64,000 nt of DNA, taken from positions 180,472,774 to 180,536,773 of the forward strand of contig NC_068982.1 in NCBI RefSeq assembly GCF_001194135.2, written 5' to 3'. The notes beneath the pieces are model-generated. The model made no database searches. It saw only the letters and a program-made list of their open reading frames with translations, and had not been told where the DNA came from. The DNA comes from Octopus bimaculoides. Its lineage: Eukaryota. The position numbers were made by a program, and so were the translations under genes. Shown piece after piece: positions 1 through 64,000 of this stretch. Within the stretch, counting starts at the first letter, position 1; every line of letters begins with the position of its first letter.

Positions 1-44
<44 letters not shown>

Positions 45-1814
45 TAGTGTGTGTGTGTATATATGCGTATGCGATAGTGTGTGTGTCTTTGTGTATTTAT
101 GTATCTGTGGAAGGCACCGAAACAAATAGTATGAGCCATTGTGAATACAAATGTTTTCATTGACGCATATCAGTAAAAATAATGAGTAGCTGAATTTAAC
201 CGAAGTTCTATAGTTCCCTAAACTAATGACCTTTCACCCTCAGAGTTACCTATGTGTGGTGTATATCTGACAATTAACTTAGTTTTACGTTGCAAAGAAA
301 TGATTGATGAGAACGTAACTAATTAAATTGGATGCAAGGGAAATCGGACTGATATATTTAGTGTACTATATCAGGAGAGTGAGAACAACTCCCCGTAGAA
401 CAAGATACAATGTTTCTTCTCCTGTAATGGACCTCTATTTTTATTGTAAATGACTTATTTAAATAACAGTAATACTTGAAATGATATACCATTGGGAAGC
501 AATTATTTATAATTATTCTCTCTTTTTTCGGTCCCAGCAGGGAATAATGTATTTTGTTAAACATGTTGAGTTATTTAAAGGTCAAATACTCAAAATAGTT
601 TTCTTATAAATGTCCATCTCTATTAACTTAAAGCACTCAGTGTTTCAAAAGGCCTGATTATAAACTGAAATATGTTTTAGAAATTACTTATCCATATTGC
701 CGAACTTGTGTAGTTGTTTAAATCTTGTAACTTAATAACTGTTGAATGTTTCAAAGGGCATGTTGATGTAAATAAGAAATGATTAGCCGAAGGAAAAATT
801 AATTGAAGCTGCACCGTTTTTTGAGAAAATTGAAAATTGTGAGTTGGCAATGTCCATTGCCGTAAGCTGTATGATTAGATCATCTTTCAATGGTTTCATA
901 TAGAGAAGTGACTGTAAAGATATAGAGTGTACCAACTGAGCATGCATTGCTTGGTCATAATTGACGACGCATTAATTACTGAGTCTGATGCATTGATTAA
1001 GATGAAGTTGGCATTAAGCAATAATGTTTTTAATTATAAAACTGCAACGTTACCAAGAGAATGGAAAGTAATTACAAGTATAAAATCAACGGCAGTAACA
1101 ACAATAATTTAGAAAAACAGCACCACCGCCACCACCACCACCACCACCACCACCACCACCAAAACCNNNNNNNNNNNNNNNNNNNNNNNNNNNNNNNNNN
1201 NNNNNNNNNNNNNNNNNNNNNNNNNNNNNNNNNNNNNNNNNNNNNNNNNNNNNNNNNNNNNNNNNNNNNNNNNNNNNNNNNNNNNNNNNNNNNNNNNNNN
1301 NNNNNNNNNNNNNNNNNNNNNNNNNNNNNNNNNNNNNNNNNNNNNNNNNNNNNNNNNNNNNNNNNNNNNNNNNNNNNNNNNNNNNNNNNNNNNNNNNNNN
1401 NNNNNNNNNNNNNNNNNNNNNNNNNNNNNNNNNNNNNNNNNNNNNNNNNNNNNNNNNNNNNNNNNNNNNNNNNNNNNNNNNNNNNNNNNNNNNNNNNNNN
1501 NNNNNNNNNNNNNNNNNNNNNNNNNNNNNNNNNNNNNNNNNNNNNNNNNNNNNNNNNNNNNNNNNNNNNNNNNNNNNNNNNNNNNNNNNNNNNNNNNNNN
1601 NNNNNNNNNNNNNNNNNNNNNNNNNNNNNNNNNNNNNNNNNNNNNNNNNNNNNNNNNNNNNNNNNNNNNNNNNNNNNNNNNNNNNNNNNNNNNNNNNNNN
1701 NNNNNNNNNNNNNNNNNNNNNNNNNNNNNNNNNNNNNNNNNNNNNNNNNNNNNNNNNNNNNNNNNNNNNNNNNNNNNNNNNNNNNNNNNNNNNNNNNNNN
1801 NNNNNNNNNNNNNN

Positions 1815-2138
1815 AGACCGAGCGTTGTGAGTGTTTATTGGGCGAAAACATCTATAAACTCCACGAGGCTCCGGCAGGGGATGGTGGCAAACCCTTCTGT
1901 ACTCTTTTACCTCAACTTTCTCTCACTCTTACTTCCTGTTTCTGTTGTGCCTGTAATTCAAAAGGTCAGCCTTGTCACACTGTGTCACGCTGAATATCCC
2001 CGAGAACTACGTTAAGGGTACACGTGTCTGTGGAGTGCTCAGCCACATGCACGTTAATTTCACGAGCAGGCTGTTCCGTTGATCGGAGCAACTGGAACCC
2101 CCAACGTCGTAAGCGACGGAGTGCCAACAACAACAACA
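1815..2138 (+). mobile_element. SINE-like retroposon with (CAA)n tail, 5' end lost in gap
   Basis: GC-richer island ending GACGGAGTGCC(AAC)n; resembles from memory an octopus short retroposon; no ORF. Confidence 0.55.
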
Positions 2139-2779
2139 TTTCTGAGTTCAAATCTAACCGCAGACAAACTTTGTTGTCCATTTTCCCGGAGTCGATATAA
2201 TAACATACTGGTCGATGTAACCGATGTACATCATTGTAACACGTGTACAAAGGTGCCTAGGGTGGAAATATATATTTGAAGAATTTAACCATATTTTAAG
2301 TTTTAAACGTATGAAGTACCCATACACGTACAACTACAAGCACACACCTACATTCAAATAAGCAATCAATTATACAAGAGTGTGGAATCAGCACGGCCGA
2401 ATAGTTAAGAGGTTCGCTTCCTAACCGTGAGTTTAATATCTTGCATTTGATATCTTGTATATCTTGGATTTTACCATATCTTTGGGTACACCTAAGTCTT
2501 GTGAGCATGTAATCTAACGTTAGACTGTGTCCCGCCAATTTTGTGTTAGAATTATGCAAAACATACATCTATCGCAATAGAATACTCAACCACTTCAAAC
2601 GCCTTTTAATAAGCAGGTAACCGAATGAATTGAACGCCCATTGTGGATAGCGGTGAATATTTGTTTCTATATGCATACATACAAACACAAAGCACTTTCC
2701 TGCTGAGAAGAACATGAAAGCATTCCCTGCAGGTCATACATGTATGCTTACATACGTACATACATACATATATGTATAT

Positions 2780-2813
<34 letters not shown>

Positions 2814-3068
2814 NNNNNNNNNNNNNNNNNNNNNNNNNNNNNNNNNNNNNNNNNNNNNNNNNNNNNNNNNNNNNNNNNNNNNNNNNNNNNNNNNNNNNNN
2901 NNNNNNNNNNNNNNNNNNNNNNNNNNNNNNNNNNNNNNNNNNNNNNNNNNNNNNNNNNNNNNNNNNNNNNNNNNNNNNNNNNNNNNNNNNNNNNNNNNNN
3001 NNNNNNNNNNNNNNNNNNNNNNNNNNNNNNNNNNNNNNNNNNNNNNNNNNNNTATATATATATATATA

Positions 3069-3099
<31 letters not shown>

Positions 3100-3689
3100 G
3101 AAATATGGAAATGGAATTCACAAGACTGTTTATTGTTTATTATTCACTAAGGTCGTTTCGACCCAACGCATATCGGTGCCTCGCGGGTGAGATATTGTAC
3201 AAACAGTTGTGATGCATCACTGGTGCAGATGTGTCTCGGCAGGTGTCTTGTCAAAAAGTACCTTGTTTTTTAAATCTGCATTTCGCTAATTTTAATTAGA
3301 ATACATTTTGGTAGTTATCGTTTGCTATCCGTATGCATGAGAAACGTGAGTTAAAATGAACTCTTCTAGTGTTAGGAATTCTTGAAGTAAATTCAGTGGC
3401 ATTTAAATCCACACTGCTGATTGTATCAGGTTGGCGAATACAGCGAACTCGCTGTAAGCGGCATACTACATGCATACCTGCGTGCATGTGTTTGTGTATA
3501 TAGGTATATGTATATTTGTATGTAAATATATGCATACATATAGGATATATACATACATATATAAATATATAAATAAATATATTTTTTATTCTTTTATGCA
3601 TTTCCGCCCAAAGTCTGTGGTCATGGTAGGGTATCGTCAGTTTAATCCCCTTTTCAACGTCCATTCTTATGCAACTGGCCTTTGGTGAA

Positions 3690-4215
3690 GAGAGAGTTCA
3701 ACACTGGTGGCCTCCCCTGAGTTTCTTGCCGTGACGTAAGTTCATCTTGGTCGTTGAGCAGCAGGAGAACAAGTTGTTTCTTGAAAACATCCACCCTTAC
3801 TCGATGTAACTCATGCAGTTGTTTTGTCAATTATGAAGTAGTTGTGGGCCCTAAAACCGAAGCTATTGCAGTACATGTTCTTTACTCTAGACAGGATAGC
3901 TGAGACCTTCGGACAGTACGGGGTCTGGTATAGCTCTAGACGCCAAAATTTGATGACAACCCCTCTAGCGTCTTCCATAGTGTGCATATCTGTCCCGGCT
4001 TCGCTTCAGGGAGAAGTGTCGTATTTCTTTCAGTCTCCCCTAGTATCTCAGTTGATGCAAGTTTCCTGGTGTAGCACCACTGAACTGGCTCTGGTTCCGC
4101 TATTGATTTGACATTATGGCGTGACCGCAGTTGAGAGCAGTAGTCTAGGTGGCTGAGTACAAATGCCCTCCATAGAACCAGCATAGTTTCCTGGTCCCTT
4201 TTCTGCTCTATTTAG
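3690..4215 (-). mobile_element. CR1-clade LINE, 3' ORF2 remnant
   Basis: Minus strand RDQETMLVLWRAFVLSHLDYCSQL..., the typical post-RT region of CR1 ORF2, continuing with frameshifts. Confidence 0.8.
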
Positions 4216-4472
4216 CATTACCAAACAAATCAAAGATAAAGATCCCATCATCTTCAAACGATGCCAGGAAAATTTTCTTCAAGGGATGCCAAATACCTGG
4301 ACATATCACAGACAATAACAAATCGCTACTTGAGTGGGCCATCATTCCGCAAAAGATGACTTATAAAAGAACTTAACAGATTTATCAGATTTATCAAGCC
4401 TTGGCCAATTTTTGTCCGCGGCATATCTAAGTTTATATATATATACATATATACATACATACATACATGCAT

Positions 4473-4511
<39 letters not shown>

Positions 4512-5293
4512 GATGTGTGCCTTTGCCTGACATTCCGCCACCGAATAAATATTGCCTCTCCCGCTTTCACAAAACATTTCCTCGACCATATTTTTTTCTA
4601 TGTTTCATGACAAATTTTTCTTTCGGTTATAAATTTGAAACGATTGAAACATTTATTGTGACAGTACCATTAATGTCTTGATTATGGAATCTATAAATCA
4701 ATCGCATCTCGTCGATGTTTGTAAAGTCTTTGAACCATTTCGACGTCAGCTTTCGTTTATGCTAAGTGTGTCATTAAATATCGAAACACGCAACACAATT
4801 GCATCTATTTGCATATGTTCATCTTCATATTGAATCGAGGTATTATTGTAATCTTTCGACACAATGAAGACCTTTGAGTGCTTTTGCTACATTGATAGTC
4901 TGCAGCATAACTATTAGGCACGGTTGGTTGAAGGTTTCACAGAGTATATTTTCTTAGAAATTTTACAAAGTGTAATGGACGCCAAGGTGATCTTGAAAGA
5001 ATTACGTTTAGAATTCTTGAACGTTTTAAACGAGTACCGTTGACTATTACAAATTGACATCAGTCACTTAAAACTCAACAACGTTTTCATATTTAGAGTA
5101 ATACCGAGGAAGCAGCCTTCAGCTTATCACGTGTTTAAAGGTGTTGAAATTCCTTGTGAAACCGATATAGTGTGCATTCATTTGATTGAAGAAACTACTG
5201 TAACATTCAGTCCTAATGCAGCCTGAATGCCATCAGGGTGCTATATTTTGGCAGTTGCATTTTTTCATTTTCAGTATGCAATATGTTATTATT

Positions 5294-6590
5294 CCTAGTA
5301 TACACATAAATACTTTTACAAATTTTCTCCTTTAATTTTCCATAGGTTTTTGTACCTAAAATATTTTTTCGTTGTATCAGTCACAACCTTCTGCATTGAA
5401 TTTCGGGTATTAACTGATCTATTTTTCCTATTTAATAATGGAATGAGTGTCAAAGAAAACCGTATAACTTGTTGGTCTTCACATGTTAGGTCACGATGCA
5501 TCCACTATTTTCAAACTGCTTGAACCGCTTGAAAGTAACAAAATATTTCTATATCGCACCATAAAGTGGTTTGCAGCTGATCAGACTATCAATGACATTA
5601 CAAGGGAATGTCGTCCTTGCACTGTGAGGAACCCTAAGAAGGTCAAAGCTGTTGGAGCTATAATTCGAAAGATTCCTCTGAGGAAGCAAAACATTATGGC
5701 TAGAGAGACGAAAATTTCCCCCAGATTGATGTCTAAATTAACCAGGGAAGAGCTAAGGTTGCGTGACTATTATTGACTTACATGTTAAAACCTTCATTGA
5801 CAATGATCAGTGTGACAAGAGCCAAACAGCTTCTTCTCTGGTACGCAGGAGGTGCTCATAGAAACATCCTTTACACATATGAGAACATTTTCAACACAGA
5901 AGAAAACTACAACCGTCAAAATGACAGTGTATGCCCACAGCTCTAAGGAAGCTTCCGAGATCGTTCACAAAGTTTAAAGAGACCATCATCCTGCCTCAGT
6001 CATAGTTTGGAGGGATGTATCTTACGAAGGGGTGATTGAGCTTCATTTATGTGGAAAAAAGGGGTGAAAACCACGGATCATATGTACATCACTGATGACC
6101 TACTGGGTAAAGTTAAGAGCCTTAACAAATCCTTGTTCAATTGCAAAGAATGGAGCTTCCAGCAGCACTGAGCACCAGCACAAAAAGTCAAGGTTACTCA
6201 AGAGTGGCTGTCACAGAATGTTTCTGACATCATCAAGTTGGCGGATTAGCCCTTTGGCAGTCCGGATTTGAATCCTCTGAATCACAAACTGTAGTCAGGG
6301 TTGGAGGGAATGACTTGTGGTAAGCCGCACAAAAATTTGGATTATCTTAAGCGTGCTCTTGTCGCTGCAATGACCGACTAATTTTCCAACTAATATTGCG
6401 CGTACTGCAATAAATGAATACCCTGAGCGTTTGATGCGTTGTGTCGGCAACAGAGGGGATCATTTTGAATAAGTTTTGCGAAGTTATTTCTTTGTTCAGC
6501 CCACAGATAAATGTTCAAAATTTCATTTGAATGAGATCGATAACTATCCTGAAATCTTTTTATTTTAACAATATTTATGACTATACTAGG
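5294..6590 (+). mobile_element. Full-length defective DD37D (maT/Bmmar1-like) Tc1/mariner transposon, 1297 bp
   Basis: 25-bp TIRs, 21/25 match (5294-5318 CCTAGTATACACATAAATACTTTTA vs RC of 6566-6590 CCTAGTATAGTCATAAATATTGTTA); right flank TA, left TT; transposase remnant inside. Confidence 0.9.
5483..6472 (+). pseudogene. DD37D transposase pseudogene
   Basis: KKVKAVGAIIRKIPLRKQNIMARE..., ENIFNTEENYNRQND, HHPASVIVW, FQQH*APA...37 residues...SPDLNPLN; several stops and frameshifts, catalytic Asp positions replaced. Confidence 0.9.
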
Positions 6591-6899
6591 TAGGTCTCGT
6601 TTAAGTGATTTTGGATCATTATTACTTCTAAAGAAGCTTTGGGAAAGAAATCAACTAACATCATATTTTCCATATTTAATCTCCTTCACTATAAGGTATA
6701 TATCATATAGCTTGGCTTCATTGGCTGCTGCCTGTAAGAATCCTACTGGCTCATCGTGTTATTTCTATGCGTAGTAGCGAGACAATGGAAAAGGCCAAGT
6801 CGTTCCTTTGACATTTCGTTTAACTTGTGTCGATGGTTGGTTGTTTACATAGAGAAATGACTCTATGGTGTTAATTTACATTTTCTACTGCATCTTTTG

Positions 6900-7660
6900 T
6901 TAATTATTTCCAAGTTAACAATCTCTGCGCCGAAATATGATCAAAAGCTTTCCAATCATGATCATCCCATCCTTTTGTACATTCAGGACTTCATTGTCTG
7001 ATGTATTCTTCCATTTTGTAAGTACTCGATTTAAGAGAATTTGGCGTCTGTTTCTAGCAGGTAAAGCAGCATTACAGAAGCTCATTTCTATTTCATTTTT
7101 TTCTCTCAGTTTCTACAGCAGGACTGAAAGTTTTCATGATACCATCAATTTGTGCTCTTTACGCATTTCAGATTTTACCTTTATACATTAAATATTCTAT
7201 CTCTGGAGATGAGACGTTTGTACTATTTGAACTTACCTTGTGTGGCGTATTTCAAACATTGTTTGCATTATCGGTATTAATTGCTTCGATTTAGTGTCTG
7301 CGAAAATTCGTACGGGATGGAGTTAGGGTTCTTGATGTGAGATTCATAGAAATACTTTCCTTTGGACCACACATTAATAACTCCAATTTATTTTTAATCA
7401 GGTAATATTTCGGTAGACATTACTAATGTATTCTACGGAACTATTGAATGTCGCTGTTTCAAGTTCAATAGGTAACAACTCTAATGTACAAGACTAATCT
7501 TGGTGAACTGTGATAAATATACTTGTTGCTTGTGAGCATGAGGTGATATTTCTGAGTTAATCATGGCCTTCTACAGTTCTTCGAATCTAATTAGTGTTTT
7601 ATTCTGCTCGTCACAGTATTGAGTTGCTTTCTCTGCATCAATATGCAATAGACACTGAGT
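6900..7660 (-). mobile_element. Highly decayed non-LTR RT remnant
   Basis: Minus strand DWKAFDHIS (DxxKAFD-like) and WSKG-like peptide; otherwise unalignable by eye. Confidence 0.3.
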
Positions 7661-8354
7661 TTGAGTTTAATATCAAAAATAAGAATGTGACATTTTTTTG
7701 AAAGTACGTCAATTCCATCATGGTTTTATACTTTTCTGTATATTAGCCAAAAGCGAAGTTACTCAATATGCTATAAATAGCATATTATTGACTGCTATAA
7801 ATAGTAGGCAGTCAATATTTAGAACTAACAACTAAATCGTTCATCATTCACAATAAACGAATCTTTAAAGAAAGTATGACACTGGATACAAGTACACATG
7901 TATGTATGTATAAGTATAATGTTTGAATTTATATATGTATATATGTATCTATTTAACTTAATGTATCTCTATTTGTATGTGAAATTGAGACAGAGAGGAT
8001 AAAAAAAAGGGCTTAAGTGGGAAAAAGAGAATGGGAATAAGAAATAGAATAAGGGATGGATTGGTGTGTGTGTGAGATTATATATGTGTATGTGTTTCTG
8101 CACGTATCAGTGAGTATGTGTGTAGTAGAACAGATAAACAAACAAGACACTCAGACAGAAAAATACACACTGCAATAATTCTGAGGAGTGGCGAAACAGA
8201 AGGGATTGACAGAATGAAAGATAAGTATGCTGTGAAACAGACATAATGAATGACGAAGGTTAGTTATAGACCAGAAACGTTATGAATAGTTATACCAGAA
8301 ATAAGTGAAATGATACATATATGTACGTATATATGCATAAGTGCATATATATGT

Positions 8355-8405
<51 letters not shown>

Positions 8406-8415
8406 NNNNNNNNNN

Positions 8416-8472
<57 letters not shown>

Positions 8473-8746
8473 TGAGCAGAAACTGGTAGTATGAGGTCGA
8501 GAGTGTGCGACTGGGAACATAAGAAGGAATTACTGAGAGTTGTAGACAGTTCTAATTAAAGGATCACACTTTGTTGTGATTTGCAGTGTTTATCTGTAGT
8601 ATGTCAGACAGACGTCTATTTCAAGAGGTAAGGAAACTGTATAAAGATGGCAAGAAGCCAGAGATGTTTGGTAGGTAAGGTTGGGATGACAACAGAATAA
8701 CAGATAACTGCATCTTACCTGCTGTGAAGGATGTCTGACAACGTTG

Positions 8747-8794
<48 letters not shown>

Positions 8795-10090
8795 GCACAC
8801 ACACGCACACATACATATTACTGGTATGCATATACATGTACACACTCATATGGAAAGAGAAAGAGAGAGAGAAAAGGAAAGTGAGAGAGAGCAGGAGAGA
8901 GAGAGAGTGGCAAAATGTATATTATTATTACCTATATTTCTAGTATATGTATGCGAAAAGTCAATGCCGCGAGTGATGTACGTCTACCTTCCCGCTGCGT
9001 AGGTTGTTGTGTTTATGTGATATTTCGCACGTAAACATAATGCACGCAAGTATTCACACAAAAGCGCGCTCGCGCTCGTGCACACTCTCACATACACACG
9101 AGAAGCACACACATACACACATATACACAAACACACACATATCACATACAGATACATATATACGTTTATACGTATGTATATAGATATACCTAGCTAAATA
9201 CAATGTGCATGCATATGTGTGTGTGTGTGTGTGTGTGTGTGTAATGACATGGAGGCGAATTTGTAGTAATCATTTTTAACACCTTTATTCTGTTTCATGA
9301 GGGTATTTTATCTGTTTCTATTTGCAAACGGAAGTAAGATGAACTCAGTGCGCGATATATGGGCCACTCTAGTTACTCGATTTTACCTCGTTTGCAATTT
9401 AGTAGGCACGAAATGGTTAAAAACAGTCAAATAGTCGCATGAGAAATGTTTAAAATCGTTCTCTGGCAATACTTCATTAACTTCCCTGCGTTATGCTCAC
9501 AATGTACAAACTTTGTATGCATCTTCACGATCTGGCATTTCTTTATTTTCTATTACTATACAAAGACGATTGATTTAGAAAGCTGATGAACAAGCAAAAC
9601 AGGGTCAAATCATTATGATAAAGAGACAAAGGGGGCAATATGCACGTGGATATGTTTTTCTTTTTCTTGTGACGTTGGGTATGTAATCAGACAAGCTATC
9701 GCTGTTGAGTTAAGAAAAACGCTTTCAATTTTGGCACAGATTAAAATGAATTGTTTTAACGCCACACGAAAAATCTGTACGGGCGAGCAAATGTTTTTGC
9801 TAAAAGCATAGGCATTCTTGCCATTGTTGCTATGTACATCGCTATATATATANNNNNNNNNNNNNNNNNNNNNNNNNNNNNNNNNNNNNNNNNNNNNNNN
9901 NNNNNNNNNNNNNNNNNNNNNNNNNNNNNNNNNNNNNNNNNNNNNNNNNNNNNNNNNNNNNNNNNNNNNNNNNNNNNNNNNNNNNNNNNNNNNNNNNNNN
10001 NNNNNNNNNNNNNNNNNNNNNNNNNNNNNNNNNNNNNNNNNNNNNNNNNNNNNNNNNNNNNNNNNNNNNNNNNNNNNNNNNNNNNNNNNN

Positions 10091-10121
<31 letters not shown>

Positions 10122-10460
10122 GTATGTATGTATGTCTATATTTCAAGACACTTGGTAAAAATAGAAACAAACCAATCCATAGTTTTTACACAGAAAAAAT
10201 CGATACGCGACTTGTCCATATATGTTTATATGTAAATTTCTGTTTCTACGTATGTAATTCTGTTGGCGTATCTCTATATCTTAACTATACATAGTTTTGC
10301 TGTTTGTAAGGATTCCACTCTGTTTGTTGTGTAAGATCTTCGAAATATGAATAGAGTTACAGCACGTAAATCCTAAAAAAAGAAATCAGAGTATGAAGAA
10401 TTAGTCATAATTCACTGCATTTGTTCTCCGAATTTCACTGACCGATGATTAGTTAATATT

Positions 10461-10541
10461 TGGTGAGCTTCTGCGGGTGAGTATTTTTCCCAGCGTGCCA
10501 ACTCGCCACTTGGAAAAATACTCACCCGCAATTTTTTACCA
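10461..10541. other. Hairpin: perfect 19-bp stem, 21-nt loop, extendable lower stem
   Basis: 10472-10490 TGCGGGTGAGTATTTTTCC is the exact RC of 10512-10530; 10461-10467 pairs with 10535-10541 (two G.U) beyond a 4x4 internal loop. Confidence 0.9.
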
Positions 10542-11555
10542 TAGTTCTTATGTTCACGGGGGTTTTATTTCATTTTTTAGTTTATTTAATGATTTGATGA
10601 AAATACTTGTTGGTCCTGGTATATTCAATCGTGTTAATTTTAGAGACTTAGGGTCTGATTGTTATTGCAAAAATAGTATTTCTCAGTAAGCGGACCAATA
10701 TTTGTTGGTTTAAATACGAATTGAGATTTTACTTCGAGAAATATAGCCATCGATCAATATCAAAAATACAGAAAACAAATGAAAAAAAATACTTTTCTTC
10801 CTCCAAAATGACGAACTTCTGTACTGCAAAAACAGTAAGGTCCTTTTCAGATTCACCGCCCTCAAATTAGCTTAGAAAGAAGTTTGGTGTCTTGACACAA
10901 TCTCAATTTTTTTTTCTTGTTGACCAATGTAATTAGTGAGTGAGTGGTGTTGAAGTGTGAGTGCATGGTGAGTGAATCGTGTCAGAGTGAAAGTGAATTG
11001 TGAGTGGATGATGTCGGAGTGAGAGTGCATAGAGAGTGGATGTTGAGATGTGAACGGATAGTGATTGGTGACTATATGTTGAGAAAGTAGAATTGCAGAT
11101 GAAATAGATGCATAATGTAACAGATGAAACCAACAAAATATCTCGAAGACAGATAAATATTTAAAGTTGCAATATTATACATACTAAAAATCATAGCTTC
11201 TGTGATGACGAAATATATATAAAAAAAAGTTTATACATTCTTGAAATAGTCATAATATATATTGCTTAAGTAATTGTTTTATAGTAAGCGCAGAATTTCA
11301 GGTTTTTAAAGCCTCCGTTTTCTTTCTAAAAGCTGTAAAACAAACTGATATTTCACCAACACATATTTATAGAAGCAGAGGCAGATATGCAAAATCATAT
11401 TGTTATATCCCCACATACAGCTCTCTTTTTATGTATTTCCTTCCTTATAAGTCTGTCTTCCTTCTCTGTTTTCCTCGTTCACTTTCTCCACTCCCAGCCT
11501 ACGTATACACAATATGTGTGTGTACAGACAGACACACACACACACACACACACAG

Positions 11556-11586
<31 letters not shown>

Positions 11587-11734
11587 GACACACACACACA
11601 AATACACACACATAAACAAATACACACACACACACTGATACACACACATATACACACACACACATGTTAAAATGGGGAAATAGTTATACGAATAGGTATT
11701 TACCTCACTTTTTCTTTCTCTCTCCCTGTGTATG

Positions 11735-11803
<69 letters not shown>

Positions 11804-11829
11804 TGTATACACACCCACCCATTCGTACA

Positions 11830-11862
<33 letters not shown>

Positions 11863-13129
11863 GCATGCATATATATATTAGTCGGTAAAAATTTTTCTGT
11901 ACATTTGTATACATTCTTATGCACCAATATACAAATATACACGCACGCGCACACACAAAATGACATAAATATAAACATCTGCAGCGATACACAAATGTAT
12001 GCAGCCATGAAGTGCGTTGTAAGTTGAGTGATTTGATGCAAGATAAGAAGCAAAATACAGAGAAGTGGGGAAAGAAGTAAAGAAGGGAAAACATAAAACA
12101 AGGAGGATTTATTTCCTCATAAATCAGGTCGGCATAGTACGAAGTGTTTGAAGAAAGTTACAAAGTAATTATGTATCTCTTTGTACTGTCAGAAACATCA
12201 GAACTCAGAAGCCATGAGAATTTATCTCAAAATAAGAGCTGTCGGGAATAAATCTAAGCTAACCAGTCAGTCAAAGCGCTTTCGTTTTCTACGATCTGAA
12301 TTCTTCCATCCAACGACCAGCTTTAAGCTACTTGAAATCGACATGCATGCTGTCCAATTAAACTGGGATATTTAACTAATCTTTCACCGCATGTTTAGCA
12401 CACTATCTCTTCCTCAAACCTGTTTTATATATCCCAATTTGAATCAATACTATTTCAGCTTTTGCCTTCAGCTGCAACTGCTAGGCATCATTAAGCATCT
12501 CTCAAGATATCTCGGCTTTACCCAATATGTGAAGTGGCCACAAAATATGATGTGGGATAAGCAGCTGTAGTTGTTTTAAATCAGCAACACGTAACAGTTT
12601 TGATATCAGCAAACATTACGAGTAAACAAGGAAGCATCTATGCGATCTCTTCTCCTAGATATAGCAGCGAAACTTCCGAAGAAAAAAATGAATGAAAATG
12701 GAAAATACATTAAGATAAACACTTCCAGAAGTCAAATTCAAGAAGGATTCACCAAACCAGCAAAAACCTCAACAACACAGACGACTATGTGAAACAGCAA
12801 ATGAAGAACAAAACTACAATAAAATTACTCATTTTTTCCTGATGACTTTTCTATATTAATTATTATTTTATCTAACTGTGGACCGACTCGCGCTTTAAAA
12901 TACACCACAAACTGAGTGTAGCATACCGATGTAACCACCCGTAGTTAATGTAAAATCCTTCTCAATCTGTTTAAAATAAAAATTTCCTTTCTTACAATAA
13001 TAATTTCCTTTCTTACCCTAACAACAATTATTTTCCCCTAGACCCTATTCAATATTTACTTCACTCATCGTCGACTCCTTTACAATTTACAAAGTTTACC
13101 AATAGGGCATGGTAGTGTTAAGTCCCACA

Positions 13130-13720
13130 GTACTTTAATGTTTCTACAGGCTTCCTTCTGTATTTGGCATTGGGGACGGGAGTTCAACACAGCTACCCTC
13201 AGCTGTATTTCTTGCTGTTGTGTTATTTCCTCAGAGATATCAGGTATCAGAATGTACTGATGTTTCTTGGATTCATTTGTACTCAGTTCATATAAGCCTC
13301 ACATTTTTGTTTGTTTTTGTAGAAACTATAAAAAAAATCCGAGTTCCTTTGAATCCTAAGCTATTACAATATCTGTGGAAAATGGTAAATTTGGTACTAT
13401 CTATCAGTGTCCAGTTCATAGTTCTCATTGCCAAAGTTGGTGGCAGCAAATATCTTCCATGTGTACCACTGCATGACAATCGATATTTTAAAGTATTAAT
13501 TTATTCATCTTTATTCCTCAACTATGAGAAATAACATTGTTTTATCATTTGATTTACATTTTTCTCCAAGTATCGGTTTTCAATAATATGAAATATCATC
13601 TTTATCGCCGATTGCATAATTTCATTGTAACATATTTATCCTTATATACTCTGTACCATATCTATTTGAAAGATACTTTTCTCGTTTGGAATTACCATAG
13701 ACATAATACTTGATTTTAAT
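13130..13720 (-). mobile_element. CR1-clade LINE 3' remnant
   Basis: Minus strand WKIF...NFGNENY and RYCNSLGFKG, like the CR1 ORF2 C-terminal region seen at 3.7-4.2 kb. Confidence 0.6.
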
Positions 13721-14021
13721 ATCTTTTATTTTTATTCAATTAATAAGTCTGGCTTCTTTATTTGCATGTTACCCAAACAAGTTACTTTTCTGTTTTTAAC
13801 AAAAAATTCTTTAGTTTATTTCTAAATGGACAGATAAAATTTGTTTTCATATGTACTGATTTAGTCTCTTAGATTTCATCCTGACCCACGTTGTAGTAGC
13901 AGTATACTTCCTTCAATTTATTTCTGATATGGTAACGTAGTTTTTTTTTTTTTTTGAAGTACGGTTTTTAAATGGTCACATTCGTAATTTTGTTTCATTT
14001 GATTGGAAACTTTACATTATA

Positions 14022-14237
14022 TGAGAGCGTGCTGAAAAGTTCCTTGCTTTAAGGGTCTCGTAAAAGGCCTGACTGGAGGCTCAAACTTTCAAGTTCTTTA
14101 AAGGGCTAAGGAAAAATGAAGGAACGCTGCAATAAGTGTGTGAATCCGAGTGGGAAATATGCTGAATTAAATCATAATTAACAGGTCCTCCTGCATTTTC
14201 TTTTACCCAAAGCCAGGAACTAGTCAGGACTCCCTCG
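14022..14237 (+). mobile_element. Mariner-derived MITE, 216 bp
   Basis: TA flanks (14020-21, 14238-39); degenerate TIR TGAGAGCGTGCTGAAAAGTTCCTTGCTTT / CGAGGGAGTCCTGACTAGTTCCTGGCTTT; internal ERCNKCVNPSGKYAE resembles a mariner transposase C-terminus. Confidence 0.75.
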
Positions 14238-14522
14238 TACGACATCTTCGACACCGCTCTTTTGTAAATTTGTTAATAAATGAAATATGTTCTTGTAAGT
14301 GCCTAATTTAGCACAATAGAATTGTAGTTCCAAATACAATGTATGGAGTGTTGATTGTGGCTAACTCCGTAGGCCAAGAAGACGGCTTTAATTACATATT
14401 CTCATATACACGTACACACATACACGTACAGATACATACATACACATATGCACACATGCATACACACGCACACACACACGCACACACACACGCAGTGATA
14501 CACACACACAAACACACACACA

Positions 14523-14593
<71 letters not shown>

Positions 14594-15318
14594 GTATGTA
14601 TAAACATGTGTGCACGTCGCTTTATACATTGCTTAAGTTTGCACAGTTTCACTTGGGGACGGTTTGATGAAGGTGGAGCGATGACATCAATCATTGGACA
14701 GAAAGAATACTGGCGCTGTGTAAAATAGCAGTACAAAACCTCTGGGTGTAGCAGGAAGTGGGGGTTATGCTTGACCCCGCCTCTGCATCTTAGCAATTAA
14801 AACGTTCTGTTCTATTCAGCTACATAATTTCGGAATTCATGATGTGTTTTCAAAGTGAGGAAAGATTTCTCTGGATATGTAAATTACAAAATGAAATCGA
14901 CCTCAAAATAGTAAGAGAACACGGTGGATGGGGAGACACTGAAGAGGTCACAGAATGTGCGAAGAAAAATTTCAGACAAAATACACTCAAGTAAGAACAG
15001 TAATAAATTTTAAGTGAATGGCTAATATATTGTGCGAGTGTTTATTGGGGCGGGGTTAGGGGAGGAATGACCATCCTAAAATTTATAAATAAAATAGAAA
15101 ATGTGGAACAGAAATTTCGAAAGAATTTCATAAAAATTATGACAGAAATTTAGAAGGTAGAGCTAGCATAATCGTTTTAAGGGATTAAAAAGGAAATAAA
15201 AAAAGAACAACATCGTTCATACGTAGTAGCAATATAGAAACAATGGCAAAAGCTATATTGTTTTTGTTTGGAAGATAAACCCCAACATTAAAATGGTACT
15301 CATACACACACACACACA

Positions 15319-15378
<60 letters not shown>

Positions 15379-15410
15379 NNNNNNNNNNNNNNNNNNNNNN
15401 NNNNNNNNNN

Positions 15411-15500
15411 TATATACGACGGGCTTCTTTCAGTTTCCGTCTACCAAATCCACTCACAAGGCTTTGGTCGACACGGAGCTATAGTAGAAGACACTTGCCC
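15411..15500 (-). mobile_element. SINE family B 5' segment running into (TA)/(TG)n
   Basis: RC matches head of the complete copy at 60620 (CAAAGCCTTGTGAGTGGATTTGGTAGACGGAAACTGAAAGAAGCCCGTCG). Confidence 0.85.
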
Positions 15501-15505
15501 AATAA

Positions 15506-15562
<57 letters not shown>

Positions 15563-15563
15563 C

Positions 15564-15595
<32 letters not shown>

Positions 15596-16672
15596 ATCTA
15601 TCTATATATATATATACTTTCATGTACACGCATTTATATTCCCTGTTTCAACGAACACTCGTTTAAATTTTGTGTCTTTTATCTTAGTAATACGACTAAA
15701 AACTTATTTTTCTCATTGTACACGATTTCAATTTGTGCGGTGTCCCACGAAAGCAGTCTACTGTGGAAACGAGGGAAAACTGCATATGTTTCAACTCTCT
15801 TCGTAATGAGTACATATCGCATCGATTTCAACATTTTCTGCCATCCTTTCTGCGGAAAGTAAAGTTCAGATCAGTGGGTTGATAAGATCATTAAAGGCTT
15901 AAGGTATATGTGTATTTCAAATATATACACTCTAGGTTGAAAGCCATGAAAATGAACTTTAACATTTGTGTAAGGATTTAAGAAGAAAAGAATACCTGCG
16001 GCAATGGAAATTATATCAATGAAACAATAACATCTTTGGTTCAATTGGTAGATCGATTACCACCACTCAAACATACAAGCACACACATATACATGTGCAT
16101 GCATATATTTGTGCAGAGATATACACATTCACATATATGTGTATGTAAGTGTGTGCATACACACATACTTTACTCTGCAATGAAGAGCTATTGCGGTTCT
16201 TGATTTCTCACCTAGGAGACTGGAGTTTGATCAGTTTACTTTCGATTTCTCGTTAATGACCTATTTTTACCTTCTTCTTCGAACTGATCGATAAATTCCT
16301 TCAGAAATGGGCTCTAACAACAATATTTCACCACTGATTTGCGCAATTGGGGTGCTTGTGAACATACTAAATATAGCAGTGAAATCTCCCTCACGTTACT
16401 GCTTTAGAGATATGATACAGTAGTGTAGGGTAGAATATACCTAAAATAATACAAAAACAGACACAAAAAATACTCTCACACACACATACACCTCCCACAT
16501 ATATATACGCACTCACATATGTACATGCATATATACATTCATTGGCATACGCACGCGTACAGTGAGAGCCTGAATAACATCTACTTTATATATAACTGTA
16601 AAACCGTTTAGACGTGTAGGAAGTAGAGGGAATAGGAGAGAAAGATTGAAAGGTGAAGGAGAGGAACGAAAG

Positions 16673-16758
<86 letters not shown>

Positions 16759-19700
16759 ACTGTATACATGTGCAGTGTTTTTTGCCTTTGTTTTTGTTTA
16801 TGAGCTTGCTTAAAGAGCAGGACTGCAATATATTATGTAATAAGTATGCTAAAGTGAGACAAACTTTGAAATATGCCATATTTAGTGCAACATTGCAAGT
16901 TATAATGCCTTGAATAGCAAATATATTTTGTGTTGAGAGTTATTAGTTTTGATAAAATCATGTGGACAAGTGTTTCAACATTGAATGGCTATCTCTAATG
17001 TCTAACTTATATCTGCATTATCAACAATATAATTGTTATTGTCTCTTTCATATATCACCAATGCTTTGTAGTGATAATAATAATTTCATACAGGAAAATA
17101 TGAACTCAGAGAAGAAATGTTGTCGATTTAATAAAGTGCTGTTTATAACAGGTGTTTATTTTTTCATTGATCTCAGAAAATGTAACTTCGAAGAAATATG
17201 TGGAAGGAAAATGAATGAAATGCAACGTAGAATTCGACACTTTACTGTCTCTACTACATCACAGTTATTCCATTGCTATTAATTTATAGCAAAATTGGCA
17301 AAGTATTGGGAAAATTGATTTAACTTCCAATGCAACTGTGTTTCCCACGTTGAACTACCTTGCACAGAATTTAAATAGCTAAACCTATCTTATCCGAGGG
17401 GCACTGTACTTACAGCTAAGTTCTTCCCATAAGTTTCAAATCTAAAGTCAATTCGAATAGACGCTTGCCGGCCATTTCAACTAAACGAATACGAATTGTA
17501 ACATTGAGATTCGGTTGCGACAACCAAAACTTGCTTCCAGCAGCAGCAGCGGCAGTAACATTCGTAGGAGTAGTAGCAATTGTCGCAACAACAACAATAA
17601 CAAAATCAACATTAGCAGCAATAACAGCAAAATAATAACATATAGGAATAATCATAGCAACATGAATAATCATAGCAACAAAAGTAGCATTTCTAGGACA
17701 ACCCACATCTACAAGAGTAACGGCAACGATCACTTCTTCAGGCGAAACCAAAACAACAGAACCAACTTTTACTGAGATACTTCAACAACACGCATTTAGG
17801 TGCCGGCAACAACTAAACAACCTCTACTGATGCAACTGTAGTAACGACAACAATAACAACAAGAACAACAACAACAACAACAACAACAATAACAACAAAT
17901 AATTGCTACATATGTGTTGATAAAATCATTTGAATCCATCACGCCAGCAATATAAATCAAATCTTAAGTATCCAACTTTACAAAATACTTTTCCTTGTAT
18001 CGAATTCACCTTCCACTTATGGTACAAATCATTATTAGTAATAAAATGTTGATTATATTTTGCATAGGAATTAATAAATATGGTACAAAATATATGGTTG
18101 GACACTTTTCCCTGGAACAAGTGTAAAAATAGAAATTCCATCACGACTGAGTAGAGTATCATAAGCTTAGTATTAATAATCGATATTTTTACACCTGTTC
18201 ATTATAGAAATTCTTTAAAAGCCGTCACTAATCGCAGACATATTTTTCACATATATTTACCGTTTGGACAATTATTACATAAGACTAGCATGTTAACATG
18301 CTAAATGTATTTAAATATAAATTTGTCATGGGCAGATCAAAAATCATTGAGAACAATCGTAAATAAAACATTTTCTCGTTTTCACTAAATACCACAAATA
18401 CTCAGATGAGACCATTATCACGTATCTAAATTACTTCCTTGTCCTTTCCGAGCAACCCCGACATTTAAAATGTATTGTAGGACAAAGTGAGTGTTTGCAC
18501 AAATTACACTTTCAAATTGATTTATAAGTCCTAGAGAAAAGGGTTAATCCAGTATACATCAAATTACACAGCGGCCAATGCCTGGTCAACACAAAGTGTA
18601 AAAGTTTGGAATGAAACACCATTTCTACAATTCTATTGGAATTAACTATTGAAGAAAATGGTGTCTCTGAAATGACCCCTTCAGGATTCAGCAATATATG
18701 GAAATGCCTCATTCACAATGTGAGATGACAATGTGTTCTGGGGGCACGAAGGAGCAGGTAATTGCAGAATTAATGAAGATGTGTTTGGGCAAAATCAGCC
18801 AAGAGATTACACATTACTAAAGAATGTTGAAACCACCTCAAAGATACAATTTCTGTCCGTGTGTCACAGGTCATTAAATGTCATTCATTTAGAATTGACC
18901 TTAAGCAGAGCAACTACCACTAAATGAATATTGATTATGGGTTGGTTTCTCCACTCTCCCGTTTAAATTACTCATTTGTCACGCATAAGCACAAATTCCA
19001 AATTGCTACAGTATCCTCAGAAATCAACGGATTAGTATCACGGAACCAATTAAAGACAATGTTATAGAATAAGCCTTGGTAGGTAAAATGATATACTGGC
19101 GTTTCAAAGCATGATTAAAAGTTGTACTAGGTCATATTCTTTGTTTACGACGATCAGAATGAATTTACAGCTGAGAACGCTGAACAGAACGCAACATAAT
19201 GGCACATAGCTCGCAGCTCAGATTATCACACGTGCAATAAATTCCAGGCAAGAGTGTTTTGAACCCATCTTAATGACACTTGCTGGTTGTCAGAATGTAC
19301 AATTACTCCTGTAGGCGGAGTAACACTGAAAAATGTTAGAATTATGTGTAACTTGGGAGGTTTGTTTATATAAAATCAAACAGGTGATAACAATCTTTCT
19401 CTTTTTCATTTTTTCTTTGTTTCTTTCTGTAATCATGCACACACAAACACACACGTAGAATCACATACATACACTCAGAAGCACTCACATACAAACACTC
19501 ATGCATACAGCTATACTGAAATCACTCATCGGAACATAATTGCAAGAAAACTTTAATAACTTTCAATACAGAAAACATTTCAGTCTTCAACAAACATTTT
19601 TCCTACCTTAATATTATTTTTACAACCAACAACAACAACAGCAACAACCAAGATGCTGATAAACTGTAAGGACAAATTTGGAAAAAGTATAACATACGAC

Positions 19701-20667
19701 AACAATACAAACGACAAGAAAAACAAGTGATATATTGTATTGAATACAACAATAACAACGACAACGACGATAACAACAGTAACCGTCAGAAGAAAAATTG
19801 AAGTAAAACTAAACACTACAAACGAAAGTTCCATTCAACAAGTTCTACTGGTGCTTAGAGTTAAACTAACTGCAAGAAACACAACTTGCTGCTGTCTACA
19901 TTTAATTTTCCATACTTTTGCATTCTGGCATCTTTCAAGGAACATTGCGTTCGCTTATGTATTTATTATTATTTTTTTTCTGTTTTTCATATGTGTGTTT
20001 CTCTATATTTATAGTGTGCGTATGTGGTTGCATCATGATTATTTCTGTGAAGTTGCTCATGTGTATGTATGCGCATGTTTCTCTGTGCATTCAAGCAATT
20101 GTTCAGTCAGGTGTATATCTGTTTATCTTTGTTTTATTGCTAATTCCTTTGTTTTCGTTCTTTCTTTTGTTAACTTCATGCTGTCTTTAACCTACAAAGA
20201 CACACAGACATACACACACATTCACACAGACAGACAGACATATACTGACACACACATAGACAGACGCATACGCACACACAGAGGCACATACACACAGAAA
20301 CACAGACAGACGGACACACACATACAGAGATACACACACACACACACACACAGGCACACAGGCACACACAGACACTAACGCAGACAAACATAAAGGCATA
20401 AACATACGTATGTCTGTATACCTGTCTTAATAAGATGTACAGTTCTTGTTTTACTGTTGCAGTAAATGTGTGGGAAAATATGTGTGCAAGAATATATGTA
20501 TAGAATTGTTAATATAGTTAATACGCAGGTACCTTAGTGTGTGTATGTGTGAGTTTGTGTGCGTGTGTGTGTGTATTTTTGTTTCTTGTCTGGGTTCAAC
20601 AGTCAGTTAACGTGATCATGTGTTTATATTTTTCTAGAAATATATGCAAATGTCCATGTGGTGAACC

Positions 20668-20749
20668 ATGAAGCGTAGGAGGGGATTTCTTAGTGAACTA
20701 CGTCTGCGGCTTCTTTTAGCTATTTCTTGTACGCTTCTAATGTCGTTGG
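20668..20749 (+). CDS. Candidate first coding exon of an unidentified secreted or membrane protein (MKRRRGFLSELRLRLLLAISCTLLMSL-G)
   Basis: Acceptor TTTTTCTAG| at 20637, Kozak ACCATG at 20668, basic n-region plus hydrophobic h-region, phase-1 donor G|GTGAGA at 20749/20750; too short for the ORF track. Confidence 0.5.
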
Positions 20750-20962
20750 GTGAGATGAATCTTTTAACTAATATACACTGACTCCCTGGCGATAAGGAAT
20801 TGATATTTCTGAATGTCAAAGAGGGCATGAAATGTGCAATTAGTTAGCTACATAGGTAGGTTCATAAACATACTCCTGTATAAATGTGGCTGGGATTCTC
20901 TCTATAGTTATGAGTCTATACAATATGTAGAAATCCATAGAAAGTCTTCCTAATTGAATAGT

Positions 20963-21018
<56 letters not shown>

Positions 21019-21055
21019 TATTATTATTATTATTATTAGTAGTAGTAGTAGTATT

Positions 21056-21315
21056 GAAGCGGCGAGCTGGCAAGACCGCTAGTACGCCGGACAATATTCG
21101 TAGCAGCATTTCATCCGTGTTTATGTTCTGAGTTAAAGTTTTTTGTTGAAGGGCGAAATAGTTAGTCGTATTTCCTCTGACTTCACGCTTTGAGTTCAAA
21201 TTCCCTCGAGTGCCTTTCATCCTTTCGGAGTCGAAAAATTAAGTACCAGTGAAACACTGCGGTCGACGTAATTGACTAGTCTCAAATGTCAGGCCTTGTG
21301 CTTTTAGTAGAAAGG
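21056..21315 (+). mobile_element. SINE family A (tRNA-derived, Meta-domain-like), copy 1 of a cluster of four
   Basis: GGCGAGCTGGCA..., TTCTGAGTTCAAATTCC, GCCTTTCATCCTTTCGGAGTCGAAAAATTAAGTACCAG, ends AGTAGAAAGG+(ACT)n; domain assignment from memory. Confidence 0.9.
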
Positions 21316-21375
<60 letters not shown>

Positions 21376-21380
21376 GTTAT

Positions 21381-21566
21381 TGTGGTGAGCTGGCAGAATC
21401 GCTACAACGTCGGGCGAAATGCTTAGCCGTATTTTGGCCGTCGCTACGTTCTGAGTTCAAATTCAGCTTTCGGGGGTCAATGAAATAAGTACCAATTGAG
21501 TACTGGGGTCGATGTAATCGACTACCCCTCCCCAAAATTTCAGCCCTTGTGCCTATAGTAGAAAGG
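21381..21566 (+). mobile_element. SINE family A copy
   Basis: Same head and CCTTGTGCCTATAGTAGAAAGG end; starts in the (CTA)n tail of the previous copy. Confidence 0.9.
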
Positions 21567-21587
21567 ACTATTATCATTATTGTTATT

Positions 21588-21695
21588 GAGGCGAGCTGGC
21601 AGAATCGTTAGTACGCCTGGGAAATGCTTAGCCTGTTACTGAAATCTGAGTTCAAATTTTGGGGTAGATAAATTAAGTACCAATTAAGTACCAGC
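21588..21695 (+). mobile_element. SINE family A copy, internally deleted and 3' truncated
   Basis: GAGGCGAGCTGGCAGAATCGTTAG...TAGATAAATTAAGTACC. Confidence 0.85.
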
Positions 21696-21844
21696 TTGTG
21701 CTCATACCACGTCTTGCTTCTCTCTATCCCCCACTTTTCGTACAGTTTACAATGTAGCTCTTCCGCTACCTGATCGTGTCGCCACAACTTGTACTGGTTT
21801 TGGGCATGTGTAGGGCATTCGTTCGTGATATGGGCAATAGTCTC

Positions 21845-21901
<57 letters not shown>

Positions 21902-21907
21902 TATTAC

Positions 21908-21950
<43 letters not shown>

Positions 21951-21951
21951 T

Positions 21952-22166
21952 TAAGGAGGGTGAGCTGGCAGAACCGTTAGCACACCGGATAAAATACTTA
22001 GCGGCATTTCGTCCATCTTCACTTTCTGAGTTCAAATTCCACCGAGGTCGACTACGACCTTCATTCTTTTAGGGTCAATAAACTAAATGCCAGCGAAACA
22101 ATGGTGTCGATGTAATCGACAAGTCCTCTTCCACAACATTTCACGACCTGTGCCTATAGTAGAAAG
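21952..22166 (+). mobile_element. SINE family A copy
   Basis: Full head-to-tail match; preceded by (TTA)n, followed by (TTG)n(TTC)n. Confidence 0.9.
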
Positions 22167-22209
22167 ACTTGTTGTTGTTGTTGTTGTTGTTCTTCTTCTT
22201 CTTCTTCTT

Positions 22210-22788
22210 AACAATTATAAATAAGGGCAAAAGAAAAAATATTTTCTATGCCAAAATGCTGAAAAATAGAATTGAGATCGTCTAACCACAGACAATATTT
22301 CTCACTATAAATACACTGCGTGTTGAAACGAGGAAATCAAGTAAACGGAAATTTTAAAAAACTCGTTATACCAGAATCTGACCAATTTCTGGATTAATCC
22401 AAAAGGATTCTTCCTTCAAGAGCGAGAAACACGATAAGAATAAATGGAATACTTATAATAGCAAGCTTCACCTTGCTACAGAATTTCTGTTTAGATATAT
22501 TTGAGGTACTTAAATGTACTCATGACTTTCGATCAGCTTTTTCCGTGGGTATATATAAGTATTCTATTTATCCTTATCGTGTTTCTCGCTGACGAAGGAA
22601 GAATCCCTTTTGATTAATACAGAAATCTGTCCGATTCGGGAATAACGAATTAAAAAAATTATGTTAGCTTGCTTTACACGGTGTGTATTTATAATATAAA
22701 ATATTGTATGTGGTTCGACGATCGAAAGTCTATTTTTCAGCATATTGGCGTAGAATTTTTTTTTCTTTTGCCCTTATTTATAATTGTT
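22210..22788. repeat. Long inverted repeat (arms ~22210-22457 and ~22554-22788, ~96-bp spacer), probably an inverted pair of Penelope-type pLTR segments
   Basis: Arms align as reverse complements over ~240 bp, both ending outward in TGCCCTTATTTATAATTGTT. Confidence 0.9.
22575..22648 (+). ncRNA. Type-I hammerhead-ribozyme-like motif, degenerate; mirrored at 22363-22436 on minus
   Basis: Stem I 5' - CTGACGA (22589-95) - stem II - GAAA (22622-25) - stem III TC/GA - TT - stem I 3'; stem I has 6 bp + 2x2 loop + 4 bp. Confidence 0.5.
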
Positions 22789-23569
22789 TATAATTTTCAC
22801 CTTTAAAGGTATTTCAATATGCTGGTCATTGATGAAATTTTTTTTGAAAAATTTTACTCTTATATTAGAAGTAAATATCATTATTATTATTATTAACATG
22901 AACGGTATACATAAATACGTTACATTAACATTCAAAAGACGATTAAAAACACTAATATAAACTGTAAGAGAATTAGAGAAAACACAGAGTTCTAAATATT
23001 TAGAACAAAATTAACACAAAAGAATACCACGCACAAATGCATACACATGCTAAAGAAAACTTTAGGGAGGAATATTAAAAATGCATTAGACTATACTTAA
23101 AACAAGGCTAAAAACAAAAAGAAAGGTTATAGATATGAATATATTAGTTGTTCCAGTAATAAGTTATAGTTATAATCTAAACATAACGCTTAATAAATGA
23201 GCATGTATAGACAGATAAAGAAGGAAAATAATGACCCACAATCCGACCTGGAAAGATAATATTTAGTAAAGATTAAACTTCCATTCAACAAGAAATATAT
23301 AAATATACTATAAAATATACTCTGAATGACTGCAAATATTTTCACTAAAGACTAAAGAGAAACTAATTTTTTTATATCTAAAACGCATGAACTAAACAAA
23401 TAATTGGTTTCTGTCGTCAAGAAGAAACAGCTGTGAAAGGTTAAAGGAACAGCGACAAAAATTTGTTTTATATATTACTTGTTGCGTAGTAATACACCGA
23501 ATTTATTGTAATTCAGACACACCTACGCAGAGAGGATGTACGTTTGTCTTTTGTAGGTTATATCGTTCT

Positions 23570-24000
23570 ATAAATCCTCTTTTTCTCGGAGCTAGGCCAA
23601 GCACAGACTAAGATCAGGTGTCTGGAATATGAAATGTTGTCAGGAGCTCTCAGACACCTAGCCTTTCAACCTTGTTATGTCAATCGTTAGTCGTGAATAT
23701 GAGAAATGACGTTTCAGAGAGATTCTGCCTGTCAAAGAAACACAAATTTGCTGTCTCTTCAGGAAGGGTGTCAGGTTCTGAACGTCTTCTAAAGTTACTC
23801 GGTTTAGGCGTGTCACAGACAGACGGGCATTGTCGGCGTAGAGTAATCTTTAGAGCTTCAAGAGTGAAATTAAGTGGTCCTATCTAAAATATACAGAATG
23901 ACGTAATTCGGCCTCACACTTTCATTGTCGGAACATTGTTGACCTGTGGAATTATGCTGAACAGTTGTGGTCGCTTGTAGAACAGATTCATCAATCACAA
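23570..24000 (+). mobile_element. Decayed CR1-like 3' remnant
   Basis: SERLLKLLGL and RNIVDLWN peptides resemble the CR1 ORF2 C-terminal ERLxxLxL and VVxLWN motifs. Confidence 0.4.
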
Positions 24001-24789
24001 AAATATGAACTCCACTTTTGTTTGAAAAAAAAAAAAGAAAGAAGTAGTTTGTATTCCTCAGCTACCCATAGTTTACTTTTCGGAAAAGTGAGCGAACCTG
24101 CCAGTATGGCCTGGCTGAATGGATGCACACTGAACTTGTGATCACGTAGCTGTAGGTTAGAACTGTAGAAGATGCTTTTCAAGTACTATTCGTGTTATAT
24201 GGTATCTGTTACGATCTCCAATTGGCGATGGGTTCTTGTTTGTTAATGGAAAATATATACTGTATACTTCATTTCAAATATTTTCTTTCATTCATTTCTA
24301 TAACATACCATGTGTGAAAAAACCTTGAGTTACCAACGTCTTACCGTATATCTTGTTTCACTCGATTTGCGTCACATACCGTGCAATAATATTCGATAAT
24401 TTCCTGAGGGCCATTTTCGACACGAAAATATAACTCGATAGTTTATGACACGTATGTCTTCAATGCCAAAATCATTAACAAAACCACCAACCGAGACAAT
24501 CTACCTACAACGATGTCACCCACAATGTAGACAAAGTGTATCCAGAATCTCACTATCAAATATGTTAGATGGGCCGATTTGAACGTATTTGACTGCTAGG
24601 ATGAGCAAAAGAAGTGACTACGTAAAGTTTCCGCAATATGAATTGAATAAGAGTCTATTGCAACGAGAGGTAGCAACTGTTTCACTCTGACTACTATCTG
24701 CCGTACTATTACATCATTTATGACAAATTCTTCAACAAGAAGTTATCTGTTGCATTCAATACAGGGTTAACTAATATGGAGATTATATA

Positions 24790-25350
24790 GGTACAGGCAC
24801 GGCTGTGTGGTAAGCTTGCCTCTCAACAACACGATTTCAGGTTCAGTCTGAATGCATGGTACCTCGAACAAGTGTCTTCTACTATATTCTCGGGCCGACC
24901 AAATTCTTATGAGTGGATTTGGTAGACGGAAACTGAGGGAAGACCGTCGTATATATTTCTGTGTGTATGTGTGTGTGCGCGCGCGCGTATGTGTGTGTAT
25001 TACGTCCATGCAACTTAACAATTCAGGAAAAGGTAACAAAAGAATAAGTACCAAGCTCAGAGAAAAATAAAAATATGGGGTCGATTCATTCGACTAAAAA
25101 TTCTTCAAGACGGTACCCCAACATGGCCGCAGTCTAATGATTGAAACAAGTAAAAGAAAAAAAAACACTGGGATTGATACGTTCGACTAAACATTTTTCA
25201 AGGCGGTGTTCCAGCATGGCCATATTCTAATAACTGAAACATGTAAAACGAGGGGGAAAAATGGAGTCGATTCATTCGACTAAAAAGCCGGTAGCCCCAG
25301 CATGGCCGCAGTCTAATGTATGAAACAAGTAAAAAGAAAAAAAGAAATGG
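24790..25350 (+). mobile_element. SINE family B copy followed by two extra tandem 3' end units
   Basis: Head GGCTGTGTGGTAAG, internal (TG)n, three successive GTCGATTCATTCGACTAAA...CATGGCC...GAAACAAGTAAAA units. Confidence 0.85.
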
Positions 25351-25625
25351 AAGAAAAGTATATAAGTATGTATAAATGTATACACACGCACACATACACA
25401 AGCACATGCACCCGTATCTGTATATACATATATCTGTATGCATGTGTGTGTGTGTGTCATTTGTGTGTATGTGTTTGTGTATGTGTGTGTGTCTAGGAAA
25501 ATATTTGACTTGAAGAATCAAACATTAGTGACGAATCGATACGAGTTAAAGATAACAGATGAGTGAGAAGTTATATTTTACAGATTTAATGTTTTCGAAA
25601 TGAAAATCGGCTTTCGCTATTTCAG

Positions 25626-25714
25626 GAGCAGCTTTGTGTTCTCGAGCAAAGCACTTTATCTCACGTTGCTCTGCGAACAATTCGACACCTGACAACGTTG
25701 ATTTGATGGAGGTA
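25626..25714 (+). CDS. Weak candidate exon 2 (G-AALCSRAKHFISRCSANNSTPDNVDLMEV)
   Basis: CTTTCGCTATTTCAG| acceptor, |GTGAGT donor; only the phase-1 frame is open, matching the 20749 donor; no recognisable domain. Confidence 0.22.
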
Positions 25715-25813
25715 GTGAGTAAATGTGCGGCACGAATATTCGAGCACTATTAACGAATCATTTGTGCGGGTCGTTCGGCAAAATCTGAACGCTCGATGGG
25801 AGAGTCCGTCACA

Positions 25814-25856
<43 letters not shown>

Positions 25857-26290
25857 GCACGCGCGCGCACACACACACAGACACACACACACACAAACAC
25901 ACACACACACGCACACGCACACGCACGCATGCACGCACACACACAGACACACACACACATACACACACAGACACACGGACACATTATTTTATAAACTTGA
26001 AGCTCATAAGCGATCACCGCGCAATGGCTAATGAAAATAATNNNNNNNNNNNNNNNNNNNNNNNNNNNNNNNNNNNNNNNNNNNNNNNNNNNNNNNNNNN
26101 NNNNNNNNNNNNNNNNNNNNNNNNNNNNNNNNNNNNNNNNNNNNNNNNNNNNNNNNNNNNNNNNNNNNNNNNNNNNNNNNNNNNNNNNNNNNNNNNNNNN
26201 NNNNNNNNNNNNNNNNNNNNNNNTGTGTGTGTGTCCCTACATATAAGGAGGTCGTATAAATTAGCTATGGATTATCTATCTGTCTATCTG

Positions 26291-26346
<56 letters not shown>

Positions 26347-27154
26347 GCAAACACATTCGCATATACACACACCAACATTTGTATTCATATCGTTGACAGT
26401 TTATACTTGGTGTGATGTAACAATTACGTTAATATATTCAGATATAGATAAACCACCAATGAATAGTGACTCTTCTTTTATGCAATTTAGCCTGACAGAT
26501 TTATTTTTCTGTGTTTATTTTTAATATTTTACTTCTGTTGACATAATATACGTGATAAGGAGTTGGTTTCTTTATAATCAATATCTTCGAATAACTATTA
26601 TAAGAATTCCAAAAACAAGCCTGAGACTTTCTTATGAAGAAATTTCAAGATGAATAGTTTCTATTTTTTTTTTTTTTTGAGAATATAAGCGACTCCGAGG
26701 AATCCAATTAGTTGATCTGATATATAGAATTTCTAGTTGAGTTTATTTTTTCTTCAATTTTAAATGTATCTACTTCTCCTCTGAGGGTATATCATTCTGA
26801 TGTACATCATTATTTCGTTTATTTGCAATGTATTTGGGAAAGTAAGTTTAATAAATGTGTCAGACTTAGATTTAATATAATTGGAGGTGTTTATCACCTA
26901 GTTTTATCTCTGTGTTTATATGTCTCTTACTTATTTGTAAACCCAACAGACGATTAATCTTATTTCATCCGTTGTTTACTGGTCTCAGTCATTGGATTAT
27001 GGCCACACTGGAGTACCGCTTTCTTAGATTTTGGCTTGCCTATATTGTTATCAATACAAAAGAAAAGTGGACAGTGGCGCGGTCGGACACAATTTATTTA
27101 GGTAAATAGACCATAGTGTGTTTTCATTCGCATTGGTTTCTTTCCACGCTATTC

Positions 27155-27245
<91 letters not shown>

Positions 27246-28164
27246 TGCAAGTACACGCACACTCATGCACACACGCACACATACGTACACACATACACGC
27301 ATACACACGTATGTACATGTAAATGTGTGTGTATGGATATATATATATACATATATAAAATAGAATAAAGTTTTATAAAAATTTATCAAGTAGTTAGCGT
27401 GAAAAACCTCATAAGGGAAAAAAAACGTCATTTATTCCCTATAAATATATATATATTTATTAATTTATATAAGGGCATTACTATACAATAAAGCCTCACG
27501 CTAAGAGGGACTCTAAAAGTCAAACTACCATAATAAACATATTTTTATCGAACGCGAGGGCATGCAAATCTCAAAGCTAACCGCCTAAAAACTTTTAAAT
27601 TAACGGTAAATCATGATTTCTATATAGCATAAACGTAGGGTATTCCCAGAGAAGCACTCAACACGAATTCTGGGCTATCAACACACGCGGGTTCCAGACC
27701 AATGTCGAAATTCTTCAAGTGTACAAAATCCTAGTTTCACGACGGTAATACAGTTGTGTGGGTTTGGCAAAGAGTAAATTGTAATCCATAATAATAAGAA
27801 AACAAAGAAATTCTTTAACACAACATTAATGATTCGTTACAATTGTTTCTGGACTAACTCTGCTTGCAACGCCAGTTTGCGGAAATATACGAAGAGGAAA
27901 TTAACATAATGTTTGCGGTTTTAGATACTAGTGCTGCACTTCAACAGACTTGCATCGAAAGTGCGTTTTCACTTTGTGCACCTTCCAACATTGAAGAAGA
28001 GTAAGTAGATGTAAAAAAAATACAAAGAAAGAGACAAATATGAAGAAGAAAAAGAAGAAATAGAAGAAGAAAAAATTACGAATACGAAGAATACAAAGGA
28101 AGAGGTGGAGGAGGAGGAGAAGAAGAAGAAGAAGAAGAAGAAGAAGAAAAAGGATACAAAGAAA

Positions 28165-28230
<66 letters not shown>

Positions 28231-28231
<1 letters not shown>

Positions 28232-29173
28232 GTAAATACATGGTAAATACTGGGCTAAACTAAATGCGAAAGAAATAGACAGAGAAAAATCCCAGCAATG
28301 GCTGAGAAGCTCAGGACTCAAAGCAGAGACTGAAGGATTTTTAATTGCTGCACAAGACCAAAGCCTCCCCACCAGAAATTACCAAAAACACATAATGAAA
28401 AGAAATATAACAAGTAACTGTAGAATATGTGGAGATCGATANNNNNNNNNNNNNNNNNNNNNNNNNNNNNNNNNNNNNNNNNNNNNNNNNNNNNNNNNNN
28501 NNNNNNNNNNNNNNNNNNNNNNNNNNNNNNNNNNNNNNNNNNNNNNNNNNNNNNNNNNNNNNNNNNNNNNNNNNNNNNNNNNNNNNNNNNNNNNNNNNNN
28601 NNNNNNNNNNNNNNNNNNNNNNNNNNNNNNNNNNNNNNNNNNNNNNNNNNNNNNNNNNNNNNNNNNNNNNNNNNNNNNNNNNNNNNNNNNNNNNNNNNNN
28701 NNNNNNNNNNNNNNNNNNNNNNNNNNNNNNNNNNNNNNNNNNNNNNNNNNNNNNNNNNNNNNNNNNNNNNNNNNNNNNNNNNNNNNNNNNNNNNNNNNNN
28801 NNNAGATGACAACGTTTCTCTAAAAGAAATGGAAAAACTTTCAAAATACAAAGACCTGGAAATAGAGATAACTCGAATGTGGAATCTAAAAACAGAAACA
28901 ATTCCTATCATAGTAGGTGCCTTAGGTATAATAAAAAAATATTCAGACAAATACATAACAAAAATAGCAGGACTTACAAATATATATAACATACAGAAAA
29001 TTGCACTACTGGGCACTGCACACATCCTACGCAAAACACTTTCAATACAGTAACCATAAGAGCACCACAGCAAACCACAGCACATACCCAAGGCGCACAG
29101 AGTGGCGCTCGGTAGTGAAGTGAAAGCACGTTATAAAAATAAAACTACTGAATAATAATAATAATAATAATAA
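28231..29173 (+). mobile_element. 5'-truncated R4/Dong-clade RLE non-LTR retrotransposon in an (AAT)n array, interrupted by a gap
   Basis: QWLRSSGLKAETEGFLIAAQDQSLPTRNY...CRICG, then EKLSKYKDLEIEITRMW...IIVGALG...KIALLGTAHILRKTLSIQ*, ~100-bp 3' UTR and (AAT)n tail; no stops in visible parts. Confidence 0.92.
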
Positions 29174-29203
29174 TGATCATCATCATCATCATCATCAATA
29201 TCA

Positions 29204-29234
<31 letters not shown>

Positions 29235-29631
29235 AAGAAGAAGAAGAAGAAGAAGAAGAAGAAGAAGAAGAAGAAGAAGCTAAGGATATTAATAAATGAG
29301 GAAGGGCATTATATAGCAAACAGTTTATGTGAACTAAAAATGTTCATAGTGATTGCTCTGTGCATCATTCTCACTGGTATCAAATTTCTTTGGATAGGTG
29401 AAAATTCATTTGACCACTTGTCAACATTCACTAGCGATGAAAATAATAATATTGATACTAATGATGTGTGTAGTGTGATTTGTTGTCGAATGGCATAAAC
29501 CACCTGATAGCTACCAGACCTATTCTGTGACCTTAGGGTGTGTAAGTCGTGTAAACGAGATGCAAAAACGATTTTGAAGAATTTCTTTGTCTTTTTATTA
29601 TTTGGATTATATATACTGCTAATAAAACAGG

Positions 29632-30182
29632 GTGAACACATGGTGCAAGGCCGACAAATATCAAGGAGTGATGTTTGTAGAGGCCACAACCCATGGAGAA
29701 CTAGCCCGAAGATTTAGGATAGTTCTGAAAGAGTCCAAACTCAACATTAAAATCGTTGAAAACCATGGAGCTCCATCAAATCCCAGTTGTGGATCACATA
29801 CCCCTTTGAGGATACCACATGCACCGATGGAAACTGCATGGGATGTAATATTAACCCCAGCATTAACTGTAGAACAAGAAATGCAGTCTACAGCATAAGG
29901 TGCATAGAGGGTGCTTGTAAAGACAAGAACATGCCATACATTGGTGAGGCATCTAGAAGCATTGCGGAGAGGTTAAATGGAGGCTTGAGACAATATCAAG
30001 ACAACCCCCCCCCCCAGCCCTCCATACTCTACCAACATGTCAAACACCATCAGAGAGTCACACTGAATCGACTTGACATCTACATTTTATCCAAGCATCC
30101 GAAGGACCCAACTCTCAGACAAATACAGGAGTACGTCATCATAAATGAAACATCTCCTGTGCTACATAGGAGATACACATAG
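29632..30182 (+). pseudogene. Penelope-like element C-terminus: Cys-rich linker and GIY-YIG endonuclease, frameshifted
   Basis: VMFVEATTHGELARRFRIVLKESKLNIKIVE, then CTDGNCMGC...CRTRNAVYSIRC...YIGEASRSIAERL...RQIQE. Confidence 0.85.
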
Positions 30183-32978
30183 AAGGTAGTGATATTCCAA
30201 TACCCACAGTTTATACATATTATACATACACGGGTAGATTAGTTAGTAGGCTGATATGTAGACGAANNNNNNNNNNNNNNNNNNNNNNNNNNNNNNNNNN
30301 NNNNNNNNNNNNNNNNNNNNNNNNNNNNNNNNNNNNNNNNNNNNNNNNNNNNNNNNNNNNNNNNNNNNNNNNNNNNNNNNNNNNNNNNNNNNNNNNNNNN
30401 NNNNNNNNNNNNNNNNNNNNNNNNNNNNNNNNNNNNNNNNNNNNNNNNNNNNNNNNNNNNNNNNNNNNNNNNNNNNNNNNNNNNNNNNNNNNNNNNNNNN
30501 NNNNNNNNNNNNNNNNNNNNNNNNNNNNNNNNNNNNNNNNNNNNNNNNNNNNNNNNNNNNNNNNNNNNNNNNNNNNNNNNNNNNNNNNNNNNNNNNNNNN
30601 NNNNNNNNNNNNNNNNNNNNNNNNNNNNNNNNNNNNNNNNNNNNNNNNNNNNNNNNNNNNNNNNNNNNNNNNNNNNNNNNNNNNNNNNNNNNNNNNNNNN
30701 NNNNNNNNNNNNNNNNNNNNNNNNNNNNNNNNNNNNNNNNNNNNNNNNNNNNNNNNNNNNNNNNNNNNNNNNNNNNNNNNNNNNNNNNNNNNNNNNNNNN
30801 NNNNNNNNNNNNNNNNNNNNNNNNNNNNNNNNNNNNNNNNNNNNNNNNNNNNNNNNNNNNNNNNNNNNNNNNNNNNNNNNNNNNNNNNNNNNNNNNNNNN
30901 NNNNNNNNNNNNNNNNNNNNNNNNNNNNNNNNNNNNNNNNNNNNNNNNNNNNNNNNNNNNNNNNNNNNNNNNNNNNNNNNNNNNNNNNNNNNNNNNNNNN
31001 NNNNNNNNNNNNNNNNNNNNNNNNNNNNNNNNNNNNNNNNNNNNNNNNNNNNNNNNNNNNNNNNNNNNNNNNNNNNNNNNNNNNNNNNNNNNNNNNNNNN
31101 NNNNNNNNNNNNNNNNNNNNNNNNNNNNNNNNNNNNNNNNNNNNNNNNNNNNNNNNNNNNNNNNNNNNNNNNNNNNNNNNNNNNNNTATATATATATATA
31201 TATATTCTTATATATACGTATACATGTATGTATGGATGTATACGTATGTATATATGGCGAGTTCATCAAATCACATTCACAGTCTTGATTGTAAACTCCA
31301 ACAGACAGAAAGAAAAGGACAATGTGTAACTACCGTCATCTCGAGTTGAGGAGCGCGAGATGCAATCCTGTTATCTACACTACCAAAAAAACCCCACTGT
31401 TGTTTGTGTTCCATATTCCAATCAGCTAGCATTATATATATTCGCTGGAATTTAGCCGACATCTGCATCATGCTGAGAATATATGTAGGAAACACCTCAC
31501 ACACGCATACCGATTCCCATTTACACGTATATAGGTATACATTTCGAAAAGAGAATATTATCATTATATTTTATTTGATTGTACACTTTTAGCAATAAAT
31601 ATATATTGAAAGGTTTCACGAAAAATAACGTCCTTGTGAAGTAGAGGTCCGATAACATTGGTTAAATATGTAAATGTTCACGTTAGAGTAAAAGCATCGA
31701 AGATTAATTGCAATCTGTTAAACAGTTCTGTTGTCAGGTTTCGATGCTTGACTGAGGAATTCTCACATTGATTAATCCGGCAATGCATGCCATATGCGTC
31801 TATGCATTATCTGTGACATGCACGTTTTAGCCAAACAGCCATGTCTACGCTAATAAACCCTGCACGAGGCTGTACGCTGTTCGTAGAGAAACAGATAAAA
31901 AATCAATAGTTTACAGCCTACTTTTGGCAATCATTTCCTTCTTTAGGATCAATATTAGTCCTTGCACGTCTTCCAGTTTGGATCTTTTTCTTTCATGTTG
32001 GCATGTCTTATACATTCTACGTTGTTACTAACCACATATTTCAATGCTTCACTTGGTTCTGGCTTTAGAATATTCTCATTGGTTTCGTCTCAAATATTTA
32101 ATTACTTGACCAGAAAAGTAACTTTACTACCTCATTTATCTATATAAAACTTAATGTAAATGTCAGAACCAAACACTTTTATGGTCTGAACAGGTCTTGA
32201 TATATTTATGTTATATAATCTGTATATAACATTCTGTATTTCAGTATTTCCTATATATTCCTAGATATTTTCCGCGATTTTGAAATTTTGCAAGTTGATT
32301 TATCTTTAAATGTCATTGTCCACTATTTGCATTTAAAAGCTACAATGCAAAATCACATCAGTTTATATATATAATTAAATCAGGGAAATCAAACCTTCTT
32401 AGAGAGATGTCAGTATCCTAGTTCCCCGGTTTTATCTAGTGTATCAATGAAAAACCAAAATGGTAGCTTCGCATTGATATTATTGTTTATGTATCAGAAA
32501 AAGAAAACGGAGAAATTATCAGAACATATTTTAATTCCAAACAAAGAGACTCTTAGAACCTACAATTGTTTCCATACCCAATTAATACAATTTGGGAAAT
32601 AAAAATAAAATAACATAAAATTAATGTTTTCTATCCAATTTGCTAACTGAGCATTTCGTCAGGGGAAGAAGTTGATAGAAGGAACTACATTCCAATGTGT
32701 TGGTAGATCATTGATAGTATCAAATATGTGCGCATTTGCATTCGATGTATTTAAAAAAAAAACGTTACTTATGTATATGTTTATGCAAATTTGTTTAATG
32801 CCTTTGTGCGTATGCGTATGTAATGTTTCAAAAAATAGATAACAATAATAATAATGATATGCAAAATATGAAAACCAATTTATTGCTTCGTACGTCGAAT
32901 AATACTCATAAAATTTGTAATACCAATAATTGAATAAAACGACACACCCCATATATATGTACACACACACACACATAC

Positions 32979-33040
<62 letters not shown>

Positions 33041-33374
33041 TATATACATATACTTATATATACGTGTGTGTGTAATAAGGTTCGAAAATTGTAACTTCTG
33101 ATAAGTGCAATATTATTTGTGGTCCGTGGGAAGAGTCATTTTAACGATGCGTCCTGCCCTAACTCTTCGAAACGCCTGTGTTAGAATGGGGGTAGCTGAT
33201 GAAGGAAAATGTTCTCTATGTGGCCTGTGTGTTTTCTGTACTCTAGTTATTATTATTTCTTTTGTCTACGTTTTGTTTGCAATGTCCCGTACCCAGATGT
33301 GCACCTATATATACAGGTAGACGTAGGTATGCACATGCCTGTACGTATATATGCATATACTCAGTTATTATTTG

Positions 33375-33406
<32 letters not shown>

Positions 33407-33488
33407 NNNNNNNNNNTATCATTACAACATACATACCTACATACATACATTCATATAATTACATACGTGCATACAGGCAAATAAACAT

Positions 33489-33553
<65 letters not shown>

Positions 33554-34904
33554 AGGTCATTGTATATCGACTTCGTGAATAACAGTGAAGCACTTAGCGA
33601 TGAAATGACCCAATATTTAATGTAGATTAAAATATTGTTTTTTGGGGGACTTCTAATTTTGCCTAACGTCTTATTTTTTTCCACTCAGATTAGTCTTGTT
33701 GAATCACTATTTATATATGCTGGTGCGCGTGTATTTACAGCACATATTTAATTACTTTTGCCTGCAATAGTTATTTTTCAAGTCATTGCTTGCTATTAAG
33801 ACTTCTTTTAAGAGCGGAAACTATACATCGATCGACGTTGTTTTTATTTAAGAAGCAAGGAACATTTAAGGAATAATAAGCGAACAGACCCGTAAGACAA
33901 GAAAATGATAGTTTATTTGTATACACGGGAATAATCATTAAGTAGAAATTAACATGAGTGGTTAGTATGCAATTCGTTATGCCTAATTTGATAACCTAAG
34001 ATGCGGATAAGAACAGTTCATAATTTACATTTATCGGTATTTACGTTCCGTTTTGATTTAGATAGCTTTACCACACATTTAGATATTTGATTTAGATAGC
34101 TTTATCACATATGATGACCTCGAAAAATAGGTGTACATAACTTCTAGTAATGGTTTTCTAACACTTGTTAATCTATGCAGCAGAGTCTATTGAGTTTCAT
34201 AAGTTTGGCCACAGGTTCTGTATTAAGAATCAGGTTAGACACGTTAATGCTATTTTCAGGCAACTTGTTATGTTCTGTCGGAACTCTTTCTTCATGCTGC
34301 TCTCGACCTTATTTGGAGTACCTCCTGGCGGACTTGGTCCCTAATTGGATTGCCGCTATGTGTTTTCGACCATTGCAAAATACTATTGTTAGCATATTAA
34401 AGATTTGCTACTAATTATTCAATTTCTAAAACCTAAAAGCCTAATCCTTAATATAGATATATGTCCTCCACAATATTCTTTCAGGGTATGTTCATTCCTG
34501 TAATCACATTTCTTTTTTGCTGATATTTTTATTGGTACTTTTCTGATTGAAATTTTTTTTTGTTGCTTTTCTCTGTTTTGCAATTCTACATGAAACTCCA
34601 TTGTAGTTTTATAGATAATAGGTTGTTTTACTTAAATACAAGCTAAATCCCCCTCTATTGTTTTCAAAGTAGATTCTAATTTCATAATTGAGAAGCTTAT
34701 AGCTGTATTCTATTTATACGTGACTTTTATCAATATTTTTTTCTTTTGTATATATTCTTAGATAGCCAACTGAAATTCAAAGGGGCTATTTCGCTATGAA
34801 TATTGTGCTCGTTCATTCTTTATTTCTATTTTTATTTCACTTATTCCATTTTTCTAATCTCAAGTGATCTGTAATGTGGCTATAAAAGAGATTATTTCTA
34901 TAAT

Positions 34905-35180
34905 TAGCAAGGTGGCAGTATCATTAGCACGCCGGACAAAATACTTAGCCGTTTCTTCTTCGTCTTCTTAGAATTTCAGTTGATTAGATAATATATAGTG
35001 AGTAGAAGGAGGCGAACCGGCTGAATTGCTGGCACGCCGGGGAGAATGCTTAGTGGCATCTCATTCGTCTACATACTGAGTTCAAATTTCGCCGAGGTCG
35101 ATTTTTTTCTTCGTTCTTTCGGGATCGATAAAATAAAAACCGATTGAGCACTGGGGGATCGATGTAATAGACTAGTCCCT
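34905..35180 (+). mobile_element. Two partial or diverged SINE family A copies
   Basis: TTAGCACGCCGGACAAAATACTTAG; CTGAGTTCAAATTTCGCCGAGGTCGA; GATCGATGTAATAGACTAGTCCC. Confidence 0.8.
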
Positions 35181-35199
35181 TTCTTCTTCTTATTTTTTG

Positions 35200-35718
35200 G
35201 GCGCCTGGCACCTAGAATGTCGCCAGGCTCTCACAACTCTCTATTAGCCAAGCCATGGGATCGGTGAATATTCCGCTTTAGAAATTTATAGAGGATTAGT
35301 GGCGAGGAAGTGCGACGACATTCTCGGAGAGACTCTGGGTGCCGACGAGAACGAACTGAGTAGTTTGTTCCGGAGGACTCCCCTGTCGGGAACTATTATG
35401 GATGATTTCCAAATATCTTTGGCTTGGCATTGCTACTAGGGGTGGGGCGCTACCGATTTGAAATAAACTCTACAGGCACGGATGTGCTGTCAGACGGGCT
35501 TTTTCGAAGTGCGCGTAGAGTGGCGAAACCTTTCTGCACGCCTTCATTCACTGTTCGAGCATTGCTTGTGGGGTTATGTCGAACAACTGCTGTCATGTGT
35601 GGAATGGATCCGTCTGTCGGCCGAGGCTGTAGAGATGATGGCACCGTTTCCCTCCTTCAATCGGGCAGGCGAGGCAGGTTTCCTTTGCTTGGTGGCTGTG
35701 GCAAGAGAGCTTGTTTAA
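35200..35718 (+). mobile_element. L1-clade Tx1-like ORF2 C-terminal fragment (zinc-knuckle region)
   Basis: GC-rich island translating, with frameshifts, to GAWHLECRQAL...YRGLVARKCDDILGETLG...SLAWHCY...KLYRHG...ETFLHAFIHC...YVEQLLS...FLCLVAVAREL. Confidence 0.75.
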
Positions 35719-35732
35719 TTATTATCATTATT

Positions 35733-35765
<33 letters not shown>

Positions 35766-35772
35766 ATTATTA

Positions 35773-35827
<55 letters not shown>

Positions 35828-35836
35828 TGTTGTTGT

Positions 35837-35876
<40 letters not shown>

Positions 35877-35877
35877 A

Positions 35878-35931
<54 letters not shown>
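35715..35931. repeat. Compound (TTG)n/(TTA)n microsatellite
   Basis: Directly visible. Confidence 0.98.
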
Positions 35932-35932
<1 letters not shown>

Positions 35933-36354
35933 TGCGAGCTGGCAGAATCGTTACCATACCAGGCAAAATGCTTAGCAGCATTTTCTCTGTATCCACGTTC
36001 TGAGTTCAAATTCAGCCGAGATCGACTTTGCCTTTCATCCTTTCGGAGTCGATAAATTAAGTACCAGTGAAACATTGGGTTCGATGAATTCGTCTAGTCC
36101 CCTCGCCAAGAGTTTCTGGCCTTGTGCCTACAGCAGAAAGGCTTACTGTTATTAGTAAGGCGCCGAGCTGGCAGAATCATTAGCACGCCGGACAAACTAC
36201 TTAGTAGCGTTTTGTCTGTCTACGTTCCGAGTTTAAATTCTACCGAGGTCAACTTTGCCTTTCATCCTAATTAAGTACCAGTGAAACGCTGGTCTCGATG
36301 TAATAGACTAGTCCCTTCCCTAAAATTTCAGGCCTTGTATATATAGTAGAAAGG
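35932..36354 (+). mobile_element. Two tandem SINE family A copies (35932-36141, 36157-36354)
   Basis: Both carry the head, central GCCTTTCATCC domain and AGAAAGG end. Confidence 0.9.
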
Positions 36355-38334
36355 ATTATTATTTTTATTGTTGCTGTGGTGATGGTGATGGTAGTGTGTA
36401 TTATTATCGAAAGTATTGACTACATTTCTAGCATAAACAATGTTATGTTCTATTTTTTTTTGTCACGTTTTTGTCAATTTTATTGACTGTCATTTACGCT
36501 ATATTTCAGATTTATCTAATTGTGTTATTTTCTGTGATACAAACCGAGTGTACGCCTTGGTGATTTGGTCATATTTTGTATGTGCCAAGCTTTTCATCAT
36601 TCTAAAGTTAACTCTTTTATATGGCTGATACCGTTTTTTCTAACTCTACACAATGGATATTTTTCTTTCTCGATATGCAGACACACAAACACATACACTC
36701 ACATTCACACACAGACACATGCACACACAGAGAAACACATGCACACACACACACACGTGTCTGCGTGCGTCAGTGTATATTGCTTATATCCCTTCTTCAG
36801 TAACATGTTGCTGTCTATTAGAATAGATACGTCGAGATGCAGTTTTTCTTATGATATACATTATAAATAATGTCAGTGTGATTTCCTTTCAAGTGGCGTA
36901 TGTATTCTCATTCGCTGCATATCTTTAGAGTCATCCATTTATTTCGAAAGTTCTCTCCATTTCTTCTAGATAAATATTGTTTTCAACAGAGATTTATATG
37001 CCAATCAGTCCGGGGAACGTATCTTTTATAATCGTCTTTGACAATAATTCTATTCGACTCCTCTTTATTTCACTGTCACATTGAATGAAATTCTCTCCTA
37101 ATATTTAAGCGCATTTTTTTTTCTTTCCAAAGATGCTTTTCTATCACATGTTAATACTCATTTGCAAGAAGATGAAAAGACTTTCATGAGGTGTTGAATT
37201 TGTGGACTGAAGCAACAAGGATCGCTCCTTATATGCAGTGTTAACCAGAATAGTTTTTAGTGTGGAGATCGATATATGTCTACAATCTAATGTTATGGTT
37301 TTCCTAACAATACGACATAGCTCACACACTGTCTACTCCAGATTGGATAGTGTGAACCATTCTTACGTAAAAATACAACTGCTGCCATAACTTTATAAAC
37401 AGTATTCGCCGTTTTGAGAGTTCTGCCAGTAGAAGCCAATAGAACTTGTTTTCTTTTTAATTAAAACCTTGATTTAAACTGATTTACCGATTGAAATAAC
37501 CTTCAATTAAATTCACTAAAATCTCTACAGGCGTCTATCAATACAGAATACACAGCAGCTGCAGAATCACATGGAGATTCAGCAATTTCTAATATTGTTA
37601 TAATAACGTTAAATTATTACAGGGGGCGGGGTAGTTCTAATACATCTACAATATATCATGTTAGCTGGGGGTGGAGTTGGTTTCGGAGCTCGCAAGTTGC
37701 TAGCTGAGTTTTTCTAAGCTCTCCAATTAATTTAACTTCTAGTATATATTGTCGAAGCTGTTATTTATAATTGGGTGTATTTATAGTCTGTCTTATTTCT
37801 AGCAGTGATTTCAGTTTTTAAATTTGGTCTGACGCCTTTCTAACACTCATTTATAATTTTATTTTCATTTTTGCGTGTTATATTGCATAAGAGTTATCTA
37901 CTCTGAAATATTAGTGTAAACAGTTCTAGTTCAATTGTTTTATTTCTATGACTCTCTATTACAATTTTCTCAGGTTAAAGTAATTTGTGTCTACATTAGT
38001 AGAGACAAATTACTTAAATCTGAGAAGATTGCAATGACACATTTCTCTAATTCCACATTTCATTTTATGTCTTGGTTGAATTCCTAAAAGAATTCAGGTT
38101 TTTCAACTGGATATTATCCCATGCAACTATTTTAAAGTCATACATATACAAGGGATTGCTTATAACAGGTCCAGAATCTATCAAAGATCTCTTAAAGTAG
38201 TGAGATCTAAAAAGAGAAGAGCTTATATTATTATTAACATACATCCGAGTTTCATAATTAGATCAACCATCAAGCTTGGAGTCGACATGCTCGATGTATG
38301 TGCCGATATAAGAAATTATTATTGCTGTTCCTAT

Positions 38335-38545
38335 TCGGTGAATTGGCAGAATAGTTAGAGCGCCTGAAAAAATTTTTGCGATTCCAACTCTTTTCGTTCT
38401 GAATTCAAATCCCATTAAGGACAACATTGTCCTTCATGCCTTCTGAATCCATAAAATAGATTAACAGTAATATACTGGAGTCGACGGTATCGACAAAATT
38501 ACTGCCTCCAAAACTGCTGTCCTTCTGCCTAAAATCAGAAACTTA
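38335..38545 (+). mobile_element. Old diverged SINE family A copy
   Basis: CGGTGAATTGGCAGAATAGTTAGAGCG...TTCTGAATTCAAATCCC...CTGGAGTCGACGGTATCGAC. Confidence 0.7.
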
Positions 38546-38940
38546 ATTCTTTTTGAACTTAGGTAGTGCGGGAGACATAATTGTCTCTTCTTGTGAATTT
38601 GAGAAAAGGAGGATAACTGCAGCGAAAAGGGTTAATGTAACGTGAACTTGGGTGTATAAGTTTTCCTGAGTAGGTGGATGTCATCCTGTATCAGAAAGAC
38701 TGTGACTACCATGCATTAAGATATCCAGTCCAAGTTTTATCTCATACACTTGCCTTCGTTCTACGGGTTTATGCAAACTGCCCCGTTATATGCGGTATAA
38801 CTTTGTAATTTTTCTTTTATCCGACATAGATTATCATCATCATCTTTTATCCAACATAAATCATCATCATCATCATCATCGACATCACTATCGTTATCTG
38901 AAATGGAAGAATATGCAGTTGATTAATGCGAAGGCAGTGG

Positions 38941-41067
38941 GGATCTGTTCAGTTTCAATCACAGATTTAAAAATTAATTTTTTAAAAATTAAACAGATTG
39001 AAACTCCGTATACTGGTAGAATTTCTCACGTAGAACACGGTTTACTCTGAACGTTTTTGACAAAATTTCGTATTTTAGAAGTTATTTTGTGTTAAAGTTG
39101 TATTTCGTTAATTTTAAGTAATCAATTACACTTAGTTCAAGAAATGTACTGCTGTTTGCGGAAGTACAACAACTTCCGGGGTCATCTCTACTAAATGCAT
39201 TTTTCAACCGCGAGTGGTTTATTCGGATGGTTCTTTAGCTTGGCCGCTGTGTTTTGGGATATATTTACTTACTGCCTGTGATTATTTTCACCACTCTATT
39301 CTATTTTATTTTTGCTTACTTGCCTGCGTTAATGTCGAGATTTATTTTCGCCAACTTTCGTTTACTTGCCTGCGTTAATGTCGAGATTTATTTTCGCCAA
39401 CTTTCGTTTACTTGCCTGCGATAATTTCGGGATCTATTTTCACCAACTTTTCTTTACTTTCCTGCGTTAATTTGTATATGTTACACCTGCCTGGTTATTT
39501 TTTTATATGCGCGAGCTGTGTATGTATTGCCATGAAATCTTACAGTGCATTTCAAAGTTTAATATCCTGCATTAAAATTGATTTAATCTGCTTGTATTTT
39601 TCAATGTATCCCTGCTTTCGTATGCGTTACACGTGCCTGGTTATTTTTTATATGCACCTCTGCCCGAACTCTATATGTACTGCTATGAAATCTTATAATG
39701 CATTTCAAAGTTTAACATTCCGCATTAAAATTGATTTAATCTCTATCCATTTTTGTCTTTTTTTCTTTTGTGTACATCGTATACATGCTTCGTTATGTGT
39801 TAGGTTAGGTTTAGAGCTATGGTTTAGAATTAGGGTTAAATAACATGCTAAAGTTTAAATGGCCACGTATACTGTATGCTAAAGTGGCACTAAAGATTAA
39901 TTGAAACAGATTACCTATCAGAAATAAAGTCATGAAAGAGTTATCAGTGTCAGCACACTTTATTTCACATTTTCATGTTTTTGAGGGCAATAAAATAAAA
40001 TACGAGATACGTAAGTACTGGGTCAATATACTTGACTAATTGTGTGCTCCTATAAATTTCCTTGCTTTGTGCCTCTGTTAGAAATTCTTATTAGTACTAT
40101 TACTTAGTGCGAGTAATAGAAAAATGGTGTTTAGAAAACATTTGCAAGCTTCCTCAAACTGTTAATGTAAATGTAGATGATGTTTTTTCAACTTCTGTAA
40201 ATTAACGTCTGAGAAAAAAGTGATTCCTTGTAGAGGTTGCCATTCTAGAGGGAAATGATTGGATAAAATATTTAGTGTAAAGTTTGAGCTGTGAGACATG
40301 TTAAAGATGATGATGTGGGTTCAGTTTGATATAGTATACAGCTTATTAATTCACAAGAATAGCAGAGGCTGCTGTTTTTTCTTTTATTTAACTTTTTCTC
40401 TGTTTTATTTGAACAATAAAACAGAACTAATAAGAATTTCTAACAAAGGCACAAGCAAGAATTTTTTTAGGAGGACACAATTAGTCAACTACATTGACCC
40501 AGTACTTACATATCTAGTATTTTATTTTATTGCCCTCGGAAACATACAAAAGCAGCAGGGATACATTGACAAAAACAAGCTGAGATTATATCAATTTTAA
40601 TGCACGATATTAAACTTTGAAATGCACTGTAAGATTTCATAGCAGTACATACACAATTCGGGCAGAGGTGCATATAAAAAAATAACCAGGCACGTGTAAC
40701 ACATACAAATTATAACAGGCAAATAAACAAAAATAGAATAGAACAGTGCGGTGAAAATAATCACTGGCAATAGGTTAAAATATCCAGAAACACAGCAGCG
40801 AAGCTAAAGAACCATCCGAATAAACCACTCGCGGCTGAAAAATGCATTTAGTAGAGATGACCCGGAAGTTGTTGCTCTTCTACAAACAGCAGTACATTTC
40901 TTGAGCTAAATGTCATTGAATGGTTAAGATTACCCAAATACGAAATTTTGTCAAAAACGCTCAGAGTAAACCGTGTTCTACCTGAAAAATTCTACCAGTA
41001 TTCGAAGTTTCAAACTTTAATTTGAAAAAATTATTAAAAAATTCTGTGATTGAAACTGAATAGATCC
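38941..41067. mobile_element. Non-autonomous foldback DNA transposon, 2127 bp, long asymmetric TIRs, 8-bp TSD
   Basis: Termini GGATCTGTTCAGTTTCAATCACAGA / RC GGATCTATTCAGTTTCAATCACAGA (24/25); TSD GGCAGTGG at 38933-38940 and 41068-41075; arms 38941-40095 and 40426-41067; no ORF. Confidence 0.9.
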
Positions 41068-41075
41068 GGCAGTGG

Positions 41076-41270
41076 TTAAGTAGTATCGTTAAGGTATCGG
41101 ACCAAATAATTTGCGGTTCTTTACGTTTTGAGTTCAAATCCCGCTGAAATTAACTTTCTCTTTTATCCTCCGAGGCAGAAAACAGAAATCCATCAATGAA
41201 GTAGTGGAATCCATGTCGTCGACAAATCTTCCCTCATATTTCGGGCTTGTTGCCTATGTTAGAACAATGC
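41076..41270 (+). mobile_element. Old SINE family A copy whose head (38930-38940) was split off by the foldback insertion
   Basis: Joining flanks gives AAGGCAGTGG-TTAAGTAGTATCGTTAAGGTATCGGACCAAAT...TTTGAGTTCAAATCCCGCTGA, alignable to the SINE A head. Confidence 0.7.
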
Positions 41271-41329
41271 ATCATCACCCTCAGCACCATCGTCACAGCT
41301 GACACCGTGGTAGTGGTGATTTTCTAATA

Positions 41330-42170
41330 GTTCTGTGCTCGTCTCGTCTTCACCATCAGCTTCAGCTCCGTGCTCTTGAGGTTAAAGCAGCATTGCCTTT
41401 CGGAAATGTGGATTTCTGTCTATATACTGCACCCGATTTTCGCTGTTGTGGATTTATTTTGTTGTTTCTGGCGTCATTTTAGTGTTTTTGCTGTTGTGTT
41501 ATATACACAAGTTTCGTAAATGTTGCAGGTTGATCTTATATGTTCCACTTTCAGTGATTATGTAGAGTACGCTGCCTTACATTAACGGTTGCTCCAGTCA
41601 AGAATCTGAGTTAGATCATATGTTGATCATTTTATAAAATCTTCTCTGTGCAAAGTATGCGTGTATTATATGTTTAGTGGAAGAGAATGTGTTTGTATTA
41701 GACGCGCTATTTATTAGCTGCTGATTGTATAGTGTAATAGCTGTGAAGTCTGGCTTATTCAGCTGAGAGTGTCTCAGTTAGGATGTGGGCTCTGCTTACT
41801 AGAGATAGCTTCAACAAGGTATGCAACAGGTGTAATGTAAGCCCTAATGTGATTATTATTATACTCTTGTGCTGTTTTGTTGTAATCATATCTTGCGCTC
41901 AAGTTATTATTTTATTTGCAATGCTCCCATTTCCATGTCTCAACGTGCCTATTTCAATTTCAAAACCACTGTAAATTGACATTTTATAGATCTACATTTG
42001 GGCAATGCTTTGGTCAGAAAGAATTTTGGTGTGTATCAATACAGAGACATTTTCGTTCGACTAATAACATTATGAGAAGTGATTGTTTTGATCCTCTTGA
42101 AAAGAAAGAAAAGAAATGTAAGTTTGGTCTGGTACACTTTATATTCCTATAGCCCAGTTAATTTAACTGC
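41330..42170 (-). mobile_element. Possible ancient RTE-like remnant
   Basis: Only scattered peptides (VETW, IHAYFAQRR) resembling RTE ORF2 C-terminal motifs. Confidence 0.25.
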
Positions 42171-42836
42171 CAATTCGATCGTGTTTATGAAGTCTATGAA
42201 TATACTTAAAGAAGGCAAGGACTAAGATGCTGGTAAACATGTCAATTGTCACATTGTTGCATTTACGTAGCCCTCATTTATGGGTAGGAAATTTTCATTT
42301 ATTTCAAATTTGCAGTTATGTATGTTAAGCACTGTAGCTGTACAGTCTTAATGCTAAATTTTGGTTTATCTTTGTTTATAGTTTACATATTAACCCTGAG
42401 AATGTGCTCTATTGTTGTTTTTCACTTTTGCTTACATCTTCTCTTGCAGGATATTATAGTCATGGAATGCTTTATCTCTTTGTTTTTCTTTATAGCCTGG
42501 AATTCTTCTTCTTATTTTTGTCTTTTATTTCTCTATTCCAGCTGCTTTATCCCTTTCTAAATTTGCTACTTCCGTATAGTTAATTTCCAGTTTCTACTTT
42601 ATTATTTCCTTATTTACAGAGAAAAGAATTTTTTCTATCTTTTTCCTGTTGCCGTATTACACTAATCACTTTCCCTTTTCTTCCTTCTTTGTAGTGTTCA
42701 CTTTTTTAATTAGACACCCCCGTTCTTGCCTGTGTGGTTGGTATATTTTATCTCGATCAAGTATGGAATGGCTGATTCAGAACGCAGTTAATAGTCTATT
42801 TGATTTTTTTCTGTCTGGGCTCTTCAACTAATTTTC

Positions 42837-42902
<66 letters not shown>

Positions 42903-43465
42903 CCTGTTCTTTCAATTTTGTTTCCAATTCTTATCGAGTGTCTTCCCGACACCTAGGGCAAAGAAACTCACCGTATACATTGGTAGGTCATTAAAAGAAA
43001 CACATCTGATTTTTCATTTACAAAGTCATGTGATACAAAGAAAGGGGAAGAAAGAAAGAAAGAGGAAAGAAGAAAAATAGGGAAATAATGAAAAAAGAAA
43101 ACAAAGAAAATAAAGGTAGAAAATGAAAGAAAATTCACAGCGACAATGCTCCTCTCAATACGTCAACAATCCTTTGCACTTCTTGCATGGATGGTATGTC
43201 ATGGACCATCCTCAAATAATTTTCAATTCCCTTTTTGATCATTCCAACTGTTCCCACAATCACTGGTATGGTAACCGTCTTGAGATGTTGCACATTGTTG
43301 ATTCCACTGAGCAAATTTTCATATTTTCTGAGCTTATCAAATTTATTTGCCGAGATATCATTATCACAAGGTATGCTCATCACAAGGTCAATCAATAAGC
43401 AGACTTTATTGTTTTGGTTTTTTACAACACTACCTTGTTTATTAGCTTCGATGGTTATGTATGTA

Positions 43466-44760
43466 TCAGTTTGGTAAGAAAGTTCTTGGACACTTTTAAC
43501 ATATCACTCTTAACAATTAAAAAACAACAAAGAAAATCAATCCGAAAGGTAATCACCCTCGCTATCGATCACCTTTTGCCATCTTTCAGGCAAAGTTTTG
43601 AATCCTTTCATCCAGAAATCCCGTGGCTTTGAATCAATAATGTCGTCAAGGAAAGATTTCACATCTTCTTCATTTACGAACTCTGTATCACCAATCGCGC
43701 GTTGCAAGGCAGAGAATAAGTGTTTGTGAGAAGGGGCAAGGTCAGGTGAAAACGGTGTGAGCACTATAATCTCCCAGTCGGCCACCTTCAGCTCCTCTGA
43801 CGTCTTCTTTGCACGATGTTCTGGCGCACTGTCTTGGTGGAAAATCTTCTTCAAATTTGAGCGTTTTTCGGCCAGCGCGATTTTAGACGGTCGATTTGTT
43901 CGCAGTAGATATCCTTGCCAACGGTGGTATTGCGTGGGAGAGGATCCAACATGATCACATCACGGCAATCTCACCAAACTGAGATCATAAGCTTCTATTG
44001 CACAAGCGGTCCTTTTGGCGAAGGTTTTAGCTGTTGACCTTTGCTACACCAGGATCGTCTGTGCCTCACGTTGGAGTACAGTACTTTCTTTTCATCCATA
44101 GTCATTACTGCCTCCAACCAATCGAATCTTCGGCTTCGCCAGAGCAGACTTTGTCATGCAGTGACACGTGCTCGTTTGTTCACTTCAGTTAATTCATGTG
44201 GCACCCTTTTTCCAAGCTTGCTGACCTTGACGAGACGATGCAGTTGGTTGATGATCGTGACATGGGTGACGCCAAACTCTACCGCAAGCTGACATGCAGT
44301 TTGCATTGGATCGGTTTCAATAACTTGCAACAATGCATCATCATCGATCTCTCCTGGGCGCCCGCCTCATGGTTGATCTTCCAGTGAATAGTTGTCAGAT
44401 TCAAAGCGCTGATACCAATTACCGCAAATACTTTTCGAGACAGTGCAAGGGCCAAACGCTTCGCAGATTAGTTCAGCTGCGTCACGCACAGATGTGCCAT
44501 ATTTGAAGATATACAGTATGACGCCACGCAGAGCCAAATTTGGAAGTGCAATATTTTAAGCCATTTTGCGCAAAAAGTGATGTATTTCGCAAATACAACA
44601 ACTGACACATAAAGCTAAAAAGCTAATGAGCAAATAGAGTGATTGTCAGTATTTATATAGTCACAATAGACACGCTGGCTGCTTCTCATTGGTTGGTGAC
44701 GCTGATTGGTTGCGAGATTGAAGGCGGCTTGGTTGTCCAAGAACTTTCTTACCAATATAA
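43466..44760 (-). mobile_element. Full-length defective DD34D mariner, 1295 bp
   Basis: TA TSDs 43464-65 and 44761-62; 28-bp TIRs with identical 22-bp core TTGGTAAGAAAGTTCTTGGACA. Confidence 0.95.
43537..44564 (-). pseudogene. Mariner transposase pseudogene (~342 codons)
   Basis: GRP, RVPHEL, MTMDEK, HQDSAP, FSPDLAPSH with 34-residue spacing (last D replaced by H); five in-frame stops and one frameshift near 43880. Confidence 0.95.
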
Positions 44761-45326
44761 TATGGACTGGAAAGTCTCAAAGAATCGTTACATTTTCTCC
44801 CTCAGTTACAACTTCAGGGCGGTGCTAGTACTATTTGTTAGCAATTTCGATTTTATAATCTCGACATATTAACCAGTGCAGATATTGACCAATTCTGCCA
44901 TGTCTTGATTTATACTCTACCGGTGCTAAAACCGTACACCCACATCTTAGCTGGTCCACTGTTTCGATCTGATCGTTGAAATATCGGCACTTTAGGTCTA
45001 CTCCAAAAAAACCATCATATTGACTTGGTAGTTATCAGTCAATAATCTCTGATCTTAAGCAGCTAAGATAAACCATTCGCTCTCTGCCTTTAGCAGTGAG
45101 CCCCGTATCCACTGATGAATGTGCTTCTGGTCTACATCAACTTGTTTGCTACGTGCCGCATATTTGCCATGCAGCTAATTGTTCAAATGCATTTGCCATG
45201 CAGCTAATTGTTCAAATGCATTTATCGTTGCCGTTGTTTTCACCTTCTTTGCAGCAACGGTTGCTGCACTTTCATCAAGCTGTTCAACCTGGGTATAATG
45301 CATAAACTCACTTATATAGGCTATAG

Positions 45327-45408
45327 TAGAATACACTTGCCGAAGGTGCCACGCAGTGGGACTGAACCCAGAGCCATGTGGTTTTGAAGCAAGCTATTTA
45401 CTACACAG
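45327..45408 (-). mobile_element. SINE family B head fragment
   Basis: RC GCTGTGTAGTAAATAGCTTGC...GGGTTCAGTCCCACTGCGTGGCACCTTCGGCAAGTGT. Confidence 0.85.
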
Positions 45409-45774
45409 CAGTTTGCAATGTTTTACTAAAAGTGAGAATTATAAACGTCACTAAATGAGACTAGGGTGTTACATTGCTAGAAATAGGAGCTAAACCGCTC
45501 TAATGCTTAACGCACATGAATGAAAACATATGCACTAACAGGGACGATAATCACCCCAAAAGTGCCGATTGAGAATTCTTAATACTGACGCGTTACTTTC
45601 GGCAATATCCGTTGCTTCCTCAGTTAAGACAGCACGACTGTACGGCTCTTTCCGGACTCGCTTCGCCATTAGTATTTATATTTTCGTCATCCCAAAAATT
45701 GGATGGTTTAGCGATCGCTAATGTGTATATATAGGATTAATACAAAGAGCAGTTTGCAATGTCTTACCATATAT

Positions 45775-45935
45775 GTGTGCTAGAGTGGCTGTATGTTTAG
45801 AAGCTTTCCGACCACATGGCTCCGGGCTCAGTCGAACTGCGTGGCACGTTGGGCAAGTGTCTTCTACTATAGCGTCGAGCCGACCAAAGCCTCGTGAGTG
45901 ATTTTGGTAGACAGAAAGTGAAAGAAGCCCGTCAT
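45775..45935 (+). mobile_element. SINE family B head running into (TA)n and a gap
   Basis: GAGTGGCTGTATG...TTGGGCAAGTGTCTTCTACTATAG...GAAAGAAGCCCGTC. Confidence 0.85.
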
Positions 45936-45937
45936 AT

Positions 45938-45988
<51 letters not shown>

Positions 45989-46850
45989 NNNNNNNNNNNN
46001 NNNNNNNNNNNNNNNNNNNNNNNNNNNNNNNNNNNNNNNNNNNNNNNNNNNNNNNNNNNNNNNNNNNNNNNNNNNNNNNNNNNNNNNNNNNNNNNNNNNN
46101 NNNNNNNNNNNNNNNNNNNNNNNNNNNNNNNNNNNNNNNNNNNNNNNNNNNNNNNNNNNNNNNNNNNNNNNNNNNNNNNNNNNNNNNNNNNNNNNNNNNN
46201 NNNNNNNNNNNNNNNNNNNNNNNNNNNNNNNNNNNNNNNNNNNNNNNNNNNNNNNNNNNNNNNNNNNNNNNNNNNNNNNNNNNNNNNNNNNNNNNNNNNN
46301 NNNNNNNNNNNNNNNNNNNNNNNNNNNNNNNNNNNNNNNNNNNNNNNNNNNNNNNNNNNNNNNNNNNNNNNNNNNNNNNNNNNNNNNNNNNNNNNNNNNN
46401 TATATATATATATATATATATATATACGGGGTGTCCACAAAGTCTAGGTACATGGCGTAAATAAAATCATAACATAAACAATTAAATATAAGAAATAATA
46501 ATTTCTTAAAGTACGTGTTAATGCCCATATATATATATATATATATACACATGACCACAACCTCAAGGTTGAACCATATAAAAGAATAAAAGAATATGTA
46601 TATGTACACAAACACACAGCAGATATATCAACTACGCTCGTAGGCATCACTCAAAAATAGGGTAGGAGAAACATGTACAAGCGAAATAAAAAAAAAAAGA
46701 GCGTGGGAGAGAGGAAAAGGAAGGATGAAGAGAGAGAGAGAAAGGGAGAGCGAGAGAGAGGAAATACTTTTGAAAGCAGGAAGAAGCCGAGCTACGCAGA
46801 AATAAGAATCTAGAATGAAATTCATCAACCTCATTCTTCCTTCTCAATAA

Positions 46851-46894
<44 letters not shown>

Positions 46895-46978
46895 TTGCTA
46901 CTGCAACTGCTGCTGCTGCTGTTGTCGCATCTACTACAGTTACTACTACTAATAGCAGTTATAATAATAACCTTTTCC

Positions 46979-47843
46979 AAGGAGGCGAGATGGCAGAATC
47001 GTTAGCATGCTGGGTGAAATGCTTGGCGGTATTTCGTGTGCTTTACGGTCTCAGTTCACATTCCGCCGAGGTCGATTTTATTTTTCAGGGTCGATAACTT
47101 AAGTAGCAGTTGTGTATTGGCATCGATCTTATTGATTGGTTCCCACCCCAAAATTTCGGACCTTGTTCCTAGAATAGAAAAGAATATTCCTTTCTACTAT
47201 GGGCACAAGCCCTGGAATTTTTTTTTTTTGTGTGTGTGTGTGTGTGTGTGGGGGGTGGTGGTTGAGATCAGTCGATTACATACACTCTGGCGCTCAACTG
47301 GCCCTTATTTTATCAACCGTGGAAGGGGACAATCAACGTTGTCGGAATTTGAACTCATAGCGTAAAAACGAGCGAAATGTCGCTAAGCATTTTGCCCGGT
47401 GAAAAACAACAACAATAATAAAAATAATGATACTTTCTATTATAGTCACAAGGCCTGGACTTTGTGGGGAGTGGGATGAGTCGATCACATCGATCCCAGG
47501 GCTCAACTGGTACTTATTTTATCGACTCTGAAACGATGAAAGGTTAAGTCGACCTCGGGGGAATTTGAACTCAGAACGGAGCGATGAGTGAATTACCACT
47601 AAGCATTTCATCCAGAGTGCTAACGATTCTGCCAGCTCACCGCCTTGATAATAATAATCCTTTCTACTATAGGCAATTTGGGGAAGGGGATTACTTGATT
47701 CCATTGACTCCATTGTTTCACTGGTAGTTAGTTTATCGACCCGAAAGAATGAAAGGAAAAGTCGACCTCAGCGGAATTTGAACTCAGATCGTGAAGACAG
47801 ACGAAATACTACTAAGCATTATGCCCGGCGTGCTAACGATTCG
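46979..47843. mobile_element. Cluster of four SINE family A copies: + 46979-47180; - 47190-47400, 47433-47646, 47658-47843
   Basis: Each matches the family head, core and tail; the first two are tail-to-tail. Confidence 0.9.
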
Positions 47844-47846
47844 TCC

Positions 47847-48028
47847 AAGAAGAAGAAGAAAAGAAGAAAGTAGAAGTAGTAGTGTTAATAAAATGTAAGG
47901 AAGAAAAAGAAGTAGTAGTAGGAGTAGTAGTAGTAGTAGGAGGAGGAGGAGGAGGAGGAGGAGGAGAGTAGAAGGAGAAGGAGAAGAAGAAGATGATGAT
48001 GAAGAAGAAGAAGAAGAAGAAGAAGAAG

Positions 48029-48059
<31 letters not shown>

Positions 48060-48091
48060 TGATGATGATGAAGAAGAAGAAGAAGAAGAAG

Positions 48092-48122
<31 letters not shown>

Positions 48123-48197
48123 TGATGATGATGATGAAGAAGAAGAAGAAGAAGAAGAAGAAGAAGAAGAAGAAGAAGAAGAAGAAGAAGAAGAAGA
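47847..48197. repeat. Compound (AAG)n/(GAT)n/(AGT)n/(AGG)n microsatellite
   Basis: Directly visible; source of the poly-K and poly-L pseudo-ORFs. Confidence 0.98.
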
Positions 48198-48380
48198 TTA
48201 TGTAGAAGGCTTAGAAAGGCAGAAGACCGCGAAATAATGAAGTCTAGATAATTTCTAAGTTCAGTATGTATTGACGAACATGGAGAAAGGAATTTCCTGT
48301 TTACTGTTGTTTTAAGCCAAATTTTAATAAAATAAGAAATACAAAAGAATCCTATTTCTATTTCTCTGCCTCTGTTACAG

Positions 48381-48509
48381 TCGGTTTCACTATATGTGCA
48401 TAGGAAATATTGCACAATAGCTCTGCCAGAAATGAGTAAAACAGTCAACTCGTTAGTTATGAATCTAACAAACAGATGCATACTTAACATATCCTACTTA
48501 TCCATTTCT
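48381..48509 (+). CDS. Weak candidate internal exon, 129 nt, phase 0-0 (SVSLYVHRKYCTIALPEMSKTVNSLVMNLTNRCILNISYLSIS)
   Basis: Strong pyrimidine tract ...CTCTGCCTCTGTTACAG|, donor |GTATGT, only frame 0 open; no recognised domain. Confidence 0.18.
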
Positions 48510-48935
48510 GTATGTCTCTTTATCTCACGATATTTGACACAAGCATGTAGTGAAACCCTCACTCACGCACGCACACGTACACACATACACACGTGCACAC
48601 ACACACACTTATACACAGAAACACGCAAATACGCACACGGACTTTCCACATCGCAAACACTAACATACATTCATCTATTCATCCATACACTGACACGCAT
48701 ATAAGTGTATATGTGTGTGTGTGTGTATACAAACACGCAATCACACACACACATACACACAGGCACACACGCGCACACAGACACACGCATATGTGTATGT
48801 GTGAACGTACATATTTCAAAAGTATGTGAAGTGTATACACATATATAAGCGTTTTGTTCTGTTGTAGACTAAGAAATTAGTATCTATTTCTGTAATCTGC
48901 TCCTGCAATCTTATTTTCCAGGTTATTAACCTCGT

Positions 48936-48976
<41 letters not shown>

Positions 48977-50026
48977 NNNNNNNNNNNNNNNNNNNNNNNN
49001 NNNNNNNNNNNNNNNNNNNNNNNNNNNNNNNNNNNNNNNNNNNNNNNNNNNNNNNNNNNNNNNNNNNNNNNNNNNNNNNNNNNNNNNNNNNNNNNNNNNN
49101 NNNNNNNNNNNNNNNNNNNNNNNNNNNNNNNNNNNNNNNNNNNNNNNNNNNNNNNNNNNNNNNNNNNNNNNNNNNNNNNNNNNNNNNNNNNNNNNNNNNN
49201 NNNNNNNNNNNNNNNNNNNNNNNNNNNNNNNNNNNNNNNNNNNNNNNNNNNNNNNNNNNNNNNNNNNNNNNNNNNNTATATATAATATGCATATCAACAC
49301 CATGTGAGTATTTTTGTTTTTTGTTCAGAATAACCATCATCTTGTGTTGTAAATTAATCTGTAACGATCAGAAGCCTACGTGACAATATACTTTGAGGAA
49401 CAAGATTATTACCTTGTATAGATCGAACTTATTACAAGCAGTATCGTACAATTATTCTATAGTGTCTAGTCATATTTCGTTAAGTATGAGTGGCGGACAG
49501 TTGTAAACTTGATGGTCTTGTGAATGGGATTTCTGTATTCTTATTATATTCTCTTCCGTTTTTTGGGTATTGCCGATAAGAGATATTTTATTACAAGGTT
49601 TATGTGATTTGAGTAGGAAGAATACATTATGAAAGTTATGGATCTTTCCGTTATGTACTGCTAGATTCGTTTATCATGCCGAAAGCGATACTATTGAGTT
49701 TGAATGTTTAGGAATTCAAAAATCAAAAGCAGAAGCAAATATATCAAATAAAATAAAATTAAATTAAAATGGCTCACAATTGCATACGCACATAGATTAA
49801 CAGACAACATCCTATATGTGTATACACACAGTATAATCACCTCAAATTAGAGTTAAATACATATAAGGAAACATGGAAATATACAAAGTAGAATACACAC
49901 ACATACACACACACAGAGCAACACACACATGTAGTTAAACATATATCAATGCCATTTCAAAATATAACCACATGTGAATAGTTGGTGATTTTCTTCCTCT
50001 GTCTTCCTTTTCTATTGGGCTTTCCT

Positions 50027-50062
50027 GTTTCTGAAAAAGAGCATCTGCTTGAAACATTAAAC
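50027..50062 (+). ncRNA. Degenerate minimal hammerhead motif of Penelope type, in a probable solo pLTR-like repeat (~49955-50160)
   Basis: GTTT-CTGAAAA-A-GAGC ATCT GCTT-GAAA-CATT-AAAC; two substitutions from CTGAAGA...GAAACGTT. Confidence 0.45.
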
Positions 50063-50492
50063 CATCTTTCTTTCCTTCCCTGAGCGTCTGCTAATACTTT
50101 ATATGTATTATATCCTCACGTTGTTTTTTGTGTTTGTTCTTCGTTTTCTTGGATTTACTATGTATGCATGTATTTATTTAAGTAGGGTGTGTGTGTGTGT
50201 ACGTATGTATTTATATATATACACACATACCCACACACATATATATATATATATACACATATGCTTACAAGATGTAATCATCCCATCACTCACTCAGTGA
50301 TTAGAACCACTGTCAGCATGTGTATATATTTGCGCATTTCCTACAGCATTAAGATCATTTTAACTCTTATTTCTAGCAATGCAGGTGTCTTGATACCCTT
50401 AGTTACATTTAGTTACGATTGAAATTTTCCTTTACGGTATCATTATGCTTAGCTGTTGCACTATTTTGTTGACATCTTAAAAAAATTGGGAG

Positions 50493-51502
50493 ATGGCCCC
50501 CAACACTGACGTCATATACCTTGATTTCATCAAGGCATTTGATAGAGTGGACCACAAAATCCTGCTGAAGAAACTGTCCAATATTGAAGTTCGTGGAAAG
50601 CTGCTGCAGTCGATAAAGTATTTCTTGGCGAACAGAAACGAACATGTGTTTGAAGGAATAACATCCAGCTTCGCCAAAGTTAGTAGTGGTGTCGTACAAA
50701 GTACTGCGCTGTGCCAACTCTACATCAATGACATAGTAGACGTCATCAAACATTCTACATTAAAAATCTTTGTAGATGATTCCCAACTCCAGACAGCCAT
50801 AAACAGTATGGGAGACCGAACATGCCTCCAGTCGGATCTGCTTGCTGTTGTCCAATGGGCAGAAAAAAACAGTATGCTTCTAAATGAAGATAAATTTGAT
50901 TTGATCTACTTTCGAAAAGAGGATACTCTGAAATTACCACATGCTCTTCCCTCAGGCAACTCTCTGATGTCATCCAACAACACCAGAGACCTTGGAGCAA
51001 TTGTTGATAACAATCTAAGCTGGTGTTCCCACATAAATAGCAAGGTTGACTAGGCCCGCAAGATGTGCTCCTGGATTCTGAGAACTTTCAGGTCTAGAGA
51101 TCCCTACGCCATCATCCTCCTCTACTCTACTTTTGCCCGCCCCCACTTTGAATACTGTTGCCCACTGTGGTCTCCCCATACGAAGCAACTCATTATGAAA
51201 GTAGAAGCACTCCAGAGGTCAATAACAAGAAAGACAGACGGCTTGAGAGGCATTGATTACTGAGGTCGACTAAAAAAACTCAATCTCTACTCTCTAAAAC
51301 GCCGCCGGGAGCGCTACATTATTTCTGTGATGTGGAAAATATTCCCTCAATATTGCATAAATGATGTTGGCATCAATTTTAAAATCCATCCTAGACTTGG
51401 CCTCCACGCTTCCCGCCCATTACAAAAATCGAACTCAGGAAACATAAAAACATTATGTAACAACTACTTTACCTCAACCGGCCCAGCTCTCTTTAATACC
51501 AT
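50493..51502 (+). pseudogene. CR1-clade LINE reverse transcriptase, 5' truncated, 3' end in gap
   Basis: One frame with two stops: YLDFIKAFDRVDHKILL, SGVVQS, LYINDI, FVDD, RDLG, EYCCPLWSPH, RRRERY. Confidence 0.95.
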
Positions 51503-52034
51503 NNNNNNNNNNNNNNNNNNNNNNNNNNNNNNNNNNNNNNNNNNNNNNNNNNNNNNNNNNNNNNNNNNNNNNNNNNNNNNNNNNNNNNNNNNNNNNNNNN
51601 NNNNNNNNNNNNNNNNNNNNNNNNNNNNNNNNNNNNNNNNNNNNNNNNNNNNNNNNNNNNNNNNNNNNNNNNNNNNNNNNNNNNNNNNNNNNNNNNNNNN
51701 NNNNNNNNNNNNNNNNNNNNNNNNNNNNNNNNNNNNNNNNNNNNNNNNNNNNNNNNNNNNNNNNNNNNNNNNNNNNNNNNNNNNNNNNNNNNNNNNNNNN
51801 NNNNNNNNNNNNNNNNNNNNNNNNNNNNNNNNNNNNNNNNNNNNNNNNNNNNNNNNNNNNNNNNNNNNNNNNNNNNNNNNNNNNNNNNNNNNNNNNNNNN
51901 NNNNNNNNNNNNNNNNNNNNNTTCACCGATAATGGTGTTTACATACCGAATTGCTTGGTATTTACATACCGAATTGCTTAATTATTAATTTATTAATAAA
52001 TTAATACATTGATAATCCTTTACCCTCTTATTTG

Positions 52035-52093
<59 letters not shown>

Positions 52094-52189
52094 TATATAT
52101 ACACACACACACATATATATATAAATATATATAATATGTATGTGCGGGTGTGTATGTCTGTCCCTCTCTGTCTGTGTCTTTGTGTCAAT

Positions 52190-52340
52190 TGGTTTGTTTA
52201 CTCACCAGTAACTTAGCCGTTCAGCAAAAAGACAAAAGAGCATGTACCATGTTTAAAACAAAAATAAGGTCTGGAGTTGATTAATTCGACTAAAAATTCC
52301 TCAGTGCCGTATCCCAGCATGACTGCAGTCTAGTGACTCA
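52190..52340 (+). mobile_element. SINE family B 3' half downstream of a (TA)/(CA) array
   Basis: GTAACTTAGCCGTTCAGCAAAA...TTCGACTAAAAATTCC...CCCAGCATGACTGCAGTCTAGTGACT. Confidence 0.7.
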
Positions 52341-53340
52341 TTGTAGTCAATTCTAAAGTACATTTATAAACATGTATTTGTGTACATGTATGGACGTATG
52401 TAAATATATGTACGTATATCAGTATATGTGTGTGTGCATTTAAAGAAGTATGTATATNNNNNNNNNNNNNNNNNNNNNNNNNNNNNNNNNNNNNNNNNNN
52501 NNNNNNNNNNNNNNNNNNNNNNNNNNNNNNNNNNNNNNNNNNNNNNNNNNNNNNNNNNNNNNNNNNNNNNNNNNNNNNNNNNNNNNNNNNNNNNNNNNNN
52601 NNNNNNNNNNNNNNNNNNNNNNNNNNNNNNNNNNNNNNNNNNNNNNNNNNNNNNNNNNNNNNNNNNNNNNNNNNNNNNNNNNNNNNNNNNNNNNNNNNNN
52701 NNNNNNNNNNNNNNNNNNNNNNNNNNNNNNNNNNNNNNNNNNNNNNTATATATATATATATATCATATGTATGCATAACACTCACCAAAAGCATCTGCAT
52801 TCATGCACGCACGCATAAACAAGATGTGGTCCTTCATCTATGAGTATACAGGTTTTTTATTAACCTAATTACTTGCTCCAGAATCATTGTGAAAGTCGCA
52901 GAATGTTTCGCACATGTGGATACCATTAACCTAATTCTTACGTTGTACTTTTGGGACACAATGTGTGACATCGTTGCACTTTTTGCTTTTACAGATGCAA
53001 TCAACCAAACAGGATTCTACACAGTTTCTGTGTATCCAATTTCATTCATAAAGTACAAGAGGAGTGAAGACTATAGGAAGTATACCTACATGCACACGCG
53101 AACATACACGCGCGTTTTCAGTTTTGTCCATGTGCACGTGTGTGTGTGTGTGTATGCGTGTGTGCGCGCGTGAGCGCGTGCATGTATAAATGTTTGTGTG
53201 GGTGTATATGTATGCGCAAGCTTTTCACCAACGTGCAACGGCAAAATATTTAAAGTAAGAAGCGCATTTAATTCTACTACTACTACTACTACTACTACTA
53301 TGATGATGATGATGATGATGATGATGACGATGATGATAAT

Positions 53341-53549
53341 CCCTTGTATTATAGGCACATAGCTGGAAATTTTGTGCGAGGAGGCCAGTAGATAAGATCG
53401 ACACCAGTAGGCAACTGGTACTTAATTTATCTACCCCGAAGGATGAAAGGCAAAGTCGACCTCTGCAGATTTTGTTCTCAGAACGGGAAGACGAAATGCC
53501 GCGAAGCATTTTGCATGGCGTGTTAACGATTCTACCAGCTCACCGCCTC
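53341..53549 (-). mobile_element. SINE family A copy
   Basis: RC matches the full family; flanked by (AAT)n and (GAT)n(CTA)n. Confidence 0.9.
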
Positions 53550-56500
53550 AATAATAATAATAATAATGATTTTCCTTGAAATAATACTAATGTTCCGTGT
53601 TTCAGACACTGTTTTCTCTTTCGGTTTGTTGGAAATGCAACGAAAAGCTGTATCCGACAAATTAGTTGCTTAACAAATGCGATACAAAATTAAATTATTA
53701 TAGATCATACTTCCTGATACATTCTGGATATATGAATTGCAATGACCATGTAAAATCTACCACTGGACGCATTCAAATTTTCTGGAATATCCAGAATTTA
53801 CCCTCACTTGGTGCCTGAGACTTGTTTTCGCAGGAAGTTATTAATTAGAGTTTAACACTTTATTGCTACAAACAAAAGGCATTGTAAACTGATATCTTAG
53901 TCTTGGCATAGAAAATAATCAGATAAACAATACAAATATACTCTGTTGATAACTATCACACTTGTTGCAACATTACATTACTGTATTAGCTGGCGTTTTG
54001 ATCGTTGCACAGATTACTCCAAATTGTGTATTCTAGAAAATTTGTTAAAGTATGCATGTCACTAGAACGTCCACTTAAATGAGAAGGAGCAGCATACTCC
54101 TACACTTAATCATATGTTTAAAAACTACATATCTTGCATAGTTCGTACAAAGGAGGTGGTACTGTGGCATAGCCTGACAGCGAACCTAATATTTAAAAAG
54201 CTGTTTTAGACAGTTATTCACTGATGCGTTTATATGTATATTTAAATAGAGTGTGTAAATCGGAGTCTCTTCAACTAATGTCAATTGAACTTATCTACGT
54301 AATCTACACGATCCTCAGTCTTCGAAGAAATAACAACCAAATATCCCCCAAGCAGCACGCGACTGACCTGAAAAGAATAGGAAATTGAATAATGCAGTCT
54401 GAGATAAAGAATATCTGAAATAAAAAGTGGGATGCTGCGTGCTAGAATGTCATAGTTCTGCTCCCTCCTTGTAACCTTGGGGTAAGTAATAAAGAGAAGA
54501 AAATATGCCATTAGCCATTATTAATCCTGACCAGGTTCTAATGCACATGCAATGACTGTGATATGACTATCCGTATCTACAGGACAACTTTCTAGCTATT
54601 ACCTATAGCTAGGTTAAATATAAAATATATCCGGTGACATACTATACAACAAAATTCTTATCTTCGGATAAACATTATTAGCAGGAAGGAACTCATAACC
54701 AATAGTTAGTTAATCCAATATATATGACATCAATTCATCTCAGACTCATATTAGCAGGAACTGTATCTTCAAGACGAGCCTTTCTGTTCTGAGTTAAGAA
54801 ATACTTTACTTCTGAATCCGCAAATATTTACAAAGTAAGCGTCATCAACTTCTGAGAGATCATTGCTGTAGCTACACGCAGTAGCATTCCAATTCGTATG
54901 TAAAATAAAGACACCCGAGTGACTGGCTCAGTCACCAATTATTCTACCGTAACAGTCTCTGCGCTTTAGAACCTGTTATTATATTACCTACGCCCAAAAC
55001 TACCTGACCTATAACCCAATCCCTATTCTAATTACATTTTCTCTGAGAACATCATTCGATCTTCCTGCTGATATTGACTCCGGATGGGACTATTCATTTG
55101 AAATCTATAGAATTAATGCAAATCACTTACAAGATGAGATGATGTAATTAGAAACTATGCAGCTCCCAGCAGTTTTCTGAATTGATAATTGGCAATTTAG
55201 AAAGTAAAGTGCAGCATTGTTTTCAAGTTTGTATGGTTGAGCCTAATATTGTACATGTGTGGGCAATTACTCTTGTTGCTTTTTAATCCCAGGTCAACTT
55301 AATGAAACGAAGATTAAAAGTATTTCCCGTACGATTATTCAGTGTTGTTTTCAAAGTGTATTGGATAACAATATCTGTTTTCTTCCTGTTCTTGCTTGAG
55401 AGTGTAGAACGTGATTCCAGAGAGAGTCGTCTGCTATTTCTAGTTGTATGAGCGATGGAATAGAGGCTCTCTCGTTTGTTTCTGTATAGTAAAATCTTTT
55501 CATTGATATCTGGCGACACTCTCTAGGGTGTCTTTTGAAATCTGATTGATATCTGGCGACACTCTTTTGAAATAAAATTTTACATTTGGTGATATTATTT
55601 CTATATTTCTTTTAAATAAGGAAGTTGGAGTTCATATTTCACAATATTTTTCTAACCTTGTTTAACTCCTACTCAACAAACACATTACAAACTTCAAGGT
55701 CATTTATTAGTATAGACATGCAAAACTTTCATGTTTTTTCATTCTTTCCCGCCATGTAGTGCCAAGGAATTTTAGTACTTGGAAGTACTTGACGATACAC
55801 CGCTCGAATGTTAATTTTTATTTTAGCCAAATGTATAAGAATTCCTGTAATATTCAGAATGCCACTGTACTTAAGATGTTTATAGCATGAGAATGATGGC
55901 TTACGACATATTTAAATGTGATATATCCTCATGATAATGATGATAATGCAGAACGATCGAGATAATACTGTCAGCATGCATATCTGAGTTATTCTGAAAT
56001 AGCAGTAGCATAACATTAAAACGGAAACACTCGTGGTCTAAATAGTTATCTCTATCAGCTGCTTGTTTCTAATTTGTTGTTAACAATTCAACTTATATTC
56101 ATTGCATACTCATTGATAGAGGACTAAATGGTTGTCTAATTAGTAACTACGAAGATAAAAGCCAGTGGTATCATGCATACACACAGATAATGACAGAAGA
56201 ATGTTCACTTCCTTTATAAGAAATAATAGATAGTTGTTCCTCAAATTGTATTCTAGCATACTAAAAAATGAAAGACTATTTTGCGATACACAATATATGA
56301 AAAACAAAAGCGGATTACTGTTGTAAGACTTCAAACAAATATTATGTAATATTATACAGTACCAAATGAAATAAATAATCACTGTATGTGCATATAGCAT
56401 ATATAATTAATTCGATGCAATGATGAAACAATATAAAATATGATATTTATTATACCTAAATCAATAATATATAAAATATATAATAATTACAACAATAGAT

Positions 56501-56699
56501 AATGTAACACAAAATACAAACCTGGAAGGACTTACCAAAAAAGAAACTGTACAAAAGTGTTTAAAATATATAATGATTACTTGTAATGATTTGATTAGCG
56601 TATTAGAAGACATTCAATATATACTGTACGCTGAATAATATCTATAAAATATCTTATACTAAATAGAACAGTAATAAGACAGTTATCTTTGTTCGTTTA

Positions 56700-56890
56700 C
56701 CTTTTACTTGTTTGAAGGATCTGATCGTAGCCATGCTGGTGCACCGATTTAAAAAGACTTTTTAGTAGAACGAATCGACCCCTGTACTTATTGCTTCTTT
56801 TCAAGCCTGGTACTTATCCTATCGGTCTGTTTTGCCGAGCCGTCAAGTTACGTAAAGACACCAACACTGGTTATGAAGCGGTGGCAGGAT
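56700..56890 (-). mobile_element. SINE family B 3' half
   Basis: RC matches GTAACTTGACGGCTCGGCAAAACAGACCGATAGGATAAGTACCAGG...GGGGTCGATTCG...CAGCATGGC. Confidence 0.75.
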
Positions 56891-57299
56891 GGACATATTG
56901 GTATAATAGGAGACACTAAGTATATACACTAAAAGAAAATATATAATAAATATATAGTAATCGATGTGAAAACATATGTAATGTTTATGACAATGGGTGC
57001 CATAACAAATAAAAATAGAATTGGTGCGTAAGTATAGGCGTACGGAGTAACGAGTTCTCGAAATTAAAGTATTTAAGACTATCCAAAATAAATAAAATAA
57101 ATACATAAATAACCAAAAATCAGACATTTAACAGTTGAGATGGAGGTATCTAAATATTTTTAACGGTCTACCAAGTAATATGCATGATTTGATAGAATGT
57201 ACCACACTTTCGTCAATTGTTTACATGCTTATGTAATTCCGAGTCACGAGCAGCTACACCCCCCCCCCATCTTTACTCTGCAGAACATCGAAGATGCGG

Positions 57300-57450
57300 A
57301 AGCTGGATGGAGAAATAGTTGCATCACCATTAGGCTGGTACACATTTTCCACTCAGCCGACTAAGGCAATGTTGGACAAAATGCGCCACCCGCTCCATGA
57401 ATCGAAATTACAACATAATGATTGTTAGTTTGACACCCTAACCACTAGAT
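57300..57450 (-). mobile_element. Old tRNA-derived SINE-like fragment, third family
   Basis: RC begins TCTAGTGGTTAGGGTG (A-box-like) followed by TTCGATTC (B-box-like). Confidence 0.35.
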
Positions 57451-58020
57451 TACACATCCATTCTAAATGCTAAAGAGAATGACAATGGATCTTTTTCACA
57501 AGTGTAAGGGTAAACTATATTGCTCATGCTTATTTACAGAAAGACTTGCGATAAAAACACATATGTGCATATACTAACTCATCATACACAAACATGGAAA
57601 TACATTCAAACATTAGACATAATTATATGTTAGCGCCTTTCATTGAGAGTACGTGAATATACTCATTCTAAGAGGCTATCACGTAAATCCTCACTATTAT
57701 GAAGAGAGGAAAAAAAACTTATTTATAAATTTCTGACGTGAAGAGTTATTAAATAAAACCTTTAGAAATTGAAGTATGTGTCAATTCGTGTGCATTAAAA
57801 GTAATTATATAAACGTCTTGATAACAGCAGACACAGTTATAAAGAAATGACAGGAAATGTAATATGGACATTAAAAGTGATGACTTCAATTTTTGTGATG
57901 ATGTACTCATTGCAATAAAATTAGAACAACAAGTTAATTAAATAGTTAAATATTAGGTAACTGAAAGTTAATATTCAAATACATCATGACTACGTAAACC
58001 AAGCACTGAACATAAATTCA

Positions 58021-58064
<44 letters not shown>

Positions 58065-58541
58065 NNNNNNNNNNNNNNNNNNNNNNNNNNNNNNNNNNNN
58101 NNNNNNNNNNNNNNNNNNNNNNNNNNNNNNNNNNNNNNNNNNNNNNNNNNNNNNNNNNNNNNNNNNNNNNNNNNNNNNNNNNNNNNNNNNNNNNNNNNNN
58201 NNNNNNNNNNNNNNNNNNNNNNNNNNNNNNNNNNNNNNNNNNNNNNNNNNNNNNNNNNNNNNNNNNNNNNNNNNNNNNNNNNNNNNNNNNNNNNNNNNNN
58301 NNNNNNNNNNNNNNNNNNNNNNNNNNNNNNNNNNNNNNNNNNNNNNNNNNNNNNNNNNNNNNNNNNNNNNNNNNNNNNNNNNNNNNNNNNNNNNNNNNNN
58401 NNNNNNNNNNNNNNNNNNNNNNNNNNNNNNNNNNNNNNNNNNNNNNNNNNNNNNNNNNNNNNNNNNNNNNNNNNNNNNNNNNNNNNTATATCTATATATA
58501 TATATTCGCATATACGTAAGTGTATTCGATAATGTATAGAA

Positions 58542-58601
<60 letters not shown>

Positions 58602-59079
58602 GTGTGTGTGCGTGTGTGTGAATTTGTGAAAGCTAAAATATACATCATCTCATATATATCAGACATAACTGAATGTTTTTTTTCACACAAAAATGACTTA
58701 ATTTGGTTTTACATTTCAGGAATAGCATTTTGTTTCTTCGATCAAAACAAGCAGAAGTTTCATTAGAAAAACTCAAAATAAAAGCATATATGAAGTTTAG
58801 CTCTATTAAATGCCCCTACCTAATCGTACGAAGAAATAGAAATACACTTTAATAATATCTTCCTCAACGGTATGACAATTCTCCTAATGTCCGATGGCGA
58901 ATGCTATATATAACTAGGAATGAATGAAAAAATATCCTATGAAAGCATTTATAGCAGAGAACGCGTAATTTGATAGTATAACCAGGATTTAAAAAATATT
59001 GATCCCCGAAAGTTCCACATACAATAATTCAATAGCCCACAATATGTTCCCTAACTATACTCACATTATCATTTAGGCT

Positions 59080-60360
59080 ACTTGATTAGATGTCGAATGA
59101 TATCCGTGCTGGTAATGTGAACACTCGATAACTATTAACAACGACCAGACGTTTCCACATCAACAGTGGTGTAGACTGCCTCCAAGTAAAACAAAAACAC
59201 GGTTTATACACGATCAGCTGACTTATCTGTTTTCTTCCAAAGCATCTACTAACCATCAAAAGTAAAAGTGCAACCATGGATCAAGTCTGTTTATATGAAA
59301 AGCCGCACCTTGTCTTTGTCGCACAAAACTCCGGGCTCACCACACACCCCAGGTAATTCACAATTCGTTTTCACCCCAGAAATTCAGTTGGACATGCTTG
59401 ACTCTGTTGCTTCAGCGTATCAGTGACAGATCTCCAAAACTACTGGTGCATGGTATATTATCTCTCAAATTGAAGAGTATGATTTTATAATCCACAAACA
59501 GGTAGTACTCAAAATTATGTGATGCACAAACGGATAATGATACAGGTAAGTAATCGAGATATGTCAACTGATACAGACTGTGAATGAACTCCGACAATGT
59601 CACCACTACCTGCTAAAGTATCATAGTAATACTATTACCTATGCGATACAATATGGTGGTATGAACAATGCATTTAGTAGAAATGATAAAATCATATAAA
59701 AATACTGTGGTGTAAAAAGAATGTCATAACCATCACTTAAAATCGAAGATGACTTAGCTTGTAATATCATTTTGTTATTTCCAGTAGGTTCCTATCTGAT
59801 CACGAACAGTTCCAATTACTCTTGTAATCTTTGAGGCAGCAAAACATCAGGATGTAACAAATGGAGGGAGGAAAGTTGGCATTAACATTCGGGAAGTACA
59901 CTTTTCTGCTGAGTAGACAAGAACAATGTGAAGTATCTAATTTGTTCAAAACTACATGTTTCAGGAATCAAAGCTGCGATCTTATGAACCTTACTCTCTA
60001 ACTGGTAGCTCATTCATATATAATTATGCAGAATACCGGTGATATGATTCTATCAAAACTTCGGTAAAATGTAAGCTTAAAAGAACTGAGATAATGATCT
60101 AAGACGGGAAAAGGCAAGCGTACGCTGTAACACCAAACATATGTTAACATTATTCTAAAGATGAGCGCAAAGAAAACAGCTGTGTCGTACTAATGAGAAC
60201 TCTGTATATACTCCACCTGGACTATGAACCAAAAGTCATAACAATGAATATTAGGGCACTGGGATACTTATCTAAATTCCTCAGCATCAGGCTTGAGAAT
60301 ATAGGCGTTGCAAGACAGGAGAGGACACGCTTGTCACGGAATCGTGAAGAGATGTAAAAT
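59080..60360 (+). mobile_element. Old degraded RLE non-LTR element (R4/NeSL-like)
   Basis: NTR*LLTTTRRFHINSGVDCL; EYR*YDSIKTSVKCKLKRTEIMI*D; LMRTLYILHLDY...IRALGYLSKFL. Confidence 0.7.
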
Positions 60361-60433
60361 GTTGCAATACATACATACATACATATATACATACATACAT
60401 ACATACACACATACATGCATATATACATGCATA

Positions 60434-60478
<45 letters not shown>

Positions 60479-60619
60479 ACACAGACACACACACATATAT
60501 ATATATATCAACAAAATATTCAAACATTGAGATTTGAAATCAGATGTCACTACTGTGGATAAATTTTAAAATTTATGATGTCACCAGCAGTGACACAGAT
60601 GGAACTGTATATATATATA

Positions 60620-61038
60620 GGCGTAGGAGTGGCTGTGTGGTAAGTAGCTTGCTTACCAACCACATGGTCCCGGATTCAGTCCCACTGCGTGGCATCTTGG
60701 GCAAGTGTCTTCTACTATAGCCTCGGGCCGACCGATGCCTTGTGAGTGGATTTGGTAGACGGAAACTGAAAGAAGCCTGTCGTATATATGTATATATATA
60801 TATATATGTATGTGTGTATGTGTTTGTATGTCTGTGTTTGTCCCCCCAACATCGCTTGACAACCGATGCTGGTGTGTTTATGTCCCCGTAACTTAGCGGT
60901 TCGGCAAAAGCGACCGAAAGAATAAGTACTAGGCTTCCAAAGAATAAGTCCTGGGGTCGATTTGCTTGACTAAAGGCGGTGCTCCAGCATGGCCACAGTC
61001 AAAAGACTGAAACAAGTAAAAGAGTAAAAGAGTAAGAG
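60620..61038 (+). mobile_element. Complete SINE family B copy (tRNA head, CORE-like TTGGGCAAGT motif, internal (TA)/(TG) microsatellite, TAAAAGAG tail)
   Basis: A-box-like TGGCTGTGTGG, B-box-like GGATTCAGTCCC, internal STR ~60783-60835, end GACTGAAACAAGTAAAAGAGTAAAAGAG. Confidence 0.92.
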
Positions 61039-61152
<114 letters not shown>

Positions 61153-61194
61153 CACACACACACATATATATATTTTCTATATATATGGATAGAT

Positions 61195-61240
<46 letters not shown>

Positions 61241-61399
61241 ATCATATATAGAAGCATAAATGTAACCAAAGGTAAAGACATTGCCTATATTACTGCCAAG
61301 TGTAAGCGAATGATCTTTAGGTGCTAGCATTGCAATGATGGGTAGTTTCTCAGAACAAAACTTGCAGGAAAGGATTAAAAAGAAAGCGATATGTATATA

Positions 61400-61620
61400 A
61401 TGAGACTGATGAAGATATATTTGTGGTACCCGACAAAGTAAAAGGGAAGAGATCTGATATCCTTGTGTAGGCCTATATTCTAAAATCAAGTAGTTGTACG
61501 GAAGTCATCTGGCGACAAGATGTCAATGTCGTCTGAGTAGCATTGATGTTTAACTCAACAATTGCAATACCTGTTTGCACTGGTGCGCCAGGACATATAC
61601 CGATCTACCTTGGTAAACCT
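61400..61620 (-). mobile_element. Decayed RT remnant
   Basis: Minus strand CYSDDIDIL (YADD-like) downstream of YVLA (GCVLAP-like). Confidence 0.4.
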
Positions 61621-62347
61621 ATAGCTGATTCATGGAGAAAAGTTGCGATTCTTAGAAGGCTGTAGTTCCAAAATTCTTACGCTATAGGTGATCTATAGGT
61701 GATAACTATATGCAGGACAATATAAATCGACCAGATCTTTCTTAGAACTCAAAGGGTGAATAGTTACGTAGAAGAATGACGAAGCAAAGAAGCTTCTCTT
61801 TAAAAAATGAGGAAGTTAAAACAAACGTATGTATGATAGTTGACTGTAGAGGGAAAAAGAAAACAAACAAACAAACAAACAAATGAAAATCGCCTCTTCA
61901 CAAGTAATTTCATTTCCCAAAATAAGTGCAACACATACATTAGTGTACTGGTGTAAACACATACTTTAGTTTACAAATTGAGAAAATAACCTATAAGTAA
62001 ACAAAGTAACTGCCTTAACAAATAAGCAGACATCCAATTAATCACATAACTCAACAAATAATAAACTGGCAATTACGATTTAACTACTTACGAGAGAAAC
62101 GAATGGAATAATAAGACAAGCTCACCGAATTATCTAGTTTCTAACTAGTAAATCAAGAGGTAGCTGTACAGAGTGATTAACAGTGTTAGTTAAAGTGAAA
62201 TACGTCTTGATTAGGAGAAACTTCGTTAATATCTATTCCAATGAAACTACTTGAAACCTTGCATTACTGATGCTGTTATTCCACATCATGACATCACTAG
62301 TCTGTTTCAATTACTATCCTGAAACACTGAGTACATATGTAAATATA

Positions 62348-62386
<39 letters not shown>

Positions 62387-62467
62387 NNNNNNNNNNNNNN
62401 NNNNNNNNNNNNNNNNNNNNNNNNNNNNNNNNNNNNNNNNNNNNNNNNNNNNNNNNNNNNNNNNNNN

Positions 62468-62523
<56 letters not shown>

Positions 62524-62524
62524 G

Positions 62525-63945
62525 TACACAGGTAAGTTTGAAGGTTGCCTAACGAAGATAGTTCTCACCAAATTGGAACAACACAACAGTGTATTCCTTT
62601 TGGGTAATATTAAATTCTCCAATGTGGGATGGCCTGGGGGATAGATGCTCTCAAGAATGACACACCAGCAGTAAGCAGAGGTGGAGACCCTGCTCCAACT
62701 GAACAAGGTTTTTCTTTCATGAAGCAAATTGTGCTCTATGAAAGAGAACCTCAACCGGTATTGACCTAAATGTCTCTCCACATCTGACGTTCACATGAAA
62801 CAGAAGCATTTCATTCCCATAGTGCAAGCCATGTAGGAGAAATCTGTCCCAGAGTGCAGGGCCAACGTGCACAAAAGCAGGATCCCTAGAGAAAGAAGAT
62901 TCTTATGAGAAGTTGGACAAAGATTGCAAACCATCTGAGCAAGCACCCCAAAAGTGGCGCGAAGTCTCACCTGGAGAGAGCGCTGTTGGAGATTGAGAAA
63001 AGTCTACAATTTCACGAAAAGTACACAACAAGATAGGACCCCTCTTTCAAAAATATGGCTCCCTCACAAGAAACCCAATGACGATAAGTGAAATGCTTAA
63101 CGTACAGTTTCAAAACGTGTTCGCTACAACTCTGGGTAAGTGAACAACCCAGCTGAATTCCTTCTCACTATGCCTATAACCAAAGAGGCGAAAATTGATT
63201 ACATCAACATTAAAGAAGATGTAACACAGGCCATAGATGAGGTTGACACAAACTCAGCTGCTGGCCCCAATGGATTCGAAGCGGTCCATCTCAAATCGTC
63301 CAAACGAACCCTTGAAAACCACTGCAGCTTCTTTTACAGAGCTTTCTTGCAAGTGGTAAGTTCCCAGTCAAACTGAAGGAGAGGATAATATAGTCTACCC
63401 CTATGGGAGTAATCAGAAAACATGCTAAAAATTATACGACTATCTCTCTGACTTCACACATCAGGAATGTCATGGTACGAATATTCCGGAAGAAACTACT
63501 CGCCTTCTTTGAAGTAGATGATTTGCTGACTGACACCAAACCTGAATTTCGACCAGGTAGAAACTGCATAACACAGCTATTGAAACACTACGACTGGGTG
63601 TTGAAACAGCTGCTAAAAGACTCAATGTGGATGTGATATATCTCCGCTTTACAAAAGCCTTTTAATAAAGTCAACCATGGTATTATATGTCACAAACTGC
63701 GTGATTTTGGTATAGTCGGAAAACTTGGAGAGCGGCTGCATTACTTTCTAAAAGATAGACGTCAGGCAGTGGTGCCCAATGAGGGCCACCTCAAAGGAAA
63801 CAAATAGTAGTGTTCCACAGGGCACTATCTTAGGGCTATTGCTATTCCTTGAGGCCCTCTCAGACCTGCCCTCAGTTGCTCAGATAGCCACATTGCTAGT
63901 TATGCAGATGACGCAAAAGTCTCTCAGACAATACAAAATCCTGGA
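62525..63945 (+). pseudogene. CR1-clade LINE ORF2 fragment (endonuclease end to RT)
   Basis: FLLGNIKF.NVGW, SAAGPNG, KNYTTISLTSHI, FRPGRNC, DVIYL..TKAF, VPQGTILG..LF, YADD; many frameshifts. Confidence 0.92.
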
Positions 63946-64000
63946 ATTATTGGGTAAATTGTTGCCATTTATATTTTGAAATTTAGCGCATGCGCATTGT

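What the first reader, a model, noticed from the sequence alone, without database searches (positions are those of the whole stretch)
38933..41075. 2.1-kb foldback transposon with 8-bp TSD, GG...CC ends and asymmetric, internally repeated TIRs
Arms of ~1150 and ~640 bp surround a 330-bp core. The left arm has a 46-bp unit x3.3 (39316-39470, first two identical) and a ~146-bp unit x2; the right arm has only one ~146-bp unit and a partial 46-bp unit. Removing the element and one TSD restores an old SINE head, confirming the boundaries. An 8-bp TSD with GG termini suggests Merlin; long subrepeated TIRs suggest MULE/Phantom-Foldback. I do not recognise the family. If transcribed it would form >600 bp of dsRNA.
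Basis: partly seen in the sequence, partly recalled or inferred. Interest (0 to 1): 0.7.

Follow-up and report, generated by a model that had tools for sequence, protein, structure and literature searches.

The report
Octopus foldback transposon, probably Merlin-type
A 2.1-kb non-coding mobile element shaped like a giant hairpin sits in an octopus genome; it is a real but fairly ordinary DNA transposon whose ends and 8-bp insertion footprint best fit the Merlin group, which is unusually abundant in octopus.

Summary
Window 38941-41067 (2127 bp) is one foldback unit. Its 24-nt termini (GGATCTGTTCAGTTTCAATCACAG) match with one mismatch, and a perfect 8-bp direct repeat, GGCAGTGG, flanks it. The arms are about 1176 and 663 bp, 90% identical where they align, around a roughly 290-bp loop. 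The left arm holds a 46-bp array (x3.4, first two units identical) and two ~150-bp units; the right arm holds one unit of each kind. No ORF has homologues.

The window is octopus DNA. Relatives exist elsewhere:
- A 710-bp foldback MITE in O. bimaculoides has the same GGATCT ends, a perfect 8-bp TSD and about 250 nt of homologous subterminal sequence.
- Fragments occur in O. bimaculoides and O. sinensis.

So it is a transposon family, not two chance insertions.

GG ends plus 8-bp TSDs are the Merlin signature. Octopus Merlin elements that carry the transposase show the same signature, with termini GGTACT... and GGCGAT.... No autonomous copy with GGATCT ends was found, so Merlin membership is probable, not proven. 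Mutator/Foldback is the main rival.

Verdict: a new member of a known kind, of modest interest.

The parts
38933..40116 (.). Left TSD copy (38933-38940, GGCAGTGG) followed by the whole left arm (38941-40116, ~1176 bp)
38941..41067 (.). The complete foldback element, 2127 bp and 33% GC. It has no ORF with homologues.
38941..38965 (+). Left terminal inverted repeat, GGATCTGTTCAGTTTCAATCACAGA
   Evidence: 24 of 25 positions match the reverse complement of 41043-41067.
41043..41067 (-). Right terminal inverted repeat; its reverse complement reads GGATCTATTCAGTTTCAATCACAGA
38991..39200 (+). Subterminal block of the left arm that is conserved across the family. It is the candidate transposase-binding region (inferred).
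   Evidence: It is 69-76% identical to the arms of the L001 MITE and 73% identical to the L008 fragment. The alignment is A2.
40830..41016 (-). The same conserved subterminal block in the right arm. It lacks about 30-35 nt that the left arm and the relatives keep (left-arm 39070-39099), so this is a right-arm deletion.
39316..39471 (+). Tandem array of a 46-bp unit, 3.4 copies, in the left arm only. Units 1 and 2 are identical.
   Evidence: (family D1). The right arm has about one degenerate unit near 40709-40745.
39471..39757 (+). Two tandem units of about 146-153 bp (39471-39616 and 39617-39757). A degenerate start of a third unit lies at 39769-39801.
   Evidence: (D2, D3).
40554..40732 (-). 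The single ~150-bp unit of the right arm, which pairs with both left-arm units
   Evidence: 85-90% identity; I2, I6, I7, I10, I11.
39758..39974 (+). Left-arm-only segment with no partner in the right arm. It contains a short degenerate TTAGG/TTAGGG-like run at about 39793-39842.
39975..40116 (+). Inner inverted-repeat domain, left copy
   Evidence: 88% to 40545-40420; I3, I9.
40405..40545 (-). Inner inverted-repeat domain, right copy
40117..40404 (.). Unpaired middle domain (loop), about 288 bp, non-coding
41068..41075 (.). Right copy of the TSD, GGCAGTGG. It is also the first bases of the target SINE.
41068..41227 (+). The insertion target: a diverged tRNA-derived octopus SINE copy with box A and box B. 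It is not part of the element.

Best explanation
This is a non-autonomous class II (cut-and-paste) transposon with a foldback structure. It belongs to an octopus family defined by GGATCT... termini and 8-bp target-site duplications, and it is most probably a derivative of the Merlin (IS1595-like DDE) superfamily.

Shown:
- It entered as one unit at the 5' edge of a SINE and duplicated 8 bp.
- Other family members, in other octopus loci and species, have the same ends, the same TSD length and about 250 nt of homologous subterminal sequence.
- It encodes nothing.

Inferred:
- A transposase supplied in trans recognises the GGATCT terminus and the conserved subterminal block, excises the element and reinserts it with an 8-bp staggered cut.
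- The very long arms grew by elongation of the TIRs and by tandem amplification of internal 46-bp and ~150-bp modules.
- The asymmetry between the arms comes from arm-specific changes in copy number and from indels. At least one is recent, because two 46-bp units are identical while the arms differ by 10%.
- As single-stranded DNA or as RNA the element would fold into a long imperfect hairpin.
For: Single insertion:
- Perfect 8-bp TSD and near-perfect 24-nt TIR, both far beyond chance.

Family:
- L001 5575-6284 (O. bimaculoides LGKD02092233.1) is a 710-bp foldback MITE with a perfect 25-nt TIR, GGATCTTTGGGGTTTGACGGGCAAC, and the 8-bp TSD TAACGTTG.
- Its arms, a right-end fragment at L001 4505-4601 and a fragment at L008 9932-10047 (O. 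sinensis) align with both window arms over about 250 nt.

Merlin signature:
- Merlin TIRs have a conserved terminal 5'-GG and 8- or 9-bp TSDs, and O. bimaculoides has 191 Merlin proteins (PMC8101967).
- Octopus elements that carry a DDE_Tnp_IS1595 ORF show this signature. The P0077 family (L002, L004) is 8.7 kb with ~354-bp TIRs, termini GGCGATGTTTCG and 8-bp TSDs GCAAATCT and CAAGGCTT.
- The P0016 family has termini GGTACTATTTAAG.

Comparison of termini:
- Ours is GGATCTGTTCAG.
- Euglena Merlin F1 is GGTACTTGTTCG.
- A complete 1059-bp Merlin in Logan contigs is GGTACTTCTACAG.

Other points:
- No coding capacity.
- Hairpin: MFE -958 kcal/mol against -457 +/- 11 for shuffles, with 564 inter-arm pairs.
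- Merlin families are recently active in O. vulgaris (PMC13282606).
Against: - No copy with GGATCT ends enclosing a transposase was found.
- The two GGATCT-type fragments that lie 0.5-1.1 kb 3' of P0004-clade Merlin ORFs (L001, L008) may be nested insertions. The intact relative of that clade (L005) ends in GGTACT..., not GGATCT.
- Only two complete family members give TSDs.
- GG termini also occur in some MULEs, and most described foldback elements are assigned to Mutator (PMC4079207).
- The similarity of the termini beyond GG is only a few bases.
- Dfam and Repbase could not be consulted.
Confidence: 0.6

Rival explanations
1. It is a Mutator-superfamily (MULE/Phantom/Foldback) non-autonomous element. 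A MULE transposase would mobilise it, and the foldback structure would be the family hallmark.
For: - The architecture is modular, with long TIRs, tandem subrepeats and a non-coding middle domain. This matches classical foldback elements, most of which are placed in Mutator (PMC4079207).
- Tetris has 8-10-bp TSDs.
- Mutator families are present and recently active in O. vulgaris.
Against: - Both complete family members have exactly 8-bp TSDs, whereas MULE/FB TSDs are typically 9-10 bp (established knowledge; 9-10 bp for most Tetris copies).
- The termini resemble Merlin GGTACT/GGCGAT ends.
- The foldback form is known to arise independently in different superfamilies (Marzo et al. 2008, as cited in PMC4079207).
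- No MULE locus could be examined here.
Confidence: 0.2
2. It is a non-autonomous member of another superfamily with 8-bp TSDs (hAT, P/Galileo-like, Zisupton or Novosib).
For: The TSD is 8 bp. Galileo shows that long TIRs with tandem repeats occur outside Mutator.
Against: - hAT ends are typically YARNG and P/Galileo ends begin with CA (established knowledge). This family begins GGATCT in every end seen.
- The TSD GGCAGTGG does not fit the hAT nTnnnnAn preference (established knowledge; weak as a single observation).
Confidence: 0.07
3. It is not a transposon. It would be a local inverted duplication or an assembly artefact, or two independent insertions that happen to face each other.
For: The window is a gapped draft assembly with many runs of N. 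Only one copy lies in the window.
Against: - The region 38500-41500 contains no N.
- The arms differ by 10% and by several indels and repeat-number changes. This is unlike an assembly fold-back.
- A perfect TSD lies exactly at the TIR tips.
- Homologous elements with the same tips and the same TSD length occur in independent assemblies of other octopus species.
Confidence: 0.02

Closest known systems
Merlin superfamily DNA transposons (Feschotte 2004; DDE_Tnp_IS1595 / ISXO2-like transposase) and their MITE derivatives
   Same: - The terminal 5'-GG and the 8-bp TSD.
- TIRs can be long: up to 462 bp in the literature and about 354 bp in the octopus P0077 family.
- The superfamily is abundant in octopus.
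- Hairpin-like MITE derivatives with GG ends and 8-9-bp TSDs occur in the same genomes (L008 9190-9606 and 9636-9882; L005 6778-7249).
- The termini are of the GG(T/A)(A/T)CT type.
   Different: - No transposase is linked to GGATCT ends.
- The arms of 0.66-1.18 kb, with 46-bp and ~150-bp tandem modules, are much longer and more modular than any Merlin TIR I could document here.
- The terminal 25 nt are not alignable with the two octopus Merlin families that carry a transposase.
Foldback elements (Drosophila FB, Tetris, Galileo/Kepler/Newton; sea-urchin TU; Chironomus TFB1)
   Same: - Nearly the whole element is two long inverted arms built of domains: a terminal domain, tandem-repeat domains and an inner domain.
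- The arms surround a short non-coding middle domain.
- The arms differ in repeat number.
- Copies are non-autonomous (for the definition; for this element).
   Different: - FB and Tetris are assigned to Mutator with mostly 9-10-bp TSDs. Galileo is in the P superfamily with 7-bp TSDs (and established knowledge). This element has 8 bp and GGATCT ends.
- It shares no sequence similarity with any of them. 'Foldback' is a structural class, not a clade.
The 710-bp GGATCT foldback MITE of Octopus bimaculoides (L001 5575-6284; contig LGKD02092233.1)
   Same: - The same first six bases and an 8-bp TSD.
- About 170-250 nt of homologous subterminal sequence at 69-76% identity.
- A foldback shape.
- A degenerate TTAGGG-like run in the interior.
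   Different: - It is three times shorter.
- It lacks the 46-bp and ~150-bp modules, the inner IR and the loop of the window element.
- Positions 7-50 of the termini differ.
- At less than 80% identity it is a sister family rather than the same family.

Membership tests
Merlin superfamily | TIRs beginning with a conserved 5'-GG | tested here: met
   Both ends of the window element, both ends of the L001 MITE and the L001 4601 end all start GGATCT. The definition comes from PMC8101967.
Merlin superfamily | TSD of 8 or 9 bp | tested here: met
   The TSDs are GGCAGTGG (window) and TAACGTTG (L001), both perfect 8-mers. Only two complete copies were available.
Merlin superfamily | Mobilised by, or derived from, an element that encodes a DDE_Tnp_IS1595 transposase and has the same ends | tested here: inconclusive
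   - The element and the window hold no Merlin ORF.
- GGATCT-type right-arm fragments lie 3' of P0004-clade Merlin ORFs in L001 and L008, in the expected orientation.
- The intact clade member L005 ends in GGTACT....
- No autonomous copy with GGATCT ends was found.
Foldback elements (structural class) | Long modular TIRs with internal tandem repeats, a short non-coding middle domain and no transposase in most copies | tested here: met
   The arms are 1176 and 663 bp, with 46-bp and ~150-bp tandem modules, an inner IR and a 288-bp loop. There are no ORFs with homologues.
Mutator / Phantom / FB superfamily | TSD typically 9-10 bp (range 8-11) | tested here: not met
   The TSD is 8 bp in 2 of 2 complete copies and cannot be extended to 9. 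With two copies this is weak, and Tetris shows 8-9 bp in some copies.
Mutator / Phantom / FB superfamily | MULE (MURA-like or Phantom) transposase in autonomous partners that share the ends | not tested
hAT superfamily | 8-bp TSD together with short TIRs that begin YARNG | tested here: not met
   The TSD length fits, but every terminus begins GGATC. The consensus for hAT termini is from established knowledge.
P superfamily (including Galileo) | 7-8-bp TSD, termini beginning with CA and a THAP-domain transposase | tested here: not met
   The termini begin GG. The transposase could not be tested.

The most novel reading that the evidence does not exclude
The GGATCT family could be a true foldback lineage inside the Merlin superfamily. 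It would have kilobase-scale, modular arms rich in tandem repeats, a form so far documented mainly for Mutator and P elements. In coleoid cephalopods, copies transcribed within genes could supply long imperfect hairpin RNAs: about 560 paired bases here, with helices up to 35 bp. Such RNAs could serve as substrates for ADAR editing or for small-RNA pathways. The tandem modules could also seed satellite-like arrays, as Tetris did in Drosophila virilis.
Probability: 0.3. Interest if true: 0.45.

Novelty: new member of a known kind. Interest (0 to 1): 0.3.

Why it matters
If the Merlin assignment holds, this would be an example of the foldback architecture arising in a further DNA-transposon superfamily. 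That would support the view that foldback structure is convergent: loss of the transposase plus TIR elongation. It would also help classify part of the large unclassified TIR/MITE fraction of octopus genomes.

Long hairpin elements are hotspots for ectopic recombination and for dsRNA formation. A census would therefore be useful for studies of structural variation and RNA editing in octopus. On its own, one decayed non-autonomous copy inside a SINE has no evident functional consequence.

Tried and rejected
1. I searched for other copies through spurious ORFs. The 143-aa ORF (39412-39843) has no exact record and no homologue among 5.8 billion proteins. The RT ORF is also not on record.
2. I ran exact-pattern scans of JGI metagenome contigs and IMG/VR with the terminal 24-mer and with family-conserved subterminal patterns. 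All four were empty. These collections evidently hold no octopus DNA.
3. Rfam and tRNA scans of the window found nothing, so the target SINE is too diverged to score as a tRNA.
4. tblastn of Merlin proteins against the window found no remnant. Octopus P0077- and P0016-type TIRs and MITEs are also absent from the window.
5. L006 and L007 (ENA contigs carrying Merlin ORFs) share no repeats with the window. They are not octopus and were dropped.
6. I tested whether the P0004-clade Merlin is the autonomous partner and could not establish it. L001 and L008 are 5'-truncated copies. Homology to the intact L005 copy stops before the GGATCT-type pieces, and L005 itself ends in GGTACT... without a clean TSD.
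7. I tested whether transposase-bearing octopus Merlins also have long tandem units in their TIRs. They do not: the repeats inside the P0077 TIRs are only (TGTA)n microsatellite.
8. Literature searches for foldback elements in octopus or cephalopods, and for Merlin foldback elements, returned nothing relevant.
9. One folding script was killed by a faulty shuffle routine. It was rerun with mononucleotide shuffles.
10. I considered dating the insertion from arm divergence: K2P 0.11, which gives about 15 My at 0.0036 per site per My. I rejected this as unreliable, because the arms of the sister MITE are only 71% identical despite perfect tips. Arms therefore need not be identical at insertion.

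Full report
**1. What is in the sequence**

Window 38941-41067 is a 2127-bp, 33%-GC foldback unit. It starts GGATCTGTTCAGTTTCAATCACAG. The reverse complement of its end is the same 24-mer with one mismatch. These are the only two matches in the 64-kb window, with none expected in shuffles.

GGCAGTGG lies immediately outside both tips, at 38933-38940 and 41068-41075. The repeat cannot be lengthened or shifted. Considering every GGATC...GATCC pair within 12 kb, 0.0009 exact 8-bp flanking repeats are expected by chance. A scan for any 14-nt inverted termini with a perfect 8-bp flanking repeat returns this element, plus one microsatellite artefact and one palindrome artefact.

**2. Anatomy**

Self-BLAST and the repeat finders and a global arm-to-arm alignment give this map.

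| Module | Left arm | Right arm |
|---|---|---|
| Terminal/subterminal domain | 38941-39326 | 41067-40716 |
| 46-bp tandem array | 39316-39471, 3.4 units; units 1 and 2 are 46/46 identical, unit 3 is 39/46 | about one degenerate unit |
| ~146-153-bp units | 39471-39616 and 39617-39757, ~82% alike | a single unit, 40554-40732 |
| Unpaired segment | 39758-39974, with the degenerate start of a third unit and a short TTAGG/TTAGGG-like run | none |
| Inner inverted repeat | 39975-40116 | 40545-40405 |

- The loop is 40117-40404.
- The arms are therefore about 1176 and 663 bp.
- Over 647 alignable positions they are 89.8% identical (K2P 0.11).
- About 30 nt at 39070-39099 are missing from the right arm. 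Relatives keep them, so this is a right-arm deletion.
- No ORF exceeds 143 aa. That ORF has no homologue, and no Merlin-like coding remnant is present.
- Folded as RNA, the element gives -958 kcal/mol against -457 +/- 11 for shuffles. It has 564 inter-arm pairs and perfect helices of at most 35 bp.

**3. The target site**

The sequence to the right is a diverged tRNA-derived SINE of the type scattered through the window. Aligned with nine other copies, the SINE begins at or just before the TSD. Only its box-B region is significantly similar to other copies. Removing the element and one TSD therefore restores at most two bases of continuity. TIR plus TSD define the boundaries.

**4. Host**

The window shares SINEs and other repeats at 80-97% identity with loci from O. 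sinensis, O. vulgaris and O. bimaculoides. It has the gapped, microsatellite-rich look of a draft octopus assembly. It is octopus DNA. I did not determine the species.

**5. Relatives**

The public DNA collections on hand hold no octopus sequence. I therefore reached octopus DNA through proteins.

- PMC8101967 states that Merlin elements have TIRs with a conserved terminal 5'-GG and 8-9-bp TSDs. It also reports that O. bimaculoides has 191 Merlin proteins.
- I took one of these proteins (KOF79200.1) as a query and retrieved octopus Merlin proteins and their genomic loci.
- Contig L001 (O. bimaculoides) holds a 710-bp foldback MITE at 5575-6284. It has a perfect 25-nt TIR, GGATCTTTGGGGTTTGACGGGCAAC, and the perfect 8-bp TSD TAACGTTG.
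- Its arms match both arms of the window element at 69-76% over about 170 nt.
- L001 4505-4601 is a solitary right end of the same type, ending ...AAGATCC.
- L008 9932-10047 (O. sinensis) is a right-arm fragment, 86% identical to the L001 MITE and 73% identical to the window element.
- Alignment A2 shows about 250 nt of shared blocks. After GGATCT these include TT(G/C)AAACTYCGWATACTGGTAGAAT, GAAGTTATTTYRTGTTAAAGTTGTCRTATTTCGGTAATTTCAACCAATCA and TTACTGCTGT...CAACAACAACTTCCGG.

That family has at least two sub-families and is present in at least two octopus species.

**6. Superfamily**

Octopus elements that do carry a DDE_Tnp_IS1595 ORF show the Merlin signature.

- P0077 family: 8.7-kb copies, 99.6% identical on two O. 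sinensis chromosomes and 99% identical to an O. vulgaris copy. TIRs are about 354 bp, termini are GGCGATGTTTCG/GGCATAGTTTCG, and the 8-bp TSDs are GCAAATCT and CAAGGCTT.
- P0016 family: termini GGTACTATTTAAG.
- Short hairpin MITEs of both families are nested in L005 and L008 with 8-9-bp TSDs.

Merlin termini from elsewhere are GGTACTTGTTCG (Euglena F1), GGCATATTGTAA (Monocercomonoides F4) and GGTACTTCTACAG (complete 1059-bp elements in Logan contigs). GGATCTGTTCAG fits this pattern and fits neither hAT (YARNG) nor P (CA...) ends.

This makes Merlin the best-supported superfamily, but the decisive feature is missing: no transposase sits between GGATCT ends. In both L001 and L008 the GGATCT-type pieces lie 0.5-1.1 kb 3' of P0004-clade Merlin ORFs, in the orientation expected of a right arm. 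That is suggestive. However, those copies are 5'-truncated, the region is a nest of other MITE insertions, and the intact clade member in L005 ends in GGTACT.... I regard that association as unresolved.

The Mutator/Foldback alternative remains open, because most classical foldback elements are assigned to Mutator and Tetris shows 8-10-bp TSDs. I could not examine octopus MULE loci.

**7. Mechanism**

Shown:
- One insertion event with an 8-bp duplication.
- No coding capacity.
- Family-level conservation confined to the tip and to roughly 250 subterminal nucleotides.
- Arm asymmetry caused by tandem-repeat copy number and indels.

Inferred:
- Mobilisation in trans by a DDE transposase that binds the tip and the conserved subterminal block.
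- Growth of the arms by TIR elongation and by slippage or unequal exchange within the 46-bp and ~150-bp modules.
- A recent extra 46-bp duplication, since two units are identical within arms that are 10% diverged.
- Potential to form cruciform DNA or a long imperfect hairpin RNA.

I do not trust a date derived from arm divergence, because the sister MITE has perfect tips but arms only 71% identical.

**8. Novelty and verdict**

The finding is real and correctly described. It is a non-autonomous foldback DNA transposon of an octopus GGATCT/8-bp family, probably Merlin-derived (confidence about 0.6 for the full statement and above 0.95 that it is a transposon).

I found no paper describing foldback elements in cephalopods or foldback-type Merlin derivatives. 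Dfam, Repbase and the curated octopus libraries could not be checked, and octopus genomes are known to hold many unclassified TIR and MITE families. I rate it a new member of a known kind, with modest interest.

Noticed in passing
L002 265-8996, L004 252-8997 (O. sinensis) and L003 (O. vulgaris): An 8.7-kb Merlin element has a 305-aa DDE_Tnp_IS1595 ORF, ~354-bp TIRs (GGCGATGTTTCG...) and 8-bp TSDs. It is 99-99.6% identical between two chromosomes and between two species, at sites that are apparently not orthologous. It looks recently active. At 8.7 kb it is far larger than typical Merlins and has an extra internal inverted repeat (638-981 against 5412-5755).
   Followed up: partly
L008 9190-9606 and 9636-9882; L005 6778-7249: Short hairpin MITEs of two Merlin families are nested in or beside Merlin transposase genes, and one interrupts the P0016 ORF. 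The pile-up in the 3' region of L008 suggests that Merlin-type elements insert preferentially into each other or nearby.
   Followed up: partly
L001 5888-6030; L005 3399-3492; window 39793-39842: Degenerate TTAGGG-like (telomere-like) runs occur in three places. In the L001 foldback MITE they sit in the interior in inverted arrangement. In L005 they form a stand-alone interstitial block. In the left-only segment of the window element they are only faint.
   Followed up: partly
window 21181, 21445, 22016, 35995, 38389, 47038, 47366, 47578, 47797 (approximate starts): The window holds many copies of a tRNA-derived SINE (head GGTGAGCTGGCAGAATCGTTAGC...). Several are directly preceded by (ATT)n or (ACT)n trinucleotide runs. 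ARAGORN and Rfam score none of them.
   Followed up: partly
window 60612-61034: A repeat of about 420 bp is 88-90% identical to at least four copies in O. sinensis and O. vulgaris loci (L005, L003). It is a high-copy family of unknown class.
   Followed up: no
window 63033-63943: A stretch of about 910 bp is 73% identical to an internal part of the 8.7-kb Merlin element (L002 2893-3823), far from that element's transposase gene. That part of the big element may itself be a captured or nested repeat.
   Followed up: no
window 50493-51053 (+): This is a reverse-transcriptase fragment (Pfam RVT_1, E 6e-14), most likely a decayed retrotransposon of unassigned type. It is followed by an N gap.
   Followed up: partly
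window 29787-30182 (+) and 28427-29053 (+): One ORF gives a weak GIY-YIG match (E 0.009, below the Pfam cut-off) and may be a Penelope-like endonuclease remnant. The neighbouring ORF fragment beside an N gap has no Pfam match.
   Followed up: partly
L001 1374-1988 and 275-884: Two further palindromic (foldback-like) structures lie on the same O. bimaculoides contig. They have arms of 60-124 nt at 81-97% complementarity and are unrelated in sequence to the GGATCT family. Hairpin-shaped repeats seem common in this genome.
   Followed up: no
L010-L012 (Logan contigs from SRR22455136, SRR22455138 and SRR22455140): These are complete, compact 1059-bp Merlin elements with 30-nt TIRs (GGTACTTCTACAGAACAGCCCACCCATGG) and a 299-aa ORF. 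They were assembled as stand-alone contigs from an unidentified organism.
   Followed up: no
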